Positions 1 to 48,302 of a stretch of 48,302 nucleotides of DNA are shown piece after piece. How positions within the stretch are numbered: the first letter of the stretch is position 1; every line of letters begins with the position of its first letter. Made by a program: the position numbers and the translations under genes. Origin of the DNA: Escherichia phage vB_EcoD_Opt-719. The DNA lies in sequence record OL539451.1, one strand, 5' to 3'. Below the pieces are notes generated by a model. The model worked only from the letters and a program-made list of their open reading frames with translations. It was not told where the DNA came from and did not search any database.

Positions 1-73
1 TATAGCATCAATATTTGGGGTTATTGTCGGATTTACTATAATTTACAACATCTGGAAGATTAGGAGTTAAGCT

Positions 74-589
74 ATGTCAGAAGAGAAAAAGATTCACCAG
101 AAGATAGGGAACTTCAAGGAGCTCTATAATAAGAAGTATGGCGACATTGCCAATCTGAAAATTAACCACAAGTTCACGCCAGAGCAGGTGTTCGATTTGG
201 CTGTTAAGTACTTCACGTGGGCAGAAGAACAAGCAATCAAAGCAATTGAGACGGCCAGCTTCCAGGGTATCGTAACTGAGAACCTTATTCACAAGCCGCG
301 AGTATTTACGATAACTGGGTTCCAGCTGTTCTGCGGCGTAGGTCATAATGCTATCAGCAAGTGGCGCTCATCGCCTGGGTTCGATGAGGTCATGGAGTTC
401 GTTGACTCGGTCATCTTTGAGCAGAAGTATCAGCTGGGTGTTAACAACATCGTCAACCCCGGACTGATTGGCAAAGACCTTGGCATCGATAAGCCGCAAG
501 AGGTTAACATCAACAATGCTTCTAATGCCGTGGTAAACGATGAGGAAGCAATGAAGGCCGCCCTGACTTCGGTAATGGAAAAACTATGA
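74..589 (+). CDS. putative terminase small subunit
   Basis: 171-aa ORF, AGGAG RBS at 62-66, immediately upstream of the terminase large subunit gene; assignment by position only. Confidence 0.45.
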   Translation: MSEEKKIHQKIGNFKELYNKKYGDIANLKINHKFTPEQVFDLAVKYFTWAEEQAIKAIETASFQGIVTENLIHKPRVFTITGFQLFCGVGHNAISKWRSSPGFDEVMEFVDSVIFEQKYQLGVNNIVNPGLIGKDLGIDKPQEVNINNASNAVVNDEEAMKAALTSVMEKL

Positions 590-690
590 AAATACTAAAA
601 TCTATACTGGCATACTACGTCCTTTCTTGCATGGCATTCACTAGCGGCTTTCTTATTGGTGTAATTATTGGAGCAATAAAAAATCTATGA
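586..690 (+). CDS. hypothetical small hydrophobic peptide (34 aa)
   Basis: ATG 586 overlaps upstream stop (ATGA) and its TGA overlaps ATG 687 (ATGA); MKILKSILAYYVLSCMAFTSGFLIGVIIGAIKNL is TM-like; below ORF-track cutoff. Confidence 0.3.
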   Translation: MKILKSILAYYVLSCMAFTSGFLIGVIIGAIKNL

Positions 691-2255
691 ATACATTAGC
701 ATGGGAGGAGATGACGCCAGCCGAAAAGCTGGCAGTTAAGGCGCTATCCACTCACAGCTTCGAGGCATTCCTTCGCGTATGGTTCCAGTTATCGCAGGGT
801 GAGAGATACATCCCTAACTGGCATCATAAATACCTTTGCCGAATCATTGACGAGGTTATTAGTGGGGAGCGCAGGGATACCATCATTAACGTAGCTCCTG
901 GGGCCGGTAAAACCGAGATTACATCTATTCACTTTCCGGTCTACTCAATGATCAGGCTACCAAAGGTTAGGAACCTTAGCTTGTCATTCTCAGACAGTCT
1001 GGTGAAGCGTAACTCCAAGCGTGTTCGCGACCTAATCAAGTCCCCTGAGTTCCAGGAACTATGGCCTTGCAAGTTTGGCACGTGCAAGGATGATGAAATT
1101 CAGGTTCTTGATGAGAGTGGAAAGGTTAGATTCGAAGCTATATCGAAAGCAATTGGCGGTCAGATTACTGGTGCAAGGGGTGGATACATTACAGATAGCT
1201 ACAGCGGCTGCTTGATGCTGGATGACCCCGACAAACCAGACGACATGCTCAGCAAGGTAAGGCGTGAGGCTGTGCACGTTTTACTCAAGAATACCATCCG
1301 CTCACGTAGGGCTAGTAGCGTTAAAGGTAAAGCTACGCCGATTCTGTCAATTCAGCAAAGGCTTCATACGCAGGATTCAACGTGGTTCATGACTTCTGGC
1401 GGTATGGGTATCGACTTTGATGTAGTGAAGATACCAGCGCTGGTTAATGAAGACTATGTGAACGAGCTTCCTGACTGGATTCGTGAGCAGTTCGAGAAGG
1501 ACGTGCTTTCATCTGAATCAGTTGAGCGTGATGGGGTCAGGTACTATAGCTATTTCCCTCAAAAGGAATCCGTGCATGATTTGATGGCAATGTGGGAATC
1601 AGACCCGTACACATTCCTAAGCCAGTACCAACAATCACCAGTAGCTCTAGGTGGAAACCTGATCAACGTCGATTGGTTCGTAAGACTTGATGAGAATAAC
1701 AGGCCGCCAGTCAAGTATGACTACCGATTCATTACTGCCGATACTGCCATGACTACGAAGAGTTATAGCGACTACTCTGTGTTACAGCTGTGGGGTCGTA
1801 AGGGTAACAAGCTTTACCTTCTGGACATGGTAAGAGGTAAGTGGGAAGCGCCTGAGCTTGAGCAAACTCTTCTGGACTTTGAGAGTAAGCACAGAGCCAC
1901 CAGTAAAGCGGACGGTATCTTACGCAAGGTTATTATCGAGAAAAAGGCATCTGGTATCGGTCTTATCCAGTCAGCGGGTCGGACGATGCGAACTCCTATC
2001 GAGCCTTTCGTTCCTGATACAGATAAGTTGACCAGGGTGATGAGCGCATTGCCACAAATTAAGGCGGGTAACGTAATTCTGCCAGACTCTGCTCCATGGC
2101 TTACATCTTTGCTAACTGAGTTCTCAGCATTCACTGCTGATGATTCTCATCCCCATGATGACATTGTGGATACCACAACGATGGCTATCAACTGTGAACT
2201 AAACTTAGCGGACGATCCAAGGGCTAGGTTGATGAGGTTAGCAGGTGTTAGATAG
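687..2255 (+). CDS. terL: terminase large subunit
   Basis: 522 aa; P-loop-like VAPGAGKTE near N-terminus, acidic nuclease-like C-terminal half; sits between terS-like and portal genes. Confidence 0.8.
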   Translation: MNTLAWEEMTPAEKLAVKALSTHSFEAFLRVWFQLSQGERYIPNWHHKYLCRIIDEVISGERRDTIINVAPGAGKTEITSIHFPVYSMIRLPKVRNLSLSFSDSLVKRNSKRVRDLIKSPEFQELWPCKFGTCKDDEIQVLDESGKVRFEAISKAIGGQITGARGGYITDSYSGCLMLDDPDKPDDMLSKVRREAVHVLLKNTIRSRRASSVKGKATPILSIQQRLHTQDSTWFMTSGGMGIDFDVVKIPALVNEDYVNELPDWIREQFEKDVLSSESVERDGVRYYSYFPQKESVHDLMAMWESDPYTFLSQYQQSPVALGGNLINVDWFVRLDENNRPPVKYDYRFITADTAMTTKSYSDYSVLQLWGRKGNKLYLLDMVRGKWEAPELEQTLLDFESKHRATSKADGILRKVIIEKKASGIGLIQSAGRTMRTPIEPFVPDTDKLTRVMSALPQIKAGNVILPDSAPWLTSLLTEFSAFTADDSHPHDDIVDTTTMAINCELNLADDPRARLMRLAGVR

Positions 2256-2269
2256 CACGAATTGCTAAA
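2252..2269 (+). promoter_or_regulatory. promoter-cassette motif copy (ATAGCACGAATTGCTAAA)
   Basis: inverted repeat TAGCA-N5-TGCTA; contains terL TAG stop; followed by GGATGG, TATAAT, A-rich leader and GAGAGGAG RBS before ATG 2325. Confidence 0.5.
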
Positions 2270-2324
2270 GACAATAGCCACGGATGGCATATAATTAACT
2301 CACTTAAACGAGAGGAGATAGTAA

Positions 2325-2681
2325 ATGTTTAAAGCTAAATTTGTAAATTACAAAACACCAGCATCTGGTTATATTGGTATTTTCACTCCTGGTAGGGAGT
2401 ACAAACTAGATGTCATTGAGAATGACAGATATTATAGAACATACGATGATTACGGCGTAGAGGTTAAGTTCAATTCACTTTTTTTAGATAATTATGTTTT
2501 TGAGCGAGTTTCAGATTCCGAGCTGTTTGACATGATTGAGGAGCCAGCAAGCCTAAAGTATTATATCAATGGCAACTTGGTGCAAAAAAGCTACTTCTAC
2601 GAGTTAATTGGCGAGCTAAATGAGGCTGATAGACTTGGCGCCAAAGTGTCTTCAGTCAAATTTGAAATCAAGTTCGAGTAA
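2325..2681 (+). CDS. hypothetical protein (118 aa), moron-like
   Basis: own promoter cassette upstream and rho-independent terminator downstream; inserted between terL and portal. Confidence 0.5.
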   Translation: MFKAKFVNYKTPASGYIGIFTPGREYKLDVIENDRYYRTYDDYGVEVKFNSLFLDNYVFERVSDSELFDMIEEPASLKYYINGNLVQKSYFYELIGELNEADRLGAKVSSVKFEIKFE

Positions 2682-2701
2682 TCAAAACTCTGTGATACAC
2701 T

Positions 2702-2725
2702 AGCCCCTACTCAGGGGCTTTTTTA
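2702..2725 (+). terminator. rho-independent terminator
   Basis: hairpin AGCCCC-loop-GGGGCT followed by TTTTTT. Confidence 0.7.
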
Positions 2726-2738
2726 TTGGAGAAATTAC

Positions 2739-4007
2739 ATGGTAAAAGCAGACAGCTACGCAAACATCTTTCTTAACGGGAGTGATGGTAGCGAGATTTA
2801 CGGAAGGTTTGGCGGCCTTGGCTTAACAGCTCCAGCGCAGCTTGAGCAGCTTTACGTCAGTAGCGCACTGGTTCGTCGAATTATTGATATCGTGCCAGAG
2901 GTTGCACTTGGCGCTGGCTTTAACATTGAGGGTATCGACGATGAAGGTGCTTTCTGGTCGCGCTGGGATGATTTAGACCTTTCAGATAGTGTAATCGACG
3001 CACTGGCGTGGGCAAGATTATACGGTGGAGCTGCTGTAGTGGCAATTGTCAAGGATGGCAGGGCGCTAACTAGCCAGGTTAGGGAGGGAGCTGAACTTGA
3101 AACTATCCGCGTCTACGACCGACAGCAAATTAAGGTTCAGACTCGAGAGGAGAATCCACGTAACGCGCGATTTGGAAAGCCAGTTACCTATCGCATTACG
3201 CCAAATGGTTCGGCCACATTCTACGACGTGCATTACACTCGCTGCCACATCATCGATGGCGAAAGGGTTCCGAACAACCTACGCCGCAACAACGATGGTT
3301 GGGGCGCAAGCGTGCTAACTGGTGACTTAATCGACGCGATTGACGACTATCAGAACTGTGAGAGACTGGCTACTCAGTTACTTCGTCGAAAGCAACAGGC
3401 TGTGTGGAAAGCGAAAGGTTTGGCTGATTTATGCGATGATTCTGATGGATTTGGTGCAGCTCGCTTACGCCTGGCGCAGGTTGATAATAACAGCGGCGTT
3501 GGTCAGGCTATTGGTATTGATGCAGAGAGTGAAGAATATGACGTTCTTAACTCTGACATTGGTGGTATTGATGCATTCTTGAGCCAGAAGTTCGACAGAA
3601 TCGTTGCCCTGAGCGGCATCCATGAAATCATTCTCAAGGCCAAGAATACTGGAGGTGTATCAGCTAGCCAAAACACAGCCCTTGAGACTTTCTATGGTTA
3701 TGTTGACCGCAAGCGCAAGTCAGACCTGCTTCCTTTACTTGGTTTCCTGATTCAATTTATTGTCACTCAGGACGAATGGTCAGTTGAATTTAATCCACTA
3801 TCTCAAGTTAGCGATAAAGATAAATCTGAGATTCTAGAGAAGAACGTTAACTCAGTTTCAGCTCTTGTTGCTGGTGGCGTGATGAATACTGATGAAGCCC
3901 GTGATACACTACGAGCTATTGCGCCAGAGGTTAAGCTGCAAGATGGTGATATTGAGCAAACCGCTCAGGGGAAAACAGTCGAGGAGGTAGTGATTAATGA
4001 AGAGTAA
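2739..4007 (+). CDS. putative portal protein
   Basis: 422-aa ORF directly after terminase region, acidic C-terminus; portal call by position and size, family not verified. Confidence 0.55.
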   Translation: MVKADSYANIFLNGSDGSEIYGRFGGLGLTAPAQLEQLYVSSALVRRIIDIVPEVALGAGFNIEGIDDEGAFWSRWDDLDLSDSVIDALAWARLYGGAAVVAIVKDGRALTSQVREGAELETIRVYDRQQIKVQTREENPRNARFGKPVTYRITPNGSATFYDVHYTRCHIIDGERVPNNLRRNNDGWGASVLTGDLIDAIDDYQNCERLATQLLRRKQQAVWKAKGLADLCDDSDGFGAARLRLAQVDNNSGVGQAIGIDAESEEYDVLNSDIGGIDAFLSQKFDRIVALSGIHEIILKAKNTGGVSASQNTALETFYGYVDRKRKSDLLPLLGFLIQFIVTQDEWSVEFNPLSQVSDKDKSEILEKNVNSVSALVAGGVMNTDEARDTLRAIAPEVKLQDGDIEQTAQGKTVEEVVINEE

Positions 4008-5106
4008 AATGCGTTATGACAGCGCTAAAGTAAAAGCCCGTTTCGATGAGAACGGGTTTCTAGTGGACACTCCAGTGGTTGCTCGTGTTGGTGTTCAAAC
4101 ATACTACATGCCAGATGGCTCAGAGCGCCGAGAGTTCCGACCAGCATCAGAGGTGTTTAAATCCGATTCCCTGCAAAGCTATCAGGGCAAGCCGCTTACG
4201 CTTGGTCATGTAGTTGTTAATTCAGATAACGCCAAGGATGTTGTAGTTGGAGCAGTATCTGGTGCAGCTATGCGTCAGGATTCTACAGTTGTCGTTCCTC
4301 TAACAGTTTACGATAAGCAGGCAATAGAAAAGGCTAAGTCTGGCGTTGCTGGTGAGCTATCGGTTGGCTATAACACTGTTGATATTGAGTCTCCTGGCTG
4401 GGGTAGTAACGAAACGGGTGAGTATAAGCTTGATGGAGAGTACGCAAGCCAGGATGATATCCCTGCTGATTGGGTACGCTTTGATGCCCTGCAAACAAAC
4501 ATCGTTGTGAACCACATTGCTCTGGTATATAAAGGCCGCGCGCAAGTAGCTAAACTGAATCTGGACGCGGAACAGGAAAACCCGTATACTGATACCGTTC
4601 AATCAAATAAAGAGGATAAATTGATGATTAAGATTAAACTGGATGGCGAGCAGGAGTTCGAAATCGCCCCGGAAGTTGCTAAGCACATCGAAGCTGTTAA
4701 AGCTGATGCAGAACAGGCAAAAGCAAAAGCTGACACCCTTGAAGCTGAGCGTGACGCACTGAAAGCTAAAGTTGATGGCATTCCTGCTGAAATTGAATCT
4801 GCCGTAGCGAAAGCTAAAGCTGATGCTGACGAACTGGCCGCTCTGGTTGCTACCGCTGCAGAAGCTGGCGTTAAAGCTGATGGTATGGATGCTAAAGCAA
4901 TCAAAGTTGCTTACGTTAAAGAAGTATCCGGCCTTGACGTTGCAGAGAAATCTGACGCATACATCGATGCGGCCTTTGATATCGCTAAAGATAGTGATAA
5001 AATGGCTGAAGTCCGCAAAGCAGTTGTTGCTGCGGATAAATCTGACGCTGCCGACGCGCCTAAGAAATTAGACCCGCGCGCTCGCCTCGCTAAATTGAAA
5101 AAATAA
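3997..5106 (+). CDS. putative head maturation protease/scaffolding protein
   Basis: 369 aa; globular N-terminal domain then long Ala/Lys/Glu/Asp-rich coiled-coil-like C-terminus; GAGGAGG RBS; between portal and capsid genes. Confidence 0.45.
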   Translation: MKSKMRYDSAKVKARFDENGFLVDTPVVARVGVQTYYMPDGSERREFRPASEVFKSDSLQSYQGKPLTLGHVVVNSDNAKDVVVGAVSGAAMRQDSTVVVPLTVYDKQAIEKAKSGVAGELSVGYNTVDIESPGWGSNETGEYKLDGEYASQDDIPADWVRFDALQTNIVVNHIALVYKGRAQVAKLNLDAEQENPYTDTVQSNKEDKLMIKIKLDGEQEFEIAPEVAKHIEAVKADAEQAKAKADTLEAERDALKAKVDGIPAEIESAVAKAKADADELAALVATAAEAGVKADGMDAKAIKVAYVKEVSGLDVAEKSDAYIDAAFDIAKDSDKMAEVRKAVVAADKSDAADAPKKLDPRARLAKLKK

Positions 5107-5117
5107 GGAGTCTTAAT

Positions 5118-5588
5118 ATGGCAATTCGTCGTCAAGCTACTGCTGGTATGGTTGCAGATACCTCTCTGTACAATATCGATGGTGCCTGTGTAATGTCTAC
5201 CGGCGTAGTCCAGGGTGTCGGTTATGCTGTTGGTGTCGGTTCTGTTGATGCTGATGGTCACAAAGTTCTGATTTCCGCTGTTGCTGATAACGTATACGGC
5301 GTCCTGGTGAAGTCACACTACGAAAGCCCGCGTGGTTCTTACGGTGGTGTTGTTGGTAACATTGATAACTTCCAGGTCGCAAACGTAATGACTCACGGTC
5401 GCATCTGGATGGTTACCGGCCTTCCTTCTGCTCCTGCATTTGGTAGTGCTGTTACCATTGATACTAATGGTTCCGCAACAAGCGGCGGCGCAGTCACTAC
5501 CAACTGGACCTTCGCCGGTGGTTTCCAGGCAGCTGACACTGTGTCTGGCGAACCAGCACTGGTTGAAGTTCAGGTTATTCAGAAATAA
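5118..5588 (+). CDS. putative head decoration or minor capsid protein
   Basis: 156 aa Gly/Val/Ala-rich; AAGGAG RBS; strong terminator downstream; function by position only. Confidence 0.35.
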   Translation: MAIRRQATAGMVADTSLYNIDGACVMSTGVVQGVGYAVGVGSVDADGHKVLISAVADNVYGVLVKSHYESPRGSYGGVVGNIDNFQVANVMTHGRIWMVTGLPSAPAFGSAVTIDTNGSATSGGAVTTNWTFAGGFQAADTVSGEPALVEVQVIQK

Positions 5589-5604
5589 TTAGCAAAGCTA
5601 AACT

Positions 5605-5628
5605 AAACCTCCTCCGGGAGGTTTTTTT
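5605..5628 (+). terminator. rho-independent terminator
   Basis: hairpin AAACCTCC-TCCG-GGAGGTTT followed by T-run. Confidence 0.75.
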
Positions 5629-5640
5629 ATGCCTGTAAAC

Positions 5641-5649
5641 TGGTACAAT
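5641..5649 (+). promoter_or_regulatory. extended -10 promoter element TGgTACAAT
   Basis: TGnTACAAT right after terminator and ~25 bp before RBS of the SGNH gene; identical element recurs at 48196-48204. Confidence 0.4.
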
Positions 5650-5678
5650 TAGTTTCACTTTAAATCGGAGGAATGAAA

Positions 5679-6965
5679 ATGGCTAGCTTCTTGGAATTGG
5701 TAAGAGATAACATTGATAAGGGTTTAGCGACAATGCAGCCCGTTCAGTTATCAACTGAGTTTACTGCAATTAAAGAGATTAGGGTAGCAACATCAATCAC
5801 CACGCCACAAACAATATCAAGGAGTGATGAAACAAAGCTAATGTATACAACTTACGGGCTTGCTAACGTAGCTGGTGGTTCATACACAGGACAATCGCCA
5901 AACGGAGTCCAGATGAAGGTTGAGTTTATGACTGACTCAACTTTGTTCGAAATCAAAACCATCGGCTCAATCGGCACTTACTCAATTTTTATTGACGGCA
6001 AACTGGTAAATGCTGATGCATTCGCTACGCCAAATGGAGAGGCGGTGAGCTGGATGCAAGTTAAAGCTAATGACGGAGTTATCAGCGGGAAACTTCGACA
6101 CGTTGAAATCTACGGCATCAACTCAGCATTCGGAGCCTTCGTGTTTGGTGCTGGCGACACGGTTAGTCGTGAAATCTCAATCAAGCGCCCGCTTATTTAT
6201 CAGATGGGTGATAGTTATACTTATGGAACTGGTGCTGGATTCAGGACTCAAGCTTACGGCTCATCTCCTGCCGTAAATGACTTCTATGCATTCACCAGGT
6301 CTCTTGGTTTTGATGGTATTGCTGAAGGAATTGGTGGATCAGGATGGAACTCAGCTGCCGGTCAGTATCCAATGTCTCGCGTGCAAACAAGGCTTGCAAA
6401 GCTAAATCGCAAGCCGTCAGTTATCTCCTGGGCGCTTGGATATAATGATGCCGCTGCCATCCTGACTGGAACAAATAGCCAAAAGCTACTAGTTTCGATG
6501 GGTGAGTGTCTCGCTGAGACTAGGAAGGTTTATAGTGACGTTCCAATCATCCAGATTAGCAGCGCAACGCCGAAGGGAATTACCACTGGAATTCAGAAGG
6601 TAATTGATTTGGTTAATGGTTTTTGTTCTGATAACGACATTCCAGTAATTAACATAAGTAGCTATGTTACTAATGCTAACTCGGCAATTTATACAGGAAC
6701 AGACAACGTTCACCCGGGAACTCTTGGCCATGAGTTTAGGGGAATGGCAATGGCTCGCGAGGTTCTGCTTGCAGCCTCGGGTCAGAAATCACTAACAGTC
6801 CCAGTTACGCCGCGTGCATTTAACGTGGTAGCAAGGCTGACTAAAAGTTTTGGAGTTACAATCTTCTCTGGTGTAGTAAATGCTATTGATGAGAATGATG
6901 TTGCCGGACAGCTATACTTGCAGACTGGTGCTCGAGTGGAAATTCTCTCAGTATCTCGCGCCTAA
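5679..6965 (+). CDS. SGNH/GDSL-family hydrolase domain protein
   Basis: ordered GDSL blocks in C-terminal half: GDSYTYG, GYND, DNVHPGTLGH; ~170-aa non-catalytic N-domain; start set to ATG 5679 (GGAGGA RBS spacing); track start 5673. Confidence 0.65.
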   Translation: MASFLELVRDNIDKGLATMQPVQLSTEFTAIKEIRVATSITTPQTISRSDETKLMYTTYGLANVAGGSYTGQSPNGVQMKVEFMTDSTLFEIKTIGSIGTYSIFIDGKLVNADAFATPNGEAVSWMQVKANDGVISGKLRHVEIYGINSAFGAFVFGAGDTVSREISIKRPLIYQMGDSYTYGTGAGFRTQAYGSSPAVNDFYAFTRSLGFDGIAEGIGGSGWNSAAGQYPMSRVQTRLAKLNRKPSVISWALGYNDAAAILTGTNSQKLLVSMGECLAETRKVYSDVPIIQISSATPKGITTGIQKVIDLVNGFCSDNDIPVINISSYVTNANSAIYTGTDNVHPGTLGHEFRGMAMAREVLLAASGQKSLTVPVTPRAFNVVARLTKSFGVTIFSGVVNAIDENDVAGQLYLQTGARVEILSVSRA

Positions 6966-6969
6966 TATC

Positions 6970-6992
6970 AAACCTCCTTCGGGAGGTTTTTT
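6970..6992 (+). terminator. rho-independent terminator
   Basis: hairpin AACCTCC-TTCG-GGAGGTT followed by TTTTTT. Confidence 0.75.
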
Positions 6993-7046
6993 ATTGCTCT
7001 TTTTCTGTTAGACTGTCAATGATTATTAACCAATCAGGAGATAAAG

Positions 7047-7577
7047 ATGGCTTACACAGAAATTGCTATGGCGGTAGGGAATTCACCTGAAATCTTAGCC
7101 AGGAACGTAAAAATGATGATGTCATCTGGATTTCAGCCATATGGTGACGTCCAGATGCTAAGCGGCACTCTCTTTGGCATGAAAATGGCCAAGGGAACAG
7201 CAAACAACGTTGAAGACTTTATGGTGACATCCGACACCACAGTTCAGGGATTGATTAACAGGGTTAACCGATATCTTTTGCAGGGCTGGAAAAGGTTTGG
7301 CAATGCTCACTTTGAGGATGGAGCATATCTTTCAGCACTTGCGAAAGGTGATTTTGTAAGTGATGAAGACGGAGGCTCAGGTGAAGCAGGCCCACAAGGT
7401 CCGATTGGTCCACAGGGTCCAGCAGGTCCCGCAGGCGCAGCTGGTCCGCAAGGTCCTCAAGGTCCAACTGGTGCAACTGGCCCAGCGGGTGCGGCAGGTG
7501 CTAAAGGTGACACTGGCCCACAAGGTCCGGCAGGTCCGCAAGGTCCTCAAGGTGAAACTGGCGAGGCTGGTCCATAG
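7047..7577 (+). CDS. collagen-like repeat protein, upstream segment ending at in-frame amber
   Basis: ~110-aa N-domain then ~22 uninterrupted Gly-X-Y triplets (GPQGP...); ends at TAG 7575-7577 inside the repeat. Confidence 0.6.
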
Positions 7578-8558
7578 GGTCCTATCGGCCCAACGGGCGC
7601 CACAGGTCCGGCTGGCCCAAAAGGTGATAAAGGTGATGCAGGCCCAGTTGGCCCGGCAGGATTAACTTTCCGCGGGATGTACGACGCAGCTACTGCTTAC
7701 GTTAAAGATGATGTGGTTACATTCAATAACTCTAGCTGGTTTGCTACCGCCGCTGTGACCGGAGAGAATCCAGATGTTAGCGATTCCTGGGAGTTGCTGG
7801 CCGCGCAGGGCGCTCCAGGTCCGCAAGGCGCAACTGGTCCAGCAGGCCCAACTGGCCCGGCAGGCCCTGCAGGTATTCAGGGACCTCAGGGAGAGAGAGG
7901 GCTTCATGGTGAGCAAGGTCCGTCAGGCCCGCAAGGCTTGCAAGGTGCAGCTGGTCCAGTTGGACCTCAAGGCCCAGCAGGTCCTCAGGGTGAGCGAGGA
8001 ATACAGGGTCCGGTTGGCCCTCAAGGATTGCAGGGTGTAAAAGGTGATCCAGGCGTTAATTCTACATATACACTACCTTTAAAAAACTACCTTGTAATAG
8101 CCCTTAATGAAGAGGAGGGGGCGAGGCAGACATTCAGGGTGCCAGAAGACAGTTCGGGAGCTGAAATAGCTTTTGTGGTCAGAAATAAAGATTCTTCAAA
8201 CACTTCACCATCTGGAGTTTATGAGCTGGGATGTGGAGTGACTGGTACGGCTTCAATGCACTTTTCAGGTTGGATTATTAGTAACCTTAACCAACCAGAT
8301 AAAATAAGATCAGCCTCTATGCTAATTGCTTCCATGACTAATAGTCAGCGATACTTTACGCAGTTAGCAATAGGAACAAGGGGTGATCTTTTTAAAGGTT
8401 GCTTAACCAATCAGGAAACTGGTGAGCTATGGTACATTGAGGCTTTTGGTACCAAGCCAAGAGGGGCAGGGCAAACCGACTTAGGTAGACTCTCAGTTAA
8501 GATTGAGAAAAGAGTTGATACAGTAGTTGGAAGCTTAACAAAATTCCCAAGAGTTTAA
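7578..8558 (+). CDS. collagen-like repeat protein, downstream segment in same frame (possible readthrough product or pseudogene remnant)
   Basis: frame open immediately after the TAG; Gly-X-Y phase continues for 10 triplets, second collagen run, then ~200-aa C-terminal globular domain; first ATG at 7677. Confidence 0.5.
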
Positions 8559-8598
8559 GCTTTGCTCAAGGATGAGCACCCATGCATTGATATAGCTA

Positions 8599-8626
8599 TT
8601 GTCCCAATCGAAATCTCGTGTATAAT
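8599..8626 (+). promoter_or_regulatory. sigma70-like promoter (-35 TTGTCC, -10 TATAAT)
   Basis: perfect TATAAT at 8621-8626 preceded by TG, 16-bp spacer to TTGTCC; ~40 bp upstream of capsid gene start. Confidence 0.45.
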
Positions 8627-8664
8627 TGACACGTAAACTCATAAACAAAAGGATGCATCTTAAT

Positions 8665-9612
8665 ATGACTATCAAACTTGACGCTTTCGAGCAAGAAAAG
8701 ATTACTAACCACCTGCGCGCTATGGGTGTTGATAAGGCTGATGCGGCTGGTATCTGGACTGTTAAGCAGCTCACCGCAAGCCTGAATAAAGCTTACGAAA
8801 CCGAGTACGACCAGAACTCCGTAGTAAATCTGTTCCCTGTAAGTAATGAAATCCCTGGCTACGCTAAATATTTTGAGTATCCGGTATTTGATGGCGTAGG
8901 TATTGCTCAGATCGTAGCTGATTACACTGATGACCTGCCGCTGGTTGATGCCTTGGCAACTGAACGTCAGGGTAAAGTTTTCCGCTTCGGTAACGCTTTC
9001 CTGATTTCCATTGATGAAATTAAAGTTGGTCAAGCTACCGGTCAGTCTCTGTCTACTCGCAAGCAGTCTCTTGCTTTCGAAGCTCACGACAAGCTTCTTG
9101 ATAAACTGGTGTGGTCCGGCTCTACTGCTCACGGCATCCCTAGCGTTTTCGACTACCCGAACATCAACAACGTTGTTAGCGCTGGCTCATGGTCTCAGCC
9201 AACTACTGCGGTAAGTGATATTACAAGTCTCTTGGATATTATCGAGACTTCAACCAATGGTCAGCACCGTGCGACTCACCTGCTTCTGCCTACTACCGCT
9301 CGTCGTATCATGCAGAACCTGGTACCTGGCACTTCTGTTAGCTACGGTGAATTCTTCCGTCAGAACAATAGCGGCGTAACAGTTGAGTTCGTTCAGTACC
9401 TGAATGATTACAATGGTTCTGGCACCTCTGCAGCTATCGCTTATGAGAAAGACCCTAACAACATGGCAATCGAGATTCCGGAAGCGACTAACGCACTGCC
9501 GGCTCAGCCGCGCGACTTGCACTTCCGTGTTCCGGTAACTTCTAAAGCAACTGGCTTGATCGTGTATCGTCCTTTGACCATGGCTGTAATGAAAGGCATC
9601 ACCTTCGCGTAA
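8665..9612 (+). CDS. putative major capsid protein
   Basis: ~316 aa from ATG 8665 (track start TTG 8626); own promoter and strong terminator; position in head module; family not verified. Confidence 0.6.
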   Translation: MTIKLDAFEQEKITNHLRAMGVDKADAAGIWTVKQLTASLNKAYETEYDQNSVVNLFPVSNEIPGYAKYFEYPVFDGVGIAQIVADYTDDLPLVDALATERQGKVFRFGNAFLISIDEIKVGQATGQSLSTRKQSLAFEAHDKLLDKLVWSGSTAHGIPSVFDYPNINNVVSAGSWSQPTTAVSDITSLLDIIETSTNGQHRATHLLLPTTARRIMQNLVPGTSVSYGEFFRQNNSGVTVEFVQYLNDYNGSGTSAAIAYEKDPNNMAIEIPEATNALPAQPRDLHFRVPVTSKATGLIVYRPLTMAVMKGITFA

Positions 9613-9634
9613 TAGCAATTATTGCTTACCACTT

Positions 9635-9660
9635 GCCACCCTTCGGGGTGGTATTTTTGT
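9635..9660 (+). terminator. rho-independent terminator
   Basis: hairpin CCACCC-TTCG-GGGTGG followed by T-rich run. Confidence 0.7.
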
Positions 9661-9704
9661 TTATATGACTATATAATCAAACAATCGAAACAAAGGAGGA
9701 AAGA

Positions 9705-9950
9705 ATGAAACTGTTACATAAAGGTGCTTGTGTTATCCGTCTTGGCGCAAAAGATTATCTTCCAGGCGACACCATCGAGGTTGAAGAGTTATCAGTTGGA
9801 TTAAAGATTCTGGTAGCTGAAGGCAAGCTTGAGGTTGAGGATGACCACAAGGCAACTAAAGAAATCGAGCAGGAAGTTAAAGCCAAGGCTAAGCCGAAGA
9901 AGCAACCAAAGAGTATTGATGAAGCTGAGAATGGCGGCGACTACAAATAA
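9705..9950 (+). CDS. hypothetical protein (81 aa)
   Basis: strong AGGAGG RBS; Lys/Glu-rich C-terminus; between capsid and head-tail genes. Confidence 0.4.
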   Translation: MKLLHKGACVIRLGAKDYLPGDTIEVEELSVGLKILVAEGKLEVEDDHKATKEIEQEVKAKAKPKKQPKSIDEAENGGDYK

Positions 9951-9994
9951 ACCAAGAGGGCGCTTCGGCGTCCTTTATTGTATGGAGATATAAA

Positions 9995-10396
9995 ATGAAT
10001 GAAGAAGTAATTGCGTACATGCGCACGCTTTACCCGCCTCTTAAGGGTCAGCCTGATGATGTTCTTAACGCATGGATTGAGGTGGCAAGGCTATTTATCT
10101 GCTTAGATAAGTTTGGCGACAAGCAGGTTCAGGCATTGGCATTCTACACGCTTCACTTGCTTAGCCAGGATATCGCACTGAAGACTGAGAATGATTCAAG
10201 CCAGACATCCTCTGACCGGGTTAAGTCCTACTCCCTTTCCGGCGAATACACTATTAGCTATGATACAAGCACAGCTTCCGCAAGCTCATCTAACCTTGAG
10301 GCTTCATCATGGGGTAAGCTTTACATTGATTTGATGCGTCGTAAAGTTGGCCGCTGGGGTTTGATTACGTCTGGTGGGTCGAGGTGCTGCCGATGA
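9995..10396 (+). CDS. putative head-tail connector/adaptor protein
   Basis: 133-aa ORF in head-tail joining position; GGAGA RBS; assignment by synteny only. Confidence 0.35.
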   Translation: MNEEVIAYMRTLYPPLKGQPDDVLNAWIEVARLFICLDKFGDKQVQALAFYTLHLLSQDIALKTENDSSQTSSDRVKSYSLSGEYTISYDTSTASASSSNLEASSWGKLYIDLMRRKVGRWGLITSGGSRCCR

Positions 10397-10761
10397 ATCA
10401 CGCACTCTTGCAGCAGCAGATCAAGGCTGGTATTAATCTCCTGTCAGATGGTGATGGCGCTTTCGAAGCTACTACCCAGCCAACCATCTCGATAGTAAAT
10501 GGCTACGAAGTGCGCACGCCTGGCACTTCATACGCAGTGAGGGGTGTTATCCGTGAATTCAAAGCGCGAGACATTGACGGTGACATCATCAAATTCGGTG
10601 ACCGTCGCGGAATTTTTACTGCTGATTCAGTTGTATCGGAAGGCGACCGCATCTACATTGACCAGGAGGCCTACACAGTCATTGACCCGCGACCAGTGAA
10701 GCCAACTGGCACGGTAATCGCCTACAGGCCAGTATTACGGAGGGCTGCTACTTATGGCTAA
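10384..10761 (+). CDS. putative head-tail joining protein
   Basis: 125-aa ORF overlapping neighbours by a few codons; synteny only. Confidence 0.35.
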   Translation: MLPMNHALLQQQIKAGINLLSDGDGAFEATTQPTISIVNGYEVRTPGTSYAVRGVIREFKARDIDGDIIKFGDRRGIFTADSVVSEGDRIYIDQEAYTVIDPRPVKPTGTVIAYRPVLRRAATYG

Positions 10762-11182
10762 TGACGTTGTAAGTTTCAGGAACTCAATTAACGCATGGAT
10801 TGATGGCGTCACTGATGGTGTAGAATTGATTGTGGAAGGCACGCTAACTAAGGCTGCCAACGACATAGTTAAGCTATCTCCAGTTGATACAGGTCGATTC
10901 AGGGGTAACTGGCAGGCCACTGGCAATTCACCAGCCGCACAGTCACTAAATAATTACGACCCTGACGGCAGTGAGACTCGTAACTCTCTTCGTAGGCAAA
11001 TCTACGCACTAGCAAGAGATACAAATACGAACGTAATTTACGTTACCAACCGGCTTGATTATGCGCAAGGACTTGAGTTTGGTTCATCCAATCAGGCGCC
11101 TTCTGGTGTTCTTGGTGTTGTCCAGAAGAGGCTTGGTCGTTACTTCGCCGAGGCGGTACAGGAGGCTAAACGTGCACTATGA
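10754..11182 (+). CDS. putative neck/tail completion protein
   Basis: 142-aa ORF; start overlaps upstream stop; synteny only. Confidence 0.35.
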   Translation: MANDVVSFRNSINAWIDGVTDGVELIVEGTLTKAANDIVKLSPVDTGRFRGNWQATGNSPAAQSLNNYDPDGSETRNSLRRQIYALARDTNTNVIYVTNRLDYAQGLEFGSSNQAPSGVLGVVQKRLGRYFAEAVQEAKRAL

Positions 11183-11570
11183 AATGATGGTAGCATCAAG
11201 AAAGCTGGTTAGCGATGCTGCGGTTGATATTGCCGGCGGACTACCAGTGGCTTACGAGAACTGCGGATTCACGCCGCCCAAAAACGGAAGTTCATGGCTG
11301 AAGTTTGACTACACGGAGGTTGATAGTGTTACGTGGGGATTGCAGAGAACATGTCGGTATTACGTTGGCATGGTTCAGGTCTCTATATTCTTTTCACCAG
11401 GTGAGGGTACTGATAGGCCTCGCCAATTGGCTGGGCGATTGTCAGAAGCTTTCGCCGATGGTACAATGCTTGACAGCGGATACATTTATGAAGGCGGTTC
11501 TGTGTTTCCTCCAGTGAAATCACAATCCGGCTGGTTCATTCCTGTCCGATTCTACGTACGTATGGATTAA
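11172..11570 (+). CDS. putative tail terminator-like protein
   Basis: start set to GTG 11172 with GGAGG RBS 6 nt upstream (track TTG/GTG start 11055 overlaps previous gene); synteny only. Confidence 0.3.
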   Translation: MHYEMMVASRKLVSDAAVDIAGGLPVAYENCGFTPPKNGSSWLKFDYTEVDSVTWGLQRTCRYYVGMVQVSIFFSPGEGTDRPRQLAGRLSEAFADGTMLDSGYIYEGGSVFPPVKSQSGWFIPVRFYVRMD

Positions 11571-11584
11571 TTAAGGAGATTTAC

Positions 11585-12235
11585 ATGGCCCATCTTAGCA
11601 ATGGCACACAAATTTTTTTGCAGGGTTCCAAATCTGAAGCGGTAGCCGTAACAGCTATCACTAACGCAGCTCAGCCAGTTATGACCGTAGCTGATGCCTC
11701 AACTTTCGCAGCTGGTGACTTCATTGTTGTTGAGTCATCGTCATGGTCTAAACTTTCAGAAAAACAGTTGCGAGTAGTAACATCAACGGATACAACAATT
11801 ACCGTTGAAGGCATTGACACTACCGACCCGCTTCAGTTCCCAGCTGGCGGAACGGCATCGATCTACAAGGTTCTTACCTGGTATGAGATGCCTTGTGTTC
11901 AGGACGTTTCAACTGATGGCGGCGAGCAGCAGTTCGTTACCTATCAGTGCTTGGCTGATGACCGTGAACAGCAGATTCCAACCTATAAGTCAGCGGTAAA
12001 TACGACCTATACGTTTGCTCATGAGTTCACCAACCCTATCTACCCGGTTCTCCGTAACTACGACGAGTCCGGCGCACTGATTGCGATTCGTGCATATGTA
12101 CCAAAAGCTGGCGAAGTTCGCCTGTGGACCGGAACTATTGCTTTTAACGAAACTCCAAACGTTTCAGTTAACGAAATCGAAACTGTATCCGTAGCAATTA
12201 CGGTACGTGGACGCTACAGCTTCCTCGCTGCATAA
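11585..12235 (+). CDS. putative major tail protein
   Basis: 216 aa; AAGGAG RBS; followed by strong terminator; directly upstream of chaperone and tape measure genes. Confidence 0.5.
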   Translation: MAHLSNGTQIFLQGSKSEAVAVTAITNAAQPVMTVADASTFAAGDFIVVESSSWSKLSEKQLRVVTSTDTTITVEGIDTTDPLQFPAGGTASIYKVLTWYEMPCVQDVSTDGGEQQFVTYQCLADDREQQIPTYKSAVNTTYTFAHEFTNPIYPVLRNYDESGALIAIRAYVPKAGEVRLWTGTIAFNETPNVSVNEIETVSVAITVRGRYSFLAA

Positions 12236-12241
12236 CAATCA

Positions 12242-12266
12242 AGCCCCTTCACAGGGGCTTTTTTTA
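12242..12266 (+). terminator. rho-independent terminator followed by extended -10 (TGtTATAAT 12267-12275)
   Basis: hairpin AGCCCC-TTCACA-GGGGCT plus T-run; TGnTATAAT immediately downstream. Confidence 0.7.
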
Positions 12267-12308
12267 TGTTATAATTTCAACTCAAACAAACACGAGAGGA
12301 TTATTTAA

Positions 12309-12623
12309 ATGGCTAAGTTCAAATTAAAATTAGGCGCACTCCCTGATTTCAAACTTCCTGTTAAGTTCCAGATGATCAACGGAGAAGAAGCTGAGGTTAT
12401 TTTCAACGCCAAGCATCGTAAGGCTAAAGAGATTCAGGAAGTATTCCAGACTGAAGGCCTTAAGGACTTTGACTTTGTTAAAGAGATTTGCAGCGGTTGG
12501 AACCTTGAAGAGGAATTTAACGACGAGAACATCGAGGAGCTGGTATCTCTGTTCCCAGCATCCGTTCTGGCACTGACTAACGCTTACATGCAAGCTCTGG
12601 CGGGCCAGCGCGCAAAGGTCTAA
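12309..12623 (+). CDS. putative tail assembly chaperone (G-like)
   Basis: 104-aa acidic ORF immediately upstream of tape measure gene; GAGAGGA RBS. Confidence 0.45.
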   Translation: MAKFKLKLGALPDFKLPVKFQMINGEEAEVIFNAKHRKAKEIQEVFQTEGLKDFDFVKEICSGWNLEEEFNDENIEELVSLFPASVLALTNAYMQALAGQRAKV

Positions 12624-12940
12624 AGCGCGCAGTATATCTACAATACCAAAGAGAGCCAACGGACGCCGAACTTGAAGCTATTGGCATGCGGCGTTCCGAT
12701 TATGAAGATGAAGAGCCAGAGGAGTTATACTTCGATGATGACATGATGCTGGCATGGACTGTTTACCAGGCAACTTCAACTCAATGGCGTGTAGGTATGA
12801 ACGGCGCTACCGGAATAGATTATTCAGTACTCCCTTTCCTCTTTGATGTGTATAATGTCAAGGACAAAGAGATGACTTTAAATGACTTGCGAATACTGGA
12901 GTGCAAAGCACTTGAGATGATGCAAGTAAGGCAAAAATAA
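12581..12940 (+). CDS. possible -1 frameshift extension of tail assembly chaperone (T-like) or independent 84-aa ORF
   Basis: -1 frame opens at 12581 and overlaps the 3' end of the G-like ORF by ~40 nt; no canonical slippery heptamer, only A-AAG at 12614-12617. Confidence 0.3.
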   Translation, partial: RLHASSGGPARKGLKRAVYLQYQREPTDAELEAIGMRRSDYEDEEPEELYFDDDMMLAWTVYQATSTQWRVGMNGATGIDYSVLPFLFDVYNVKDKEMTLNDLRILECKALEMMQVRQK

Positions 12941-12963
12941 CCTCCCTTTGTGGAGGTTTTTTT
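12939..12963 (+). terminator. hairpin/terminator overlapping tape measure RBS
   Basis: CCTCC-CTTTGT-GGAGG followed by TTTTTTT; GGAGG arm doubles as RBS for ATG 12975. Confidence 0.5.
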
Positions 12964-12974
12964 ATGGAGGTTAC

Positions 12975-15953
12975 ATGGCAGAATTTGCAGGTATCACTCT
13001 TGGCGTTGACGTTCGCCAGGTTGACCAGGGCACAAAGTCCCTGCAAGAATTTAAACGTGCCAATGAGCAGGCTGCGGCTGGTGTTAGCGAATTTGTTAAC
13101 GCTGAGCTAGTTGCGAAGAATCAGGCTCGCGATACTGCCAGATATCTTTCTGAGCAGCGAACTGCTTTCCGTCAGCTGCAAACCGCAATCGACCCAACGG
13201 CAGGAAAACTTCGCAAACTACAGGAAGCGGCTGACGCACTGGATAAATCCTTCTCCGCAGGAGTTGTTCCTGAGGCTGAATTCTACCGCTTAAGCGAGGC
13301 TCTTGAGACTCAGACTAACAGGCTTCGCAACTCACAGCGCGCATTGACTGAGGAAGGCAGGGCGGCAATTGAGGCATCAAAAGCCAAGGCTCAGGCAGCT
13401 ACACAGGCGGAAAGATTCCTTAAGTCTTTGCAGGCTGAAGCTCAGGCGGCAACATTAACGCGAGAGGAGCTGTTAAAGCTCAGGGCTGCTGAGTTAGGAG
13501 TCTCAAGCCAGGCTGCGCCAATTATTGCACAAATCGGAGCAGCAGCTGACCAGTCCGCAGCGGCATTAACAAGGCAGAGCCAGGCTTTGCAACGTTCCGG
13601 GCTATCTGTTGGCGCATATAAGAACGCAATACGCACACTTCCGGCGCAGATTACAGATATTGGAACCTCATTGGCTGGCGGCATTCCAATCTGGTTAATT
13701 GCAATTCAGCAGGGTGGCCAGATTAAGGATAGCTTTGGTGGTGTAGCTAACACATTCAGGTTTGCGCTTGCTGCATTAAACCCGTTCGTTGTTGCAGCTG
13801 GAGCTCTCGGTGTTGCTCTTGGTGCTCTTGGGCTATCAGCTTATCAGGCTTATCAGAACACATCACAGCTAAACCAGACGCTTACCCTGACCGGGCAATC
13901 AGCGAACTTATCAGCTGCAGCGGTTCAGAACCTAGCAAGGAATGCTGCTGAAGCTGCCGGAGCTACTCAGGGTTTAGGCCAGGAAATTGCTAATGGATTG
14001 GTCGCAAGTGGAAACCGCACGGTAGCTCAGATTTCAATTATCACTGAGGCAACTGCGCGCTGGGCTACGGTTACTGGTGATTCAGCTGACGATATCGTCA
14101 AGAACTTCGATAAAATCGCAAATGACCCGGTCAAAGGGCTGGCTGAGCTTGATAAGCAGTTTAATTTCTTAACCGCTGGTCAACTTAAGTACATCGAGCA
14201 GATTAGGGTTACAGAGGGTCAAACTCAAGCTGTAACGGCCGCCACGAAAATATTTGCTGATGTGATGGAGAATCGCTTAACCAAAGTTGCAGAGTCGCTA
14301 ACGCCGCTTGAGAGGGCTTGGGATAGCTTCAAAAACTTCGTTTCTCGGGTTTGGACAGATATCGGGAACAGAACGCTTGGCGCGCTAAACCTAATTGTAG
14401 ACGTTGTTGCTGGCACTATTGAGCAGATTCAGTTTCTGATTGGTCAGGGTGACGTTCTTATCAACAACTTCCTGATATCGACAATCAAAGCATTCCAGAA
14501 TATCCCTGGCGCTGATGGAGTTGGTAGTGAGTTGGTTCAGCAATTTGAGAAGCAAAACGAAGGGATAAAGAAAGCTAACGAGGAGTTAGTTAAGTCAGTA
14601 GCTGAGCGTGACGCAAGGATTCGTAAGGGTGAGCTTGGTTATGTCACCTCAACTCAGGAGGAGCAGCAAAGGAATGGAGAATCTGACGCTGAGTTCGAGA
14701 AACGCAGAAAGTCACGTGAGCAGGAACTTAAAGATATTGAGGCAGCGAATAAGGCAAGGAAGACTGGAGTTAAGGACCAGCAAGACCTTACTATCAACTA
14801 TGAGTCAGGCGTCTTAGCTCTACAGGCTCAGCTTAAGGTTCTTCAGGAACACCGCCAGATTAGTGATGTCATCAGTAACGAGCGAAAGCAGCTGTTCGCA
14901 GAAGAAGCAAGGTTTGCAATCCTTAATGAAAGGCTGGCTGATGGCACTATCACCAAACAGCAAAGGGCGTTACTGCTACAGCAAGATAAAATCTTAGGAC
15001 TGGCTCGTGAGAAAGCTGAGATTGGTGACCAGATTGTTCTGCAGGAAAGGGCCAATAAACTCCTTGATGATAACATCAAGAAGACTCGCCAGATTAACGC
15101 TGAAGCAGTATCAATAAGTGTTGGCGCTGGATTATCTCAGCGCGAAGCTGAAAGGAAGCGAGAGTTGGCGGCGCTAGAAGCCCAGCAGATTTCTAAAGGC
15201 GGCTCCGTAGATGACACTGACTTCCAAGCATTGTTGCAGGCTCGTCAGAATTTCTACAATCAGGAAGACGCATTACGTGGCAACTGGTTGGCTGGTGTTA
15301 AGTCTGCGTTTGCTGAGACGGCTGATGAATTAGCAAACTTCAATCAGATTGGTTCTGAATTGGCAATGAGTGCCTTCAATGGATTGACTGACCAGATTAC
15401 AAACCTGGTTACTACCGGAGAGGCAAACTTTAAAGAGTTTACCGCTTCAATTCTGAAGCAGATTGCACGCATTGCAACGCAATTACTTTTGATTAAAGCT
15501 ATTGAGTCAACCATATCTAGTTTTGGTGGTGGCGGCGGCTCAACAGGTACAGCTATAGCTAACTTTGGTAAATCTTTTGGCTTTGCATCTGGTGGCTACA
15601 CAGGTAGTGGTGGTAAGTACGAGCCAGCTGGCACGGTGCATAAAGGTGAATTCGTATTTACTAAAGAGGCAACCTCAAGGATTGGCGTTGATAACCTTTA
15701 CAAGTTGATGCGCGGATACGCAAACGGTGGGGTGGTTGGCTCTGGTCCTGGCTATGCGACTGGTGGACTTGTTGGTGGAAGCAACGTTAACGTTGGTGGA
15801 GTGAATGTTACCGTTCAGACAGGTCTTGGCGGTGGTGGCGGCAATGACGCTAAACAGTTAGAATCTGGTATCAGGGTTATCATCGCGGAAGAGATTACTC
15901 AATCTTTCCAGCAGGGCGGAACGGCTTACCAGTTCTTGCGTGGTTACAGTTAA
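12975..15953 (+). CDS. tail tape measure protein
   Basis: ~990 aa, Ala/Gln/Glu-rich coiled-coil-like regions and Gly-rich C-terminal segments; canonical position; start at ATG 12975 (track TTG 12948). Confidence 0.85.
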   Translation: MAEFAGITLGVDVRQVDQGTKSLQEFKRANEQAAAGVSEFVNAELVAKNQARDTARYLSEQRTAFRQLQTAIDPTAGKLRKLQEAADALDKSFSAGVVPEAEFYRLSEALETQTNRLRNSQRALTEEGRAAIEASKAKAQAATQAERFLKSLQAEAQAATLTREELLKLRAAELGVSSQAAPIIAQIGAAADQSAAALTRQSQALQRSGLSVGAYKNAIRTLPAQITDIGTSLAGGIPIWLIAIQQGGQIKDSFGGVANTFRFALAALNPFVVAAGALGVALGALGLSAYQAYQNTSQLNQTLTLTGQSANLSAAAVQNLARNAAEAAGATQGLGQEIANGLVASGNRTVAQISIITEATARWATVTGDSADDIVKNFDKIANDPVKGLAELDKQFNFLTAGQLKYIEQIRVTEGQTQAVTAATKIFADVMENRLTKVAESLTPLERAWDSFKNFVSRVWTDIGNRTLGALNLIVDVVAGTIEQIQFLIGQGDVLINNFLISTIKAFQNIPGADGVGSELVQQFEKQNEGIKKANEELVKSVAERDARIRKGELGYVTSTQEEQQRNGESDAEFEKRRKSREQELKDIEAANKARKTGVKDQQDLTINYESGVLALQAQLKVLQEHRQISDVISNERKQLFAEEARFAILNERLADGTITKQQRALLLQQDKILGLAREKAEIGDQIVLQERANKLLDDNIKKTRQINAEAVSISVGAGLSQREAERKRELAALEAQQISKGGSVDDTDFQALLQARQNFYNQEDALRGNWLAGVKSAFAETADELANFNQIGSELAMSAFNGLTDQITNLVTTGEANFKEFTASILKQIARIATQLLLIKAIESTISSFGGGGGSTGTAIANFGKSFGFASGGYTGSGGKYEPAGTVHKGEFVFTKEATSRIGVDNLYKLMRGYANGGVVGSGPGYATGGLVGGSNVNVGGVNVTVQTGLGGGGGNDAKQLESGIRVIIAEEITQSFQQGGTAYQFLRGYS

Positions 15954-15984
15954 TAAATGGGGCTTCGGCCCCTAAGGATTTTAG

Positions 15985-16335
15985 ATGGCATTGGAAACAT
16001 TTCGTTGGTGTACACAAATTCAAGGTGGATCAGCAAACTTCACCAACGCGAATAACGTTAGGGTGGTTAGCTTTGGTAATGGCTACGAGCAGCGTGGGAC
16101 TGGTGGCTATAGGACCAATAGGCGCACATACAATATGACCTACACTAACACTAACTGGAAGGAAGTGTTAGACTTCTGCTTTTCGCACATCATTACACCT
16201 TTTGCGTGGACAACTCCGCAAGGTGAACTTAAGCTGTTTGTTGTGGCTCAAGATAGCATCAGCGTCACACCAAATACTAAGGAAGTACAGACTGTATCAA
16301 TGCAGTTTGTAGAAGTTTTCACCTCGATGCAGTAA
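15985..16335 (+). CDS. putative minor tail protein (M-like)
   Basis: 116-aa ORF directly after tape measure gene; AAGGA RBS. Confidence 0.45.
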   Translation: MALETFRWCTQIQGGSANFTNANNVRVVSFGNGYEQRGTGGYRTNRRTYNMTYTNTNWKEVLDFCFSHIITPFAWTTPQGELKLFVVAQDSISVTPNTKEVQTVSMQFVEVFTSMQ

Positions 16336-16339
16336 ACTA

Positions 16340-16361
16340 AGACCCTACGGGGTCTTTTTTA
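16340..16361 (+). terminator. rho-independent terminator
   Basis: hairpin AGACCC-TACG-GGGTCT followed by TTTTTT. Confidence 0.7.
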
Positions 16362-16374
16362 TTGGAGAAATATC

Positions 16375-17139
16375 ATGGCAACGCCATTAAGCACTAAGTT
16401 TGAGAATCAATTACAAAGCTTGTTCCCTGGTGAGGTCGTTACGCTTATCGAGGTTGACGGAGGAAAGTTTGGCGCACCAGTTTACCGCTTTCATGGGGAG
16501 AATATCAGCTATACGCCAGAAGAAATCATGATGGCACAATCAACAGGTCAGCCACTGCCAGCAAAGGCAATCACTTTCCGTGGAGAAGAGTATGGCGCAA
16601 GGCCTTTTGGCATTCAGGGTATTAACATGACTTCTGACGGCAAGGCAAACAAGGTAACTCTGGTTGTATCAAACGTTGACCAGAACATCTCGGCGCTCAT
16701 CCGCACTTATAATGGTCTTGTTCAGGCTAAGGTTACTATCTGGATAACCCTTCGTGAGAATATTAATGAAGATGGCACCATTGCTGATGGGGATTACCGT
16801 AAGCTAGTTTACTTCATTGAGCGACCTAAGCAGGTTGACTACAACACGGCGTCATTTGAACTAACTAGCCCAATGGATATGGATGGTATCTACATTCCGG
16901 CTCGACTTGTTCAGTCTGTTTGTTATTGGGCACAGCGCAATCAGTACCGCTCAGGGAATGGATGTAACTACATGGGCAATCGATACTTCGATAAGGACAA
17001 CGTGCCTGTGACTGACCCATCCCAAGACTTCTGCGCCGGAACGGTGACCGCCTGTAAGTTAAGGTTTGGAGCTAACAATCAATTAGACTTTGGCGGTTGT
17101 GCGGCTGCAAGTCTGCAAGCGAAAGCCAACCAGAACTAA
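16375..17139 (+). CDS. putative minor tail protein (L-like)
   Basis: 254 aa; C-terminal cysteine cluster (CYW...C...C...C) reminiscent of Fe-S-binding L-type tail-tip proteins. Confidence 0.55.
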   Translation: MATPLSTKFENQLQSLFPGEVVTLIEVDGGKFGAPVYRFHGENISYTPEEIMMAQSTGQPLPAKAITFRGEEYGARPFGIQGINMTSDGKANKVTLVVSNVDQNISALIRTYNGLVQAKVTIWITLRENINEDGTIADGDYRKLVYFIERPKQVDYNTASFELTSPMDMDGIYIPARLVQSVCYWAQRNQYRSGNGCNYMGNRYFDKDNVPVTDPSQDFCAGTVTACKLRFGANNQLDFGGCAAASLQAKANQN

Positions 17140-17149
17140 GGAGTTGAAA

Positions 17150-17242
17150 ATGAAATTATTGTGTGCTTATTTGATATTTATATTTTTGTCAATGTTTGGA
17201 TTGTCATTAACATTAATTCTCAATATGGCTGGTGTTTTATGA
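17150..17242 (+). CDS. hypothetical small hydrophobic peptide (30 aa)
   Basis: AAGGAG RBS 6 nt upstream of ATG 17150; stop overlaps ATG 17239 (ATGA); MKLLCAYLIFIFLSMFGLSLTLILNMAGVL. Confidence 0.3.
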   Translation: MKLLCAYLIFIFLSMFGLSLTLILNMAGVL

Positions 17243-17985
17243 TTACACCTAAAGTTAAACTAGAAATATTTCGCCACGCCAACGAGGTTTACCCGCAGGA
17301 ATCTTGCGGGGTTGTAACTCAAAAGGGAATGGCGCAGAAATATCACAGGATTACCAATGTATCCAAAACTCCTGAGCAATCATTCATTCTTGACCCAGCA
17401 GAATTCATGGAGATTTCAGATAGTGAACAAATTGTTTACGTGGTTCATTCTCATACTGGTGACGGTGCCACTACTCGCCCTAGCGCTGCAGACATTTGTA
17501 GTTGTAATGAGTGCGAAATTCCTTATGTCATTGTTAGCATTCCCGAAGGCGATTTGCGAATTATTGAACCTAGCACAATGCCTTTAGCTGGCAGGCCGTG
17601 GGGTTTGGGCAGCTTCGATTGTTGGAGTTTGGTCATGGAATTTCACAAGCTACACGGCGTTAAGCTGAACGACTACCGAGTTGATTACCAGTGGTGGACG
17701 AATGAATACCCTGACAATATCTACGATGATAATTGGCAACTTGAAGGGTTTGAGTTAGTTCGAGGTAATGATATTCCCATTGGCTCAATGGTTATGATGC
17801 AGATTCAAAGCGAGAAGACAAACCACGCTGCAATCTACATTGGTGATAATAAAATCCTGCACCATTTATATGGTAAGATGAGTAAGGTTGATTTGTACGG
17901 TGATTACTATCGTGAGCGGACTGTGCGAATCGTAAGGCATAAAGATTTACCGGAGGATGCTGGTTATGACCCAGAACGTGATTGA
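17239..17985 (+). CDS. tail tip assembly protein (K-like; JAMM/MPN plus NlpC/P60-like)
   Basis: JAMM-like HSHTGDGATTRPSAAD and catalytic-Cys-like FDCWSL motifs; start at ATG 17239 (track GTG 17161). Confidence 0.65.
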   Translation: MITPKVKLEIFRHANEVYPQESCGVVTQKGMAQKYHRITNVSKTPEQSFILDPAEFMEISDSEQIVYVVHSHTGDGATTRPSAADICSCNECEIPYVIVSIPEGDLRIIEPSTMPLAGRPWGLGSFDCWSLVMEFHKLHGVKLNDYRVDYQWWTNEYPDNIYDDNWQLEGFELVRGNDIPIGSMVMMQIQSEKTNHAAIYIGDNKILHHLYGKMSKVDLYGDYYRERTVRIVRHKDLPEDAGYDPERD

Positions 17986-18532
17986 TGTTAAGTTAGGATT
18001 AGGTTTAGGCAGGAAGTTTGGAAAGCTACATAAACTGTGCGTTAAGACAGTTCCAGAAGCAATGCGGGCCCTATCTGTAAACATCCCTGAATTTAAGGAA
18101 TTCATGCGTAGTCATGTTGGCCAGAACACAAGGTTTGCTGTATTCGTTGACGGTAAAAATGTTAACGAACACAAGATTAACGACCTGCAGACTGTGCGTG
18201 AAATCAGGATTATGCCAATCCCACAAGGTCGAAAATCAGGAGGTTTATTCCAGACAATCCTTGGTGGCGTACTTCTGGTGGCATCTTACTTCTTCCCCGT
18301 TCTTTTGCCAGTGGCTGTAGGCCTTCTTGCTGGTGGCGTAGCTCAGTTATTGGCACCGCAAGCGACAGGATTGAATGACCAGGCATCACAAACAAGCAAC
18401 AGGGCTTCATACGCATTTGGCTCAGCAGTAAACACCATTGCTGCTGGTAACCCGGTTTGTTTGCCTTATGGTTACAGGACTGTTGGTGGCGCCGTGTTTA
18501 GCGCTGGTTCATTTGCTGAAGATATTGTTTAA
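17966..18532 (+). CDS. putative tail assembly protein (I-like)
   Basis: hydrophobic Gly/Ala/Leu-rich central segment; follows K-like gene; start ATG 17966 with GGAGG RBS. Confidence 0.5.
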   Translation: MTQNVIDVKLGLGLGRKFGKLHKLCVKTVPEAMRALSVNIPEFKEFMRSHVGQNTRFAVFVDGKNVNEHKINDLQTVREIRIMPIPQGRKSGGLFQTILGGVLLVASYFFPVLLPVAVGLLAGGVAQLLAPQATGLNDQASQTSNRASYAFGSAVNTIAAGNPVCLPYGYRTVGGAVFSAGSFAEDIV

Positions 18533-18538
18533 AATTAC

Positions 18539-18563
18539 AACCCGCCTAGTGCGGGTTTTTTAT
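18539..18563 (+). terminator. rho-independent terminator
   Basis: hairpin ACCCGC-CTAGT-GCGGGT followed by TTTTTT; TGTAGAAT -10-like element just downstream. Confidence 0.7.
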
Positions 18564-18612
18564 TTAGTGTAGAATGGCACAAATGGTTAAACAAACAACG
18601 AGGTTATATGAT

Positions 18613-21600
18613 ATGGCCGATTTGCCAAAGATTTATGGAAGCAAGGGTGGTGGCAAGAAGCCACACACACCTGTGGAGCAAGAAGATAACCTGGTTTCAC
18701 TAAACAAGATTAAGGTGCTGCTGGCCGTTGCTGATGGTGAGGTTGATTCTAGCTTCTCACTTAAGGATGTTTACCTTGCTGACGTTCCAGTGCAGAACCA
18801 GGACAACTCATTCAACTATGAAGGTGTAACCGCTGAGTTTCGCCCAGGCACTCAATCTCAAGATTACATCGCCGGGCTAGACGGTGAGGCATCAGAGATT
18901 CAGGTTAGTCGTGAGATTAACAATGATACACCTTACATCATCGCAGTTAACAACAGTCAGCTTTCAGCAATCCGAGTCAAGCTGTTCTGGCCTCGACTCG
19001 TTAAGCAAGAAGAGAATGGAGATTTAAATGGCACAACATGTGAATATGCAATCGATTTATCAGTTAATGGCTCAGCGTACACTGAATATACCAGAGGCGT
19101 GGCTAACGGTAAAACTACAACAGGTTACGACCGCAGTATCAGGGTTAACTTACCAGCCGAGTTTAGCAGCGCTCTTGTTCGTATTAGGAAGTTAACGCCA
19201 GACTCAACAAGCAGCACACTGGTTAACGGAATGCAGATTACAACCTATCAGGAAGTAATCGACGCTAAGTTCCGCTACCCTCTTACAGCGCTTGTTTACG
19301 TTGAGTTCAGCTCCGACCTATTCCCCAATGGCATCCCAACGATAGCTATTAAGAAAAAGTGGAAGCTTATCCGCGTACCGACAAACTACAATCCAGAGAC
19401 AAGGACTTATAGCGGCACATGGGATGGTACCTTTAAGATGGCGTGGTCTGACAACCCGGCCTGGGTTTTATATGACCTTGTGGTTAGTCAGCGTTACGGA
19501 TTAGATCAGCGAGAACTTGGTGTAGAGATTGATAAATGGGGTCTGTATGAAGCTGCGCAATTCTGTGACCAGATGGTTCCTGATGGTAAGGGTGGAATGG
19601 AGCCGCGATATACTTGCAACGTTGTAATTCAGCAGAAGGTTGAAGCATACCAGCTTATTCGTGACATCTGTTCTATATTCCGCGGTTTAACCTTCTATGA
19701 TGGTGAGCAAATCGGGATTGTTGTAGACAGGCCGCGCCAGCCAAGTTACGTGTTCACCAATGATAACGTTGTTGATGGATTGTTTAACAGGACATTCTCT
19801 AGCGATAAGTCTCTTTACACGACTGCAAACGTTCAGTTTGATGACGTAGAGAATAACTATCAGCAAGATGTTGAACCAGTGTTCGACCTTGAAGCAACTC
19901 GCCGCTTTGGTTATAACCCTGTAGACCTGACCGCAATTGGATGCGTAAGGCGTAGTGAAGCTAACCGTCGAGGTCGCTGGTTGCTGAAAACAAACCTTCG
20001 AAGTGAAACGGTAACGTTCACAACTGGCCTCGAAGGGATGATTCCTATGATTGGTGATGTAATTGCTGTCAATGACCAGGCTTGGTCAAGCAACTACACA
20101 TTGAACCTTTCGGGTCGAATCGTTGAGGCTACTGGTCTGCAGGTTTTTGTTCCTTTCGCTATTGATGCGGACCCAGGCGACAGGATTTTAATCAACAAGC
20201 CCGATGGAAGCCCGGAGTACAGGACTATCGCTTCAGTATCTGCAGATAAGCTTACGCTTGAACTGAACACAGCATTCAGTTTCACGCCGCAGCCGGATAC
20301 GGTATTCGCAATCGATAAGCAGAATCTGGCGTTGCAGCAGTATGTGGTGACCGGGATTCAAAAAGCTAACACGGATGGAGAGGACTCATTCCAGTACAGC
20401 ATCACAGCTGTTCAGTATGATCCTAACAAGTACGATGAGATTGACTACGGAGTAAACATCGATGACAGGCCAACAAGCATCGTTGACCCTGACAGGATTT
20501 TGCCACCGCAGAACATCACCGTTACTAGCTACAGCAAGGTAGTGCAGGGCTTAAGCGTTGAGACGATGGTTATTGGTTACGACAAAGTGCAGTATGCGAA
20601 AACATACAACGTACAATGGCGTAAGAATAACGGAAACTGGATTAACGTTCCTGAGACGGCTAACACTGAAGTTGATATTGAAGGTATCTACGCTGGCATT
20701 TACGACGTCAGGGTTCGTGCTGTAACTGACCAAAAATCAGTATCGGCATGGTCAGAAATCACAACTGTTAGCCTCACTGGCAAAATTGGAGAACCATCTG
20801 CGCCGCCTGTAATTACGGCTTCTGATGATGAGGTTTTCGGAATTAGGGTTAAGTGGGGCTTCCCTACTGACTCAGCGGATACTGCGTACACCGAGCTTCA
20901 GCAGGTTCCTGATAATGGTGACGGTACATACAATCCAGAGAATGCATCACTGCTTACCCTGGTTCCTTATCCTCAGTACGAATACTGGCACACAACTTTA
21001 CCAGCAGGTAACGTGAGGTGGTACAGGGCGAGGATTATTGACAGGATAGGTAACGTATCTCCATGGACTGATTTTGTCAGGGGTATGGCATCTGATGATG
21101 TAAGTGCAATCATTGGCGACATCAAGGTTGATATCGAAAACTCTGATGGTTACAAGTATCTTCTCCAGAACGCCATTGATGCAAATACTGACATCCAGAA
21201 CCAGGCCGAAGCAATAATTGAGAACGCATTAGCAAACGATACTGACGTGCGCGTTATGAAGCGCGAGAATGGAGCAAGGAAGGCTGAATATCGCCAGGCT
21301 GTTAGTTTGATTGCTGATGAAACTCAGGCGCGTGTAAATGCTCTCACAGAACTTAAAGCGCAGATTGATGATGAGATTGTTGGTCAGATTACGACAATTG
21401 AAACTGCTTTAGCTACAGAGACCGAGGCAAGGGCTACTGCTGATACCGCTCTAAGCGCAAGGCTTGGTGATAACGAGGCGGCTTTGAATCAGAAGCTTGA
21501 CTCTTACGCCACGGTCGAAGGCGTTGGTGTTCAGTACGGCGTTAAGCTAGGTCTGAAGTACAATGGAGTTGAGTATGGCGCTGGCATGAGCATGGAGTTA

Positions 21601-21969
21601 ACTGGTAGTGGTGGAAATGTTCGCAGTCAGTTCATTTTCGACGCCAACAGATTTGCAATCAGTAACGGCATTAGTTCTGGTTCCGGTCAGTGGTCACTGC
21701 CTTTTGTTGTCGATAATAACCAGGTTTTCATTCAAAGCGCTGTGATACAGGACGGTTCAATCACTAACGCGAAGATTGGAGACGCAATTCAGTCTAACAA
21801 CTTTGTAGCAAACTCTGTTGGCTGGAGGCTTGATAAGGCTGGAACTTTCGAAAATAACGGTTCTACGCCTGGCGAGGGTAAAATGAAGCAAACTAACCAG
21901 ACAATTTCGGTTGCTGATGCTAACGGAAGGCTTCGTGTTCAGATTGGCCGTTTGACTGGAGTTTACTAA
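18613..21969 (+). CDS. central tail fibre / host specificity protein (J-like)
   Basis: ~1118 aa; N-terminus GSKGGGKKPHTPVEQEDNL resembles lambda J N-terminus; start ATG 18613 (track 18574). Confidence 0.8.
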   Translation: MADLPKIYGSKGGGKKPHTPVEQEDNLVSLNKIKVLLAVADGEVDSSFSLKDVYLADVPVQNQDNSFNYEGVTAEFRPGTQSQDYIAGLDGEASEIQVSREINNDTPYIIAVNNSQLSAIRVKLFWPRLVKQEENGDLNGTTCEYAIDLSVNGSAYTEYTRGVANGKTTTGYDRSIRVNLPAEFSSALVRIRKLTPDSTSSTLVNGMQITTYQEVIDAKFRYPLTALVYVEFSSDLFPNGIPTIAIKKKWKLIRVPTNYNPETRTYSGTWDGTFKMAWSDNPAWVLYDLVVSQRYGLDQRELGVEIDKWGLYEAAQFCDQMVPDGKGGMEPRYTCNVVIQQKVEAYQLIRDICSIFRGLTFYDGEQIGIVVDRPRQPSYVFTNDNVVDGLFNRTFSSDKSLYTTANVQFDDVENNYQQDVEPVFDLEATRRFGYNPVDLTAIGCVRRSEANRRGRWLLKTNLRSETVTFTTGLEGMIPMIGDVIAVNDQAWSSNYTLNLSGRIVEATGLQVFVPFAIDADPGDRILINKPDGSPEYRTIASVSADKLTLELNTAFSFTPQPDTVFAIDKQNLALQQYVVTGIQKANTDGEDSFQYSITAVQYDPNKYDEIDYGVNIDDRPTSIVDPDRILPPQNITVTSYSKVVQGLSVETMVIGYDKVQYAKTYNVQWRKNNGNWINVPETANTEVDIEGIYAGIYDVRVRAVTDQKSVSAWSEITTVSLTGKIGEPSAPPVITASDDEVFGIRVKWGFPTDSADTAYTELQQVPDNGDGTYNPENASLLTLVPYPQYEYWHTTLPAGNVRWYRARIIDRIGNVSPWTDFVRGMASDDVSAIIGDIKVDIENSDGYKYLLQNAIDANTDIQNQAEAIIENALANDTDVRVMKRENGARKAEYRQAVSLIADETQARVNALTELKAQIDDEIVGQITTIETALATETEARATADTALSARLGDNEAALNQKLDSYATVEGVGVQYGVKLGLKYNGVEYGAGMSMELTGSGGNVRSQFIFDANRFAISNGISSGSGQWSLPFVVDNNQVFIQSAVIQDGSITNAKIGDAIQSNNFVANSVGWRLDKAGTFENNGSTPGEGKMKQTNQTISVADANGRLRVQIGRLTGVY

Positions 21970-22016
21970 CTGATAGAATGGGCAAATGGAATTGCCCTTA
22001 TCAACAGGAGGAATTT

Positions 22017-22325
22017 ATGGCTGAGTATGGGATTGCTACATATGATGCAAATGGTAATTACAATAACTATGGGATTAAGCCAGTTACGGTTGTTGGCTTT
22101 GATTTCCTTTCCGCTGGCAATAATTCTTACTCGTTTTCTTACTCAATACCAGAAGGCACAAAGGTTGGATTCACTATTAGTCTGGATGATGGGGCGATAT
22201 CTGGACCAGCAAGGAGAATAGTGGCAAGTGGGAACACAATAACGATAACACCAACATCAACACCAGGACCTGGTGTTTACCCATCATCAAATTGCTACCT
22301 CATAGCTTATCTGGAGAATCAATAA
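22017..22325 (+). CDS. hypothetical tail-associated protein (102 aa)
   Basis: AGGAGG RBS; N-terminus MAEYGIATYDANGNY paralogous to next gene; follows J-like gene. Confidence 0.45.
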   Translation: MAEYGIATYDANGNYNNYGIKPVTVVGFDFLSAGNNSYSFSYSIPEGTKVGFTISLDDGAISGPARRIVASGNTITITPTSTPGPGVYPSSNCYLIAYLENQ

Positions 22326-23017
22326 TGGCTGATTACGGAGCTTTTATAGATGTAAATGGAAATCCATTCATAACGCCACTATCAACACCATTCGCACTTT
22401 ACTCAAAAGGAACAATCGCATCAGGTAATGTTAACAACACCCAGTATGCTGATAGATATGTTGACATTCCTCTCAATGTTCCAGTGATAGCTTTTTGCAA
22501 AACGACAAACACAAACAATGGTACAGCTTTGTCAGCATTCACATTTAGGGAGGGATCCAACATTGGAAAGATCTACTTTCAGGGTGTTAATCCAGCAAAT
22601 CAGGCGTTTGTTATGACGTACTACATATTTGCGATATTCCCACAGACTCTACCTGATTGGGGTATGGCTATATGGGATGCGCAGGGTAAATTGATACTTA
22701 CAAATGAAACAAAGGTTCTTAGCGACCTAGCAACAATTGGCACGCCAGGTTATCAATCTGGTGGTTTAAATATAGACGTAACATTGCAAGGAAGTTGGGC
22801 CGTGGTTCCAACAACCCTGGGGAATAGTCAGATACAAATAGGAACGCTACCAACTGGTCAGCCAGTTATAACAAATGCGACAGCTGGAACATCCTGCAGG
22901 TACAACGGAGTGCAGACAAGAATAAACGCGCAGTCAACACGTGGCTCTGGAAATGTGTTAAGCACAACAAATAACGGAAATGTAATAACAGCAATTAACA
23001 CATCAGCATACGACTAA
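22325..23017 (+). CDS. hypothetical tail-associated protein (230 aa), paralog of 22017..22325
   Basis: N-terminus MADYGAFIDVNGNPF; ATG overlaps upstream TAA (TAATG). Confidence 0.45.
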   Translation: MADYGAFIDVNGNPFITPLSTPFALYSKGTIASGNVNNTQYADRYVDIPLNVPVIAFCKTTNTNNGTALSAFTFREGSNIGKIYFQGVNPANQAFVMTYYIFAIFPQTLPDWGMAIWDAQGKLILTNETKVLSDLATIGTPGYQSGGLNIDVTLQGSWAVVPTTLGNSQIQIGTLPTGQPVITNATAGTSCRYNGVQTRINAQSTRGSGNVLSTTNNGNVITAINTSAYD

Positions 23018-23040
23018 GCCCCTTTCGGGGCTTTTTCTTT
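23017..23040. terminator. bidirectional rho-independent terminator
   Basis: hairpin AGCCCC-TTTC-GGGGCT with T-run; separates convergent plus structural genes and minus lipoprotein gene. Confidence 0.7.
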
Positions 23041-23041
23041 A

Positions 23042-23263
23042 TCAACCTCCACAATCGTGGTCTTTAAAATTCCGCTCAGAGACGTACTGAAACGAGAATG
23101 GATATCCGGCCCTAAGTAAAAACTCCTCACCGCGCTTCTGCGTGCCAAAAACATAAACAGAGTAACTCATTCCGCTTGACTCATAAATCGCCGTACAAGT
23201 GCGCTCCGGCATCGTAGAGCACCCGCCTAACGTCATTGCTGCGATAACGATTAATTTTTTCAT
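23042..23263 (-). CDS. small lipoprotein, candidate Cor-like superinfection-exclusion factor
   Basis: 73 aa from ATG 23263 (track GTG 23272); signal peptide MKKLIVIAAMTLGGC with lipobox LGGC; AAGGTG RBS; small lipoprotein next to tail genes. Confidence 0.45.
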   Translation of the reverse strand: MKKLIVIAAMTLGGCSTMPERTCTAIYESSGMSYSVYVFGTQKRGEEFLLRAGYPFSFQYVSERNFKDHDCGG

Positions 23264-23273
23264 CTCATTCACC

Positions 23274-23378
23274 TTAGAAACCGTTAAAGTTTGAAGCCAG
23301 CAGCAGAACCCAAACGAAGAAGCTGGTAGTTGCTACGCCGAAGATTGCAGAGATTAAGTTAGTGGTTAAGTTAGTCAT
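23274..23378 (-). CDS. hypothetical small membrane peptide (34 aa)
   Basis: MTNLTTNLISAIFGVATTSFFVWVLLLASNFNGF; AAGGA RBS; stop abuts lipoprotein start; same minus-strand operon. Confidence 0.3.
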   Translation of the reverse strand: MTNLTTNLISAIFGVATTSFFVWVLLLASNFNGF

Positions 23379-23444
23379 TTTGTATTCCTTAGTAAGTATG
23401 TTTCGTTTCGATGGAGTAACTATAGCAAAGGCTTCAGCGGTAGT

Positions 23445-23465
23445 CTTTAGCAAATCGTGCTATTT
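23445..23465 (-). promoter_or_regulatory. promoter-cassette motif copy (minus orientation)
   Basis: reverse complement AAATAGCACGATTTGCTAAAG followed on minus strand by TATAGT and CATCGAAACGAAAC leader toward the lipoprotein operon. Confidence 0.45.
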
Positions 23466-23820
23466 GATATACGCGTAACCGATGTAACTCGATGTATACA
23501 ATCTCATCCGCGGAAAATTGTATACGCTTTTTTACGCGCAGATACGCATTAGTTACATTTATAAATCCTTATATAATAAGGTTTTAGAGTAGTATTATTA
23601 TTATATATATTACTATGTATATCTTGTAACTACTCTCTATAGCTATGTTGGTATGTTTTTCTAAAAGACTATGTTTGATTTCCTGTTAAGGAGGAAATGC
23701 ATATAGATATAGATAGGGTGCAAAATTGGTGGATACATTGGTTACAAGAGTTACATTCAGCATCCATGCGGCCTAGAGACTAGCAAGGCGTATTTAGGTG
23801 CGTTTTACACCGATATACAA

Positions 23821-23840
23821 AATAGCACGATTAATCAAAA
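23821..23840 (+). promoter_or_regulatory. promoter-cassette motif variant
   Basis: AATAGCACGATTAATCAAAA with GGGTATAGTG ~20 bp downstream; upstream of Rha-like gene. Confidence 0.4.
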
Positions 23841-23928
23841 CGGCTGCTTCTTGATTGGGTATAGTGCACTCATCGGCAGCAATGGTGCTGCGTCTATCTA
23901 CCAAAAAATGGTAGATACAAATGAAATA

Positions 23929-23947
23929 GCTCCTCAACTTGAGGAGC
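23929..23947 (+). promoter_or_regulatory. perfect 19-bp palindrome GCTCCTCAAcTTGAGGAGC (operator or hairpin)
   Basis: 9-bp arms around one central base, ~20 bp upstream of Rha-like gene ATG; second inverted repeat ATCTACC-N7-GGTAGAT at 23896-23916. Confidence 0.4.
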
Positions 23948-23966
23948 AAGGATAAGAGAGAAGATA

Positions 23967-24593
23967 ATGAACTTAATCAATACCAAGAAAGAAATGACCA
24001 TGACGACAACTGAGATTGCTAAGATTGTTGGTCAGCGACACGATAACTTAATGAATGATGTTAAATCAATGTACCTTGAGTTGTATGGTGAAAATCATTC
24101 TCCTGAGATTCAGGAGATTAAAATTCACAACAACAGAAGCCAAAAAATTGCAATTCTTGATAAAAAACACACACTATGCCTTGCTGCAAAGTACAGCGCA
24201 AAGGTTAGAATGAACATGATCGAGAAGATTGAGAGCCTTGAGCAGGAAAACAAATTACTGAAAGAGCATATGGCTAAGATGGTTTCAATTGACGAGATCA
24301 AAGTTTATAAGATAGAAGCTGCGTCAGCAAAAGCTGCACAGCACAGAGCTGAAGATAACTATTACGCAATTGAGAAGTTCATGTTTAAGAACATGGATAA
24401 GTGCGGAAATCCTGCAGAACTTGATGAGCAATACTTCGATGTTAAATTCGAGTCAAATCGTTACCATGACTCTCAAGAGGTTGTTTACAAGTACCAGGCC
24501 CAGCTTGAGGTTGCTTGCGAGAAGTTAAAGGCCAAAGATGAGCTGATTGCTAATCTGGTAGACAAGAATAGCGAGATTCTTAAGTTGAAATGA
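23967..24593 (+). CDS. Rha-family-like phage regulatory protein
   Basis: N-terminal TTEIAKIVGQRHDNLMNDV resembles Rha-domain signature; coiled-coil-like C-terminal half. Confidence 0.5.
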   Translation: MNLINTKKEMTMTTTEIAKIVGQRHDNLMNDVKSMYLELYGENHSPEIQEIKIHNNRSQKIAILDKKHTLCLAAKYSAKVRMNMIEKIESLEQENKLLKEHMAKMVSIDEIKVYKIEAASAKAAQHRAEDNYYAIEKFMFKNMDKCGNPAELDEQYFDVKFESNRYHDSQEVVYKYQAQLEVACEKLKAKDELIANLVDKNSEILKLK

Positions 24594-24666
24594 TAGGCAA
24601 AACCAATTGGATAAACTTATCCACGGATGGCATAGTTAAATCACACAAACAAAGAGAGATATAGAA

Positions 24667-24861
24667 ATGGCATACTTCATTATTCAAGAGCGAAACAATC
24701 CGATTTTCGGCACGGTATACTACTGCGAGGATGGTTCCGGATACTGCGACCACAAAGCTGACGCCAAGAGATTCGATACTAAAGCTGAGGCAATGGAATG
24801 GGGCAGCATTAACGATGAGGAGCTGGGTGGAATTGTTAAGGTGATTAAGGTTAAGGAGTAA
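24667..24861 (+). CDS. hypothetical protein (64 aa)
   Basis: GAGAGA RBS; compact ORF between Rha-like and exonuclease genes. Confidence 0.4.
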   Translation: MAYFIIQERNNPIFGTVYYCEDGSGYCDHKADAKRFDTKAEAMEWGSINDEELGGIVKVIKVKE

Positions 24862-24864
24862 TTC

Positions 24865-25824
24865 ATGAGCTTCAAGGTTTACACTAACGATGAGTTAACC
24901 AACGAAGCCTACCATGAGGAGTCTGACCATGTGTCTGGCTCTGGTCTGGCTCACATCTTCTCAACTTGCCCAGCCGCATACAAATACGCTGAGCATGATG
25001 ATAGCAGTAAAGCGTTAAAGTTCGGTACATTGGCTCACACGATGGTTTTGGAGAGCTCTGTATTTGATGCGACATACTATCGTCAGCCAGCGCAGGAAGA
25101 GTTTGAAGACCTGATTACCAGTAAGGCTGCATTAGCAGCAAGACTGAAAGCGATGGGAATTGCTGGAACTTCTGGAAAGGATTACCCTGAATTAATGGAG
25201 ATACTGGCACTGACTGGTGAATCACTCAACGTATGGTGGGATATCCAGCGCTCTAGCGAGATTAAAGCAGAAGGCCGCGAGATTGTATCAGCTAAGGACT
25301 TTGACACCGTACAGGCGATGCGAGAGGTTTTGTGTGGAATTCCTGCTTACAATGCAATAGTTAACAGTGAAACCGCTCAGCGTGAACTATCAATTTTCGG
25401 TGAGATTAACGATTGTGGAGTGAAGGTAAGACTGGACCATGTTGATGTAGTTGGTGATGTTGTTTATATCCGAGATTACAAAACAACTAGCGACGCTTCT
25501 CCGTCAGGTTTCGGTCGCCTCGCCTTTAAGCATGGTTACTTGTTAAAGATGGCACTTCAACATGACTTATTTGTGCGAGCCTTTAATGAAAAGAGGCGAG
25601 TTGTTGTTCAGCTATTGGCGCAGGAAAAAAAGAGCCCGTACCTACCAATGTGCTACACGATAACAAAAGAACAGTTAAGGGTTGGTAGGTTGCAATACAT
25701 GAGTGCGCTTTCTACATACAAGCATTGTAAGAAGCTTGATATCTGGCCTGGGTATGGGTTCGGTGAAACAGAGATGGAATTGCAGATACCTGAATATGAG
25801 ATGAAGAAATATGAATTGGCATGA
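24865..25824 (+). CDS. putative PD-(D/E)XK recombination exonuclease
   Basis: 319 aa; DHVDVVGDVVYIRDYKTT (D...DxK-like) and downstream QHDLF motif; adjacent to Erf-like and SSB genes. Confidence 0.5.
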   Translation: MSFKVYTNDELTNEAYHEESDHVSGSGLAHIFSTCPAAYKYAEHDDSSKALKFGTLAHTMVLESSVFDATYYRQPAQEEFEDLITSKAALAARLKAMGIAGTSGKDYPELMEILALTGESLNVWWDIQRSSEIKAEGREIVSAKDFDTVQAMREVLCGIPAYNAIVNSETAQRELSIFGEINDCGVKVRLDHVDVVGDVVYIRDYKTTSDASPSGFGRLAFKHGYLLKMALQHDLFVRAFNEKRRVVVQLLAQEKKSPYLPMCYTITKEQLRVGRLQYMSALSTYKHCKKLDIWPGYGFGETEMELQIPEYEMKKYELA

Positions 25825-26266
25825 TATTTTTGAGTATATAGATGGATGCATAATATGGCGTGCTAGTGGTAATGTTGCTGGTTACAAACGAAAGGATGGT
25901 TATGTGATTGTGACAATAAATGGTAAGAAAATACTAGCGCATCGGATAATATACGAAATGAATAACGGAGATATAGAGCCAGGTATGCAAATTGACCATA
26001 TTGACCACAATCCATCAAACAACAGGATTGAAAACCTTAGGGTGGTTAACCACCAGGAGAACCAATCCAATAAGTCAAAGCAGTCAAATAACACTTCAGG
26101 GGTTACTGGCGTTTGGCTACATAAGAAATCTGGAAGGTTTGTAGCTGAAATAATGGTTGAAAAGAAGAAGATACATATAGGCTACTTTGATGACAAGCTG
26201 AATGCGGCAAAGGCTAGAAAGGATGCTGAAATTAAGTTTGGGTTTCATAAAAATCATGGAAAATAG
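25811..26266 (+). CDS. HNH homing endonuclease with AP2-like DNA-binding domain
   Basis: HNH motif DHIDHNPSNNRIENLRVVNHQEN; C-terminal GVTGVW...GRFVAEI...IHIGYF AP2-like segment; inserted between exonuclease and Erf-like genes. Confidence 0.8.
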   Translation: MNWHDIFEYIDGCIIWRASGNVAGYKRKDGYVIVTINGKKILAHRIIYEMNNGDIEPGMQIDHIDHNPSNNRIENLRVVNHQENQSNKSKQSNNTSGVTGVWLHKKSGRFVAEIMVEKKKIHIGYFDDKLNAAKARKDAEIKFGFHKNHGK

Positions 26267-26280
26267 CACGAATAGCTAAA
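26261..26280 (+). promoter_or_regulatory. promoter-cassette motif copy
   Basis: AAATAGCACGAATAGCTAAA; contains TAG stop of HNH gene; TATAGT and CATCGACAACGAGAGGA leader downstream. Confidence 0.5.
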
Positions 26281-26333
26281 ACAACATTAAATCGGTGAGG
26301 TATAGTTACCTCATCGACAACGAGAGGAAAAGT

Positions 26334-26984
26334 ATGAATACCAGCGACAAAAACACAAACGTTTTAAAGGCTCTATTTGAAGCTAAGAGCAAGTTTGCCA
26401 AGGCTGAAAAGTCAAAGCAGAACTCGCACCTCAAGAACAAATATGCAACATTAGATGACGTACTCGCAGCTGTAGAGCCTGGATTGGAGGATAGCGGTCT
26501 TGTGATGTTCCAGAGCATGATTGAGTCAGAAGTTGCAAATCAGATTAAGGTTGAGACTAAGATTTATCATGCTGAGTCTGCTGAATGGGTTTCTTTCCTG
26601 ACTATCGTTCCGTTGGCTAAAAATGACTGCCAGGGAACCGGCTCGTCATTAACGTACGCTCGACGCTACGCTATTACGGCAGCTCTCGGTCTTAGTCAGG
26701 CTGATGATGACGGCAATCTTGCAGTCAAGAGCGTCAAGGACTGGCGTAAAGATGTGGAAAAAGCAGAGTCTCGCGATGAACTTGTAGAGGTTTACAAGGC
26801 TTGTAAATCACAAGCTGATGCAGCAACGTGGGGTATTGTAGAGAAGGCCATCATCGAAAAGCAGGCGGAGATTAAGATGGCATCTGCGAGCGGGTTCAAT
26901 CCAGCTAAACCAAAAGAAGTAACTAAAGTTGTTGCAAATGCACCGAGTGAAGCTGTAGAATCACAATCAATCGAACGGTTCTAA
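26334..26984 (+). CDS. Erf-like single-strand annealing protein
   Basis: KALFEAKSKFAKAEKSKQNSHLKNKYATLDDVLAAVEP and TYARRYAITAALGL resemble ERF-family motifs; start ATG 26334 with GAGAGGA RBS (track GTG 26295). Confidence 0.55.
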   Translation: MNTSDKNTNVLKALFEAKSKFAKAEKSKQNSHLKNKYATLDDVLAAVEPGLEDSGLVMFQSMIESEVANQIKVETKIYHAESAEWVSFLTIVPLAKNDCQGTGSSLTYARRYAITAALGLSQADDDGNLAVKSVKDWRKDVEKAESRDELVEVYKACKSQADAATWGIVEKAIIEKQAEIKMASASGFNPAKPKEVTKVVANAPSEAVESQSIERF

Positions 26985-27031
26985 ATTAAACGGGGCTTCG
27001 GCCCCAAAATCAAACGAGAAGAGAATATAAA

Positions 27032-27457
27032 ATGCATACTTTAACAGGCGTAATTCGCAAAGCTCCTTACACCAAAGATGGTCAGAATGCTAAAGGCAAA
27101 TGGAAGATGTACGCTATCGAGATGAGCGAATCCTACAAGACTAAAGACGGAGAGCGTAAATATACTAACTATCGAATAACGATGTTTGCTAGTGAGGCGC
27201 AGATTGGCTGGTATGATGAGGCATTTCAGGAAGGAAAAGTTATCTCTGTGAGTGGTGATTCATTGGTGGTTAATGAGCGTGAGCATAATGGTAAGGTCTA
27301 CATCACTCTGGAGTTTCAGAATCCTCGATTAATGTTTAGCCAGCGAGGTGGGGAATCGGAACCACAGCAACAACAACAACGCCAGCAGCCTCAGCCTCAG
27401 CAGCAGCGACAGCAGCCACAGCAGCAAAGCCAGTTCGATGACGATATTCCGTTCTGA
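27032..27457 (+). CDS. ssb: single-stranded DNA-binding protein
   Basis: 141 aa; Gln/Pro-rich linker and C-terminal DDDIPF tip identical to the canonical bacterial SSB tail. Confidence 0.8.
   Translation: MHTLTGVIRKAPYTKDGQNAKGKWKMYAIEMSESYKTKDGERKYTNYRITMFASEAQIGWYDEAFQEGKVISVSGDSLVVNEREHNGKVYITLEFQNPRLMFSQRGGESEPQQQQQRQQPQPQQQRQQPQQQSQFDDDIPF
27364..27432 (+). repeat. CAG/CAA/CAGC low-complexity tract (poly-Gln linker of SSB)
   Basis: encodes QQQQQRQQPQPQQQRQQPQQQSQ; imperfect trinucleotide repeats. Confidence 0.6.
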
Positions 27458-27467
27458 TGTAAAATAT

Positions 27468-27491
27468 AAAGCCCCTTTCGGGGCTTTTTTT
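27468..27491. terminator. bidirectional rho-independent terminator
   Basis: hairpin GCCCC-TTTC-GGGGC flanked by A-run and T-run; between convergent ssb and tail fibre genes. Confidence 0.75.
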
Positions 27492-30102
27492 ATATTGCTC
27501 TAACCTGCCACCTTTTATCATAAAAGTGAGCAAATCCACTATATGTTAATTTAAGGTGGCAAAGGAATGTGCTTACCGATGCAGTTGGTGTTAAAATCCT
27601 CAGGAATGTCTGACCACCAGTCACGTACTTAGTAATAGAAACCCCATCAAGAGAAGTGCTTTTTGAGCCAGTCGACTTAGCTATCTTGTTATACCAAGGT
27701 ATTCCTGATGAGACATTGGCCTTAGTGCTTCCAGATAAGCTAAATTGAATAATACCTCCTGATTCCTGACCGCCTAATCCATTCTTATTAATTGGTATAA
27801 GGCTCAACTCTCCAGCAATAAATGTTGACCCATACCTGGACTCCTCACCAACTGTAGTAAGAAGGATATCAAGCGCCCTGTTATAAGGCAGCAATAAAGT
27901 AGCATCCTCAGTTCTGACCTGATTGAAGTCCATTCCACTAGTAACATGAACAGCAGATAACGTAGTTCCGTTATATGAGTTCCTTGCTTCAACTGGTGAC
28001 TCGCCATATGTCACGTTGCCAACTTTAGTGCTCCTCAACGTGCTCTTTGAGAATGAACCAGTGTATTGACTGTTAATAATCCTGAAGTCATCACCAAAAT
28101 GAACAGAGTTACCTTCTGCAGTTGGGTTTGAAATGGTGTTTTCCATAATCATCAAGGCGTAATCAGACTTGAAATAACCATCGCTAAAACGTATCGATCC
28201 AACTGGCATTCTACTTTCATTAGCTGGCAATTTTATCATCCTAAGGACTCCAGTGTTCATGCTTGATTGAATCCAGCAAGAAAACCCCTTTACATCAAAT
28301 CCAAACTGATCGTCATCACCACCATAGTCGGAGAAATCAAATACAGTATCTCCATTAACACCCTCAACCCCAGCACCTACGATATTAACAGACCTTAACT
28401 GGCCACCAATCTTGTGTGGAGTTAAGCAACCATCAGCAGCTATGTTTGTCGCAGTGACATACATAACAGGAAAACCACCAGCTACAGGCTCCAGGGTTGT
28501 TGTGTTAATGCCGTAACCCCAAAGAAAGCCAACATCACAGTGGTGTGCCCATACAGAATCAAGGGCGGTACTTGTATTACCTGAAAGTCCAATGCCGTAT
28601 GTGCAATCGTACATGTATACATTTGAAATTTTAGAAACAAATGTCAGTGTTGATAATGCATACTTGTAATGATAAAACTCAACGTTATCTATTGTGTACT
28701 GCTTGCCGCCACCACCTTGACCTGAGTCATTTCCGCTAATTAGAGGTGAGCCGTTATAATCAGCATCTGCGTTCCTGAAGCCAATGTTTTTAACAAACAT
28801 ATTGTGACCCCAAGGCGAAACAATGAAGCCACCATTGCCAGATGTGTAAATCAAACACCTCCTAGGAGTTGCTGTACCTTCAATCCTAATTGTCTGTCCT
28901 GAGAACCTCTCACCAGATACGTTGACCCTTGTTGTGCCAATGTAGATAGGCCTATCAATGAGAATCTTCTTGTTTAATTTGATTGATGCTGTGTAGCACT
29001 TCTGCATAGCAACGCCATCGTTAGACACGCCAGTCAAATCAGCGGCGCCCATGCTTGGTGCTTTTGGATATGGCGTACCTTGGATTGTATTTCCATCAAT
29101 ATATGGCGCGTTCATCAGAGCACCAAACATCATTGGTGACAAGCCTTCAATCAATGAAAGATCTCGCTTCCATCTGTGGTTTCCGGTAGTGACAATAACA
29201 ACACCATCATCATCTGTGCTGGTTGAATCATTGGCATCGTAATAGAACCAGCCACCGCCAAGCATGCTAGTCCCTGAGTGACTAGATACATAAACCCGCT
29301 CACCGTCACGAAGTGGCACCAAGCCCCTCAAAATAGATAAGTTATCAACATTACGATCAGCAAATGACAAAGGCACCCATCCAGAAGATGAAACCCCTCC
29401 AGTTGACTCAGGGGTTGAGTTAGCCGGGACGGTTTTAGGAAGCGCGCCCGCCCAAATGTAAGGGACAGCAATACCAGATGAAATGTCAATTACCTGTTGA
29501 GTTGCTGATTGAATAGTTACGCCAGACTGAAATGAGCCAATGAGAGCACCAGAAACTGACTGAGCTGCTGACTCAGCACTTTGAGCAGAGGATGCTGCGT
29601 TAGATGCACTTAAACCCGCTGCATCCCTCGCCGCCTCAGCTTGAGATAATGAGGACTGAACATCTGCCTTATCTGCCGATACTTGCAAGGCATCACTGGC
29701 AACCTGCTGAGACTGGTTGTTTACGTTTGTGACATTTTGCTGGAATGCATCAGCATCAAACTGATTAAAAGCATCAACAGCTGCTGCGACTTCAGTCTCA
29801 TTTGACTGATAGTAACGCAAGGTTTCAGCAACATCCTGAGCAAGTCCCTGAACAGTAATCCCGTCGTGAGCAAGAATTGAGTACTGAGTACCAGTCGGAG
29901 CGGTAAATCCCTTGTCGTTAAAAACTCGAATTTCGGTATCACTGATTATTTCAGCAATGGTAACAATACTTGCTGGCGTGGTATTGAAAATCATTGTTGC
30001 GCCAACTCGAATTAGAGTTAACGGCTGCCTCCAGGTAGTACCAACACCAGTTACAGTTCCGTCAGCTGCAAGCGATGCTGTTCCCGCGTCATAAATTGCC
30101 AT
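27490..30102 (-). CDS. tail fibre/tailspike-like protein
   Basis: 870 aa; N-terminus MAIYDAGTASLAADGTVTGVGTTW typical of fibre anchors; Ser/Ala/Gln-rich stalk then large Gly/Asn/Thr-rich beta-rich C-domain; AGAGGAG RBS. Confidence 0.6.
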   Translation of the reverse strand: MAIYDAGTASLAADGTVTGVGTTWRQPLTLIRVGATMIFNTTPASIVTIAEIISDTEIRVFNDKGFTAPTGTQYSILAHDGITVQGLAQDVAETLRYYQSNETEVAAAVDAFNQFDADAFQQNVTNVNNQSQQVASDALQVSADKADVQSSLSQAEAARDAAGLSASNAASSAQSAESAAQSVSGALIGSFQSGVTIQSATQQVIDISSGIAVPYIWAGALPKTVPANSTPESTGGVSSSGWVPLSFADRNVDNLSILRGLVPLRDGERVYVSSHSGTSMLGGGWFYYDANDSTSTDDDGVVIVTTGNHRWKRDLSLIEGLSPMMFGALMNAPYIDGNTIQGTPYPKAPSMGAADLTGVSNDGVAMQKCYTASIKLNKKILIDRPIYIGTTRVNVSGERFSGQTIRIEGTATPRRCLIYTSGNGGFIVSPWGHNMFVKNIGFRNADADYNGSPLISGNDSGQGGGGKQYTIDNVEFYHYKYALSTLTFVSKISNVYMYDCTYGIGLSGNTSTALDSVWAHHCDVGFLWGYGINTTTLEPVAGGFPVMYVTATNIAADGCLTPHKIGGQLRSVNIVGAGVEGVNGDTVFDFSDYGGDDDQFGFDVKGFSCWIQSSMNTGVLRMIKLPANESRMPVGSIRFSDGYFKSDYALMIMENTISNPTAEGNSVHFGDDFRIINSQYTGSFSKSTLRSTKVGNVTYGESPVEARNSYNGTTLSAVHVTSGMDFNQVRTEDATLLLPYNRALDILLTTVGEESRYGSTFIAGELSLIPINKNGLGGQESGGIIQFSLSGSTKANVSSGIPWYNKIAKSTGSKSTSLDGVSITKYVTGGQTFLRILTPTASVSTFLCHLKLTYSGFAHFYDKRWQVRAI

Positions 30103-30153
30103 TTTATTTCTCCTCTTTGATAGATGAAACCTATTGTATCAGATTAGTTGTAA

Positions 30154-30175
30154 TAAAAAACCCTCCGAAGAGGGT
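30154..30175 (-). terminator. rho-independent terminator (minus strand)
   Basis: hairpin CCCTC-CGAA-GAGGG with A-run on plus strand (T-run on minus) just downstream of primase-like gene end. Confidence 0.6.
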
Positions 30176-30180
30176 AATTG

Positions 30181-31128
30181 TTATGAATGCTTATCTATCA
30201 GATCTTGCGGGTTATATAACTTTCGCTCAAGTCCCATTTTGAAGTTCCCACCGTTTGGAACTACAACTTTTAGGCCTCTATCATCAGCAACGTAAAGTGA
30301 TTCATTGTCATCAGGGAGGCAGGCTACCCGTAATTCGCGTTCACCTCCGAGATAACGATACGCCACTATTTCAAGATTTTCTGGCGTGAAAGTAACCCAA
30401 ACCTCCTGATTGGTTGCCACCTTAACACGATAACCATCAATCAGATCGCTTGTCATATATATAGCAGCATCAGGCTGGCCGCTTCCTAGCTTAACAACAG
30501 AGCCACGCGAATAATCACGCGCCAGAAATGTGTACTCACCATTATCATAAGCAAACATGACGTTACACATTTCATCATCAATACCGTCAGCGTGAACCAT
30601 GTGGCATGGCAATGCATGTATTAGCTCTTCAGAGCCATCATGGCGCAATTTAACACCAACGTCATAAGAATCTTCAGTTAGGCACTCATACACGCTTAAA
30701 TCGGTGTTCTCGCGCTTTTCCGTACGCTCCATTACTGCTACACACGATTCATGATCAGCCATCTTACCTAATCCTTTTTCAGGTACGCGTGACGCCCTGC
30801 GATAAGCCCTTGCCTTGTAATCCTGCGGAACTTTACCAAGGAATCGACCGAGAATGTTAATAACCTCACTATAAGGTTCTCCAGTCAACTTCATCATCCA
30901 GCCAACACCAGAGTCGTTACCGCATTGGTTACAGATGGCGCCACCGTCACCAGGGGAGTTAATATTGTCAGTCCAGCGGAAGCGGTCTTTTCCCGAGCAG
31001 TGAGGGCATGGGCCGTGCTTTTTGCTAAAGTATGAATCATTAAGCCCGCATATAGATTGCAGCGCCTCCCTCCAGAGGCCTTTCATGTACGGAAGAACCT
31101 CTTCTTTCTGGTAACTTATCTCGCTCAC
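30181..31128 (-). CDS. putative DNA primase (zinc-ribbon type)
   Basis: N-terminal CPHCSGKDRFRW...CNQCGN zinc-ribbon; acidic DxD-containing C-terminal half; next to helicase gene; GTG start. Confidence 0.4.
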   Translation of the reverse strand: MSEISYQKEEVLPYMKGLWREALQSICGLNDSYFSKKHGPCPHCSGKDRFRWTDNINSPGDGGAICNQCGNDSGVGWMMKLTGEPYSEVINILGRFLGKVPQDYKARAYRRASRVPEKGLGKMADHESCVAVMERTEKRENTDLSVYECLTEDSYDVGVKLRHDGSEELIHALPCHMVHADGIDDEMCNVMFAYDNGEYTFLARDYSRGSVVKLGSGQPDAAIYMTSDLIDGYRVKVATNQEVWVTFTPENLEIVAYRYLGGERELRVACLPDDNESLYVADDRGLKVVVPNGGNFKMGLERKLYNPQDLIDKHS

Positions 31129-31143
31129 TGTATTTACTCCAAT

Positions 31144-31180
31144 AAAAAAGGTTGCACCGATTATGGCACAACCTTAATTT
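31144..31180. terminator. bidirectional terminator hairpin
   Basis: 7-bp stem AAGGTTG/CAACCTT with A-run and T-run flanks between primase-like start and HTH gene end. Confidence 0.5.
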
Positions 31181-31663
31181 TTACTCTTTAGCTTTTCGTG
31201 CTGCTTCATTAGCTGCTTTAATTTTACGCCAAGAGCGACACTCTGGTTTGGTAGCTAACTCAGCATCAGTAACCACGCGCAGCATGTGACGCTTCTTGCA
31301 GCGCAGAGTAAGTGGCTTGCCGTTACCATCAAATTGAAGGTCTGGACGGCAGAATGTAGCGCGGAACCCTTCGCCAGTTCGCTTGTATCGATTGTGAGCA
31401 AGCTGGGCGCCACGTGCCGACATCATGCCGCGATTAAACCACTCCTCAACAGCCTGTCGAGTAACCTTTAATTGCTTCGCCATATTAGCCTTGCTGCCGT
31501 AGAAGTCTAAAACAATCTCAAGCCTCGCCCTTAAACCCGCTCTTACTTCATCCTTTAACACATAGTAACCTGACGGTCGTTTGCGAGGTTTTTTGTCTTC
31601 TGTTCGTATTGTTCCGTTATTACCGTTAAGGGTACGCTTATCAATTTCACACACTTTTATCAC
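31181..31663 (-). CDS. putative HTH DNA-binding protein
   Basis: 160 aa; helix-turn-helix-like segment SKANMAKQLKVTRQAVEEWFNRG; basic N- and C-termini; divergent from helicase gene. Confidence 0.4.
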   Translation of the reverse strand: MIKVCEIDKRTLNGNNGTIRTEDKKPRKRPSGYYVLKDEVRAGLRARLEIVLDFYGSKANMAKQLKVTRQAVEEWFNRGMMSARGAQLAHNRYKRTGEGFRATFCRPDLQFDGNGKPLTLRCKKRHMLRVVTDAELATKPECRSWRKIKAANEAARKAKE

Positions 31664-31665
31664 CT

Positions 31666-31685
31666 CGATAGCACTTTTTGTTAAA
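31666..31685 (+). promoter_or_regulatory. promoter-cassette motif copy
   Basis: CGATAGCACTTTTTGTTAAA then GATGGCTGTTATTATAAC and GTCAATCGAACGAAC leader before helicase ATG. Confidence 0.5.
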
Positions 31686-31747
31686 CATTGTCTTTGATGG
31701 CTGTTATTATAACGTCAATCGAACGAACATGAAAGGCATTTGAGAAC

Positions 31748-33691
31748 ATGACTATGCGATTGAAATCAATACAAAAACAAATTGAAGAACTAGGCAAAGA
31801 TAAGATTAAAGAGATTCAGGAAAAATTCACATCATCAAATGGCATGGTTCCTTACAGCTATCAGTGCGTGATGTATGACGAGATCGCCAAGCGCATTGGT
31901 AAATATAAATACCCATTCATCGCTATGGCTTCAGTATCCGCTGGTAAGACTCTGGTTTTCGCCATGGTCGCAAAGCGTTGCTCTGAACTTGGTTTGCCGA
32001 TGCTTTTACTTGCGAGACAGGCTGAGCTTGTTAGCCAGAGCGCCTCTGAAATTTCAGACTACGGCGTTCCTAACTCTGTCTATTGTTCAGGCCTTGGCAT
32101 TAAGTCCTCTTATTTCCCTGTAATTGTTGGCTCTGAAGGTACAGTTGTTGGTGGCCTTGATAAGGCGCTTGGTGACTTCTGCCCCGCAGTAGTCGCAATA
32201 GATGAATGTCACATGGTAGATGACCAGGATATCGCTGAAGCAATAGACAACAATGAGACATCTCAGCAAGCGAGAGATAAAGGACGAAGCCAGTACACAA
32301 TAATTATCCTTACATTGATGGAGAGATGCCGCGCTAAGTATGGTCGTGAATTGAGAATATTTGGCCTGACTGGTTCTCCTTTCCGCGGGACCGCGCCAAT
32401 TGTTGTAGAGAACCTTAAGGAACTTGGATTCTGGCGTGAAGCAGCGACTAACATTGATACCAACTATCTGGTTGAGTTTGGCTCTGTTGTTCCTACAAAT
32501 TTCGGGTCTACTGATGGTGTTGGCTATGACCTATCTGAGTTTGATACCTCAGCTGATGATGGTGTTCAGGACTTCACTAAATCCCAGCTAGAAGCAATGG
32601 AGAAGAAGATTCAGCAGTCGGGCACAATGACAGCTGAGATTATGAAGAAGGTGTGGTTGGCAGCTAAAGAACGAAACGGTGTTCTCGTGACGTGCGCTGG
32701 TGAGCGCCATTGCAAGGAGGCTGCAAGCTATCTTCCTGAAGGTGAAACTTACTGCATAATTACTGGAAAAACTGGTGAGAAGCAGCGTAAGGAACTACTG
32801 GATAAGTGCTTCACTGGAGAGATTAAATATTGCTTCCAGGTTCAGGCGCTTACTACTGGGGTTAACGTTCCAACATGGGATACTAGCGTAATTCTTCGCA
32901 AGATTGGCAGCCTAACTCTTCTAGTCCAACTTCTAGGTCGTGGAATGCGCAAACTGAAGAAGCTACATGAAGACAAGGGAATGGTTAAGAATGACCATTT
33001 AGTTTTAGATTTCGCTGGAACTATGGACTCGATGGCTTCACTGTACTTCAATCCCATTCTTGAGCAAGCTCAGTATCAGCTACGGAAGAGTAACGGCAAG
33101 GAGACTAAGCAGTGTCCAGTTTGCGGAACTGAGAACAGCTTCTTTGCTCGCCGCTGTATGCATGTTGACGAAAGCAATAATCGATGTGAATACTTCTGGG
33201 TTAGTCGCACATGCGAAGACCAGAAAGACCCTCGCACTGGTAAAGTTATAGTTAAAGGATGCGGGGTTCAGAATGACGTTGCAGCTAAGATTTGCAGGGG
33301 CTGTGATTGCACATTACTTGACCCGAACCTAAAGTTAAGCGGGAAACATTACAGAAAAAACGATTGGTTTGACGTTGTTGATTTTAAGGTTGGACTAACA
33401 AAGAACCAATCAGGAATCATCTATAACTATGTGCTTGATGATGGCATGGGCGGAACCTTCAAGGCTTATGAGGTTTTCTTCGTAGAGTCTGACCATAGAG
33501 TATGTAAAACTCTCTGGCTGAATAATGGAATTAAAGGTCACGTAGTTGATATGAATGCCAAGCGATATATGGCTGCATATCGAAATGCTCGCAAGATTAT
33601 GGAGTACGCGCAGTACATTCAGGCCCCGAAGCGAGTAACACACCGCAAGACCGCTAAAGGCGGAGATAACATGGCAAATAAGGAGTTCTGA
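31748..33691 (+). CDS. SF2 DNA helicase (DEAH-like) with C-terminal zinc ribbon
   Basis: Walker A SVSAGKTLV, DECH box, C-terminal CPVCGTEN...C...C...C cysteine cluster. Confidence 0.7.
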   Translation: MTMRLKSIQKQIEELGKDKIKEIQEKFTSSNGMVPYSYQCVMYDEIAKRIGKYKYPFIAMASVSAGKTLVFAMVAKRCSELGLPMLLLARQAELVSQSASEISDYGVPNSVYCSGLGIKSSYFPVIVGSEGTVVGGLDKALGDFCPAVVAIDECHMVDDQDIAEAIDNNETSQQARDKGRSQYTIIILTLMERCRAKYGRELRIFGLTGSPFRGTAPIVVENLKELGFWREAATNIDTNYLVEFGSVVPTNFGSTDGVGYDLSEFDTSADDGVQDFTKSQLEAMEKKIQQSGTMTAEIMKKVWLAAKERNGVLVTCAGERHCKEAASYLPEGETYCIITGKTGEKQRKELLDKCFTGEIKYCFQVQALTTGVNVPTWDTSVILRKIGSLTLLVQLLGRGMRKLKKLHEDKGMVKNDHLVLDFAGTMDSMASLYFNPILEQAQYQLRKSNGKETKQCPVCGTENSFFARRCMHVDESNNRCEYFWVSRTCEDQKDPRTGKVIVKGCGVQNDVAAKICRGCDCTLLDPNLKLSGKHYRKNDWFDVVDFKVGLTKNQSGIIYNYVLDDGMGGTFKAYEVFFVESDHRVCKTLWLNNGIKGHVVDMNAKRYMAAYRNARKIMEYAQYIQAPKRVTHRKTAKGGDNMANKEF

Positions 33692-34080
33692 TGATTAAGG
33701 TATTTTACGATAAGACAAGCACGGACAAGGCCAAAGAGTTTGTACACCAGGTTAACTGTATCGCATGGGTTCGCCATAACCACCCTGAGATATTTGCATG
33801 GCACGTGAAGAATGAAGGCTTAAAGTCAATCGGCACTGCAGTGAAGGATAAGCAGGAGGGCGTAATCAAGGGAGTGTCGGATATATTACTGATCGGGCCA
33901 AAAGGATTTGGAGCAATAGAACTTAAGCGAGCAATAAAATCAGATAGCAAAGTTTCGAAGGAGCAAAAGGAGTTTCTTGAAAAGGTATCAGAAACAGGCG
34001 GTTACGCAGCAATCTGCTACGGATTCGAAATGTTTAAACTGGCAATTGAGGATTATCTATCAAATAGCACGAATTGCTAA
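33691..34080 (+). CDS. putative VRR-NUC-like nuclease
   Basis: 129 aa; PD-(D/E)XK-like core GVSDILLIGPKGFGAIELKR; ATG overlaps helicase stop (ATGA). Confidence 0.45.
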   Translation: MIKVFYDKTSTDKAKEFVHQVNCIAWVRHNHPEIFAWHVKNEGLKSIGTAVKDKQEGVIKGVSDILLIGPKGFGAIELKRAIKSDSKVSKEQKEFLEKVSETGGYAAICYGFEMFKLAIEDYLSNSTNC

Positions 34081-34081
34081 A
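34063..34081 (+). promoter_or_regulatory. promoter-cassette motif copy
   Basis: AAATAGCACGAATTGCTAAA; supplies TAA stop (C-terminal NSTNC) of upstream gene; GGATGG, TGTATTAT and CATCGAAACGAAA downstream. Confidence 0.5.
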
Positions 34082-34146
34082 GACGAAAACCAAGGATGGT
34101 GTATTATCACTTCATCGAAACGAAACGCACAAATGAGGCAAACAAA

Positions 34147-34470
34147 ATGAAAAAGTTAATTATCGCAACTATCCTGATGGCGGCAGCAAGTGTTAATGCA
34201 GACGCGAAAGCTAACAACTGTCATGACATCGTTCAGTACGCTTACAACCTTGCAGTTAACGAATGGGGCGCTAACAAAACTGATGTGGTTAATGCTAAAA
34301 CTGTCAGTCTCTACCTGGATACATGTGAAATTGCTATCAAATCACGAGGCACTTACACTAAAGATGAACTTACAGCTAAGTATGATTCAGTAAAAACAAG
34401 CACTAAATCAGAGATGGATGTTCAGGATATTGTAATCCTTGTATCTAGAATCTCTTACGATAAGGCATAA
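34147..34470 (+). CDS. secreted/periplasmic protein (107 aa), hypothetical
   Basis: Sec-type signal peptide MKKLIIATILMAAASVNA with AxA cleavage site; start ATG 34147 (track TTG 34096). Confidence 0.5.
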   Translation: MKKLIIATILMAAASVNADAKANNCHDIVQYAYNLAVNEWGANKTDVVNAKTVSLYLDTCEIAIKSRGTYTKDELTAKYDSVKTSTKSEMDVQDIVILVSRISYDKA

Positions 34471-34474
34471 TTTT

Positions 34475-34702
34475 ATGAAACTTTCTTTAGAAACAAAGTG
34501 GGAACTGTTCCAGGGATTAGCAGCAAAGAAGCTGGTTGATAACGGATTTAATCAAGATCCTTTTGAAATGGCTAGCAGTCTAGATATGAGCTTTGAAGAA
34601 GATTACTTGCACGCTGATTTAGAGGATTGGGAAGATATGATGCAAGGTAACATTGAAGAGTTTAAAGAGGATGTGCCTGAACTTTTTGCGGAGATTCACT
34701 AA
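34475..34702 (+). CDS. hypothetical acidic protein (75 aa)
   Basis: start ATG 34475 (track TTG 34439); Asp/Glu-rich C-terminal half. Confidence 0.4.
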   Translation: MKLSLETKWELFQGLAAKKLVDNGFNQDPFEMASSLDMSFEEDYLHADLEDWEDMMQGNIEEFKEDVPELFAEIH

Positions 34703-35004
34703 TGAGTGAGGAACTTAAAGTATTCTATAAAGCCTATGCCGCTTGGCTTGACGCTGGCGCTGTTAACAAGGGTGCATTCTGGCGTGACTGTGGTTTGTGT
34801 ACGTGTATCGTGTCTTGGACGAACGACGATGAAGGTTATGAGTTACTGAATGAAATGAAATCGCAGTTTACCGCCGCTGGTCTGAGCGATCGATTCCCGT
34901 TCAACGTTAGCGACGAGGATTACGCCCGGGAGCATCTCAATAGCGCCATGCACCTTAACGAAGACCGCGTAGCCTGGGTACGCAAACATGTGGAGATCCA
35001 CTAA
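34702..35004 (+). CDS. hypothetical protein (100 aa)
   Basis: ATG overlaps upstream TAA (TAATG); contains CGLCTC cysteine cluster. Confidence 0.45.
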   Translation: MSEELKVFYKAYAAWLDAGAVNKGAFWRDCGLCTCIVSWTNDDEGYELLNEMKSQFTAAGLSDRFPFNVSDEDYAREHLNSAMHLNEDRVAWVRKHVEIH

Positions 35005-35141
35005 TGAAGATTGATAGAAAGCAATTCTCAAAAGCTCAAATTAACGCATGGATTGCAACGCAGTTTAATAACTCAGAACATTGGATTAAAGCAATCGAAC
35101 AGCTTAGGTGTGCTTATGATACTAAAAACCGGAAGGGCTGA
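35004..35141 (+). CDS. hypothetical small basic protein (45 aa)
   Basis: ATG overlaps upstream TAA (TAATG); alternative to the TTG-initiated track ORF 35011..35355. Confidence 0.3.
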   Translation: MKIDRKQFSKAQINAWIATQFNNSEHWIKAIEQLRCAYDTKNRKG

Positions 35142-35355
35142 GGTCTGGAAGCACTGCGGAGAGGCTGGACTACAGGATGATATCAAGATAATAAGTAAGT
35201 ACTTTGACATTGATGATATCTCTGTAGTTTATGATGGAAAATTCAGCTATATGAACCAGCGCCCTCGAAAGTATGTAAGAGTTCCGGCAACCCCAAGCCT
35301 TGCGATGTATCGCGAGGAAGGTAAGAAGATATTTAAGAAAGGTGCTAAGAAATGA
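35116..35355 (+). CDS. hypothetical protein (80 aa)
   Basis: ATG 35116 with AGGTG RBS; same frame as track ORF 35011..35355 whose TTG start lacks RBS. Confidence 0.4.
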   Translation: MILKTGRAEVWKHCGEAGLQDDIKIISKYFDIDDISVVYDGKFSYMNQRPRKYVRVPATPSLAMYREEGKKIFKKGAKK

Positions 35356-35609
35356 ATTTACCTGGACTTGATTTTGATGAGAGTAAGTATCCAGTTGTCT
35401 TTTTTGGTGAGAAGCCTTACCGGAAGATCCCTTTTGCTGATTGGATTCCACCAGACTATCTTGATGTGCTGGTTCAGATTGAAGTTGGTAAGGCTGAACT
35501 CATGTATTACTCACCAGGCTGCAACATGATGATGCCTAGTGAATACTCTCCGGCAATAGCCGCGCTTGAAACTGAGTTTCTTGATTACTGGCTAAAAGAA
35601 GTTAAATAG
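35352..35609 (+). CDS. hypothetical protein (85 aa)
   Basis: ATG overlaps upstream stop (ATGA); stop TAG lies inside promoter-cassette motif. Confidence 0.45.
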   Translation: MNLPGLDFDESKYPVVFFGEKPYRKIPFADWIPPDYLDVLVQIEVGKAELMYYSPGCNMMMPSEYSPAIAALETEFLDYWLKEVK

Positions 35610-35623
35610 CACTTTTTGTTAAA
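35604..35623 (+). promoter_or_regulatory. promoter-cassette motif copy
   Basis: AAATAGCACTTTTTGTTAAA; GGATGG, CGTATAGT and CATCGAAACGAGAGAAG leader downstream. Confidence 0.5.
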
Positions 35624-35677
35624 ACGCACCGCCAAGGATGGCGTATAGTGTGTTCATCGAAACGAGAGAAGCTTTAG

Positions 35678-35746
35678 ATGAAAACATTACTACCGTTGAT
35701 GGCTATGCCATTAACCTTTATAATCATGTACTTCATAATCTGCTAA
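35678..35746 (+). CDS. hypothetical leader micro-ORF (22 aa, hydrophobic)
   Basis: occupies the usual first-cistron position of the promoter cassette (GAGAGAAG RBS); MKTLLPLMAMPLTFIIMYFIIC; precedes the HTH-phosphoesterase gene. Confidence 0.3.
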   Translation: MKTLLPLMAMPLTFIIMYFIIC

Positions 35747-35760
35747 CAGGAAATTAAATA

Positions 35761-36894
35761 ATGGCTATTGCTAAAATTACGAACGAACAACTTAAAGAAG
35801 AACTAGCTAACGGTATGACTAACAAATCAATCGCAGAGAAGTACGGTATGAATATTCGTAACGTAGAACTGCGTCGCAGCAAGCTGGCTAAGGCTGGGGA
35901 TGGTCACGGTCGCGATGTTAGTAACCTAATTCCTCAAGGCTACATGGTTAAGGGTGTATCTAGCCTCGTTGATAATGATGGAAATGTAAAGTTGCAGTGG
36001 GTTAAGTCCTCCATTGATGCAGAAAAGCTTGAAGAGATTATGAATCAAGCGCGAGAGGCATTTTCTAGTGAGTTACCAAAAGAAAAAGCAGTGAAGTCTG
36101 AAGGTCTGGATTTTGATGAAGATACTTTAGCCATGTATCCAGTGTTTGACCTTCATATTGGCGCGATGGCTCATAAGCATGAGTGTGGAGAAAACTACGA
36201 CACAGCAACAGCTGAGAAAGTAATGAATGACTACTTTGATTACGCTGTTCAGAAAGCTCCAAATTCAAAGAATGCGGTACTAGTTCTTGGAGGAGATTTA
36301 CTTCACTATGATTCTCTAGAGGCTAAAACTCCAGCTAGTGGTCACATCCTTGATAGTGACAGTCGCTACGCTAAAATTGTTTATGTTTGCATACGTTCGG
36401 TTCGTCGTGCAATTAGAAACATGCTTAGCAAACATGAAAATGTAGAGGTTAAAGTTATATCCGGGAATCATGATGAAAGTGGTATGGTTTGGTTGCGAGC
36501 TGCACTTGCGGCATTTTATGAGGAAGAACCACGCGTAAGTATTGATGTTAGCCCCGCGGCAATGATGGTAACTAAGTTTGGTTCTACAATGCTCGGGTTC
36601 ACTCACGGCCATCAAATGCGGAAAGCTGATACTCGCCTTACGGTTATGGCTACTGACTGGCGACGTGACTTTGGCTTAAGTGATTATGTATACACCCACT
36701 CAGGCCACTGGCATTCACAGAAGATTACAGAAACAAATCTTGGTATTGATGAGGTTCATGGTCAGCTTGGTTCACCAGATGCATATAGTGCGAATGGTGG
36801 ATGGCGCTCACAAAGGCAGGCTGCGGTAATCATATATCATAAAGAGTTTGGTGAAGTTGGTCGCTTTATCTGTCGCCCTGAAATGTTTAAATAA
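35761..36894 (+). CDS. calcineurin-like metallophosphoesterase (Mre11/SbcD-like motifs) with N-terminal HTH
   Basis: ordered motifs DLHIG, GGDLLH, GNHDE, THGH, GHWH; N-terminal HTH-like NKSIAEKYGMNIRNVELRRSKL. Confidence 0.6.
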   Translation: MAIAKITNEQLKEELANGMTNKSIAEKYGMNIRNVELRRSKLAKAGDGHGRDVSNLIPQGYMVKGVSSLVDNDGNVKLQWVKSSIDAEKLEEIMNQAREAFSSELPKEKAVKSEGLDFDEDTLAMYPVFDLHIGAMAHKHECGENYDTATAEKVMNDYFDYAVQKAPNSKNAVLVLGGDLLHYDSLEAKTPASGHILDSDSRYAKIVYVCIRSVRRAIRNMLSKHENVEVKVISGNHDESGMVWLRAALAAFYEEEPRVSIDVSPAAMMVTKFGSTMLGFTHGHQMRKADTRLTVMATDWRRDFGLSDYVYTHSGHWHSQKITETNLGIDEVHGQLGSPDAYSANGGWRSQRQAAVIIYHKEFGEVGRFICRPEMFK

Positions 36895-36911
36895 TAGCAC
36901 TTTTTGCTAAA
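36893..36911 (+). promoter_or_regulatory. promoter-cassette motif copy with adjacent hairpin
   Basis: AATAGCACTTTTTGCTAAA immediately followed by hairpin GCCCTCCGGGGC and TTTT. Confidence 0.45.
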
Positions 36912-36960
36912 GCCCTCCGGGGCTTTTGAAAGGTGTCAATTACAGACTGAGGAATCAAAA

Positions 36961-37158
36961 ATGATTACAGAGATGATTTTAGTTGCAAGCCTGTCGTCTC
37001 CATTGGCATCTCATCAGTATTGTGAGCTTGGCAAAGAGATTTATCACGATGGAGTGGAAGTAAACACAGTTGTTGAGTGGCTAAATCACAGTACGATGAA
37101 CATTGATGATAAGAAGGTTGTCCTTGAGTGCTATCTGGTGGAGGCAAATAAAGTTTAA
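36961..37158 (+). CDS. hypothetical protein (65 aa)
   Basis: start ATG 36961 (track TTG 36904); GAGGAA RBS. Confidence 0.4.
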   Translation: MITEMILVASLSSPLASHQYCELGKEIYHDGVEVNTVVEWLNHSTMNIDDKKVVLECYLVEANKV

Positions 37159-37176
37159 ATAGCACGAATTGCTAAA
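37157..37176 (+). promoter_or_regulatory. promoter-cassette motif copy
   Basis: AAATAGCACGAATTGCTAAA; TATAGT and CATCGAAACAAACGAGAGGA leader downstream. Confidence 0.5.
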
Positions 37177-37234
37177 ACACAAATTAAAAGATTGGGTATA
37201 GTTACTCCATCGAAACAAACGAGAGGATACAAAT

Positions 37235-37420
37235 ATGGCTAAGTTCACACAATCAGATGCACAAATCGAAGTTAAAGATGTTGGTTTTGGTAAGGCATTC
37301 AAGATTGCGCAGGCGTACGGGTCTAGCGAAGAAGATGTGAAAGTTGACACTATTAACCTTACTGCTAAGAATGCACGTGAGATCGCTTATGCAATCCTTG
37401 CAGCACTTGGAGAAAAATGA
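37235..37420 (+). CDS. hypothetical protein (61 aa)
   Basis: GAGAGGA RBS; first cistron after promoter cassette. Confidence 0.45.
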   Translation: MAKFTQSDAQIEVKDVGFGKAFKIAQAYGSSEEDVKVDTINLTAKNAREIAYAILAALGEK

Positions 37421-37421
37421 A

Positions 37422-37595
37422 ATGACTAAATTATTTTGCGTAATCAACAAATCAAAAACTCTGCCGTTCACTGTAAACAATCCGTATAGCGCTGAGTATC
37501 AGGGTGAAGGAAACTACAAGATTTATGGCGATGACATGACATGGATTTTTGCGCCAATCGATGGAGCTTTGTTGGAATTCATTATCGCAGACTAA
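37422..37595 (+). CDS. hypothetical protein (57 aa)
   Basis: ATG 2 nt after upstream TGA; same frame as track ORF 37344..37595. Confidence 0.35.
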   Translation: MTKLFCVINKSKTLPFTVNNPYSAEYQGEGNYKIYGDDMTWIFAPIDGALLEFIIAD

Positions 37596-37621
37596 GTTAT
37601 TAAAAACATTAACTTGCAAAT

Positions 37622-37648
37622 AGGCGGCCTTTAAGGCTGCCTTTTTTC
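37622..37648 (+). terminator. rho-independent terminator
   Basis: hairpin AGGCGGCC-TTTAA-GGCTGCCT (one G-U) followed by TTTTTT; precedes lysis cassette. Confidence 0.65.
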
Positions 37649-37709
37649 GTTTATGTCAAAGGCTAATGTCTGGTATTATTTAACCAAATCAACTAAACAA
37701 GGCCGCAAC

Positions 37710-37925
37710 ATGAAACATTTCTATGACGCAGCCGCCTTGTCCGGTAGCGGAGTAGCTATGGGCGGCGGTTTATCTGACAACACAATCATCGGCATTATCG
37801 GATTAGTTATCGCCGTATGCTTTGGTATTTTTGGCGCATGGCTGCGCTGGCGTGACAGTAAAGCGCTCCATAAGGCACTTGAAGATGGAGACATCCGAGA
37901 GGCAATGAGAATCAGGAGCAAATGA
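37710..37925 (+). CDS. putative holin (single-TM, possibly pinholin)
   Basis: 71 aa from ATG 37710; one hydrophobic helix IIGIIGLVIAVCFGIFGAWL and charged C-terminus; immediately upstream of lysozyme; alternative upstream ATG 37653. Confidence 0.55.
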   Translation: MKHFYDAAALSGSGVAMGGGLSDNTIIGIIGLVIAVCFGIFGAWLRWRDSKALHKALEDGDIREAMRIRSK

Positions 37926-38407
37926 TGAGCATCAAAAATAAGGTAATTGGTTCGGCAGTAGCTGGTGCCATGGCGTTAGCGGTTCCGTTCCTTAATGAGC
38001 ATGAAGGCGTTGAGTACAAGCCTTACAGAGATATTGCTGGGGTATGGACCACATGCGCTGGAATTACTGGTCCTGACGTTATTCTAGGTAAGGTTTATAC
38101 TAAGAAAGAGTGTGACGCGCTTCTTGCAAAGCACTTAGCAATTCATCAGCGCGCTGTTGATAAAGCTCTGAATGTTAATGTTCCAGTTAGCACCAGGGCG
38201 GCACTGTACAGTTTTTCATTCAATGTGGGAACCAGTGCAATGCGCAACTCGACTGTTATTAGGCGCATGAATCGTGGCGATATCCGCGGAGGATGCGAGG
38301 CGCTATCTATGTGGAATAAAATTAGCGTTGGTGGCAAGAAGGTTGTTAGTAAAGGCCTGGTTAACAGGCGTAACGCGGAGATTAAACTATGCGTCTCGGA
38401 ATTGTAA
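37922..38407 (+). CDS. endolysin, phage lysozyme (GH24-like), probable SAR type
   Basis: EGVEYKPYRDIAGVWTTCAGITG resembles P22/T4-type lysozyme catalytic region; Gly/Ala-rich weakly hydrophobic N-terminus VIGSAVAGAMALAVPF. Confidence 0.8.
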   Translation: MMSIKNKVIGSAVAGAMALAVPFLNEHEGVEYKPYRDIAGVWTTCAGITGPDVILGKVYTKKECDALLAKHLAIHQRAVDKALNVNVPVSTRAALYSFSFNVGTSAMRNSTVIRRMNRGDIRGGCEALSMWNKISVGGKKVVSKGLVNRRNAEIKLCVSEL

Positions 38408-38793
38408 TTATTGCAACTGTATTACTGACTGGTTGCTCTGGCCTATCGGCTATTTCTGATTTTTTACCAGCAAAGGATGGCGTCGAGGCAACAGCGCAGG
38501 TGGGTGAATCTAACCAGAAAACAGGGGTTGGGCTATCAAATCAGACAGACAAATCTAGCTCTATAGAAAGCGATATGCGCAACTCAACTAACAGAGACGT
38601 GGACTCATCAAGCCAGAAAAAGACCGCCGCTACTGGCCTATCAGCTAACACAATAACGGCTGAAAAGATTGAAATTCATAGTACTGAAAACTCAGGGGTA
38701 GATTCATTAGTCTGGGGTATTCTTGCCGGGCTAGTTTCTTGTTTGTTAACTTACTTCACTTTAAGATTTGCAGGAAACAAAAAAGGAGCCTAA
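38389..38793 (+). CDS. unimolecular spanin-like protein (lipoprotein with C-terminal TM)
   Basis: N-terminal lipobox LLTGC and C-terminal TM helix LVWGILAGLVSCLLTYFTL; last gene of lysis cassette. Confidence 0.65.
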   Translation: MRLGIVIIATVLLTGCSGLSAISDFLPAKDGVEATAQVGESNQKTGVGLSNQTDKSSSIESDMRNSTNRDVDSSSQKKTAATGLSANTITAEKIEIHSTENSGVDSLVWGILAGLVSCLLTYFTLRFAGNKKGA

Positions 38794-38806
38794 TGGCTCC
38801 TTTCTC
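38778..38806. terminator. bidirectional rho-independent terminator
   Basis: hairpin AGGAGCC-TAAT-GGCTCCT flanked by A-run and T-run; between convergent lysis genes and minus-strand block. Confidence 0.7.
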
Positions 38807-38808
38807 TA

Positions 38809-39006
38809 TTAATAATCATCCTCCTCGAGGTTGTCACCCTCATACACTAAAAAGAACCCAAGCCTTTGTAATTCAGCTCCCGCCATGAAGTAACCCAACG
38901 CTTCGGCTCGCTCTGAGTCATTTTTTAAACCATCTAAAGGGTATCTCTCATAAAATTTATTAATCAACATAGCTTGGTCAAACTTGCTTGAATTGTATTC
39001 TTTCAT
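38809..39006 (-). CDS. hypothetical protein (65 aa)
   Basis: minus-strand ORF, acidic C-terminus; last gene of minus block. Confidence 0.35.
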   Translation of the reverse strand: MKEYNSSKFDQAMLINKFYERYPLDGLKNDSERAEALGYFMAGAELQRLGFFLVYEGDNLEEDDY

Positions 39007-39338
39007 TTAAATAATTCCTCGTCTGTCATTTCTTTTATCGTCATCATCTCATTGGTGTACTTATCACTCTCACCATTAAGGCATCTGAAGCTAAATCCGA
39101 ATGGTCGCTTCATGCTTCCTTTACTCCAGTAATTACCATTAACTCCATCGATGTAACCTTCAGTCATACATCTTGCCAGAAACTCCTTTGACGCGGATGA
39201 TGCAAAGTAACGCGTAGTAACTCCAGCCGCTTTAGCCATTCTTTCACAGTCTTTATGGCGGTAAATGAACACCGCCAGATGCTGCCTGTTAAATCTCTCG
39301 TAGCTCTCGCAGAACTTGAACACATCTAGTAAAAACAT
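39003..39338 (-). CDS. hypothetical protein (111 aa)
   Basis: minus-strand ORF with GGGTGA RBS; overlaps downstream gene start. Confidence 0.4.
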   Translation of the reverse strand: MFLLDVFKFCESYERFNRQHLAVFIYRHKDCERMAKAAGVTTRYFASSASKEFLARCMTEGYIDGVNGNYWSKGSMKRPFGFSFRCLNGESDKYTNEMMTIKEMTDEELFK

Positions 39339-39437
39339 AAATCACCCATAAATTAATGATAATATGCAAAACAAAATACTCATCAAATGAATAGGAATTA
39401 GAGAGTACATGACAAAATTTTCAACCTTTCTCATAAA

Positions 39438-41021
39438 TCACCCCAGCAGTCGTGGATTAATGTAAACCTTATCACCAATCAGGCAGGTGTAGTTTTTCTC
39501 ATCAAGCATCGGAAGTAAATGGTCTTTAATCTTAGCCATTACGCCAGCCTGAGCCTCAAACGGTCTAACCTTACGTGCCGCTTCATAGAGTGATCGCAAC
39601 CCCACCACTCCTTTACTGTTCTTTCCTTGCTTAATAAGAATATCAATTAGCTTGTTCATCTCTGCATTATCACCAGCGTGACCAGCAGCATTAGCGGAAG
39701 ACAAGTAAGTCTTACTCAGTTCTTCAAACATAAGAAGAGCTTCTTGCATCGTTTCAAGCCCAATCTCCCTGGACTTCTGCGGACTCCCTCCGTTTGGATT
39801 AAACCAGTTACGGATAGTGTGAAGAACTGCCGCTATCCTGATTACCTGCTTATCCATTTTACCTAACGCTCCGCGCAACATTGTGTGCGAGTACTTACCG
39901 CCATCTGCAAGGTGCGGCTCCATTTCCTGACGAGCACGGTTGAGGTGCTTCATTGCTGAATTACTGACAGTTAGTTTTACATCTTGCTCGCTCATTATTT
40001 CATGAACAAGACGAAAGTAATCTGCCTTTAATCCACCATCAATTGGTTTATATGTTGACTCGCCCTCATCATCAACAAACACACGCTCACCAAGGAATGA
40101 CTTCTCGCGCACAAGAAGGAAACGCTCTGATACACCGATACCGCGAGCGCCAGCATTCATGATTGCGACGATTGTTTCATCCTGCGCAATTACAGAAATG
40201 CAACCCATAGCAATAAAGCTCATGTTGTTCTCTGCGTTCGCACGCGCGATAGATACGTTACCAGCATCCCAGGCCTTCAGAACAAGTTCGCTGTTAGTTT
40301 TCTTCGAGCCATCACCGTAAGTCATACCAAGAAGTGAGTTAACACTTGTCGCTTCATCAGAAATCACGGAGAAGTTGCCCTGGCGGTTGTTGATTCGCGC
40401 AAGACCTTCCGGGGTAGTATCAGATACCGGAAACACAATGTCGCACAGCTTTTCTAACTTCTCTTCCAACTCCTCTTTATCTTCGAATAATCCAGCCATC
40501 TCAGATGGTGACTTCTCTTGCTTCATTTCTTTTGCCAGGGCTGACAATTTAGCCATAATCTTCTTACGGTCACGCTTGCGTAATTCGTTCAATCGCTCAG
40601 TCTCAGCAATCATTGGCGCTAGTGCGAGTGAGTTAATAGCTGACTTACCAGTTGATGGAGGCTGACTGGTTACTACGTACAGCGCGGTAGGCTGCTGAGT
40701 TCCATGATACTCAACCGTAAAGCGACCAAGCATTGCTGCTGAAATACACCCAAGGAAGTGCATGTAAGCTGAAGACTCTGGGAACTGAACTGAGCGTGCG
40801 ATATTGCTTGATAATTTACCAACGACATCACAATCATTTCCTAGCGAGATGACCGGATATTTGTCACCAGTTGAATCAATTTCTACCGGAGCCTTCCAGA
40901 ATGATGCACTCTGTCGATAACCATTGGCATTAATAGCAACTCGCAATGGTGGTAAATTTTCAGCTGCCGCAACAGACATTACTTGTTCGACTGATAATTT
41001 ATCTTCGTTAAAATCAAACAT
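39438..41021 (-). CDS. P-loop NTPase with N- and C-terminal modules shared with mini-paralog 43328..43870
   Basis: 527 aa; deviant Walker A QPPSTGKS (aa ~120-127) and Walker B FSVISDEAT (aa ~218-224); N-terminal 45 aa and C-terminal ~75 aa ~60-65% identical to the 180-aa plus-strand protein. Confidence 0.55.
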   Translation of the reverse strand: MFDFNEDKLSVEQVMSVAAAENLPPLRVAINANGYRQSASFWKAPVEIDSTGDKYPVISLGNDCDVVGKLSSNIARSVQFPESSAYMHFLGCISAAMLGRFTVEYHGTQQPTALYVVTSQPPSTGKSAINSLALAPMIAETERLNELRKRDRKKIMAKLSALAKEMKQEKSPSEMAGLFEDKEELEEKLEKLCDIVFPVSDTTPEGLARINNRQGNFSVISDEATSVNSLLGMTYGDGSKKTNSELVLKAWDAGNVSIARANAENNMSFIAMGCISVIAQDETIVAIMNAGARGIGVSERFLLVREKSFLGERVFVDDEGESTYKPIDGGLKADYFRLVHEIMSEQDVKLTVSNSAMKHLNRARQEMEPHLADGGKYSHTMLRGALGKMDKQVIRIAAVLHTIRNWFNPNGGSPQKSREIGLETMQEALLMFEELSKTYLSSANAAGHAGDNAEMNKLIDILIKQGKNSKGVVGLRSLYEAARKVRPFEAQAGVMAKIKDHLLPMLDEKNYTCLIGDKVYINPRLLG

Positions 41022-41057
41022 CTTATTCTCTCTATTTGTTATCGATGGGTATAAATA

Positions 41058-41075
41058 TACCCGCCGAAGCGGGTA
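41058..41075 (-). other. hairpin within promoter cassette (ACCCGC-CGAA-GCGGGT)
   Basis: perfect 6-bp stem between motif copy and ATPase gene RBS. Confidence 0.4.
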
Positions 41076-41081
41076 GTGTCA

Positions 41082-41100
41082 TTAACAAAAAGTGCTATTT
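41082..41100 (-). promoter_or_regulatory. promoter-cassette motif copy (minus orientation)
   Basis: reverse complement AAATAGCACTTTTTGTTAA; abuts stop of 41099..41452. Confidence 0.5.
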
Positions 41101-41452
41101 ACTTATACTGAGCTTCAAACTTATACATCCCATAACCAACATCATAGCCAACTTCATCATCGCGAGTAAGTTGCCAGCCGTCACCTTCGTTGTCGTAGAT
41201 GTAGCCAGCATTACGACCTAATCCAGCGTGCATGGAGACCTGGTAACGCTTACCTTCAGTAAATGATTTCTTGAGCGGATTGCTGTGGTCAACCCTGGTG
41301 CACAGTAGTGTCTTTGTCTTAATGTAGTGACCGTTCATGTCTATATTAACCCATTTGCCATCGACCTTAATTTGTTCAACTCCATCTTTTGCTCGAGCTT
41401 TAAATAATTTGTTATCGCTGCTTACCCAGTTCTTTGTGATGGTAGTGGCCAT
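41099..41452 (-). CDS. hypothetical protein (117 aa)
   Basis: AAAGGAAAG RBS; first gene after motif/hairpin cassette on minus strand. Confidence 0.45.
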   Translation of the reverse strand: MATTITKNWVSSDNKLFKARAKDGVEQIKVDGKWVNIDMNGHYIKTKTLLCTRVDHSNPLKKSFTEGKRYQVSMHAGLGRNAGYIYDNEGDGWQLTRDDEVGYDVGYGMYKFEAQYK

Positions 41453-41517
41453 TATTACTTTCCTTTTATGCGTGTCATTTCAGTGATTTCAATATACATC
41501 ATAAGCCCCGAAGGGCT

Positions 41518-41536
41518 TTAACAATTAGTGCTATTT
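41518..41536 (-). promoter_or_regulatory. promoter-cassette motif copy (minus orientation) with adjacent hairpin
   Basis: reverse complement AAATAGCACTAATTGTTAAA followed by hairpin GCCC-CGAA-GGGC. Confidence 0.45.
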
Positions 41537-41683
41537 CTTTGCTGCTTTTGCAATTGCTTTCTGAACAATGTCGAAACTCTCAATCAAATCTTCTTTAAAG
41601 TAGTCACCAACAGGCCAGCCCTTGCCGCTGTACTTTGCTATGGTTTCTAGATCGTAATAGTTCAAATCAGATGGCTTAAGCAT
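41531..41683 (-). CDS. hypothetical small protein (50 aa)
   Basis: GAGGTGAG RBS; ATG immediately follows upstream TAA; stop lies in motif. Confidence 0.3.
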   Translation of the reverse strand: MLKPSDLNYYDLETIAKYSGKGWPVGDYFKEDLIESFDIVQKAIAKAAKK

Positions 41684-41923
41684 TTATCTCACCTCATCAA
41701 AAGTGGCGATTCCAGGGATGAACATACCAACCTTCCAGCCAGCTATAGCAATCCACCCCGAATCGTGCTTGTGCGGACGCTCAGCGCCATTAATCACCCA
41801 TTCGTTCGGGATTGTCTTACCGTTAATGATAAGCGGCTCAGCGTCGTATACAGAGTCTTTTACGAACGGTGTTAAAACCTTCTTATCCGTGCTTTGGATA
41901 ACGTTAGTGCAGCGAATCTTCAT
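41684..41923 (-). CDS. hypothetical protein (79 aa)
   Basis: GAGGT RBS; overlaps stop of upstream acidic gene. Confidence 0.45.
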   Translation of the reverse strand: MKIRCTNVIQSTDKKVLTPFVKDSVYDAEPLIINGKTIPNEWVINGAERPHKHDSGWIAIAGWKVGMFIPGIATFDEVR

Positions 41924-42138
41924 GCTAATACCTCGATTTCTTCTTCCGTAACGCTGAATTCTTCACCTTCATAAACAGCCGTGATGCCATCAATTACAAC
42001 ATCGCGCTTCGCATCAATGAAGTACTCACCTTCAAGTTCAAACACCTCAACCTCTTCACCAACTTCATAGCCCATCTCAGCCAGGCTTAATGCATCTTCG
42101 TCAAACTTGATTTCGTTGTTGATAATAATCGCTTTCAT
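41920..42138 (-). CDS. hypothetical acidic protein (72 aa), paralog of 46598..46810
   Basis: start ATG 42138 with GAGGAG RBS (track TTG 42177); MKAIIINNEIKFDED...GYEVGEEVEV versus MKIKIIDVDYVTDDE...GFEIGDVVEV. Confidence 0.45.
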   Translation of the reverse strand: MKAIIINNEIKFDEDALSLAEMGYEVGEEVEVFELEGEYFIDAKRDVVIDGITAVYEGEEFSVTEEEIEVLA

Positions 42139-42191
42139 CTGATATCTCCTCGTTGTCGATGTGATAACTATAACCAATCAGGGCTGAATGG

Positions 42192-42211
42192 TCATTAGCA
42201 AAAAGTGCTAT
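42192..42211 (-). promoter_or_regulatory. promoter-cassette motif copy (minus orientation)
   Basis: reverse complement AATAGCACTTTTTGCTAATG with TATAGT and CATCGACAACGAGGAG leader toward 41920..42138. Confidence 0.5.
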
Positions 42212-42214
42212 TCG

Positions 42215-42345
42215 TTCGATTTATGGATTGTTGCAGATATTGCAATGATTCACTTCACTATTGCATGTATAGCAATATTGCATCGATTGCAATGATTTTC
42301 TGGACTGTTGCGAAATTTAGCAATGATTGATGGATTGATGGAATG
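42215..42345. repeat. iteron-like array (GCAATGATT x3, ATTGCAAT palindromes, ATTGATGG x2); candidate origin/operator
   Basis: approx. coordinates; three direct GCAATGATT copies near 42241, 42288, 42319, two perfect ATTGCAAT palindromes and several ATTGCA/TAGCAAT half-sites in an ORF-free divergent region. Confidence 0.5.
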
Positions 42346-42509
42346 AAGGAGGGCGCATCAACTAGTTGGTTGGTTTTAGCTTACACGAGGAGCTTTCCTT
42401 TATATACGCGTTATGGCTTGTTCAACCGTGTGGAGAAATTGCCATATTTACGCCATCCACGCCAGTTTACGCGCTGGTTACAAAATAAATCCCTTATATA
42501 ACAACCTTT

Positions 42510-42540
42510 TAGATTTATTATTATTATTATTATTATATAT
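42510..42540. repeat. (TTA)n microsatellite in AT-rich spacer
   Basis: approx. coordinates; TTATTATTATTATTATTAT followed by ATATATG; candidate DNA-unwinding element next to iterons. Confidence 0.4.
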
Positions 42541-42812
42541 GTTATCCCGTAACCATGATTATCCAAGATATTGGTGATATTTTTTTGATATTGCGCGGCG
42601 CATAAAGATTTAGATAAAGAGATAGGGATGCAAGTGGGGTGGAGAAAATGGCTTAACAGACCATAACGGCAATAACAGCCTTGATATGACTAGCGTCAGC
42701 ATGTAACAATTTAGCATAACGTGCGATTACTGAGTTGAACGTGTAAATAATGCTTGCGACATTCACCCATCATGGTAAGATGCTCTCACACTAAACGAGA
42801 GGAGTAGTAAAA

Positions 42813-43328
42813 ATGAGTAATACAATTCGTGAAGCAAACCCGACACTTGGCGACCTGGTGCGCCACCTTGTTAAGATGGCACTCAATTCAGAGGATGGAA
42901 GCGTAACAGTTCCCGTTAAGTTGCTTTACAAGAATCTTTACGGAGAAATTGATAACGGCTATGTAGCAGCCGACTTTAGACCTGGCGGCAAATATTCACT
43001 TCCAAAGCTTAAGGCTTCCTATGTTTCAAATACAGCCAGTAGAATGCAGGAAGTTAAAGACGCAGATAAGCGCGCAAGGTTCTCTTGTGGAGAGATGGAT
43101 TATAATGGTGATGAGCATTATTGCGTAAAAATCACAATGGTCGACGGAGCTGTTAAGAATGGAACCCGAGCTAAGACAAGCAGTCAATTAGAGGAGAAAG
43201 CGGTAAGCGAGTTTAAAGCCAGGCTACTTAAGCTTTCCCCTAGCGTTGCAGGCATGAGTGGTGATGAACTTAAGGGCGCGGTAACTATGATTAACGCATA
43301 TCAGGAAATGATTAAGGAGACTAAATAA
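42813..43328 (+). CDS. hypothetical protein (171 aa)
   Basis: first gene of rightward early block; GAGAGGAG RBS. Confidence 0.5.
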   Translation: MSNTIREANPTLGDLVRHLVKMALNSEDGSVTVPVKLLYKNLYGEIDNGYVAADFRPGGKYSLPKLKASYVSNTASRMQEVKDADKRARFSCGEMDYNGDEHYCVKITMVDGAVKNGTRAKTSSQLEEKAVSEFKARLLKLSPSVAGMSGDELKGAVTMINAYQEMIKETK

Positions 43329-43870
43329 TGTTTGATTTCAAAGAGGATAAACTTACTTATGAGCAGGTGTTAGCAGCAGCAGCGGCAGACAATCTGCCTC
43401 CCTTGCGAGTATCAATAATTGCAAATGGTTACCGACAATCTGCAAATCTATGGCCTGAACTGGATAAGGTCAAAGATTTCGAACTAGACACTGGAGCTTT
43501 AAAGATTATAGAAATCCTCATTAATCAAGGAATGAGCAGTAAAGGTGTCGTTGGTCTCGGGTCACTATATAATACAGTAAGGAAAGTTAAACCATTCGAA
43601 GGTAAAAGTGAAGTAATTATGGATATCAGAGATGTCATCATCCCAAACCTTGATAAGCTTGGCTATGCATGCCTAATCGGAGATAAGATTTACATCAACC
43701 CTAAACTGCTTGATGGCAACCAGGACTGGACTTACAAGGTTAAGCTGCTGGAAGATGATTTCAACATCGACGATTGCGAGAAGATTGTTGACGAGATTAC
43801 TATCAAGGCAATTGATGAGCAAATCGAGAGGCTCAAGCGGAAGAAGAAGTACCTCCTGACCGGTAAATAG
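43328..43870 (+). CDS. ATPase-less mini-paralog of the 39438..41021 P-loop protein
   Basis: 180 aa; MFDFKEDKLTYEQVLAAAAADNLPPLRVSIIANGYRQSA and KGVVGLGSLY...CLIGDKIYINPKLL match the N- and C-termini of the 527-aa protein; ATG overlaps upstream TAA. Confidence 0.55.
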   Translation: MFDFKEDKLTYEQVLAAAAADNLPPLRVSIIANGYRQSANLWPELDKVKDFELDTGALKIIEILINQGMSSKGVVGLGSLYNTVRKVKPFEGKSEVIMDIRDVIIPNLDKLGYACLIGDKIYINPKLLDGNQDWTYKVKLLEDDFNIDDCEKIVDEITIKAIDEQIERLKRKKKYLLTGK

Positions 43871-43884
43871 CACGAATTGCTAAA
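43865..43884 (+). promoter_or_regulatory. promoter-cassette motif copy
   Basis: AAATAGCACGAATTGCTAAA; contains TAG stop; GGGATGCG, TTATAGT and CATCGAAACGAAA downstream. Confidence 0.5.
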
Positions 43885-43948
43885 CCAGTTCCGCAGGGAT
43901 GCGTTATAGTTATTTCATCGAAACGAAATGGTTAATAGAGGAAGGCAA

Positions 43949-44107
43949 ATGAGTTATTACGAAGTTATCGACACTGGCAATAAATCATTACTTGGCTCAA
44001 AGCGCTTTAAATGTACCGGCCAAGGGTTCACTGGATACGGCTTTGACGAGAAAGATGCCATCCTGGAATGGAAAGAAGCTAAATACATTGGGGAGTTCGA
44101 CGAATGA
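43949..44107 (+). CDS. hypothetical small protein (52 aa)
   Basis: first cistron after promoter cassette (GAGGAAGG RBS); below ORF-track cutoff. Confidence 0.35.
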   Translation: MSYYEVIDTGNKSLLGSKRFKCTGQGFTGYGFDEKDAILEWKEAKYIGEFDE

Positions 44108-44247
44108 AACACATTGGATGGCTGGTAAACGGAACGTTCTACTCACTAACCGACGCAGTAAGGGTGGAAAGAATTAGAGTTAACTGCGGACGAAATGTCC
44201 AGATTCTTGAAATTTACGCAGAGGAGGAAGTATGCGTAAGGTACTGA
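44104..44247 (+). CDS. hypothetical small protein (47 aa)
   Basis: ATG overlaps upstream TGA (ATGA); 3' end overlaps start of membrane-protein gene; GGAG RBS. Confidence 0.3.
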   Translation: MKHIGWLVNGTFYSLTDAVRVERIRVNCGRNVQILEIYAEEEVCVRY

Positions 44248-44708
44248 TGATATGCGTCTATGTTGCCATATTCTTATTGGCAAACCTCCTGGTAGCCTCA
44301 TTTGGTCCAGCGGTAACTCCATTTAACGCACTTTTTCTTATAGCGGCAGACATGGTATTAAGGGACAGGATTCAGTTTGAGAGCGGTGCGGCATGGTCAA
44401 TACTAGCATGCTTCCTTGCCGGATTTGCGACTGTATTAATAGCGCCAGGTTCAGAGATGATTGCTTTAGCATCTGGCCTATCATGCTTACTTGCTGGATC
44501 AGCTTCAGCGATTGCATTCAAATTAAAGTCTGGTGGATTTTTTCAGAAGGCGTTGCCAGCAAACGTAATTGCTGCTGCGGTAGATTCAATTGCATTCCCA
44601 TTAATTGCTTTCGGGTCTATAATGCCAGGCATAACAGCAGCCCAGTTTGCCGCTAAAACTATTGGCGCATCAATCATACTATTAATCATAAGGAAATTAT
44701 CTAAGTGA
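44232..44708 (+). CDS. polytopic inner-membrane protein, tentatively YhhQ/Vut-like (DUF165) transporter
   Basis: 158 aa, ~5 predicted TM helices, GAGGAGG RBS; family guess from size, topology and conserved-looking Asp/Arg residues (AADMVLRDR, AVDSIAFPLIAF); unverified. Confidence 0.4.
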   Translation: MRKVLMICVYVAIFLLANLLVASFGPAVTPFNALFLIAADMVLRDRIQFESGAAWSILACFLAGFATVLIAPGSEMIALASGLSCLLAGSASAIAFKLKSGGFFQKALPANVIAAAVDSIAFPLIAFGSIMPGITAAQFAAKTIGASIILLIIRKLSK

Positions 44709-45535
44709 CAATTCACTTCCATGGCTCCCCTATAACGGGGGGCAAGGGCGATGCACTTGCTCGGACCGCGTATACAAATGGCGGTGCTTTCGTGTCATTC
44801 GCCCACCCGCAGCAGATAGAATTGGCGTTTAAGGTAGCGAATGCAGTATGCATAGATAATGGTGCGTTCTCTAAGAAGAATAGCGGCAAAGCTACTGACT
44901 GGCATAAATTCTATAATGACTTTTTACCCAGATTTATCGACAGAGAAAAGTTACGATTCTTTGTTATACCTGATGATATCAGCGGGTGCGACAAAGAGAA
45001 CGACAGATTAATAAGCGAACTTCCATTACACCTAAAGCACAAAGGAGCTCCAGTCTGGCATATGCATGAGAGCTTAGACAGGCTAGTCCACCTTGCCAAC
45101 GAGTGGGAATACATGTGTATAGGCTCGTCAGGCGAGTACTACTCTATCCGTTCAGAGAAATGGAAGCGGCGCATGAATGATGCCTTTAACGCTCTAATTC
45201 AGAGGGGCTACTCAGCAAAAATTCACGGCCTCAGAATGCTGGATGGTCGAGTTCTTGGCAACTACCCACTGGATCAGGCTGACTCAACAAACCTGGCTAT
45301 TAATGCGCCTAAGTGGATATGCAAATATATAGATATGACCATTGAGGCGTGCCGAGCTCAGACTCACAGAGACGCATGGATTTCAACCTCAGATCCGAAG
45401 TTTGCACTTGAGCAATTAATCGCAGACGGCGGCACAAGGGAGCAGATGCTGGCACAGAGATGCGCGATACTCAGGAATTGCATAGAAGCAGTAAGGCCAC
45501 CATCAAGGGATTCATGGAATAGCACGAATTGCTAA
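44705..45535 (+). CDS. hypothetical enzyme, tentatively TGT/DpdA-like transglycosylase
   Basis: 276 aa; GTG start overlapping upstream TGA (GTGA); motif VCIDNGAFS loosely resembles TGT catalytic DSGGFQ; call rests mainly on gene context; unverified. Confidence 0.3.
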   Translation: MTIHFHGSPITGGKGDALARTAYTNGGAFVSFAHPQQIELAFKVANAVCIDNGAFSKKNSGKATDWHKFYNDFLPRFIDREKLRFFVIPDDISGCDKENDRLISELPLHLKHKGAPVWHMHESLDRLVHLANEWEYMCIGSSGEYYSIRSEKWKRRMNDAFNALIQRGYSAKIHGLRMLDGRVLGNYPLDQADSTNLAINAPKWICKYIDMTIEACRAQTHRDAWISTSDPKFALEQLIADGGTREQMLAQRCAILRNCIEAVRPPSRDSWNSTNC

Positions 45536-45536
45536 A
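45517..45536 (+). promoter_or_regulatory. promoter-cassette motif copy
   Basis: GAATAGCACGAATTGCTAAA; supplies TAA stop (C-terminal NSTNC) of upstream gene. Confidence 0.5.
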
Positions 45537-45592
45537 CAATAAATCGGGTAGTCAGCTATGATTACCCTATCAACAACGAAGAGGAAATGATT

Positions 45593-45805
45593 ATGGATAC
45601 TGGAATTTTACGCATTGACGATGTTCACTTTGACCAGGCTGAGGTCAGTGTCACCAAGTTAACCTTTCGAGGTAATGTTGTTAGCCTTGACTTCGATCCT
45701 GACGACTACGGCGACGGTCAAACACTTATGCAATACTCACCTGTTGCGGCCCGCAAATTAGCGGCGGCATTAATCCTGGCGGCAGAAGAGGCGGAAGAGC
45801 AATGA
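45593..45805 (+). CDS. hypothetical protein (70 aa)
   Basis: start ATG 45593 with GAGGAA RBS (track ATG 45587 has no spacing); Ala-rich acidic C-terminus. Confidence 0.4.
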   Translation: MDTGILRIDDVHFDQAEVSVTKLTFRGNVVSLDFDPDDYGDGQTLMQYSPVAARKLAAALILAAEEAEEQ

Positions 45806-46041
45806 TTACCATTAACCTGTCTTATGAACAAGCTGCAGAGCTAAAAGATATAATGCAGCACTCACTCATTAACAAGAATTATAGCTGCACAGAGGTGCTA
45901 TCAGAAGCGATTACACAGATTCAGAACCAACAGATAGCTGACGATGATGAACTCCCATGGGACACTGATACCGCCTGGAGCCGATACGAGCAGATTTGCA
46001 CAGCGCTATCAGGTTGTCAGCTGGCTAGCCAATACAAATGA
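45802..46041 (+). CDS. hypothetical protein (79 aa)
   Basis: ATG overlaps upstream TGA (ATGA). Confidence 0.4.
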   Translation: MITINLSYEQAAELKDIMQHSLINKNYSCTEVLSEAITQIQNQQIADDDELPWDTDTAWSRYEQICTALSGCQLASQYK

Positions 46042-46163
46042 CAATATACGAACACAAATTCAGTAGCAGGGGTATTGATATGCTCCTGCATTATGTAGAC
46101 GAGAGATACGCCATGTTGATGCAGAAGACGCATGGCGGCACAATAACGAGGATTGAGATATGA
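46038..46163 (+). CDS. hypothetical micro-ORF (41 aa)
   Basis: ATG overlaps upstream stop (ATGA); translationally coupled chain. Confidence 0.25.
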   Translation: MTIYEHKFSSRGIDMLLHYVDERYAMLMQKTHGGTITRIEI

Positions 46164-46294
46164 AGATTCATAATGGCGAATACAGTAATTTTTACATTGA
46201 TGAGTGCGTTGAACTATATGAAGGATATGGCGAGCCAACTGCGTGCCATGGAGATGAGCTTGGTATCAGCTTTCCCGAAGAGCGTGAGGATTGA
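46160..46294 (+). CDS. hypothetical micro-ORF (44 aa)
   Basis: ATG overlaps upstream stop (ATGA); GAGG RBS. Confidence 0.25.
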   Translation: MKIHNGEYSNFYIDECVELYEGYGEPTACHGDELGISFPEERED

Positions 46295-46297
46295 TAT

Positions 46298-46540
46298 ATG
46301 AGCAAGTACAACCGAGAGATTATCGGCCTGGATGGAACGTTAACGACAGTCGATGTATATCGTGTTCTGGATGCATTCCAGGTAACAGACCCAGCAATTC
46401 AGCACGCAATCAAGAAAATGCTCTGTACTGGGTTGCGAGGCCACAAGGATTACCTCACCGACATTGATGACTCAATAGAATCACTTAGGAAAGCAAAGGA
46501 GCTTTACGGTCAGAAGAAGATAAATAGCACGAATTGCTAA
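46298..46540 (+). CDS. hypothetical protein (80 aa)
   Basis: track ORF; C-terminus NSTNC supplied by promoter-cassette motif. Confidence 0.45.
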   Translation: MSKYNREIIGLDGTLTTVDVYRVLDAFQVTDPAIQHAIKKMLCTGLRGHKDYLTDIDDSIESLRKAKELYGQKKINSTNC

Positions 46541-46541
46541 A
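46522..46541 (+). promoter_or_regulatory. promoter-cassette motif copy
   Basis: AAATAGCACGAATTGCTAAA; GGGATGCG and CTAAATCGAAACGAA downstream. Confidence 0.5.
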
Positions 46542-46597
46542 CATCAATCGCAGGGATGCGTTACTATTACTAAATCGAAACGAACTAGGAAGAAGAA

Positions 46598-46810
46598 ATG
46601 AAAATTAAAATTATCGATGTTGATTATGTTACTGATGACGAGTCTATCACGCTTCGCGAATGCGGCTTCGAGATTGGCGATGTTGTAGAGGTGTCTGGTA
46701 AGTACAACAACGGAGAGCTTTCAATCCAGGCAATCCGTGAGACTGATTTTGTTAATGTTGGCAATGAGGTTAGTATAAGCGAATTTGAATATGAGGTAGT
46801 GGAAGAATGA
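46598..46810 (+). CDS. hypothetical acidic protein (70 aa), paralog of 41920..42138
   Basis: GGAAGAAG RBS; MKIKIIDVDYVTDDE...GFEIGDVVEV...EYEVVEE. Confidence 0.45.
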   Translation: MKIKIIDVDYVTDDESITLRECGFEIGDVVEVSGKYNNGELSIQAIRETDFVNVGNEVSISEFEYEVVEE

Positions 46811-46923
46811 AACCCTCTGAGTGGTGCAAAAAGATGATGGATGAGGCAAAAGACGGCGAGGAGGCGATGACATACTTTGAGTTGATGAATATGTGGCGTG
46901 AGCGCGAGGAGAAGAAATCGTGA
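46807..46923 (+). CDS. hypothetical micro-ORF (38 aa)
   Basis: ATG overlaps upstream TGA (ATGA); Glu/Lys-rich. Confidence 0.25.
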   Translation: MKPSEWCKKMMDEAKDGEEAMTYFELMNMWREREEKKS

Positions 46924-47054
46924 TTTGGATTCACACGTACTATACTGGCAAGTTCAATAGCGTAATGCACAAGAGGATGTATGACAGCTATGAAGCAGCA
47001 AAAGCACAACACGCAGTTCTCGGTGGCGACATTCAATCTTACAAGAAGGCTTAA
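46920..47054 (+). CDS. hypothetical micro-ORF (44 aa)
   Basis: GTG overlapping upstream TGA (GTGA); fills gap before ATG 47057. Confidence 0.2.
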   Translation: MIWIHTYYTGKFNSVMHKRMYDSYEAAKAQHAVLGGDIQSYKKA

Positions 47055-47056
47055 TT

Positions 47057-47296
47057 ATGTTCGGACTTACTCAACCGCAATTCAATGCAGTGCGCGCCCA
47101 GGCTAAGAAGCTAAACGAGGCAGTGGATAAGCTAACAGCCAAGCAGAAGCAGGATAACGATATCATGAAGGCAGTTATCTGTGAGTTCCATAGCCCGGTC
47201 AGTACAATCATCGAGAAGATGCGGTTCGTCTGGGTTGCTGGTTATCTGGCTGGCCGCGTTGGTAAGCGTGAAGATGGGAGTAATATCTATGATTAA
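47057..47296 (+). CDS. hypothetical protein (79 aa)
   Basis: track ORF; ATG 2 nt after upstream stop. Confidence 0.4.
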   Translation: MFGLTQPQFNAVRAQAKKLNEAVDKLTAKQKQDNDIMKAVICEFHSPVSTIIEKMRFVWVAGYLAGRVGKREDGSNIYD

Positions 47297-47489
47297 TCCA
47301 TTCAAGAGTTTCGCTGTTTCTATGGGATGGACTTGCAGGAAGCATGTATTCGTACTCTTTAGGCATATCAAGTGGTATGAGATTGAGTACTACCGCAAAG
47401 GATATAGAAGTAAGCTGGTATGTCGCAATTGCAATAAAATGATTTACTCTAAGATTGATTTTAATGATAAATTTGGATTGCCACTATGA
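47289..47489 (+). CDS. hypothetical protein (66 aa), possible Cys-containing small zinc-binding protein
   Basis: start ATG 47289 (track TTG 47181 overlaps previous gene); contains WTCRKH and CRNCNK. Confidence 0.35.
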   Translation: MINPFKSFAVSMGWTCRKHVFVLFRHIKWYEIEYYRKGYRSKLVCRNCNKMIYSKIDFNDKFGLPL

Positions 47490-47554
47490 CTGAACTATCA
47501 ATATGGTTCCTGGCTGGCATGCTGACTTGGATTTATTTCGTGGTCATGGCTTGA
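47486..47554 (+). CDS. hypothetical hydrophobic micro-ORF (22 aa)
   Basis: ATG overlaps upstream TGA (ATGA); MTELSIWFLAGMLTWIYFVVMA. Confidence 0.25.
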   Translation: MTELSIWFLAGMLTWIYFVVMA

Positions 47555-47746
47555 CTCAAATGTTTAATATGGTTAGTATTAAACACGTAGACGGCAATGA
47601 CCGTAACGCGCATCGCGGAGATGAAAGCCGATAGCCGGGCTGGATAAAGATACGAGGCAACTACCGCATCGCCAAAAGCAAAGTGTAAGTCGGACTTGCG
47701 GAGCATTGTGAAAGCTCGCCGGATTCCGTAACCGGCACCTATTCAA

Positions 47747-47822
47747 GTTCTGTTAGTGTAAGTGGACAGCACGAAGACCTCCTAAGTCTTAGGTACTGGT
47801 TCAAGTCCAGTGCGGAACGCCA
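47747..47822 (+). tRNA. tRNA-Arg (anticodon CCU)
   Basis: 76 nt cloverleaf by hand: 7-bp acceptor (GTTCTGT/GCGGAAC, two G-U), D-stem GTGT/GCAC with GG in loop, anticodon loop CUCCUAA, T-arm ACTGG-TTCAAGT-CCAGT, encoded CCA. Confidence 0.8.
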
Positions 47823-47827
47823 AATAT

Positions 47828-47929
47828 GCTCACGTTGCTAATGTTGGCCTAAGGGTGGAGCTTATACCTCCATAAAGCAATCACCAGATAAGTGATGTAA
47901 CGCAGGTTCGATTCCTGCCGTGAGCACCA
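47828..47929 (+). tRNA. atypical tRNA-like element (102 nt incl. CCA)
   Basis: perfect 7-bp acceptor pairing GCTCACG/CGTGAGC, T-arm GCAGG-TTCGATT-CCTGC, discriminator A plus CCA; two candidate anticodon stem-loops (CUUAUAC, CAGAUAA); D-region ~26 nt too long. Confidence 0.35.
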
Positions 47930-47945
47930 ATCATGGAGCATCCTA

Positions 47946-48131
47946 GTGAATAACTACGAAGTCCGTTTAACTTCCCGCCTAATGGGCAGGCAATGCAAAT
48001 CTTGCCAGCAATCCTACGAAGGTAGGTTCCCTGCTAACAGCCCTGAAGAAGCAGTTGCAGCCGCAAAGGCAGCATTTAAGATTGACCTGACGGTTCACAA
48101 AGTCAGCGTTGATAAAGTATCCCTCGTTTGA
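47946..48131 (+). CDS. hypothetical protein (61 aa)
   Basis: GTG start with GGAG 8 nt upstream; Ala/Lys-rich; followed by strong terminator. Confidence 0.35.
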   Translation: MNNYEVRLTSRLMGRQCKSCQQSYEGRFPANSPEEAVAAAKAAFKIDLTVHKVSVDKVSLV

Positions 48132-48159
48132 GATTGGTAATCTCGCAATGTAGTGTTTC

Positions 48160-48183
48160 GCCCTCCTCGTGAGGGCTTTTTTT
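48160..48183 (+). terminator. rho-independent terminator
   Basis: hairpin GCCCTC-CTCGT-GAGGGC followed by TTTTTTTT. Confidence 0.7.
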
Positions 48184-48195
48184 CGTCTCTACTCA

Positions 48196-48204
48196 TGGTA
48201 CAAT
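48196..48204 (+). promoter_or_regulatory. extended -10 promoter element TGgTACAAT
   Basis: same TGnTACAAT element as at 5641-5649; ~20 bp upstream of AGGAGG RBS. Confidence 0.4.
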
Positions 48205-48229
48205 GACTTTTAAAACAGGAGGAATGACA

Positions 48230-48292
48230 ATGACAGGCTATCAACCAAAACCACACGATGGCGAAATAAAACCACCGCCAAGGAGACCTTGA
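48230..48292 (+). CDS. hypothetical micro-ORF (20 aa, Pro-rich)
   Basis: AGGAGG RBS 7 nt upstream; TGA overlaps next ATG (ATGA). Confidence 0.25.
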   Translation: MTGYQPKPHDGEIKPPPRRP

Positions 48293-48302
48293 TGATTGAG
48301 TC
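48292..48302 (+). CDS. 5' end of a gene truncated by the window edge (continues in frame at 1..70 if the molecule is circular)
   Basis: AGGAG RBS 6 nt upstream of ATG 48292; joined to window start gives 26-aa TM-like ORF MIESIASIFGVIVGFTIIYNIWKIRS ending at TAA 68-70. Confidence 0.35.

Follow-up and report, generated by a model that had tools for sequence, protein, structure and literature searches.

In one lineage of T1-type phages, 95 nt of T-rich DNA separate the Shine-Dalgarno (SD) sequence of the tail tip assembly gene K from its start codon and carry a 30-codon open reading frame for a strongly hydrophobic peptide. This frame, micro-ORF A, is probably a coupled accessory micro-cistron that is translated, as judged from its layout and signals. 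The full reading, to which we assign a probability of about 0.5, is that micro-ORF A is a moron-like accessory micro-cistron that would be translated off the SD captured from K, with K following by termination-reinitiation. The components of this reading differ in strength: translation of micro-ORF A is quite likely, and a function of the peptide is tentative and falls somewhat short of an even chance. We infer from the sequence the coupling of K to micro-ORF A and the insertion of the peptide into a membrane.

The L|K junction and its 95-nt insert

The window, by which we mean the whole 48,302-nt stretch of phage DNA that was analysed, belongs to a Rogue1-like, T1-type phage (Drexlerviridae, Rogunavirinae). 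Its tape measure gene is followed by tail genes in the order M-L-K-I-J, represented by Phage_min_tail, Phage_tail_L, K, Lambda_tail_I and a 1131-aa J-like ORF. The L-like tail tip gene (16375-17139, + strand, 254 aa) matches Pfam Phage_tail_L with E=2e-45, is named a minor tail protein in the annotation of an identical record, and ends in a TAA (17137-17139) that overlaps the SD. The K-like tail tip assembly gene (17239-17985, + strand, 248 aa) combines a JAB/MPN domain with an NlpC/P60 domain; in the form that starts at ATG 17239, Prok-JAB is matched at residues 5-101 (E=1e-12) and NLPC_P60 at residues 120-233 (E=2e-14). By both domain content and synteny, the downstream gene is assigned to the lambda gpK-like tail tip assembly proteins, and the placement of the micro-ORF between L-like and K-like genes in the first-pass annotation is borne out.

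The insert occupies positions 17144-17238 (+ strand), and BLAST alignments of the window to Rogue1 and Sd1 break exactly there. It replaces a 5-nt spacer between SD and ATG that is found in the relatives. Among 22 related loci, which are those whose L|K junction was readable, the gap between L and K is either 9-13 nt or ~500-620 nt, and a gap of 99 nt is confined to the present lineage. The restriction of this gap to one lineage, together with the BLAST break, places micro-ORF A within a lineage-specific insert. In the short-gap relatives TAAGGAG, or a close variant of it, is followed by a few bases and then by the K ATG, and this very TAAGGAG precedes the K ATG by 5-6 nt in phages such as Rogue1 and JK06. 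Because of this arrangement in the relatives, the AAGGAG of the window (17138-17143, + strand) is identified, on comparative grounds, as the ancestral SD of K, captured by the insertion. The locus is a clean natural case of a start codon parted from its SD by an insertion. We suggest that the insertion is tolerated because it gives the old SD a new cistron, and the old gene a new SD-like element together with a stop/start overlap.

The junction is a known hotspot for indels and homing endonucleases; in the long-gap relatives (~500-620 nt), the annotated records examined place an HNH homing endonuclease in the gap. A sensitive search of 50,697 phage records, which gave 672 matches, found no insert of ~100 nt at L|K; the junctions among these matches are short or overlapping, or hold large inserts (HNH genes, a ‘Rha protein’ in phiA2-1 and a hypothetical protein in SCS31).

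The insert has an A+T content of 76%, against 55% for the genome, with T at ~47-49%, and is the most T-rich of all window-specific segments. It matches no other part of the genome over more than 11 nt, its flanks show only chance-level matches of 9-13 nt as candidates for target-site duplications or inverted repeats, and it has no nucleotide similarity to the HNH inserts of the loci compared. The region is 100% identical in PhleaSolo, Sadiya and ‘Opt-79’, and one further contig is base-for-base identical; it comes from the Logan assembly of a different run, whose SRA accession is close by and whose source is likely the same laboratory. The assembly of the same sequence four times from isolates of one laboratory, for which two sewage sites are listed, indicates that the phage is viable.

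Homologs of the insert or of its peptide were absent, outside these identical isolates, from all collections searched. Against 50,697 phage records, blastn of the insert (with distant settings) and tblastn of the peptide gave no match beyond the identical isolates; tblastn of the peptide gave none in plasmids, and blastn of the insert gave none in 5,426 E. coli genomes. IMG/VR, JGI metagenomes and GTDB genomes were scanned for an exact 41-mer and for two degenerate, codon-aware patterns, and nothing but the identical isolates came back. At the protein level, an exhaustive phmmer search of 1.84 billion representatives gave no match to the peptide, Pfam and PHROGs gave none either, a word-indexed search of a 5.8-billion-cluster protein index gave none for the 50-aa ORF, and an exact-sequence look-up found no protein on record with MKLLCAYLIFIFLSMFGLSLTLILNMAGVL, the product of micro-ORF A. 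Independent copies of the insert were also sought by way of K-protein look-ups and metagenome loci, which yielded only the identical sequence or relatives without the insert. Micro-ORF A is an orphan among the small membrane-type micro-ORFs encoded by phages, which are themselves of a known kind.

We also note some features of the records and of the neighbouring junction. The records OL539467 (Sadiya) and OL539453 (‘Opt-79’) list Serratia marcescens and Klebsiella hosts, and the announcement describes isolation of these phages on E. coli BW25113 (PMC9119101). The size of Sadiya is 48,403 bp in the paper (PMC9119101) versus 48,303 bp in the record. The M|L junction (16336-16374 of the window) is a second indel hotspot of the tail operon. 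Its gap is 29-46 nt in most relatives, and in the window it has a terminator-like hairpin at 16339-16356; in Rogue1, Sf12, AHS24 and phiKP26 the gap is 321-347 nt, and that of Rogue1 (L002, 1178-1500) holds a 43-aa soluble ORF (Rogue1_0034).

Layout, peptide and translation signals of micro-ORF A

Micro-ORF A (17150-17242, + strand) starts at ATG 17150, which is separated from the AAGGAG at 17138-17143 by the 6-nt spacer TTGAAA, and stops at a TGA (17240-17242) that overlaps the K ATG at 17239 within an ATGA (17239-17242). Both the ribosome binding site and the overlap with K had been read correctly in the first-pass annotation. The peptide MKLLCAYLIFIFLSMFGLSLTLILNMAGVL has a GRAVY of 2.01, and its best 19-residue Kyte-Doolittle window of 2.34 is well inside the transmembrane range; one membrane-spanning helix is predicted. 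The earlier description of the peptide as entirely hydrophobic is nearly right, in that a run of 22 residues is free of charged and amide residues, and needs amendment for a single charge, that of K2. As read from the sequence, the lipobox L-[AS]-[GA]-C that marks the Cor/Llp-type superinfection-exclusion lipoproteins is absent; the only Cys is residue 5, which comes after K-L-L with no h-region before it.

The duplex of AAGGAG with the 3' end of 16S rRNA has an energy of -10.7 kcal/mol, and ~6% of random positions reach -8. A moderate SD-like element (GGUG), GGCTGGTG (17227-17234, + strand), is contributed by the 3' end of the insert and lies 4 nt upstream of the K ATG. Its energy is -7.2 kcal/mol, alongside -6.1 to -7.4 for the K starts behind HNH inserts in three relatives, and it is weaker than the SD of K in the short-gap relatives, which ranges from -8.3 to -12.6 kcal/mol. 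Since K has this moderate SD of its own, its dependence on coupling may be partial or unneeded. The stop/start overlap lies on one transcript, as expected of a coupled pair, with no terminator-like site between L and K, and no promoter-like site was found upstream of micro-ORF A. The RNA around micro-ORF A is less structured than shuffled controls (z = +1.33).

These features suggest the following mechanism. The 95 nt of T-rich DNA entered between the K SD, which overlaps the L stop, and the K ATG in one Rogue1-like lineage, which put the captured strong SD at a distance of 6 nt from an ATG of the insert. Ribosomes that leave L, or that load de novo on the unstructured A/U-rich stretch, would translate the 30-codon cistron, as would follow from the position of the captured SD. 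The product would be a single-pass membrane-type peptide, probably with its N-terminus in, with Lys2 followed by an apolar helix of ~22 residues. The cistron would end at the UGA that overlaps the K AUG (AUGA), and K would be made by termination-reinitiation, helped by the moderate GGUG element at the 3' end of the insert. As K would still be made in this way, the essential tail operon L-K-I-J would not be interrupted.

Stop/start overlaps of the AUGA type couple cistrons in E. coli trpB-trpA and in many phage late operons. The arrangement described here is alike in that the upstream stop overlaps the downstream AUG on one transcript, and differs in that the upstream cistron is a 30-codon insertion that has captured the SD of the downstream gene. 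Phage morons, a concept of Hendrix and Juhala, include the membrane protein gp15 of HK97, which is encoded among tail genes. Like a moron, micro-ORF A is an additional gene, confined to one lineage, that lies among conserved structural genes, deviates in composition and encodes a membrane-type product. This is in contrast to the lack of its own promoter and terminator, in place of which it rides on the translation signals of the operon; micro-ORF A is also several-fold smaller, and its phage is virulent. The type I toxins and small membrane regulators of E. coli (Ibs, ShoB, TisB, KdpF, AcrZ) are proteins of 19-50 aa with one helix. Micro-ORF A resembles these in length and composition only, being embedded in a tail operon, and homology to type I toxins was found neither in E. 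coli genomes, nor in plasmids, nor in protein libraries; no Rfam sRNA was matched, and no sign of an antitoxin RNA context was seen.

Hydrophobic micro-ORFs at other junctions

Comparison of the whole window with Rogue1 reveals two more window-specific segments of ~90 nt, each of which is a hydrophobic micro-ORF in a tight junction. Micro-ORF B (586-690, + strand, 34 aa, MKILKSILAYYVLSCMAFTSGFLIGVIIGAIKNL) lies between terS (74-589) and terL (687-2255), and ATGA overlaps at both of its ends link terS, B and terL. Rogue1 lacks it, the records of Sadiya and PhleaSolo list it as a hypothetical protein, and a 52%-identical peptide is encoded directly upstream of terL in the ‘Campylobacter’ phage A110b (Braunvirinae). 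B starts with a copy of the terL start (MK.L) and ends with a copy of the terS end (K.L-stop). Micro-ORF C (39342-39434, - strand, 30 aa, MRKVENFVMYSLIPIHLMSILFCILSLIYG) is flanked by genes of 527 aa and 111 aa and is also present, though unannotated, in Sd1 (90% aa identity) and phiEB49 (83%). Seven of the 10 nt differences between C and its Sd1 counterpart fall at third codon positions (binomial p = 0.02), and three conservative replacements result, a substitution pattern that we read as a coding signature. C is bracketed by the direct repeat GGGTGATTTATG; the repeat that phiEB49 retains, from the 3' end of the upstream gene, is longer. The GenBank records that were inspected lack both the 30-codon ORF of the L|K junction, which is left without annotation in PhleaSolo, and at least one of its conserved siblings, C. 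For annotation, the practical yield is thus a corrected K start together with several micro-ORFs that had gone unannotated.

B and C are both flanked by a duplicated host junction, so that the flanking alignments overlap by 8-12 nt in the other genome. In contrast, the ends of micro-ORF A carry no duplicated host junction, and at its site the other genomes show a gap of +5 to +9 nt with no overlap. A further difference from B and C is that the peptide of A had no match in another phage lineage anywhere searched.

In an all-against-all survey of indels in six Rogunavirinae genomes, the small inserts that fall between two tightly spaced genes of the same strand are, without exception, hydrophobic ORFs of 27-37 aa in the sense direction. 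These inserts are A, B, C and two from Sd1, namely gp52 (37 aa; 38549-38662 of the Sd1 record), which lies between terS and terL with 4-nt overlaps and is unrelated in sequence to B, and a 27-aa junction ORF (MFEIIICLAIPVVLWIILDYVAAKKEY; 8028-8111 in reverse-complement coordinates). Inserts of 145-220 nt in the same survey hold soluble ORFs of 50-70 aa. All five junction inserts are T-rich on the sense strand, two of them (B and C) are conserved at the protein level, and no sequence similarity was found among the five micro-ORFs. Micro-ORF A shares the traits of the group, being a sense-strand ORF within the range of 27-37 aa, with one hydrophobic helix, between tightly linked genes, and the distribution of these ORFs is sporadic.

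The more interesting lead lies in this pattern across the class: five hydrophobic micro-ORFs, unrelated to one another, are found at operon junctions that also serve as hotspots for homing endonucleases. A bolder reading, which we consider unlikely, takes micro-ORF A as a very young, possibly de novo-born gene for a membrane micro-protein and as one case of an as yet undescribed habit of the Rogunavirinae, whereby unrelated, convergent transmembrane micro-cistrons of 27-37 aa settle in the coupled packaging and tail junctions that homing endonucleases also use. The micro-cistrons would then be kept for a membrane-directed accessory function or for altered homing target sites. Genes are known to emerge de novo from T-rich sequence that yields transmembrane-like ORFs (Vakirlis et al. 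2020, PMC7005711). Micro-ORF A is like the membrane peptides described there, and like the intergenic smORFs of enterobacteria (PMC11188072), in being a tiny, orphan, T-rich and transmembrane-like ORF; those cases are yeast or bacterial chromosomal ones, and a de novo origin of micro-ORF A is a possibility only.

Several observations concern the same junctions or similar ORFs. The window holds another hydrophobic ORF, of 34 aa, at 23274-23378 (- strand; MTNLTTNLISAIFGVATTSFFVWVLLLASNFNGF), which is preceded by an SD, has a GRAVY of 1.19 and lies downstream of the J-like gene; it is located in a window-specific region and has a strong frame preference by codon usage. In Rogue1 (L025, ~4275-4300) terL is annotated from an internal ATG (MTPAEKL...), a start that is probably too short; read from an upstream ATG, whose ATGA includes the stop of terS, the protein has MKTLVWEEMTPAEKL, in agreement with the N-terminus of terL in the window, MNTLAWEEMTPAEKL. 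About 20 phage records named for Campylobacter jejuni (MG065688 and others) are Drexlerviridae, and A110b, the one examined, is marked UNVERIFIED.

Other readings of the insert and the start of K

The strongest competitor to an accessory micro-cistron, possible though doubtful, is that the insert is junk that arrived by illegitimate recombination or replication slippage, and that the peptide, if it is made, has no selected function. The ORF would then be open to the K start by survivorship, insertions that break K being lethal, and its hydrophobicity would be a by-product of T-richness. The orphan status of micro-ORF A, its zero sequence variation and the missing junction duplication, which its conserved siblings possess, are what such filler would show. 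The composition of the insert (49% T) points the same way: the second of its open frames, which is the K frame and is open across the whole insert, has a GRAVY of 1.2, and as both open frames of this T-rich DNA are hydrophobic, the hydrophobicity of MKLLCAYLIFIFLSMFGLSLTLILNMAGVL is partly compositional. When the insert is put through 20,000 dinucleotide shuffles, an ATG turns up 4-10 nt after the SD in 30% of them, a frequency that suits filler. The full architecture, in which this ATG also opens a frame that ends at the K start, occurs in 2.1%, and a GRAVY of at least 2.01 in 2-4% of the stop-free shuffled frames, which speak against it; two open forward frames are seen in 1.3% of the shuffles. 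Micro-ORF A is thus moderately more than chance, and a chance of ~2% for its architecture is not negligible given that the whole genome was scanned for oddities. Also against filler, K has its own SD, and survivorship does not obviously need an open upstream frame; moreover, all five junction inserts are hydrophobic besides being T-rich in the sense direction, and two persist as peptides. A codon-usage likelihood gives no preference to the frame of micro-ORF A over the K frame (delta -2.1), as filler would predict; in calibration a score near zero was likewise obtained for the copy of B that is conserved in A110b, and since the test mainly measures stops in the other frames it is treated as uninformative.

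The first-pass annotation had called micro-ORF A a coupled micro-ORF, and the stop/start architecture on which that description rests is real; the orphan peptide is a candidate for a functional gene product. The lineage-specific insertion at an indel hotspot and the moderate SD kept by K had escaped that annotation. A functional peptide would extend the poorly charted set of phage membrane micro-proteins, and a functionless one would make the locus a snapshot of the material from which genes can be born de novo in T-rich DNA.

Two further readings are improbable. The insert could be regulatory and non-coding, serving as an internal promoter for K-I-J or as a structured RNA. It is AT-rich and has one weak sigma-70-like match, TTGTCA-16-TAACAT (17186-17213, + strand), and the annotators of AHP42 put a promoter in the corresponding HNH insert. 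This match is 9/12 and not above chance, as one such site was found in 2.4 kb where 4.5 are expected from shuffles; furthermore, no relative needs a promoter at L|K, and a structured RNA fits poorly with an insert region that is less structured than its shuffles and matches nothing in Rfam with an E of 1 or lower.

The insert could, with similarly low probability, be a homing scar, namely what decay has left of an HNH gene, or DNA whose insertion is maintained because it disrupts an HNH target site. The HNH genes of Drexlerviridae (AHP42_22, RTP, Sf12 gp43) occupy the same L|K junction in many relatives with the same presence/absence polymorphism, and their 3' ends likewise give K an SD. Decay of such a gene is suggested by Sf12, in which the L|K HNH gene (25494-25971 of its record) is split into two ORFs, gp43 and gp42. 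The terS|terL junction offers a parallel, as it holds either an HNH gene (AHP42) or a micro-ORF (B in the window, gp52 in Sd1); AHP42 has HNH genes at both terS|terL (562-1077) and L|K (15979-16467), the junctions that hold B and A here. However, the insert measures 95 nt against 500-620 nt, has no similarity to the HNH inserts in nucleotide or peptide sequence, and is T-rich on the sense strand, where the HNH genes at this junction are A-rich. Micro-ORF A gave no Pfam or PHROG match to an HNH, GIY-YIG or LAGLIDADG domain, for which 30 aa are too short.

The remaining reading makes the insert a part of K. The longest ORF in the K frame begins, as the first-pass annotation had reported, at a GTG (17161-17163, + strand), and that annotation had set this start against the micro-ORF as an either/or. 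The alternative is resolved for ATG 17239, and the start of K is settled at this codon, short of protein sequencing, by several lines of comparison. A start codon homologous to that at 17239 is used in 22/22 related loci, where K begins with M-L/I-T-P-K, as compared with M-I-T-P-K here, and none of the 22 has the upstream sequence from which the extension would be formed. In the short form the JAB domain starts as early as residue 5, and the curated GenBank record of PhleaSolo, an identical phage, has the short form from ATG 17239. The GTG itself is located inside the insert, 17 nt from the AAGGAG, with no SD at a usable spacing, and a strong competing SD and ATG lie 11 nt upstream of it in another frame. 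It is hence very improbable that the insert belongs to K and lengthens the protein to 274 aa by a hydrophobic N-terminal extension of 26 residues; the arguments for this reading are the open K frame across the insert and the preference of automatic callers for the longest ORF.

Automatic gene callers have produced the 274-aa form from GTG 17161 in a public collection, and the open reading frame track of the window shows the same start; both are explained by callers that maximise length, through which the wrong protein has spread into public protein sets. The gene next downstream raises a similar point about its start. The I-like gene, in the region 17957-17985 of the window, overlaps the end of K by 20 nt, and its start is probably ATG 17966, which has an SD of -9.5 kcal/mol and is the start used in PhleaSolo, rather than the first ATG at 17957, whose SD is -2.6.

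Follow-up and report, generated by a model that had tools for sequence, protein, structure and literature searches.

Gene content of the locus downstream of J

The window (48,302 nucleotides of Escherichia phage vB_EcoD_Opt-719, sequence record OL539451.1) carries two overlapping open reading frames, here ORF A and ORF B, directly after the gene of a J-like tail-tip protein. The last base of J is 21969 and the first of A is 22017, an arrangement that is also found in the FhuA-type receptor-binding protein (RBP) locus (Table 1). Both ORFs named in the initial annotation (22017..22325 and 22325..23017) are present in the sequence, as is the TAATG coupling that it described, the stop codon of A and the start codon of B overlapping by one base. 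The start of A was set at 22017 because homologues begin with MAEYG or MxYG, and a longer version of the ORF from the ATG at 21978 was rejected on these grounds. Both predicted proteins give full-length HMM matches, residues 3–101 of A matching the 100-position phrog_557 profile and residues 1–230 of B the 224-position phrog_425 profile. The product of the convergent gene cor has the lipobox LGGC and scores 46.2 bits against NCBIfam NF047972 (cutoff 31). The 59-aa ORF upstream of cor (23274..23453) has a single hydrophobic segment (Kyte-Doolittle 2.14); this ORF is annotated in JulesPiccard as well.

Table 1. Features of the J–A–B–cor region, with positions counted from the first letter of the window
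Feature	Position	Strand	Evidence or remark
J-like tail-tip gene	18574-21969		Pfam FNIII-A_GpJ, Phage-tail_3, Phage_Tail_Tip
J tail (last 54 codons of J), ending ...QTISVADANGRLRVQIGRLTGVY	21807..21969	+	specificity-linked
Promoter-like site TTGACT-16-TAGAAT, TG preceding the -10 hexamer	21952..21979	+	consensus scan 10/12; pattern match only
Shine-Dalgarno AGGAGG of ORF A	22006..22011	+	5 nt before ATG 22017; sequence reading
ORF A, 102 aa, PHROG 557	22017..22325 (TAA 22323-22325)	+	phrog_557 E = 5.6e-27
Arm of A (MAEYGIATYDANGNYNNYGIKPVTV)	22017..22091	+	most conserved part of family A; matches both B arms
TAATG stop/start overlap of A and B, one base common	22323..22327	+	sequence reading; overlapping junctions conserved
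ORF B, 230 aa, PHROG 425	22325..23017 (TAA 23015-23017)	+	phrog_425 E = 1.1e-65; candidate FhuA-binding protein
Arm N of B (MADYGAFIDVNGNPFITPLSTPFALY)	22325..22402	+	conservation, low pLDDT, repeat of arm M
Arm M of B (...YYIFAIFPQTLPDWGMAIWDAQGKLILTNETKVLSDLA)	22616..22732	+	conservation, low pLDDT, matches N terminus of A
Terminator-like hairpin AAGCCCCTTTCGGGGCTT, then T run, between convergent B and cor	23016..23033	+	
cor, superinfection-exclusion lipoprotein accompanying FhuA-dependent phages	23042..23272	-	phrog_1119 E = 3.9e-27
59-aa membrane ORF upstream of cor, same strand	23274..23453	-	

Over the A/B region, the window is ∼100% identical to Escherichia phages Phleasolo and Sadiya and to Klebsiella phage Opt-79 (T1-like Drexlerviridae). 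It is a member of the FhuA-type RBP locus of T1 and JLBYU60, with the same position after J, the same two protein families and the same partner gene, cor; the phage, the locus type and both families (as a putative RBP and an accessory protein) are already known from published work. From homology and the presence of cor, we infer that the phage probably depends on FhuA. The A family is represented in 340 phage records, T1 among them, and the B family in 348. A profile search with B against 1.84e9 representative proteins returned 116 clusters only, and nearly all full-length members of these clusters are 204–241 aa long. A has 73.5% identity with the T1 protein and B 72% with a homologue in contig L006, the pair as a whole being 72–74% identical to the T1 pair; identity of A and B to the JLBYU60 and Teewinot proteins is about 50% (50% for B and Teewinot).

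A and B occur together, with overlapping junctions, in at least 70 of 80 related loci, and the overlap amounts to 1 or 4 bases in most of 70 related loci. All ten distant B homologues examined have a gene of 84–113 aa (as called; 92–104 aa where complete) directly upstream, and the N-terminal motif described below is present in nine of these ten partners, the tenth being cut by a contig end. A J gene or a J-type tail adjoins the pair in seven of the ten distant loci, namely all those whose contig reaches far enough. Judged by their co-occurrence across these loci, A and B constitute an obligate gene pair. A 337-aa protein (P0369) considered as an A–B fusion was rejected, being a chimera of a J fragment and B.

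J is 93% identical to its Rogue1 (LptD-type) counterpart up to about residue 1095 and divergent thereafter. At the DNA level, homology to Rogue1 stops at 21806 and restarts at 23368, inside the 59-aa ORF, and the swapped block (21807-23367, 1.56 kb) consists of the last 54 codons of J together with A, B and cor. As this alignment shows, the J tail, A, B and cor have been exchanged as one cassette in this lineage. Loci of this type have been linked to FhuA and to receptor specificity (Maffei et al. 2021, PMC8594841; bioRxiv 10.64898/2026.04.02.716166), and this link, together with the cassette break at 21806/23368, bears out the earlier proposal of a locus for host-range variation. The J tail of ∼45 residues (...GxGxMKxTNxTISVxDxNGxLRVQIGxLTG) is conserved in every A+B locus examined and is carried by T1 gp33 (PDB 9l9p_S) and by 9ze4_N, whereas the LptD-type J of Rogue1 ends in a different tail. 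In a recent large screen, the C-terminal tip of J was found to be associated with specificity.

Arms and modules of A and B

A β-hairpin of 12–28 residues, termed the arm, is present in three copies in the two proteins, at the N terminus of A, at the N terminus of B and at about residues 98–136 of B, with the motif [YWF]-G-h-x-h-[WYF]-[DN]-x-x-G.... A is composed of the N-terminal arm (residues 1–25) and a six-strand β-sandwich (25–101), and B of arm N (1–26), a β domain (23–104), arm M (about 98–136) and a further β domain (135–225). The arms are the most conserved segments of both families (0.81–0.86 vs 0.51–0.64 in the cores): the mean majority fraction is 0.81 in the arm of A as compared to 0.64 in the A core, and conservation is 0.82 in arm N of B as compared to 0.51 in the core that follows, and 0.86 in arm M. 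The AF2 monomer model of B is confident in the β domains and drops to pLDDT values under 50 nowhere but at residues 1–20 and 107–130, corresponding to both arms. The AF2 model of A (mean pLDDT 88.7) likewise has its minimum in the arm, although at values of 67–83 this arm is not disordered. Where a conserved segment is left unplaced in a monomer model, it is typically one that requires a partner in order to fold.

Both models are all-β soluble folds made up of small β-sandwiches. Foldseek searches of the PDB yielded no significant match for the model of A (none at E ≤ 0.001) or B, nor any match of A to λ J or to an Ig-like tip domain; an Ig-like tip domain resembling the λ J C terminus has been claimed for A-like proteins (PMC12309495). 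The best phage matches of the A model were C-domains of the Sf6 tailspike (probability 0.77, TM 0.40), and the B model returned only uncharacterised proteins from a viral structure library. Sequence and profile searches for solved structures related to A or B found none. Signal peptides and hydrophobic segments are absent from both proteins, in which 19-residue Kyte-Doolittle means peak at 0.53 (A) and 0.91 (B).

A and B had been described in the initial annotation as tandem paralogues with near-identical N termini that then diverge. Compared as a single pair, the N termini have 9/14 identities with one gap, which is not significant (BLASTP, E = 0.06), so that "near-identical" is an overstatement, although the similarity is real at the family level, as detected by profiles. 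The best BLASTP match of the N terminus of A is in fact internal to B (residues 109–121, LPDWGMAIWDAQG; 5/13 identities, E = 0.026). In narrow family profiles (Neff about 2.5), built from alignments of 97 and 179 database relatives, the two families have only a 12–14-column motif in common, and no domain similarity between A and B was found at this depth. The strongest match between the narrow profiles paired the N terminus of A with the internal site of B at a score of 32, whereas 120 column shuffles reached 21.4 at most. At narrow-profile depth, what the alignments contain is a short motif in three copies rather than a duplicated gene. When a six-frame translation of the window was searched with HMMER models of a single arm, the remaining arms were missed, the repeat of the arms being seen by profile-profile comparison only and not by HMMER motif models.

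Upon addition of the partners of distant B homologues, the resulting diverse profiles aligned A 1–98 with B 1–102 (hhalign probability 95–96%, E 1e-9 to 2e-8), and a second alignment paired A 1–50 with B 109–158 (probability 85%). The profile signal between A and B comes mostly from the arm. In a control in which the arm was kept and core columns were shuffled, the maximum score was 37.2 vs 49.9 for the real profiles (0/200), and in a control on the cores alone, the real score was 16.9 vs a shuffled maximum of 11.0 (0/200); taken alone, the cores exhibit weak similarity (probability 12%, E = 0.002). The arms thus provide strong evidence for a relation between A and B, and the cores modest evidence. 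The predicted secondary structure of A comprises the arm and six strands in 102 residues, and that of the first module of B the arm and seven strands in 104 residues, six of which match the strands of A in order. Within B, arms N and M form a 28-column profile repeat (probability 90%, E = 1.7e-6), and in distant members of the family, the N-terminal and internal arms are obvious repeats (e.g., FGFAIRNPSGRLWMSPEVSPM vs YGLAIYNASGRLVYSAQMRPL).

Since all of A aligns with B 1–102 at scores above every shuffle (0/200), we conclude from the profile comparisons that A and the first module of B are paralogous and that this module has been duplicated within B. A represents one "arm plus β-sandwich" unit and B two such units in tandem, all derived from one ancestral unit. 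The designation of tandem paralogues therefore holds at the profile level, with A equivalent to the first module of B, but not in the sense of a simple whole-gene duplication followed by divergence. Similarly, the sequences of A and B do differ beyond the arm, as had been stated, but a relation between their cores can still be detected, and the arm recurs once more in B.

Comparison with DUF6453 and YncD-type proteins

In place of A and B, Rogue1 encodes one 320-aa protein on the opposite strand, accompanied by a lipoprotein of its own. This protein is a member of Pfam DUF6453 (PF20051) and is homologous to the receptor-binding protein of Oekolampad, RBP_Oeko, whose structure in complex with LptDE is known (PDB 9rpt; bioRxiv 10.1101/2025.07.07.663478). 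In the RBP_Oeko–LptDE complex as solved by cryo-EM, residues 1–25, 113–142, and 206–234 were modelled from prediction, and the tail-proximal part of the protein was very poorly ordered according to its authors (bioRxiv 10.1101/2025.07.07.663478); we have taken the modelled segments and the poorly ordered part to be the same regions. The three segments coincide with the three most conserved stretches of DUF6453 and share the hairpin character of the arms of A and B. Of these, arm 1 (MPxGILIDxNDGRPxMxIT) resembles the N terminus of B, and arm 3 (GITMTNxAGQVTFST) resembles the internal arm of B.

The diverse B profile aligned B 55–158 with DUF6453 162–253 (probability 79.5%, E = 1.5e-5), and arm M of B matched DUF6453 arm 3 with a probability of 94% (E = 2e-7). 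The score of B against DUF6453 was 42, as compared to a shuffle 95th percentile of 18.7; three shuffles that reached ∼133 over 11 terminal columns reflect a sequence-end artefact of hhalign. Concatenated A+B gave a weak match to DUF6453 (probability 6–12%), a Pfam search gave no match for A or B at E ≤ 1, PF20051 included, and HMMER profiles of B did not reach 9rpt. The offset of the B–DUF6453 alignment is 107, close to the length of A (102), and thus fits a collinear placement of A+B (332 aa) onto a single DUF6453 chain. At the level of profile-profile comparison, to which the signal is confined, B is likely to be distantly related to DUF6453.

DUF6453 proteins (PDB 9rpt, 9rpw, 9rqi) are single-chain LptD-binding RBPs of Rtp-like (Rtp44) and Dhillonvirus phages. 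They are similar to A+B in having three conserved arms, in total size (320 aa vs 102+230) and in occupying the same locus, with a J backbone that is 93% identical; the tail-proximal part of the free protein is disordered. In contrast to A+B, DUF6453 is a single polypeptide whose gene lies on the opposite strand; it is paired with an exclusion lipoprotein of its own, and the J tail and the receptor are different. The YncD-type locus of IsaakIselin encodes a pair of 101 aa and 217 aa, with arms at the same three places. The FhuA-, YncD-, and LptD-type RBPs of small siphophages are treated as unrelated families in the literature. We raise, tentatively, the possibility that they have one docking design, in which the trimeric J tail would be plugged in pseudo-threefold fashion by the three arms, all of them on the same chain in DUF6453 and distributed 1+2 over A and B. 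Were this so, the arms and the J tail would amount to a portable connector that allows phages to swap receptor-binding cores, and A+B and DUF6453 would be one protein, either split naturally in the former or fused in the latter.

A receptor-binding model and its alternatives

The reading that we favor, with moderate confidence, is that A and B together constitute the FhuA-type receptor-binding module of this T1-like phage, the arms docking A–B on the J trimer and the domains of B binding FhuA. The arms would act as tail-proximal docking elements and would together fasten the A–B complex to the end of the trimeric J fibre. A stoichiometry of one A to one B is favored because three arms result, as in single-chain DUF6453, which would provide one for each of three J chains. 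Such an A–B cap would convert the three-fold fibre to a single asymmetric face, and the variable β domains, mainly those of B, would bind monomeric FhuA. Binding to FhuA may then trigger opening of the J fibre and the tail tip, and Cor, produced in the infected cell, may shield FhuA from superinfection. In DUF6453, one chain of about 320 aa would take over the role that A and B (332 aa) would fulfil jointly. In published AlphaFold-Multimer models of Dhillonvirus, Stx-phage and Pseudomonas homologues, a B-like monomer contacts all three J chains as well as the receptor, FhuA in the case of Dhillonvirus, and the Dhillonvirus modelling favors the B homologue as the FhuA binder (PMC12309495). The initial annotation had suggested receptor-binding accessory proteins or fibre-assembly factors; in view of the distant likeness to DUF6453 and of this modelling, B is more likely the RBP itself than an accessory, and no support was found for a fibre-assembly factor.

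The J tail has hairpins of the arm type. Comparison of the J-tail hairpin with the arms was not significant at the profile level, and another J segment (DKAGTFENNG) gave a weak match to the arms (E = 3e-4); the resemblance of J-tail hairpins to the arms is only compatible with docking. Hairpins with an Asp/Asn-x-x-Gly turn are common in β-rich fibre proteins, so the likeness of the arms could be partly convergent, a point against the model. In the T1 cryo-EM map, J is resolved no further than residue 820.

The proposed arrangement is reminiscent of several known systems. F-type pyocins also encode two proteins, PyoF11 and PyoF12, directly after a J-like central fibre (PMC12874032). In the F7 pyocin, the two are essential particle components that AF3 predicts to sit on the C terminus of the fibre, and their receptor-binding domains have been structurally aligned to each other (PMC12874032). 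The pyocin central fibre is homologous to the J of the window, which has a coiled-coil stretch comparable to the F7 pyocin case; the targets of PyoF11 and PyoF12 are not FhuA, and their likeness to A and B is one of position and function. In phage T5, FhuA is bound by pb5, a monomeric RBP that sits at the tip of a straight, trimeric fibre and whose tail-proximal part shows poor order in the free protein; the lipoprotein Llp blocks FhuA afterwards (PMC9586334). Unlike A and B, pb5 belongs to an unrelated family, is encoded elsewhere in the genome and is one chain of ∼640 aa. In λ, as proposed here, receptor recognition takes place at the homologous J fibre's distal end. However, the λ binding domain lies within J, is trimeric and binds trimeric LamB, whereas the J of the window ends in a short tail and its binding function would come from separate proteins.

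A different stoichiometry of 3:1 can be envisaged, in which three A subunits form a trimeric collar on the J tip, each arm on one J chain, and one B caps the collar and binds FhuA, the B arms serving different B–A or B–J contacts. A trimeric PA0642 has been proposed on the distal β-prism of the F2 pyocin central fibre, and the homologues from JLBYU60, 24B and Littlefixvirus were modelled with AlphaFold2-Multimer as three small proteins plus one large protein, the large monomer touching all three J chains; the authors of these models, however, found the interaction mode unsettled by modelling, with the small-protein trimer scoring worse (PMC12309495). The A model lacks a Foldseek match to λ J or an Ig-like tip domain, and the three arms of A+B, equal to the three of single-chain DUF6453, are more simply accommodated by a 1:1 cap, and we regard the 3:1 arrangement as rather unlikely. 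It is quite improbable that A is a non-structural assembly factor that holds B or the J tail through its arm and then leaves, with only B as a virion RBP. The arm of A is as conserved as the arms of B, the whole module fold is common to both proteins, single-chain DUF6453 retains all three arms in the mature RBP, and PyoF11 and PyoF12, at the same position in the F7 pyocin, are both particle components and both essential, a positional analogy; this is to be set against the small size of A and its translational coupling upstream of B, the chaperones often encoded in tail-fibre loci and the absence of several downstream gene products from F-pyocin particles.

Two further explanations would dispense with paralogy or with a role in the virion. 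Chance or convergence, with the N-terminal likeness of A and B due, for example, to a generic β-hairpin or a shared translation-start context in proteins that are not paralogues, might be invoked given that single-pair BLASTP reached only E = 0.06, that one-arm HMMs miss the other arms in the six-frame translation and that the motif type is common in β-rich proteins. With profile comparisons above all shuffles, collinear cores of matching strand order and length, and two B arms that are plain repeats over 28 columns in distant homologues, this explanation is highly improbable. The PHROG 557 and 425 descriptions ("outer membrane protein" and "membrane associated protein") and the position of lom directly after J in λ would suit host-directed membrane proteins or morons comparable to λ Lom, but such a role is improbable in the extreme for two all-β soluble folds that lack a signal peptide or hydrophobic segment, whose homologues have a low published membrane-affinity estimate and which co-vary as a pair with the J tail.

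Relative to the published descriptions, the additions made here are incremental and consist of the paralogy of A and B, the threefold occurrence of the arm, a probable distant relation to DUF6453 and the docking model, along with recognition of the arms as conserved segments that monomer models leave unplaced. T1-like phages often serve as therapy candidates and often turn up as laboratory contaminants, and their choice of outer-membrane protein is set by this cassette. The arms may be a universal J-tail connector, with the β cores carrying receptor specificity; in that case, retargeting could be designed rationally, with the J tail and arms left in place and either the cores or all of the 1.56-kb cassette replaced, and receptor prediction from sequence could skip the conserved arms. 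Docking through the arms would also offer a concrete reason for the disordered tail-proximal parts of free receptor-binding proteins in structures. The misleading database names of the two families, "outer membrane protein" and "membrane associated protein," are corrected by the present assignment.

Orientation and translational coupling of the A-B pair

The small gene A (102 codons) and its larger partner B (230 codons) do not always share the strand of the J-like tail-tip gene. On the distant contig L089, the pair lies at 2717–3615 on the plus strand and J at 3650–6274 on the minus strand, such that the pair converges on J; it thus behaves as an invertible unit, like the DUF6453 gene (encoding a single-chain, LptD-binding RBP) of Rtp-like phages. 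Inversion relative to J also distinguishes the YncD-type pair of phage IsaakIselin from A-B in the window, although the two loci are alike in comprising a small-plus-large pair with three arms (conserved β-hairpin segments). The small IsaakIselin protein has 101 aa (MPGLQAWDASGNLVV...) and the large one 217 aa (MSGFEVRNNAGVVLI..., with an internal GYLDVFDASGNLVWT near residue 105), and a signal-peptide protein is encoded next after them.

In most prophage-like relatives (related loci L010–L081), the J stop overlaps the A start (distance −1 or +1), so that all three genes, J, A, and B, are coupled in translation there. In the window and the other T1-like phages, 43 to 48 nt (101 nt in one locus) separate J from A, which has its own ribosome-binding site. 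A promoter-like site close to A could permit A-B transcription separate from the long tail operon.

Features of the window and of the IsaakIselin locus
Feature	Sequence	Coordinates	Strand	Remark
YncD-type locus	IsaakIselin (L095, MZ501077)	6099–7473	minus	
Promoter-like site, TTGACT-16 nt-TAGAAT with TG extension	window	21952–21979	plus	within last J codons, just 5' of A
59-aa ORF, one strongly hydrophobic segment	window	23274–23453	minus	directly upstream of cor, same strand

The 59-aa ORF beside cor, the superinfection-exclusion lipoprotein gene, contains the point (23368) at which homology with Rogue1, a phage of the LptD type, restarts.

Database names and a chimeric database protein

PHROG 557 and PHROG 425 are described as “outer membrane protein” and “membrane associated protein,” respectively, and these descriptions have been carried into many GenBank records. 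Since neither A nor B (window 22017–23017) contains a signal peptide or hydrophobic segment, both names look wrong for these proteins. The database protein P0369 (337 aa), considered as a possible A-B fusion, was rejected as such: the part fused straight to the second half of a B homolog is a J-like fragment. P0369 is probably a deletion or assembly artifact.

Helical stretch of J and solved J-type fibers

At residues ∼860 to 975 (window ∼21150–21500), J is helical over a long stretch rich in alanine and glutamate (ENALANDTDVRVMKRENGARKAEYRQAVSLIADETQARVNALTELKAQIDDEIVG...), and a β region comes next. J-type fibers are present in recent PDB entries as the 429-aa chain N of 9ze4 and the 1148-aa chain D of 23gd, and the C terminus of 9ze4 chain N is of the same tail type as that of J in the window.

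Follow-up and report, generated by a model that had tools for sequence, protein, structure and literature searches.

A conserved promoter-proximal micropeptide gene, probably not a dedicated partner of Cor, precedes the cor gene of Escherichia phage vB_EcoD_Opt-719

Our analysis of the DNA of Escherichia phage vB_EcoD_Opt-719 (OL539451.1; the whole stretch of 48,302 nt is called the window below) points to a bicistronic minus-strand unit, convergent with the tail-tip genes, whose effector would be the exclusion lipoprotein Cor. The first gene of this unit encodes a 34-aa micropeptide that, judged from its conservation, is a genuine, selected and predicted single-pass membrane peptide. From the distribution of the two genes among phages, we conclude that the micropeptide does not serve as a dedicated partner of Cor. 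We propose instead that it is an independent, promoter-proximal accessory gene, slotted in here by recombination among repeated promoter/leader cassettes. The promoter of the unit would be one of about ten phage-specific copies of this cassette, the others of which head recombination and other non-structural blocks. We hold this account as a whole, with its bicistronic unit, Cor as effector and an independent micropeptide, to be highly probable. The identity of Cor was already known, as the gene is annotated in identical GenBank genomes; what is new beyond existing annotation is the correct gene model of the micropeptide, its family assignment and its promoter-proximal mobility.

The phage is assigned to the Drexlerviridae, subfamily Rogunavirinae. 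In a megablast search, the 2.7 kb at 22000-24700 are 100% identical over the full query to Escherichia phage vB_EcoD_PhleaSolo (OL539447), Escherichia phage vB_EcoD_Sadiya (OL539467) and Klebsiella phage vB_KpnD_Opt-79 (OL539453), all of them also Drexlerviridae of the Rogunavirinae. Among classified phages, Shigella phage Sd1 (Wilsonroadvirus) comes nearest, with 88% identity over 56% of the same query. A genome announcement (PMC9119101) mentions both PhleaSolo and Sadiya and gives Escherichia as the isolation host of the latter. The host labels of the three identical records are Escherichia coli, Serratia marcescens and Klebsiella pneumoniae, and tblastn also finds a T1-like cor in several records labelled ‘Campylobacter phage’. 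These conflicting labels indicate that host metadata are unreliable for these phages.

The second gene of the unit, cor (23042..23263, minus), runs from an ATG at 23263 to a TGA at 23044-23042 and encodes a 73-aa lipoprotein precursor, as the initial annotation had described. Its signal peptide, MKKLIVIAAMTLGGC, has an L-G-G-C lipobox with serine at +2, and the precursor reads MKKLIVIAAMTLGG|C15-S16, with Cys15 as the predicted lipobox cysteine and Ser16 as the sorting residue. Across 21 aligned homologues G14 and C15 are invariant, and so are C23 and C71 in the mature part. The product matches the NCBIfam equivalog NF047972, ‘phage exclusion lipoprotein Cor’, with 46.1 bits (cutoff 31, E=3.7e-12), and over its full length PHROG 1119, ‘Cor superinfection exclusion protein’, with E=3.3e-27; Pfam gives no match. 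It is 74% identical to T1 Cor. By tblastn, homologues of cor occur in 230 phage records, T1 included, with 50-77% identity in many Tunavirinae, Tempevirinae and Dhillonvirus phages and 29-35% identity to the lambdoid, ES18, HK and mEp Cor proteins. Size, lipobox and the two conserved cysteines of the mature part are common to the present protein and to Cor of T1, phi80, N15, HK022 and mEp167. Thus a small lipoprotein that had been put forward as a Cor-type exclusion protein, with a search against the Cor/Llp families as the proposed check, proves strongly homologous to Cor in that search; on this homology it is Cor, in agreement with the label ‘superinfection exclusion protein’ in the identical genomes.

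The genomic setting points the same way, and the suggestion that location near the tail genes fits a Cor protein is borne out. A gpJ-like tail-tip gene (18574-21969) is followed by a phrog_557 gene (21978..22325, plus; 76% identical to T1 ORF32), a phrog_425 gene (22325..23017, plus; GenBank start ATG 22325; 73% identical to T1 ORF31) and then cor; in T1, ORF32 and ORF31 are likewise the two genes that precede cor after gpJ. The phrog_425 product is a probable receptor-binding protein. The cor gene thus closes a three-gene cassette downstream of gpJ, which published work links to the use of FhuA (PMC13164509 section 2.5; PMC8594841; bioRxiv 10.64898/2026.04.02.716166), and FhuA is therefore the predicted receptor of the present phage. 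This use of cor and the two preceding genes is helpful for host-range prediction but is not new.

Between the convergent tail-tip/receptor-binding genes and cor lies a shared GC-rich hairpin (23016..23033; -19.2 kcal/mol, z=-3.3), which had been read as a bidirectional terminator. The hairpin is indeed stable and is followed by a T-run in the plus direction, but not in the minus direction, where AGUCGUAUG comes next. From this layout we take it to be an intrinsic terminator for plus-strand transcripts and, for the cor transcript, a hairpin without a U-tract. T1 resembles the present phage in the convergent orientation of cor and in the shared hairpin, and an equivalent terminator is annotated there. 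In lambdoid phages, by contrast, cor is co-directional with the tail genes.

How Cor would act can be approached through Llp (PDB 8A60, 7QJF), a small lipoprotein of the outer membrane encoded by the virulent FhuA-dependent siphovirus T5. According to the Llp-FhuA structure, binding shifts loops in such a way that the receptor-binding protein of the phage can no longer attach (PMC9586334). In the same work Cor proteins are described as about 20% identical to Llp, with a disulphide in common and a likely identical mode of action; the two are regarded as working alike (PMC9586334, PMC13164509), and AlphaFold modelling of KanT1 Cor with FhuA was done earlier (PMC13164509). In our hands, a profile of 21 Cor sequences finds Llp (8a60_B) as its best match in the PDB, with E=0.018 and 18.5 bits, and aligns C23, the post-lipobox cysteine of Cor, with an Llp cysteine. 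The AlphaFold2 model of Cor (pLDDT 80) is all-beta. In Foldseek it matches 8a60_B with a TM score of 0.62 normalised to Llp (rmsd 3.4 Å, 62 columns, 24% identity); at E=0.14 and rank 10 this match is not significant, but it is the sole full-length fold match. The ranks above Llp are held by Tudor/chromo-like small barrels, which we took as generic small beta-barrel matches. The likeness to Llp (TM 0.54-0.62, 24% identity) is thus marginal in both sequence and fold, and the genome architecture differs, since llp adjoins pb5. That Cor works like Llp is nevertheless well supported by analogy.

We envisage that the Cor precursor would be acylated at Cys15 and, with serine at +2, end up in the outer membrane, in its inner leaflet. 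There it would bind FhuA and exclude superinfecting FhuA-dependent phages, and it would spare progeny from being lost on debris. Our literature search returned no experiment on the present phage or on T1 Cor itself, and the exclusion phenotype predicted here is carried over from homologues, namely lambdoid Cor and T5 Llp.

The promoter of the unit belongs to a repeated cassette. Its upstream element (23446..23465, minus), AAATAGCACGATTTGCTAAA, contains the inverted repeat TAGCA-N5-TGCTA, which is centred about 43 nt before the putative transcription start. In an alignment of ten cassettes, an extended -10, TGcTATAGT, falls at 23427-23419 (minus) and an invariant A at 23412, where transcription of the cor unit would start; the conserved leader CATCGAAACGAAAC follows. 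Each cassette thus consists of AAATAGCACGAaTTGCTAAA, 21-22 nt, a TATAGT-like -10 and the conserved leader, with a fixed distance to the -10 and invariant T42, A43, T47 and A54. The pattern AAATAGCACGAnTTGCTAAA has 9 matches in the window at no more than two mismatches, as against none in 100 shuffles. A tenth, more divergent copy at 23820 points in the opposite direction and heads a rha-like gene; the others lie at 2250, 23446-23465 (minus, the present one), 26261, 34062, 37157, 41517-41536 (minus), 43865, 45517 and 46522. The initial annotation had recognised a minus-strand promoter cassette at 23445-23465. The repeated element is real, but these positions cover only its upstream half, as the -10 and the start lie further downstream, albeit within the range 23042-23465 given for the whole finding.

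The spacing from TTGCTA to the -10 is 22-23 nt across the cassettes, which is non-canonical, and 23 nt at the cor unit. This spacing explains why a generic sigma-70 scan did not call the cor-unit promoter. In its geometry, the cassette resembles an activator-dependent promoter. Cassette and leader are conserved across Drexlerviridae genera, and the same promoter element stands directly before cor in the T1-like relatives aaroes and W011D. Because this promoter class is common to recombination and other non-structural genes, we infer that the cor unit is expressed outside the late structural programme.

Several side observations concern other copies of the cassette. An AT-rich non-coding gap of 500 bp (23466-23966) separates the divergent cor and rha-like units. 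It includes repeats of GTTAC, a run of (ATA/TAA) around 23590-23620 and, on the minus strand at 23929-23947, a hairpin that resembles a terminator; in AKS96 the equivalent region carries an annotated 48-aa ORF. The copy at 34062 drives a gene at 34147-34470 for a protein of about 107 aa with a cleavable non-lipoprotein signal peptide, MKKLIIATILMAAASVNA, which predicts a secreted or periplasmic product. The copy at 37157 opens a pre-lysis slot (37157-37595) that in other genera is a site of the micropeptide. Here, that slot holds a 61-aa soluble protein (37235-37420, phrog_7411) and a conserved 58-aa protein (37419-37595, phrog_4788), followed by holin, endolysin and u-spanin genes.

The micropeptide gene (23274..23378, minus) encodes MTNLTTNLISAIFGVATTSFFVWVLLLASNFNGF, a 34-aa product with a single predicted helix, between an ATG at 23378 and a TAA at 23276-23274; the initial annotation had placed it correctly. 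A ribosome-binding site, AAGGA (23386..23390, minus), can be read from the sequence 8 nt upstream of the ATG and is kept in AKS96, phiA2-1 and Sd1. Dozens of ORFs of similar size occur in the window, so length alone does not set this one beyond chance; it is conservation, in the form of homologues and dN/dS, that marks it as a real gene. By tblastn, full-length homologues occur in about 140 phage records. Same-sized homologues with 67-91% identity are found in about 20 E. coli and Shigella Drexlerviridae, and weaker matches (41-53%) in more than 100 Klebsiella Webervirus, Enterobacter, Pantoea and Citrobacter phages. Pairwise dN/dS is 0.1-0.4, often with saturated dS, which argues that the peptide itself is under selection.

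Members of this unnamed Drexlerviridae family are 28-38 aa long, with invariant M1, G14, W23, L27, A28, F31, G33 and F34-stop. Their consensus is ...G.(A/V)(V/T)TGF.(V/L)WV(L/I).LA(S/G)NF(N/K)GF, with the C-terminal ending ...WV.xLA(S/G)NF(N/K)GF. Most have a Lys-rich N-terminus, which suggests an N-in/C-out topology. Searches of Pfam, PHROG and NCBIfam and a profile search of the PDB gave no relative. When 1.84 billion representatives were searched exhaustively with a profile, the matches were confined to 5 short clusters of phage-like type, and the motif was seen in no bacterial protein and in no larger one. The literature, searched also for a small membrane peptide upstream of cor, yielded no description of it.

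In GenBank, the same reading frame is given for PhleaSolo and Sadiya as a 59-aa ‘putative lipoprotein’ (23274-23453, minus; SADIYA_30 / PHLEASOLO_29), and the frame is indeed open from the TTG at 23453. The chance that this model is right is vanishingly small. The proposed start coincides with the TTG in the promoter element TTGCTAAA, lies upstream of the -10 and has no ribosome-binding site, and homologues elsewhere begin at an ATG and are 28-38 aa long. Cysteine is absent from both readings, that of 34 aa and that of 59 aa, so that no lipobox is possible. Used as a query, the 59-aa form finds only 4 close relatives. Evidently, the label was taken over from C119 and AKS96, which share a junction with these phages and encode a true lipoprotein beyond it. 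We therefore reject the 59-aa model as wrong, the true gene being that of the 34-aa ATG-start peptide. In Sd1, Sf12, IME253, ZL19 and phiA2-1 the micropeptide is unannotated.

The two genes of the unit are separated by 10 nt, and the Shine-Dalgarno sequence of cor, AAGGTGA (23269..23275, minus), as read from the sequence, overlaps the stop codon of the micro-ORF, an overlap that probably couples the translation of both genes. It would also suit a micro-ORF that is merely a leader, loading ribosomes onto cor or regulating it, with a peptide that has no function of its own, as would the place of the micro-ORF, always first after the promoter and 0-10 nt from the next gene or overlapping it. This explanation is very unlikely, however, as the amino-acid sequence has been retained despite saturation at synonymous sites (dN/dS 0.1-0.4), and eight positions are invariant across genera in four downstream contexts. 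Moreover, the RNA of leader plus micro-ORF is less structured than shuffled sequence (z=+1.8): it contains no structure that would mask the ribosome-binding site of cor, and no attenuator-like element was found in it.

Extracting the contexts of the family shows that the micropeptide gene always comes first after a copy of the promoter cassette and that the next gene, at a spacing of -4 to 10 nt in every context, varies. This next gene is cor in the present phage, Sd1, Sf12 and JulesPiccard; a gene for a weakly Cor-like 61-aa lipoprotein in phiA2-1 and IME253; a Dam methylase gene in the Webervirus phages Sushi, KL and PHB17; and, upstream of the lysis genes, a gene for a soluble 58-66-aa protein in BrunoManser, SRT8, Ec_L1 and AAS23. 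The present phage has a single micropeptide copy, with no second one in the window. Conversely, cor stands without a preceding peptide gene in T1, aaroes, W011D, the Dhillonvirus phage bob and lambdoid HK225, and in the members of the Drexlerviridae among these phages the promoter cassette abuts cor directly. No micropeptide copy was found in T1 or in AKS96 19405-45746, the half with the non-structural genes. A weak T1 match to the micropeptide (E=0.02, wrong strand) was dismissed, as it fell to E=1 with a better profile. Hence the micropeptide and cor do not co-occur consistently across phages, whichever of the two is taken as the starting point. The proposal that micropeptide and lipoprotein form a two-gene exclusion module finds no support in this comparison: the peptide has unrelated downstream genes, and most cor genes lack the peptide, including those of T1, Tempevirinae, Dhillonvirus and lambdoid phages, unlike those of the present phage, Sd1, Sf12 and JulesPiccard.

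Could the peptide still be an inner-membrane partner of Cor-type lipoproteins? In such a two-layered arrangement the peptide might act at the inner membrane, against the passage of DNA or against receptor function that depends on TonB-ExbBD, while Cor blocks FhuA at the outer membrane. Small inner-membrane exclusion proteins exist, such as HK97 gp15 and T4 Imm, and adsorption of T1 and phi80 requires TonB and an energised membrane. The micropeptide and cor are co-transcribed and tightly spaced, and the conserved G-x-x-x-T-G, W23 and the C-terminal motif suggest helix-helix binding. In addition, the peptide gene precedes two Cor-like lipoproteins, one in the present phage, Sd1, Sf12 and JulesPiccard and the other in phiA2-1 and IME253, and thus two different exclusion-type lipoproteins with a signal-peptide junction in common, in both Rogunavirinae and Braunvirinae; this leaves some room for a functional link. 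We nevertheless consider such a partnership improbable. Members of the family also stand before Dam methylase in Webervirus and, in other genera, before a soluble protein of 58-66 aa close to the lysis genes; Cor works in characterised lambdoid hosts without any such peptide, and the cor genes of T1, Tempevirinae and Dhillonvirus do without it; and the micropeptide has no homology to known exclusion proteins in Pfam, PHROG, NCBIfam or the PDB. HK97 gp15 and T4 Imm are short phage membrane proteins expressed apart from structural genes and offer an analogy for the micropeptide only, as no sequence relationship to any described family was detected.

A broader variant, that the micropeptide founds a new family of early phage inner-membrane effectors, we regard as unlikely. 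The conserved face formed by G-x-x-x-T-G, the tryptophan and LA(S/G)NF(N/K)GF would then bind a conserved machine of the Enterobacterales inner membrane, such as TonB-ExbBD or a DNA-entry route. If this were true, recruitment of the peptide beside Cor-type lipoproteins in Rogunavirinae and Braunvirinae would amount to a second, inner-membrane layer of exclusion. On either version, a Cor-linked inner-membrane role for the micropeptide is doubtful, and we favour the reading of an independent accessory gene.

Junctions in related genomes fit a mosaic origin of the unit. Rogue1-like phages share more than 90% DNA identity with the present phage only from 23368 upward: in AKS96 and C119, identity spans the promoter, the leader, the ribosome-binding site and ATG ACT AAC TT and then ends. 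Beyond the divergence point, both encode an unrelated true lipoprotein of the Rtp45 slot. In the comparison with phiA2-1, identity spans the micro-ORF and the signal peptide of the lipoprotein and stops just past the lipobox cysteine.

The Rtp45-type, LptD-blocking lipoprotein of Rtp and Rogue1-like phages (PHROG 4281) thus occupies the same genomic slot as cor does here, and in AKS96 and C119 it has promoter, leader, ribosome-binding site and first three codons in common with the present unit at more than 90% DNA identity. This lipoprotein is periplasmic and inactivates the receptor used by its own phage (bioRxiv 10.1101/2025.07.07.663478), a logic like that of Cor. The two differ in that their sequences are unrelated, that the Rtp45-type protein targets LptD, that its gene is not preceded by one for a micropeptide, and that this gene shares a transcript with the gene of the receptor-binding protein.

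A separate observation concerns the unannotated 61-aa lipoprotein of phiA2-1 (OR861626, 3107-3292; MKKLIVITAMILAGC...), whose gene directly follows that of the micropeptide. Its likeness to Cor is weak (phrog_1119, E=7e-5), and its gene lies beside a different receptor-binding locus (phrog_4062). The phage phiA2-1 was isolated on an fhuA deletion strain. This lipoprotein is probably the exclusion protein for a non-FhuA receptor.

Taken together, these observations describe a conserved, unnamed and often unannotated family of micropeptides that moves between promoter-proximal slots in these phages. The repeated promoter/leader cassette that heads these slots appears to be a substrate for recombination through which exclusion and receptor modules are swapped.

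Follow-up and report, generated by a model that had tools for sequence, protein, structure and literature searches.

The window analysed here, a single stretch of 48,302 nucleotides, is the complete genome of a phage of the Rogunavirinae (T1-like; Drexlerviridae), and between positions 22900 and 24700 it is 100% identical to three other members of this subfamily, Phleasolo, Sadiya and Opt-79. At this locus, a non-coding gap separates the leftward cor operon, encoding a Cor superinfection-exclusion lipoprotein (a match to phrog_1119), from the rightward rha/exoVIII/erf/ssb operon (Table 1). The flanking genes are as described in the first-pass annotation, namely those for the Cor lipoprotein, Rha, a PDDEXK exonuclease, ERF and SSB; the Rha protein matches PF09669 with an E value of 1.1e-8, better than the curated cutoff, and phrog_8235, annotated as an anti-repressor. 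The gap itself is also real, but its left edge had been placed at 23466, whereas the true extent is 23379-23966. The difference arises from the gene at the head of the cor operon, the start of which was moved to the ATG at 23378 because a CDS beginning at the annotated TTG (23453) would overlap the gene's own promoter cassette. A Shine-Dalgarno sequence, AAGGA (23386-23390), lies 7 nt upstream of the corrected start, and this leader, including the Shine-Dalgarno sequence, is invariant in 15 phages. With the gap starting at 23379, the left promoter cassette therefore falls just outside the start coordinate originally proposed.

As first noted, the region is poor in open reading frames, none of those it contains exceeding 51 aa. 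Every reading frame of the gap is broken by indels in relatives, and the sole ORF with a Shine-Dalgarno-like motif (ATG at 23696) extends to 28 aa here, 48 aa in AKS96 and five codons in Phagiculus. A coding role was rejected on the basis of the small size of these ORFs and the disruption, or lack of conservation, of their frames. Scans of the window for tRNA genes and Rfam families found nothing in the region, the sole matches being two tRNA-like genes at 47.7-47.9 kb; the GC skew tracks the direction of transcription, and is uninformative regarding an origin. All of the individual sequence features quoted in the first-pass annotation are present where it placed them, and the gap as a whole is best explained as a cis-acting control region made up of three parts, which is present in every T1-like phage examined.

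Table 1. Coordinates of the features of the gap, its flanking genes and the distant loci discussed with it
Feature	Position	Strand	Remarks
Leftward small gene	23274-23378	-	34 aa, one hydrophobic helix; first gene of the cor operon
Left promoter cassette	23403-23463	-	Fires leftward; predicted driver of the cor operon
Left cassette, conserved leader CATCGAAACGA	23403-23413	-	
Left cassette, -10 TATAGT	23419-23424	-	
Left cassette, -35-like AAGACT	23442-23447	-	Followed by a free 17 nt spacer
Left cassette, direct repeat element ATAGCACGATTTGCTAAAG	23445-23463	-	One mismatch to the direct repeat consensus
Core A	23466-23640	.	Conserved, non-coding; 175 bp, between the two cassettes
Core A, ACGCGT palindrome	23471-23476		
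Core A, left array: CGCGTAACC; GATGTAACT; GATGTATAC	23472-23480; 23481-23489; 23491-23499	-	Three sites in the minus orientation
Core A, central CCGCGG	23508-23513		
Core A, right array: GTATAC; TTTTAC; AGATAC; GTTACA	23520; 23530; 23540; 23552		Four sites phased at ~10 bp
Core A, TATATAAT	23569-23576		
Candidate sigma-70 promoter TTTAGA-N17-TATATT	23583-23611	+	Inside the AT tract; predicted start ~23618
Core A, TTTAGA	23583-23588		
Core A, (TAT)n/TATATT tract	23592-23611		
AT-rich tract ATTATTATTATATATATTAC	23594-23613		Quoted in the first-pass annotation; confirmed
Core A, inverted site TGTAAC	23625-23630		
Rogunavirinae-specific block	23641-23800	+	From an alignment of nine Rogunavirinae
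AT-rich tract TATAGATATAGATAG	23701-23715		Quoted in the first-pass annotation; confirmed; in the Rogunavirinae-specific block
Right promoter cassette	23822-23876	+	Fires rightward; diverged member
Right cassette, direct repeat element ATAGCACGATTAATCAAAA	23822-23840	+	Three mismatches to the direct repeat consensus; free spacer follows
Right cassette, GATTGGG then -10 TATAGT	23860-23865 (TATAGT)	+	
Right cassette, leader beginning CATCGG	23871-23876	+	
HP1, GCAGCA-ATGG-TGCTGC	23876-23891	+	Predicted rha 5' leader
HP2, TATCTACCA-N5-TGGTAGATA	23895-23917	+	Predicted rha 5' leader
HP3, GCTCCTCAA-C-TTGAGGAGC	23929-23947	+	Predicted rha 5' leader
Rha-family gene	23967-24593	+	First gene of the rightward recombination operon
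Cro-like HTH protein, T1 gp23 family	31181-31663	-	Candidate binder of the core repeats
DUF3987 helicase	39438-41021	-	Putative replicative helicase; PF13148, E = 5.5e-42
Core B	~42400-42560	.	Paralog of core A; in the second large divergent gap (42142-42812)

The divergent promoter cassettes that had been proposed at both ends of the region proved to be two outward-facing members of the ATAGCAC repeat family, each carrying a copy of the family-wide repeat ATAGCAC-N3-TTGnTAAAA. A 21 nt intergenic direct repeat of T1-like phages, aaATAGCACnnnTTGnTAAAA, was described in the 2024 reannotation of TLS, which gives the 21-mer only and leaves its function open between a stoperator, an enhancer site and an UP element (PMC11447400). 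Allowing up to three mismatches, this published consensus has 19 matches genome-wide, against 2.6 expected. The cassettes number around 15 copies of the form ATAGCAC...TATAGT...CATCGAAACGA, and the window, Rtp, T1 and TLS have 15 sites apiece. All copies are in register, having a -10-like hexamer 38-39 nt downstream and then the CATCGAAACGA leader, and their median distance to the start codon is 75-80 nt (76 nt in the window's genome). Each is composed of an ATAGCAC-N3-TTGnTAAA upstream element, a weak -35 (aaGACn), a free spacer of 16-17 nt, the -10 TATAGT and the conserved leader; when 15 phages are aligned, these elements are invariant whilst the spacer varies freely. Judged by sequence, this is a promoter-type pattern of conservation, with the 21-mer as the upstream part of a predicted unit of ~65 nt. 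The direction of transcription and the ~15 copies per genome are the same as those of the published 21-mer, which is extended here to a full promoter and leader cassette with a conserved -10 TATAGT and a free spacer.

The left cassette, with a predicted transcription start at ~23412 and a sigma-70 matrix score of 8.3, aligns in register with 14 others, and its copy of the direct repeat lies 85 nt from the ATG at 23378, reading leftward. The right cassette, with a predicted start at ~23872, is likewise in register with the other cassettes and is kept in the Rogunavirinae with a variable spacer; its copy of the direct repeat reads rightward at an atypical distance, 145 nt, from the ATG at 23967. 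Together, the two form a 19 nt long-range inverted repeat, I1. The outer cassettes are predicted promoters that drive the flanking operons, cor on the left and rha-exoVIII-erf-ssb on the right.

The abundance of palindromes noticed in the region is beyond that expected by chance, there being seven hairpins with a stem of at least 7 bp, compared to 0.66 in dinucleotide shuffles, none of 500 of which reached seven. Stems of at least 9 bp occurred in only 2.6% of dinucleotide shuffles; the region has two perfect 9 bp hairpins, from a total of five with stems this long in the whole 48 kb genome. The inverted repeat ATCTACC-N7-GGTAGAT, originally reported at 23896-23916, is present but forms part of a larger perfect 9 bp stem, TATCTACCA/TGGTAGATA (HP2), whilst the palindrome GCTCCTCAAcTTGAGGAGC, corresponding in position to HP3, is exactly as reported and ends 19 nt before the rha start codon. 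These two palindromes, along with a third hairpin (HP1), are better explained as hairpins in a predicted rha 5' leader of ~95 nt. For the RNA spanning 23868-23975, the calculated minimum free energy is -35.4 kcal/mol and the z score -5.7, and none of 200 shuffles folds as well. HP3 is preserved despite changes in sequence in Sd1, AHS24 and Phagiculus, and HP1 is retained in most relatives; HP2 is weaker in Sd1. In terms of rho-independent termination, none of the three hairpins is followed by a plus strand T-run in the window, with such a run following HP1 only in AKS96, where this hairpin is annotated as a terminator; HP3 is terminator-like only on the minus strand. Most likely, the leader hairpins would stabilise the mRNA or modulate the translation of rha.

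Upstream of the right cassette is a block specific to the Rogunavirinae, which has TATGTT repeats, a Shine-Dalgarno-like AAGGAGG overlain by a hairpin (ATTTCCT-N7-AGGAAAT, 23678-23698), three tandem 9-mers (GGATACATT, GGTTACAAG and AGTTACATT, at 23731-23757) and a freely variable 16 nt patch at ~23774-23789. The high level of conservation of this block within the subfamily is one feature consistent with the suggestion, made in the first-pass annotation, of a small RNA locus; a non-coding or structured RNA might, for instance, run from 23618 to HP1 (~275 nt) and act as a regulatory RNA. The consensus fold of 23620-23760 points the same way, having a z score of -2.9 on the plus strand and -1.0 on the minus strand in an alignment with too little variation for covariation, as does the annotated terminator of AKS96. 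However, the block is absent from the Braunvirinae, T1 and TLS, and HP1 has no T-run in the window or in most relatives. There is no Rfam match, either at the gathering threshold or at E<=1, and the local hairpins (23562-23586; GTATACAAT/ATTGTATAC) are broken in the Braunvirinae without compensation. Furthermore, the core shared across subfamilies folds equally well on either strand, which indicates inverted repeats at the level of DNA. An RNA product of this kind consequently appears highly improbable.

The main finding concerns the centre of the gap, core A, which retains 80-84% nucleotide identity in the Braunvirinae and Nouzillyvirus, compared to 64-74% for most genes, and is never coding. 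This type of core is present in 134 records. It has no match in plasmids or E. coli genomes, and therefore no satellite or plasmid relative; amongst viral contigs, a degenerate version of the core pattern matched mostly random loci, and a specific version gave only 10 matches. Two candidate structural elements, the hairpin TAAATCCTTAT/ATAAGGTTTTA and the inverted repeat GTATACAAT/ATTGTATAC, were rejected as neither is conserved in the Braunvirinae. A paralogous sequence, core B, is found ~19 kb away, with the same skeleton in the same orientation (76.7% identity by blastn, E = 8e-9). Next to core B are repeats of the TTGCA type, whose position matches that of the left, pac-proximal end of the T1 genome record.

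No duplex segment anywhere in the genome is less stable than cores A and B, whether stability is measured over 40, 60 or 100 bp, and this holds in all five genomes, representing five lineages (the window, Rtp, T1, TLS and MezzoGao). The two cores are 4.5-6 standard deviations away from the mean and clear of the third-ranked segment, with core B ranking first or second. The density of GTTACA also reaches its genome maximum at the gap, with 4-5 copies per 300 bp relative to a mean of 0.17, and this maximum falls in the same gap in the window, Rtp and T1, even though the T1 gap cannot be aligned. In TLS, the motif is a different one and GTTACA shows no enrichment; the claim that the repeats are lineage-specific therefore rests on the reading of five genomes rather than on a blind motif search. 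By lineage, the motifs, which were set post hoc and are short (6-9 bp) and degenerate, are GTTACA/TTACGC, TGTAACAG/ATTACGC, TGTTCAC/GGAACA and GGTAAGAT, the last of these having at least 12 copies in the MezzoGao core; the central AT skeleton is kept throughout. The core also persists in gaps that are not divergent, being located after a tail gene in TLS and between the primase and exoVIII genes in MezzoGao.

The first-pass annotation considered the region to be a regulatory hub or operator. This is borne out in so far as the core comprises an array of conserved repeats of the protein-binding type, but the second copy, the minimum in duplex stability, the lineage-specific repeats and the persistence in the non-divergent gaps of TLS and MezzoGao favour an origin-type element over a classical Rha operator. 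Rha itself was rejected as the protein binding the core because the Braunvirinae, which lack a rha gene, nonetheless have this core. We suggest that core A is a phage-specific combination of iterons and an unwinding element, most likely a replication origin, and would put the probability of this at roughly one in two. Two components characteristic of such sites are found: short binding-type motifs, albeit defined post hoc, are clustered in arrays phased at ~10 bp, and an easily unwound AT-rich element is adjacent to them in five out of five genomes. The site does not resemble oriC, since exact DnaA boxes are absent, boxes with up to one mismatch occur at the level expected by chance and IHF sites are not enriched; GATC is absent from both gaps in the window, and absent or sparse in the cores of the other genomes.

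The best candidate for a protein that binds the core repeats is a Cro-like HTH protein belonging to the T1 gp23 family. This protein exhibits 89% identity with its equivalent in Rtp, as against 46-64% for the neighbouring replication and recombination proteins, and at a threshold of at least 80% identity its allele is found in 128 phage records, compared to the 134 with core A. The most lineage-variable block of the protein is formed by the HTH helices themselves; the recognition helix reads TRQAVEEW here and SIQVVQQW in MezzoGao. The structure model of the protein (pLDDT 86) matches Cro proteins best in fold; there was no PDB sequence match and no NCBIfam match, and as the fold search gives only a Cro-like HTH, it does not separate a regulator from an initiator. 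The putative replicative helicase has a similar distribution, being 91% identical to that of Rtp and present at 80% identity or above in 144 records, close to the count for the core type, whereas the primase adjacent to the HTH gene, at 30181-31128, reaches this level in only 17 records. No PDB sequence matched the helicase; a DUF3987 protein from the replicon of a mobile element has been demonstrated to be a 5'-3' helicase that forms oligomers (PMC11724360).

Based on these components, cores A and B may be twin origins. A lineage-specific phage protein, for which the Cro-like HTH protein is the best candidate, would coat the repeats, and this binding would open the AT tract, possibly aided by transcription from a weak internal sigma-70 promoter; the DUF3987 helicase and the zinc-ribbon primase could then be loaded. 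A more specific version of this scheme, in which each lineage's own iteron is read by the recognition helix of the gp23 family protein, itself an initiator misannotated as a regulator that recruits the DUF3987 helicase, is put forward tentatively, its chances being somewhat below even.

Origins composed of iterons and AT-rich DNA, served by an element-specific initiator, are known in SaPIs (ori and the Rep helicase), lambda (ori and the O protein) and iteron plasmids. As in these systems, short repeats in both orientations flank an AT-rich tract, the repeats differ between relatives whilst the architecture is kept, and the core type, DNA-binding protein allele and helicase allele occur in approximately the same number of phages. 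Unlike them, the core is known from sequence alone, has repeats that, compared to the iterons of lambda or of plasmids, are short and degenerate, lacks DnaA boxes and, here, is neither inside nor directly beside an initiator gene. Pairs of distant cis-acting replication sites are found in SPP1, where oriL and oriR are bound by G38P, and P4, where ori and crr are bound by the alpha primase-helicase; the T1-like phages similarly have two homologous, distant non-coding copies per genome with repeats adjoining AT-rich DNA. They also share with P4 an alpha-type zinc-ribbon primase (PF08273), although theirs is without the C-terminal origin-binding domain of P4 alpha, and the TLS repeat TGTTCAC resembles the P4 type I iteron, TGTTCACC. 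In T7 and T4, origins consist of a promoter and a downstream AT-rich unwinding element. The T1-like cores are alike in having a promoter-like site in or beside the AT tract, and a GT-rich non-template strand downstream of it in all inspected cores, but these phages are not known to encode an RNA polymerase of their own or a system of the MotA type, and priming from an R-loop at the cores is pure speculation.

The promoter-like site is central to a different interpretation, according to which the gap would be a purely transcriptional hub: one or more strong early sigma-70 promoters in the AT tract, with the phased repeats as operators for a Cro-like HTH regulator that switches early regions A and B at the early-to-late transition, and no role in replication. 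A promoter scan identified TTTAGA-N17-TATATT in core A, with a positional equivalent in core B (42508-42536), and compensating indels in relatives hold the spacing at 16-18 nt. The occurrence of a moderately good promoter at the same place in both cores, in a constant orientation toward downstream operons, which encode typical early functions, weighs against an origin in that it suits an early promoter just as well. The -10-like motif CTATATAAYA is found in the eight cores inspected in the window, Rtp, T1 and TLS, and strong phage promoters commonly have AT-rich upstream regions. The Cro fold of the candidate binder, the HTH alleles of which match the core in distribution, is typical of transcription regulators; the similar numbers of records may simply reflect clade structure and slow evolution, and it would be unusual for a phage genome to have two origins. 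Conversely, the matrix scores of 10.0 in core A and 9.4 in core B are moderate relative to the genome's best of ~15, and do not single out the core, as AT-rich DNA provides many alternative registers. Conservation of the candidate promoter in TLS and MezzoGao is also poor. Each of the flanking operons already has a promoter cassette, and Rtp has in addition a consensus-like ATGTCA-N17-TATAAT. The 12 or more repeats that lie to either side of the AT tract in MezzoGao, in both orientations, exceed the needs of an operator, and the AT tract is an extreme, genome-wide minimum of stability in each of the five genomes. The number of phages with the replicative helicase allele, too, is close to the number with this type of core. 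Nor does the organisation resemble a lambdoid Cro/CI operator region, in which palindromes of 14-18 bp overlie divergent promoters beside the repressor gene: the core repeats are phased 6-9 bp units rather than 17 bp palindromes, and the Cro-like HTH gene is 7.5 kb away. The full records of T1, Rtp, TLS and MezzoGao contain no annotated integrase or CI-type repressor, and the phage is virulent. An exclusively transcriptional role seems somewhat less likely than an origin, to which it is the main competitor.

The core might alternatively be some other cis-acting DNA site, involved in packaging, in injection or partition, or as a sink for host nucleoid proteins. The repeats beside core B at the pac-proximal end of the T1 record would fit the first of these, and AT-rich, probably curved, DNA attracts nucleoid proteins. 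Core A, however, is 19 kb from the terminase/pac region and has no TTGCA repeats, and a pac-type headful phage does not need a packaging role at two sites; the lineage-specific nature of the repeats, in turn, speaks against recognition by a constant host factor. A site of this type appears highly improbable, and a replication origin remains the favoured reading of the core.

Previous searches for oriC-type sequences found no origin in T1-like phages (PMC7718038, PMC11447400). With regard to T1 transcription and its origin, the literature yielded nothing beyond the genome papers on TLS, SU57 and the AHP24 group, and no transcriptome, transcription start or replication map of a T1-like phage was found. 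These phages are classic laboratory and industrial contaminants, as well as candidates for phage therapy. This analysis provides three predicted transcription starts, a defined cassette, two candidate origins and a candidate initiator, the helix of which should co-vary with the repeats. If correct, it would constitute the first assignment of an origin and initiator for the Drexlerviridae, and would distinguish what the cores do from what the universal ATAGCAC promoter repeat does. Confirmation would open the way to rational engineering of T1-like phages, such as the construction of minimal replicons and controlled expression, and would mean that a single family of phages swaps the specificity of its iterons and initiator whilst keeping the same unwinding element.

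The genome is that of a complete T1-like phage (Drexlerviridae, Rogunavirinae), in which 22900-24700 is matched at 100% identity by phages Phleasolo, Sadiya and Opt-79; the gap between the cor and rha operons is without annotation in their records. The first-pass annotation described an ORF-poor region here, and all the strings it quoted were found where it had placed them. Open reading frames do not exceed 51 aa and are broken by indels in relatives, indicating that the region is non-coding; the sole one with a Shine-Dalgarno-like motif is 28 aa, 48 aa or 5 codons long across relatives. The leftward small gene is annotated from a TTG start at 23453 (59 aa, 'putative lipoprotein' in deposited records), which overlaps its own promoter cassette, while an AAGGA Shine-Dalgarno precedes the ATG at 23378 by 7 nt; the 34 aa hydrophobic peptide starting there matched no family. 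On sequence grounds, the non-coding gap is delimited as 23379-23966. Between the tail genes and cor, a GC-rich hairpin (AAGCCCCTTTCGGGGCTT) flanked on either side by T-runs is likely to be a bidirectional terminator closing the short leftward operon. The HNH endonuclease gene overlaps the end of the exonuclease gene and, since AKS96 and Rtp lack it at this site, looks like a mobile insertion. Far to the right, at 47747-47929, a tRNA-Arg (CCT) precedes a second tRNA-like gene, which scores 42.7 bits in Rfam but receives no assignment from ARAGORN (93 nt, odd anticodon loop).

Features of the gap, its surroundings and the second divergent gap
Feature	Position	Strand	Detail
GC-rich hairpin	23016-23033
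Small gene and Cor superinfection-exclusion lipoprotein (phrog_1119)	left of gap; small gene 23274-23453 as annotated	minus
Left arm of long-range inverted repeat	23453-23471
Core A	23466-23640
Core A, left end			ACGCGT palindrome, then three minus-oriented sites CGCGTAACC, GATGTAACT, GATGTATAC
Core A, middle			CCGCGG, then four plus-oriented sites GTATAC, TTTTAC, AGATAC, GTTACA; phasing ~10 bp
Core A, right part			TATATAAT, TTTAGA, (TAT)n tract, inverted TGTAAC
Rogunavirinae-specific block	23620-23760
Three tandem 9-mers (Rogunavirinae)	23731-23757		GGATACATT, GGTTACAAG, AGTTACATT; downstream of core
Right arm of long-range inverted repeat	23814-23832
HP1	23876-23891	plus	rha leader hairpin
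HP2	23895-23917	plus	rha leader hairpin
HP3	23929-23947	plus	rha leader hairpin
Rha-family gene (PF09669)	right of gap		then PDDEXK exonuclease, HNH endonuclease, ERF, SSB
Palindrome in rha	24099-24117		TCTCCTGAGATTCAGGAGA
HNH endonuclease gene	25811-26266		between exonuclease and erf
Other perfect 9-bp hairpins	22259-22277, 38782-38803, 47561-47585
Cro-like HTH protein	31181-31663		T1 gp23 family
DUF3987 helicase	39438-41021
Second large divergent gap (region B)	42142-42812
TTGCA-type repeats	42225-42335		ATTGCAATGATT x2, several ATTGCA/TTGCG variants
Core B	near 42400-42560		paralog of core A

The divergent promoter cassettes reported at both ends of the region are upheld, as predicted promoters, by sequence comparison. 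The long-range inverted repeat in the gap proved to be a pair of outward-facing copies of the repeat aaATAGCACnnnTTGnTAAAA (21 nt). This repeat has been described for TLS, with mention of T1, Rtp and Rogue1 as well, and its function has been explicitly named as an open question (PMC11447400). The window contains 19 matches (up to three mismatches), against 2.6 expected, and alignment of all copies with their flanks reveals a larger unit: ATAGCAC-N3-TTGCTAAA, a weak -35 (aaGACn) and a 16-17 nt spacer, followed by TATAGT or TATAAT, a leader CATCGAAACGA, a Shine-Dalgarno and a start codon. The window, Rtp, T1 and TLS have 15 such sites apiece, at a median of 75-80 nt from the start codon. Across 15 aligned phages, the upstream element, -10 and leader of the left cassette are invariant and the 17-nt spacer is free to vary, a promoter-type pattern of conservation; the right cassette has diverged, having TAATCAAAA instead of TTGCTAAAG, and retains ATAGCACGA, GATTGGGTATAGT and the leader start, its spacer also being free.

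The rha transcript is predicted to start near 23872, with three leader hairpins (HP1-HP3) folding jointly at -35.4 kcal/mol (z = -5.7). The inverted repeat ATCTACC-N7-GGTAGAT is present but had been understated, as it is really a perfect 9-bp stem (HP2); together with the 19-bp palindrome (HP3) it represents two of the five perfect hairpins (stem at least 9 bp, loop at most 10 nt) in the whole genome, and when the region is dinucleotide-shuffled, just 2.6% of the shuffles contain any such hairpin. Elsewhere, that at 38782-38803 resembles a terminator (AAAGGAGCC...GGCTCCTTT). HP3 is held by differing sequences in Sd1, AHS24 and Phagiculus, and HP2 is weaker in Sd1. No plus-strand terminator was found among HP1-HP3 in the window; only AKS96 has a T-run after HP1, annotated there as a terminator. 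The palindrome within the rha coding sequence has counterparts of altered sequence at the same place in other alleles (phiEB49 GCTCCTCAATTTGAGGAGC, AKS96 CACTCCTCAAATTTGAGGAGTG and phiKP26 TCCCCAGATTTGGGGA); as that of phiEB49 is nearly identical to HP3, the latter may be a copy that has moved, or may mark a junction where rha alleles recombined.

Core A is 80-84% identical in the Braunvirinae (Rtp, JulesPiccard, TR1, ECH1) and Nouzillyvirus, compared with just 64-74% nucleotide identity for most genes of these phages. Whole-genome comparison with Rtp revealed its paralog, core B, and the A and B copies of three phages are alike in skeleton and orientation. TTGCA-type repeats sit between the leftward promoter cassette of region B and core B; the T1 record (L009 1-60), at its pac-proximal left end, begins with similar repeats, which may be a pac or small-terminase recognition site.

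Nearest-neighbour calculations in the window, Rtp, T1, TLS and Klebsiella phage MezzoGao identified cores A and B as the two least stable duplex segments genome-wide (at 40, 60 and 100 bp), 4.5-6 SD below the genome mean, with the third-ranked segment well apart. In the window, Rtp and T1, the genome-wide peak of GTTACA density falls exactly in the region A gap, despite the T1 gap not being alignable with that of the window. The AT-rich centre retains a recognisable skeleton across lineages; the flanking repeats change with the lineage, the window and Rtp having GTTACA/TTACGC, T1 TGTAACAG and ATTACGC, TLS TGTTCAC/GGAACA and MezzoGao GGTAAGAT/ATCTTACC (at least 12 copies in A, and found in B too). 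Unlike these, the ATAGCAC repeat is universal across the lineages named. The core is kept even where the gap is not divergent, following a tail gene without leftward genes in TLS, and lying between primase and exoVIII in MezzoGao, where the recombination module is inverted. Just 3' of the MezzoGao primase gene (~20500-20545), two inverted core-repeat copies (GGTAAGAT...GTCTTACC) form a hairpin followed by a T-run, which could act at once as a terminator and a binding site. The frequency of GATC in the window and Rtp (~1 expected per 590 bp, both strands) is lower by about five-fold than that of T1, TLS and MezzoGao (~5 per 500 bp), which suggests a lineage difference in avoiding Dam or restriction sites.

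Replication and recombination proteins of the window are 46-64% identical to those of Rtp, with two outliers, both candidate trans-acting factors: the Cro-like HTH protein (89%) and the DUF3987 helicase (91%). The HTH allele is found at 80% identity or more in 128 records of the phage database, below which identities fall straight to 65% or under; 144 records have the helicase allele and 134 the window-type core, whilst no more than 17 reach 80% for the primase gene that adjoins the HTH gene. Within the HTH protein, lineages differ most in the block of the HTH helices. Its structure model (pLDDT 86) resembles all-alpha Cro proteins, a match that does not discriminate between a regulator and an initiator. 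For one DUF3987 protein, a role as oligomeric 5'-3' helicase in a mobile-element replicon has been demonstrated (PMC11724360). Rha was ruled out as the core binder.

The combination of architecture, two copies, extreme melting propensity, lineage-specific repeats and a core that does not depend on divergent transcription, along with a DNA-binding protein and a helicase whose distributions match that of the core, fits a composite model including origin function for the core, to which, from the sequence, we would assign a probability of roughly one half. The core would be an origin of the iteron-plus-unwinding-element type, served by a phage-specific initiator; analogues would be the origin of SaPI, lambda ori, oriL/oriR of SPP1 and, in P4, ori plus crr. 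The main rival, that the core is purely a transcriptional hub, draws on a moderate sigma-70 candidate, TTTAGA-N17-TATATT, which lies at equivalent positions in A and B, has its spacing held at 16-18 nt through compensating indels and is directed at typical early operons, as well as on the Cro fold of the candidate binder; we consider it less probable than the origin model, though plausible. T7 and T4 origins consist of a promoter and an unwinding element, hence the two readings are compatible. Other roles account for the remaining probability. A small RNA locus, as had also been proposed, is unlikely: there are no Rfam matches, the core folds equally on both strands, and the local hairpins in it lack conservation. 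Only the Rogunavirinae-specific block has a weak plus-strand fold bias (z -2.9), and its sequence varies too little to be informative on this.

Hence the initial observation is confirmed and its interpretation partly supported. An oriC-like origin was rejected, as neither DnaA boxes nor GATC sites are enriched in the cores, which would explain why earlier origin searches failed (PMC7718038, PMC11447400). Past the sequence anatomy and the comparative patterns, all statements here are inference, and the exact coordinates make these readings directly testable.

Follow-up and report, generated by a model that had tools for sequence, protein, structure and literature searches.

A probable free-standing H-N-N/AP2 homing endonuclease gene inserted between the exonuclease and erf genes of a Rogunavirus

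The free-standing homing endonucleases of phage T4 (Mob and Seg) cause marker exclusion in mixed infection, and the intron-encoded I-HmuI nicks one strand. Genes that combine an HNH or HNN nuclease with an AP2 domain are an established family of phage homing endonuclease genes (HEGs), with members in T1, Rtp, and T5 (PMC2248197, PMC10448857, PMC5714182), and HNH genes have been repositioned among T1-like genomes (PMC13164509). The Mob class of T4 homing endonucleases is discussed in PMC10448857, according to which bioinformatics alone cannot decide whether a gene is actively homing, domesticated, or stranded.

Here we analyzed a stretch of 48,302 nucleotides from Escherichia phage vB_EcoD_Opt-719 (OL539451.1; hereafter, the window), a near-complete genome of a Rogunavirus (Drexlerviridae) with ~100% identity to phages Sadiya, PhleaSolo, and Opt-79. 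The gene under study, annotated as "HNH endonuclease" in the GenBank records of this lineage, is a further member of a well-known class. We consider it probable that this gene is a selfish mobile element, namely a free-standing member of the HNH(H-N-N)-AP2 class of phage HEGs; cleavage, homing, and marker exclusion by its product are what we infer from family membership.

Genomic setting and protein domains

The HNH ORF starts with ATG, encodes 151 aa, and is full length without frameshifts or internal stops. It lies ~23 kb away from the terminase genes, within an exo-erf-ssb recombination operon with the following features.

24865–25824, + strand: RecE-like exonuclease (DUF3799 / PD-(D/E)XK, "exonuclease VIII"), 319 aa (Pfam 7.2e-20; phrog_412 1.7e-98)
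25811–26266, + strand: probable HNH(H-N-N)-AP2 free-standing homing endonuclease gene, 151 aa (profiles, junction alignment, predicted fold)
25811–25824, + strand: overlap of the HNH start and the exonuclease end, 14 nt, ATGAATTGGCATGA
25816–26258, + strand: insert relative to empty-site alleles, 443 bp (junction alignment)
25934–26065, + strand: HNH_3 nuclease domain, residues 42–85 (Pfam, conservation, predicted fold)
26096–26239, + strand: AP2-fold DNA-binding tail, residues ~96–143 (family profile, predicted fold)
26259–26279, + strand: relic of the original exonuclease tail, GAAAATAGCACGAATAGCTAA, once ...E-N-S-T-N-S-stop
26292–26317, + strand: conserved 11-bp hairpin, TCGGTGAGGTA-TAGT-TACCTCATCGA (RNA fold, pairing across phages)
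26334–26984, + strand: Erf-family single-strand annealing protein (Pfam ERF 9.5e-29; start per GenBank annotation)
27032–27457, + strand: single-stranded DNA-binding protein, the last gene of the recombination operon (phrog_44 E = 1.1e-30; GenBank annotation)
27468–27487, strand undefined: bidirectional terminator-like hairpin closing the operon

A reading of the letters by a model that ran no database searches (hereafter, the sequence-only reading) had placed the gene between an exonuclease and an Erf-like gene, with its start overlapping the exonuclease 3′ end. Pfam and phrog profile matches confirmed both neighbors, and the overlap with the 319-aa ORF is indeed present and 14 nt long. No promoter-like site was found for the HNH gene within the exonuclease 3′ region, and it is therefore presumably transcribed together with the exo-erf-ssb operon.

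The ORF matched Pfam HNH_3 (E = 1.3e-19, 69.9 bits; cut-off 24.8) and phrog_99 (E = 1e-62), and HNH_3 was also matched by 49/49 aligned relatives of the protein. Within residues 62–84 of the translation (DHIDHNPSNNRIENLRVVNHQEN), D62, N75, and N84 were invariant and H63 was at least 90% conserved across the 49 relatives, and all four are intact in the window protein. H81, part of the motif string quoted in the sequence-only reading, is not conserved in the family. The HNH nuclease proposed there was thus upheld by the HNH_3 match, but the term "canonical" was not, as D62-H63/N75/N84 form an H-N-N site of the I-HmuI type. The family profile matched I-HmuI (1u3e) at 1.4e-9 over positions 1–98, with the DH...N...N spacing aligned. 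An AlphaFold model (pLDDT 89) has a predicted beta-beta-alpha-metal core (E59-63, E76-80, H81-86), and its best Foldseek match in the PDB was again I-HmuI 1u3e (E = 2.3e-4, prob 1.0, rmsd 3.0 Å, 88 columns), followed by the AP2 domains of TEM1, WRI1, and AtERF1.

An AP2-like DNA-binding tail had also been suggested. The single-sequence Pfam AP2 match was sub-threshold (23.3 bits vs a cut-off of 33.3, E = 8.2e-5), but the suggestion was borne out at the family level, where 35 of the 49 members matched Pfam AP2 at E ≤ 0.01 and the family profile aligned with solved AP2 domains over residues ~99–151 (WRI1 7e-4, TEM1 0.024, PfAP2 0.073). The AlphaFold model agrees, with three predicted beta-strands (97–104, 109–116, and 119–126) followed by a helix (129–143), and this part matched TEM1 and AtERF1 1gcc in Foldseek (target-normalised TM 0.65, rmsd 3.3 Å, 54 columns, prob 1.0).

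The insertion at the exonuclease–erf junction

The site was surveyed in relatives by blastn with an artificial HNH-deleted allele. This construct aligned as one ~871–883 bp piece to 51 of the 60 best-matching records, and likewise uninterrupted to Rtp, DTL, ACG-M12, JulesPiccard, and others; an exonuclease-protein census of IMG/VR returned six phages only, all already in the set. Most Rogunavirinae and other Drexlerviridae have an empty site; the window lineage carries the insert, and a few other phages have different HNH-AP2 alleles there. The sequence-only reading had treated the gene as mobile and had pointed to presence or absence at this junction as the way to check it. That most relatives lack it there speaks for a mobile insertion, and the gene is clearly not present at an identical position in all of them.

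Compared with nine empty-site phages, the insert borders are base-precise and the displaced exonuclease tail is retained. The intact junction reads ...AARTAC GAA RAY AGCACGAATAGCTAA... (...TACGAA/RAYAGCACGAATAGCTAA... in empty alleles). The position of the 443-bp insert is ambiguous by ±3 nt because GAA stands at both ends. A comparison of C-termini in 12 phages showed that the exonuclease now ends in ...KKYELA-stop in place of ...KKYE(D/N)STNS-stop, the substitute tail from the insert being three residues plus the stop codon. The HNH gene in turn takes both its start and its stop codon from host sequence: the ATG is formed across the TAT-GAA codons of the exonuclease, and the TAG belongs to the exonuclease tail that the insert displaced. 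The TGA at which the exonuclease now stops is supplied by the 14-nt overlap, which probably couples translation of the two genes, and the same overlap arrangement is found in AHS24, Phagiculus, and IME542.

The first 14 nt of the gene (ATGAAYTGGNNTGA, M-N-W-x-D/E) give the upstream gene a +2-frame stop in 11/15 enterobacterial relatives. Such a built-in stop was rejected as a property of the family, with the stop in 6 and the M-x-W start in 3 of 80 distant members from IMG/VR, and is at most a subclade trait.

Downstream, the erf control region was untouched by the insertion. It includes the 11-bp hairpin, which lies ~16 nt upstream of the erf start codon and directly before the erf ribosome-binding site (RNA fold −19.4 kcal/mol, z = −5.1; 90% of cells paired across 15 phages, with one compensatory pair). 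A 19-nt intergenic motif has seven copies in the genome and occurs in many T1-like contigs as well; the copy at about 26262–26282 overlaps the exonuclease-tail relic. A search of Rfam returned no family for the junction hairpin or the motif. As an HNH landing pad or target the motif was rejected, with only 1 of 103 copies directly abutting an HNH-AP2 gene, 3 having one within 600 nt, and HNH genes standing at other sites without an adjoining copy.

The sequence-only reading had added that the gene may mark a recent insertion. The insertion stands, as a precise 443-bp event, but its recency is not demonstrable, given the lack of a donor and an uninformative base composition. The insert has a GC content of 37.1% vs 44.8–45.2% in the flanks; low GC is common to all Rogunavirinae HNH alleles measured, and therefore says nothing about age. 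The search for a donor of the window allele found none, with a best non-self identity of 51% among phage records and 54% among 5.8 billion proteins. The allele was restricted to a near-clonal lineage (three ~100% identical genomes and a few read-archive contigs), and ongoing spread was therefore not observed.

If the gene acts as its class suggests, its translation would be weak and coupled to the exonuclease stop, which lies 14 nt downstream of the HNH ATG. When a carrier and an HNH-less relative infect the same cell, the relative's intact junction would be bound by the AP2 tail together with the N-terminal region, and the I-HmuI-like beta-beta-alpha-metal site would nick or cut nearby, with His63 as the putative general base and Asp62 and Asn84 as the putative metal ligands. 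Recombinational repair, plausibly by the exo/Erf/SSB proteins encoded around the gene, would copy it and adjacent markers from the HNH-carrying genome, whereas the carrier's own site would be protected because the insert splits the proposed target. The outcome would be biased inheritance of the HNH gene and its flanks (marker exclusion).

Other occupants of the junction and rival explanations

The exonuclease–erf junction holds at least five divergent HNH-AP2 alleles that are 41–56% identical and fall into two subfamilies, and unrelated cargo besides. One of these alleles, in AN_ECEAS, is frameshifted, and the cargo in G8 is a methyltransferase-like gene unrelated to them, with a right border identical to that of the HNH alleles. 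Across different Rogunavirinae, HNH-AP2 genes were found at three different positions within the three-gene recombination module. The nearest homologues (~50% identity) are in unrelated contexts, i.e., between tail genes, in the interval from ParB to RusA, next to a terminase, and in the interval from an ssDNA-binding gene to polA, and the alleles at the junction are no more alike to each other than to HNH genes elsewhere.

One tentative interpretation is that the exonuclease–erf junction of Drexlerviridae might have served over a long time as a common homing site, entered at one and the same nucleotide boundary by at least five divergent HNH-AP2 alleles. In that case HEG turnover, with alleles replacing one another in competition for one target, would outweigh plain gain and loss as the main dynamic, and a single specificity would have been retained by, or reached convergently in, the divergent AP2/N-terminal modules. 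The junction would then be a natural system for studying homing-endonuclease competition and the evolution of AP2 specificity.

The junction is also a mosaic boundary. Across the site, identity to Sf12 and BECP10 changes from 61–65% in the 3′ third of exo to 89–90% in the 5′ third of erf, and among relatives each exonuclease type occurs with each erf type (four combinations), which makes the junction a general recombination breakpoint. An HNH-specific co-conversion tract was not visible, the window flanks being no closer to HNH-carrying than to HNH-less genomes. Ordinary modular recombination could have delivered the gene in place of endonuclease-driven homing, the HNH gene being just one cargo among others: because the junction flanks are conserved across Drexlerviridae, any cargo could be swapped by homologous recombination between co-infecting phages. 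The four type combinations and the right border shared with the G8 cargo agree with this, as do the intergenic motif and hairpin, which are more conserved than the flanking genes. We nevertheless hold this explanation to be unlikely, since it does not account for the over-representation of HNH-AP2 cargo at this and neighboring sites; it is moreover compatible with homing, which is itself completed by homologous recombination, and what it addresses is how the gene arrived, not what the gene is.

The restricted distribution of the allele bears on a second explanation, namely that the gene is a stranded or decaying passenger that arrived by past homing or recombination, no longer moves, persists as harmless, and will erode. 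Confinement to a near-clonal lineage with a nearest relative only 54% identical would fit, the frameshifted copy in AN_ECEAS shows decay at this same junction, and for HNN-AP2 genes a model of gain, degeneration, and loss has been put forward (PMC2248197). The window ORF itself, however, is unbroken and full length, with conserved catalytic and structural residues intact and a confidently predicted fold, and we regard this explanation as quite improbable.

It is less probable still that the gene is a domesticated nuclease retained for phage benefit, whose nicks or breaks provide substrate for the exonuclease/Erf/SSB pathway, for instance in initiating recombination-dependent replication or in attacking the DNA of competitors or of the host. 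Its embedding in, and apparent co-transcription with, the exo-erf-ssb operon without a promoter-like site of its own would be expected of such a partner, as would the recurrence of HNH-AP2 genes at three positions of the module, and the HK97 gp74-type HNH nuclease, which assists terminase, is a precedent for a housekeeping role (PMC10448857). Most relatives with the same recombination module lack the gene, however, the site holds a methyltransferase-like gene in G8 and a broken HNH gene in AN_ECEAS, and 41–56% identity between same-site alleles is unlike a conserved functional partner. The ~23 kb between the gene and the terminase genes speaks against a terminase-associated HNH protein of the HK97 gp74 type.

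As a free-standing HNH-AP2 homing endonuclease gene, the reading that we favor, the gene alone is of little consequence, being one more of its kind. The locus has modest value in that all states are found at one base-precise site (empty, or filled by one of several divergent alleles that are intact, by a frameshifted copy, or by unrelated cargo), inside an operon for the repair proteins on which such an element depends, and at a demonstrable mosaic boundary. Homing, marker exclusion, and allele turnover could be studied conveniently here, in coliphages that are easy to grow. The locus also suggests caution in phage engineering and therapy cocktails, where mixed T1-like infections could transfer the gene together with flanking recombination-gene alleles.

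Comparison with known systems

I-HmuI of Bacillus phage SPO1 (PDB 1U3E) was the only solved relative found by sequence and also the best structural match. Both proteins have a beta-rich N-terminal region and an H-N-N beta-beta-alpha-metal site, with the profile match limited to chain residues 1–103 of 174. The window gene, however, is free-standing and has an AP2 tail, while I-HmuI is encoded in an intron and binds DNA through a C-terminal part other than AP2.

The HK97 gp74 type is, like the window protein, a small phage HNH protein, and its gene keeps a conserved place beside terminase and the cos site (PMC10448857). The window gene, in contrast, belongs to the recombination operon of its T1-like phage, and most relatives lack it. 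The T4 Mob and Seg genes resemble it in being inserted between genes or at gene ends and in their presence or absence among relatives, but Mob has a zinc finger and Seg a GIY-YIG nuclease, without sequence relation to the window protein beyond the HNH core.

A further close system is formed by the HNN/HNH-AP2 genes of the Xp10/OP1/Xop411 group I, reported from T1, Rtp, and T5 as well, to which the IPA-HNH genes of ICP1 are related. These free-standing genes have the same architecture as the window gene (an N-terminal H-N-N nuclease and a C-terminal AP2), and like it they are sporadic, low in GC, and tend to stand beside conserved DNA-metabolism genes and at apparent boundaries of genetic exchange (PMC2248197, PMC10448857). 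A member at the exonuclease–erf junction is not described in the literature searched. The ICP1 IPA-HNH domains are too divergent for Pfam HNH_3 (PMC10448857), which the window protein matches strongly, and Xp10-type genes were reported without conserved flanks (PMC2248197), whereas the junction occupied in the window is base-precise and reused.

Domains and catalytic residues of the HNH-AP2 protein

The HNH-AP2 gene lies within the recombination module, the elements of which are as follows.

Features of the exo-erf-ssb region (window coordinates)
24865-25824, +, exonuclease gene (exo)
25811-26266, +, HNH-AP2 open reading frame, ATG start, 456 nt, 151 aa
25816-26258, +, insert, 443 bp extra relative to alleles with an empty site (no HNH gene at the junction)
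26259-26279, +, surviving exonuclease tail GAAAATAGCACGAATAGCTAA, downstream of the insert
26292-26317, 11-bp hairpin, ~16 nt 5' of the erf start and directly ahead of the erf ribosome-binding site
26334-26984, +, annealase gene (erf)
27032-27457, +, ssb
27468-27487, terminator-like hairpin at the operon end

The HNH start precedes the stop of the upstream 319-aa frame by 14 nt. That frame encodes a DUF3799/PD-(D/E)XK 'exonuclease VIII' (Pfam 7.2e-20; phrog_412 1.7e-98), and the 3' neighbors encode an Erf annealase (Pfam 9.5e-29) and then SSB (phrog_44 1.1e-30). The position, motif, exonuclease overlap and neighbors described in the sequence-only reading were all borne out by the ORF listing and the Pfam and phrog matches. 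GenBank already labels the gene '(putative) HNH endonuclease', the sole HNH gene annotated in the genome. The window amounts to an essentially complete genome, ~100% identical to Klebsiella phage vB_KpnD_Opt-79 and Escherichia phages PhleaSolo and Sadiya (48.3 kb; Drexlerviridae, Rogunavirinae). These phages were published in an announcement of 22 T1-like phage genomes, which assigned PhleaSolo and Sadiya to Rogunavirus and makes no reference to the HNH gene (PMC9119101). Elsewhere in the genome, a second tRNA-like sequence lies immediately past tRNA-Arg(CCT), at 47828-47929 (Rfam tRNA, 42.7 bits over 99 nt; called by ARAGORN as a tRNA of undetermined type with an abnormal anticodon loop), where GenBank annotates tRNA-Arg only.

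Residues 42-85 form the nuclease domain (Pfam HNH_3, E=1.3e-19; matched by 49/49 aligned relatives), and the protein matches phrog_99 (HNH endonuclease, 1e-62). A profile of the 49 relatives, compared with solved structures, matched I-HmuI over positions 1-98 (PDB 1u3e, 1.4e-9) and the AP2 domains of WRI1 (7e-4), TEM1 (0.024) and Plasmodium ApiAP2 (0.073) over positions 99-151. The proposed AP2-like tail falls short of the Pfam gathering score in the single sequence (23.3 bits vs a threshold of 33.3), but is supported at the family level, with AP2 matched by 35/49 relatives, and by the predicted fold. In the confident AlphaFold model (mean pLDDT 89), E59-63, E76-80 and H81-86 make up a beta-beta-alpha core, and the C-terminus folds as a sheet of three strands (E97-104, E109-116, E119-126) followed by a helix (H129-143). 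Foldseek against the PDB ranked I-HmuI first (prob 1.0), then the AP2 domains of TEM1, WRI1 and AtERF1; the match to 1gcc had a target-normalised TM-score of 0.65 and an rmsd of 3.3 A over 54 columns.

The conserved catalytic positions in the 49-relative alignment are D62-H63, N75 and N84, all intact in the window protein, where residues 62-84 read DHIDHNPSNNRIENLRVVNHQEN. The motif had been called a canonical HNH, but its H81 is not conserved in the family; judged by these residues, it belongs to the H-N-N type characteristic of I-HmuI-like enzymes. Sequence, predicted fold and catalytic residues together place the gene in the HNH_3/I-HmuI group.

A polymorphic insertion at the exo-erf junction

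Alignment of the junction from the exo 3' end to the erf 5' end in 12 Rogunavirinae revealed an empty site in nine, whose 321-322 aa exonucleases end ...KKYE(D/N)STNS*; those of the window, AHS24 and Phagiculus (319 aa) end ...KKYELA*. The position of the insert is ambiguous by 3 nt owing to GAA at both ends. It is shorter than the HNH ORF: the HNH ATG arises from the exonuclease codons TAT-GAA, which read TAC-GAA in all empty-site genomes, and the stop TAG falls within the displaced exonuclease tail. No promoter-like site was found within the exonuclease 3' region. The GC content of the insert is 37.1%, against 44.8% for exo, 45.2% for erf and 44.7% for the genome. Since all measured Rogunavirinae HNH alleles have 35-37% GC, this low value reflects the gene family and gives no measure of age.

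To survey the site more widely, an artificial HNH-deleted allele (876 nt) was searched by sensitive blastn against 50,697 phage records, of which 139 matched. Among the 60 best matches, 51 aligned without interruption over ~871-883 bp, as did lower-ranked ones including Rtp, DTL, ACG-M12 and JulesPiccard, indicating that the empty site is the common state. HNH genes occupy it in the window lineage (3 records), AHP24/AHS24/Phagiculus and, in Braunvirinae, IME542, TR2 and AN_ECEAS. These same-site alleles share only 41-46% identity (TR2 vs IME542, 56%) and are no closer to each other than to HNH genes elsewhere; comparison of the window with AHS24 shows 75-95% nucleotide identity in the flanks, falling to 42-63% exactly within the gene. 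This polymorphism goes unmentioned in the paper on AHP24, AHS24, AHP42 and AKS96 (PMC4070988). The AN_ECEAS gene (stretch L035, 1212-1766) is in two reading frames split just 5' of the catalytic IDH motif, with only a 69-aa fragment annotated; this points either to pseudogene decay or to an error in sequencing. In vB_Ec-G8 (L037, 1211-1675) the junction holds an unrelated gene for a 154-aa NPPY-motif methyltransferase-like protein, the right border being that of the HNH alleles, and Shigella phage Sd1 (L008, 2807-3040) has a 78-aa ORF just 5' of erf and 3' of the motif and hairpin described below. The proposed mobile insertion, for which presence or absence at this junction had been suggested as the check, is thus upheld: most relatives lack the gene here and a few carry divergent alleles, so that it does not hold an identical position throughout. 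The gene is a precise, polymorphic and compositionally foreign insertion encoding an intact predicted I-HmuI-like nuclease with an AP2 tail.

The junction is also a sharp mosaic boundary of exchange, as judged from sequence identity around window ~25500-26550. Relative to the window, Sf12 and BECP10 show 61-65% identity in the last third of exo and 89-90% in the first third of erf; the AKS96/Rogue1/C119 group shows the opposite trend (82% to 64%), and 4/4 combinations of exo and erf type occur among relatives. Plain modular recombination at the conserved junction is compatible with these patterns as the arrival route, but bears on that route and not on the identity of the gene.

Related genes occur at other positions of the module, with 33-42% identity to that of the window.

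HNH-AP2 genes elsewhere in the recombination module (coordinates of each relative's stretch)
C119, L002 3343-3837, between erf and ssb
e4/1c, L006 2986-3489, between erf and ssb
Sf12, L005 1273-1821, upstream of exo

Together, these genes make up a small island of homing endonuclease genes (HEGs) around the recombination functions. Among 5.8 billion proteins the exact allele clusters alone, and outside its own lineage it appears only in a few contigs from read archives, where its context is unchanged. The next-best protein (54% identical) adjoins terminase, and homologues of ~50% identity are located between tail genes in JulesPiccard, between ParB and RusA in DS8, close to a methyltransferase in VLCpiS13f, and between a ssDNA-binding gene and polA. 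Such scatter over phage genomes is the pattern of mobile free-standing HNH genes, and the genomic setting of the window gene agrees with that of a free-standing HEG. With the best homologue at 54% and relatives so scattered, no donor can be named and the insertion cannot be dated; the insertion is base-precise and polymorphic, but 'recent' cannot be sustained. The sequence-only reading otherwise holds overall, save for its canonical HNH.

Because its allele is known from a single near-clonal lineage, the gene may be a stranded passenger that no longer moves. Three observations make a domesticated role in recombination unlikely: most relatives lack the gene, G8 has unrelated cargo in its place, and the alleles have diverged to an extreme degree.

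The 19-nt motif and hairpin beside the insert

In every occupied genome, across both subfamilies, all HNH alleles and the G8 cargo, the insert ends directly 5' of (A)ATAGCAC-AAT-GCTAAA. In Rogunavirinae this motif forms the codons of the final exonuclease residues (S-T-N-S-stop), and in Braunvirinae it lies 3' of the exonuclease stop. In TR2 (L039, ~1240-1820) a 9-bp direct repeat, AAATAGCAC, flanks the HNH cassette, the left copy belonging to a partial motif and the right one to the complete motif; this arrangement, unlike that of the window, hints at insertion within the motif.

The almost invariant 19-nt motif, AATAGCACGAAT(T/A)GCTAAA, has a palindromic core, TAGCA-N5-TGCTA, and occurs seven times in the window against zero expected by chance.

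Copies of the 19-nt motif in the window (all +)
2252-2271
26263-26282
34064-34083
37159-37178
43867-43886
45519-45538
46524-46543

Every copy is on or next to a gene's stop codon, 30-75 nt 5' of the next start, with a -10-like TATAGT/TATAAT box after it. One overlaps the stop of a 'putative endonuclease' gene (33691-34080) directly 3' of the helicase gene. Viral contigs of T1-like size carry the exact 18-mer in >120 stretches, often with several copies per contig. A role as a landing pad for HNH genes was rejected, as only 1/103 copies directly abuts an HNH-AP2 gene and HNH genes occupy other sites without it; on the same grounds we regard the motif as a general element of intergenic regions in these phages. 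It is probably regulatory, and a -35-like TTGCTA, followed ~22 nt on by a -10-like TATAGT/TATAAT box (counted at copy 2252-2271), together with the palindromic core, led us to speculate that it is an activator-dependent promoter. The motif sequence was not found printed in the literature searched.

The conserved hairpin at 26292-26317 folds as RNA at -19.4 kcal/mol (z=-5.1). In 15 phages from two subfamilies it is 90% paired, and a single compensatory A-U/G-C pair, with G-U intermediates, adds modest covariation support. Possible roles are in RNA processing or stability, or as a promoter component.

Proposed homing and relation to known HNH-AP2 genes

The homing mechanism proposed here draws on what is established for I-HmuI and phage free-standing HEGs. 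By analogy, in a mixed infection the HNH-AP2 protein would bind and nick or cut the undisrupted junction of an HNH-less genome, and repair by homologous recombination would then copy the HNH gene and nearby markers. The carrier genome would be immune because its own site is split by the insert. The exonuclease, Erf and SSB encoded around the gene are suggestive as the proteins that would perform such repair. The 14-nt overlap and a ribosome-binding site that looks weak by eye suggest that HNH expression is low and translationally coupled to the exonuclease.

HNH(HNN)-AP2 genes are a well-documented class in phages, T1, Rtp and T5 among them (PMC2248197; PMC5714182), and HNH gene mobility among T1-like genomes has been noted (PMC13164509); the window gene is therefore a further member of an already described class. 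It is slightly unusual only in that one base-precise site has been repeatedly colonised by very different alleles, beside a multi-copy intergenic motif. With I-HmuI, its top fold match, the predicted protein shares the H-N-N residues, to which the window gene adds an AP2 tail.
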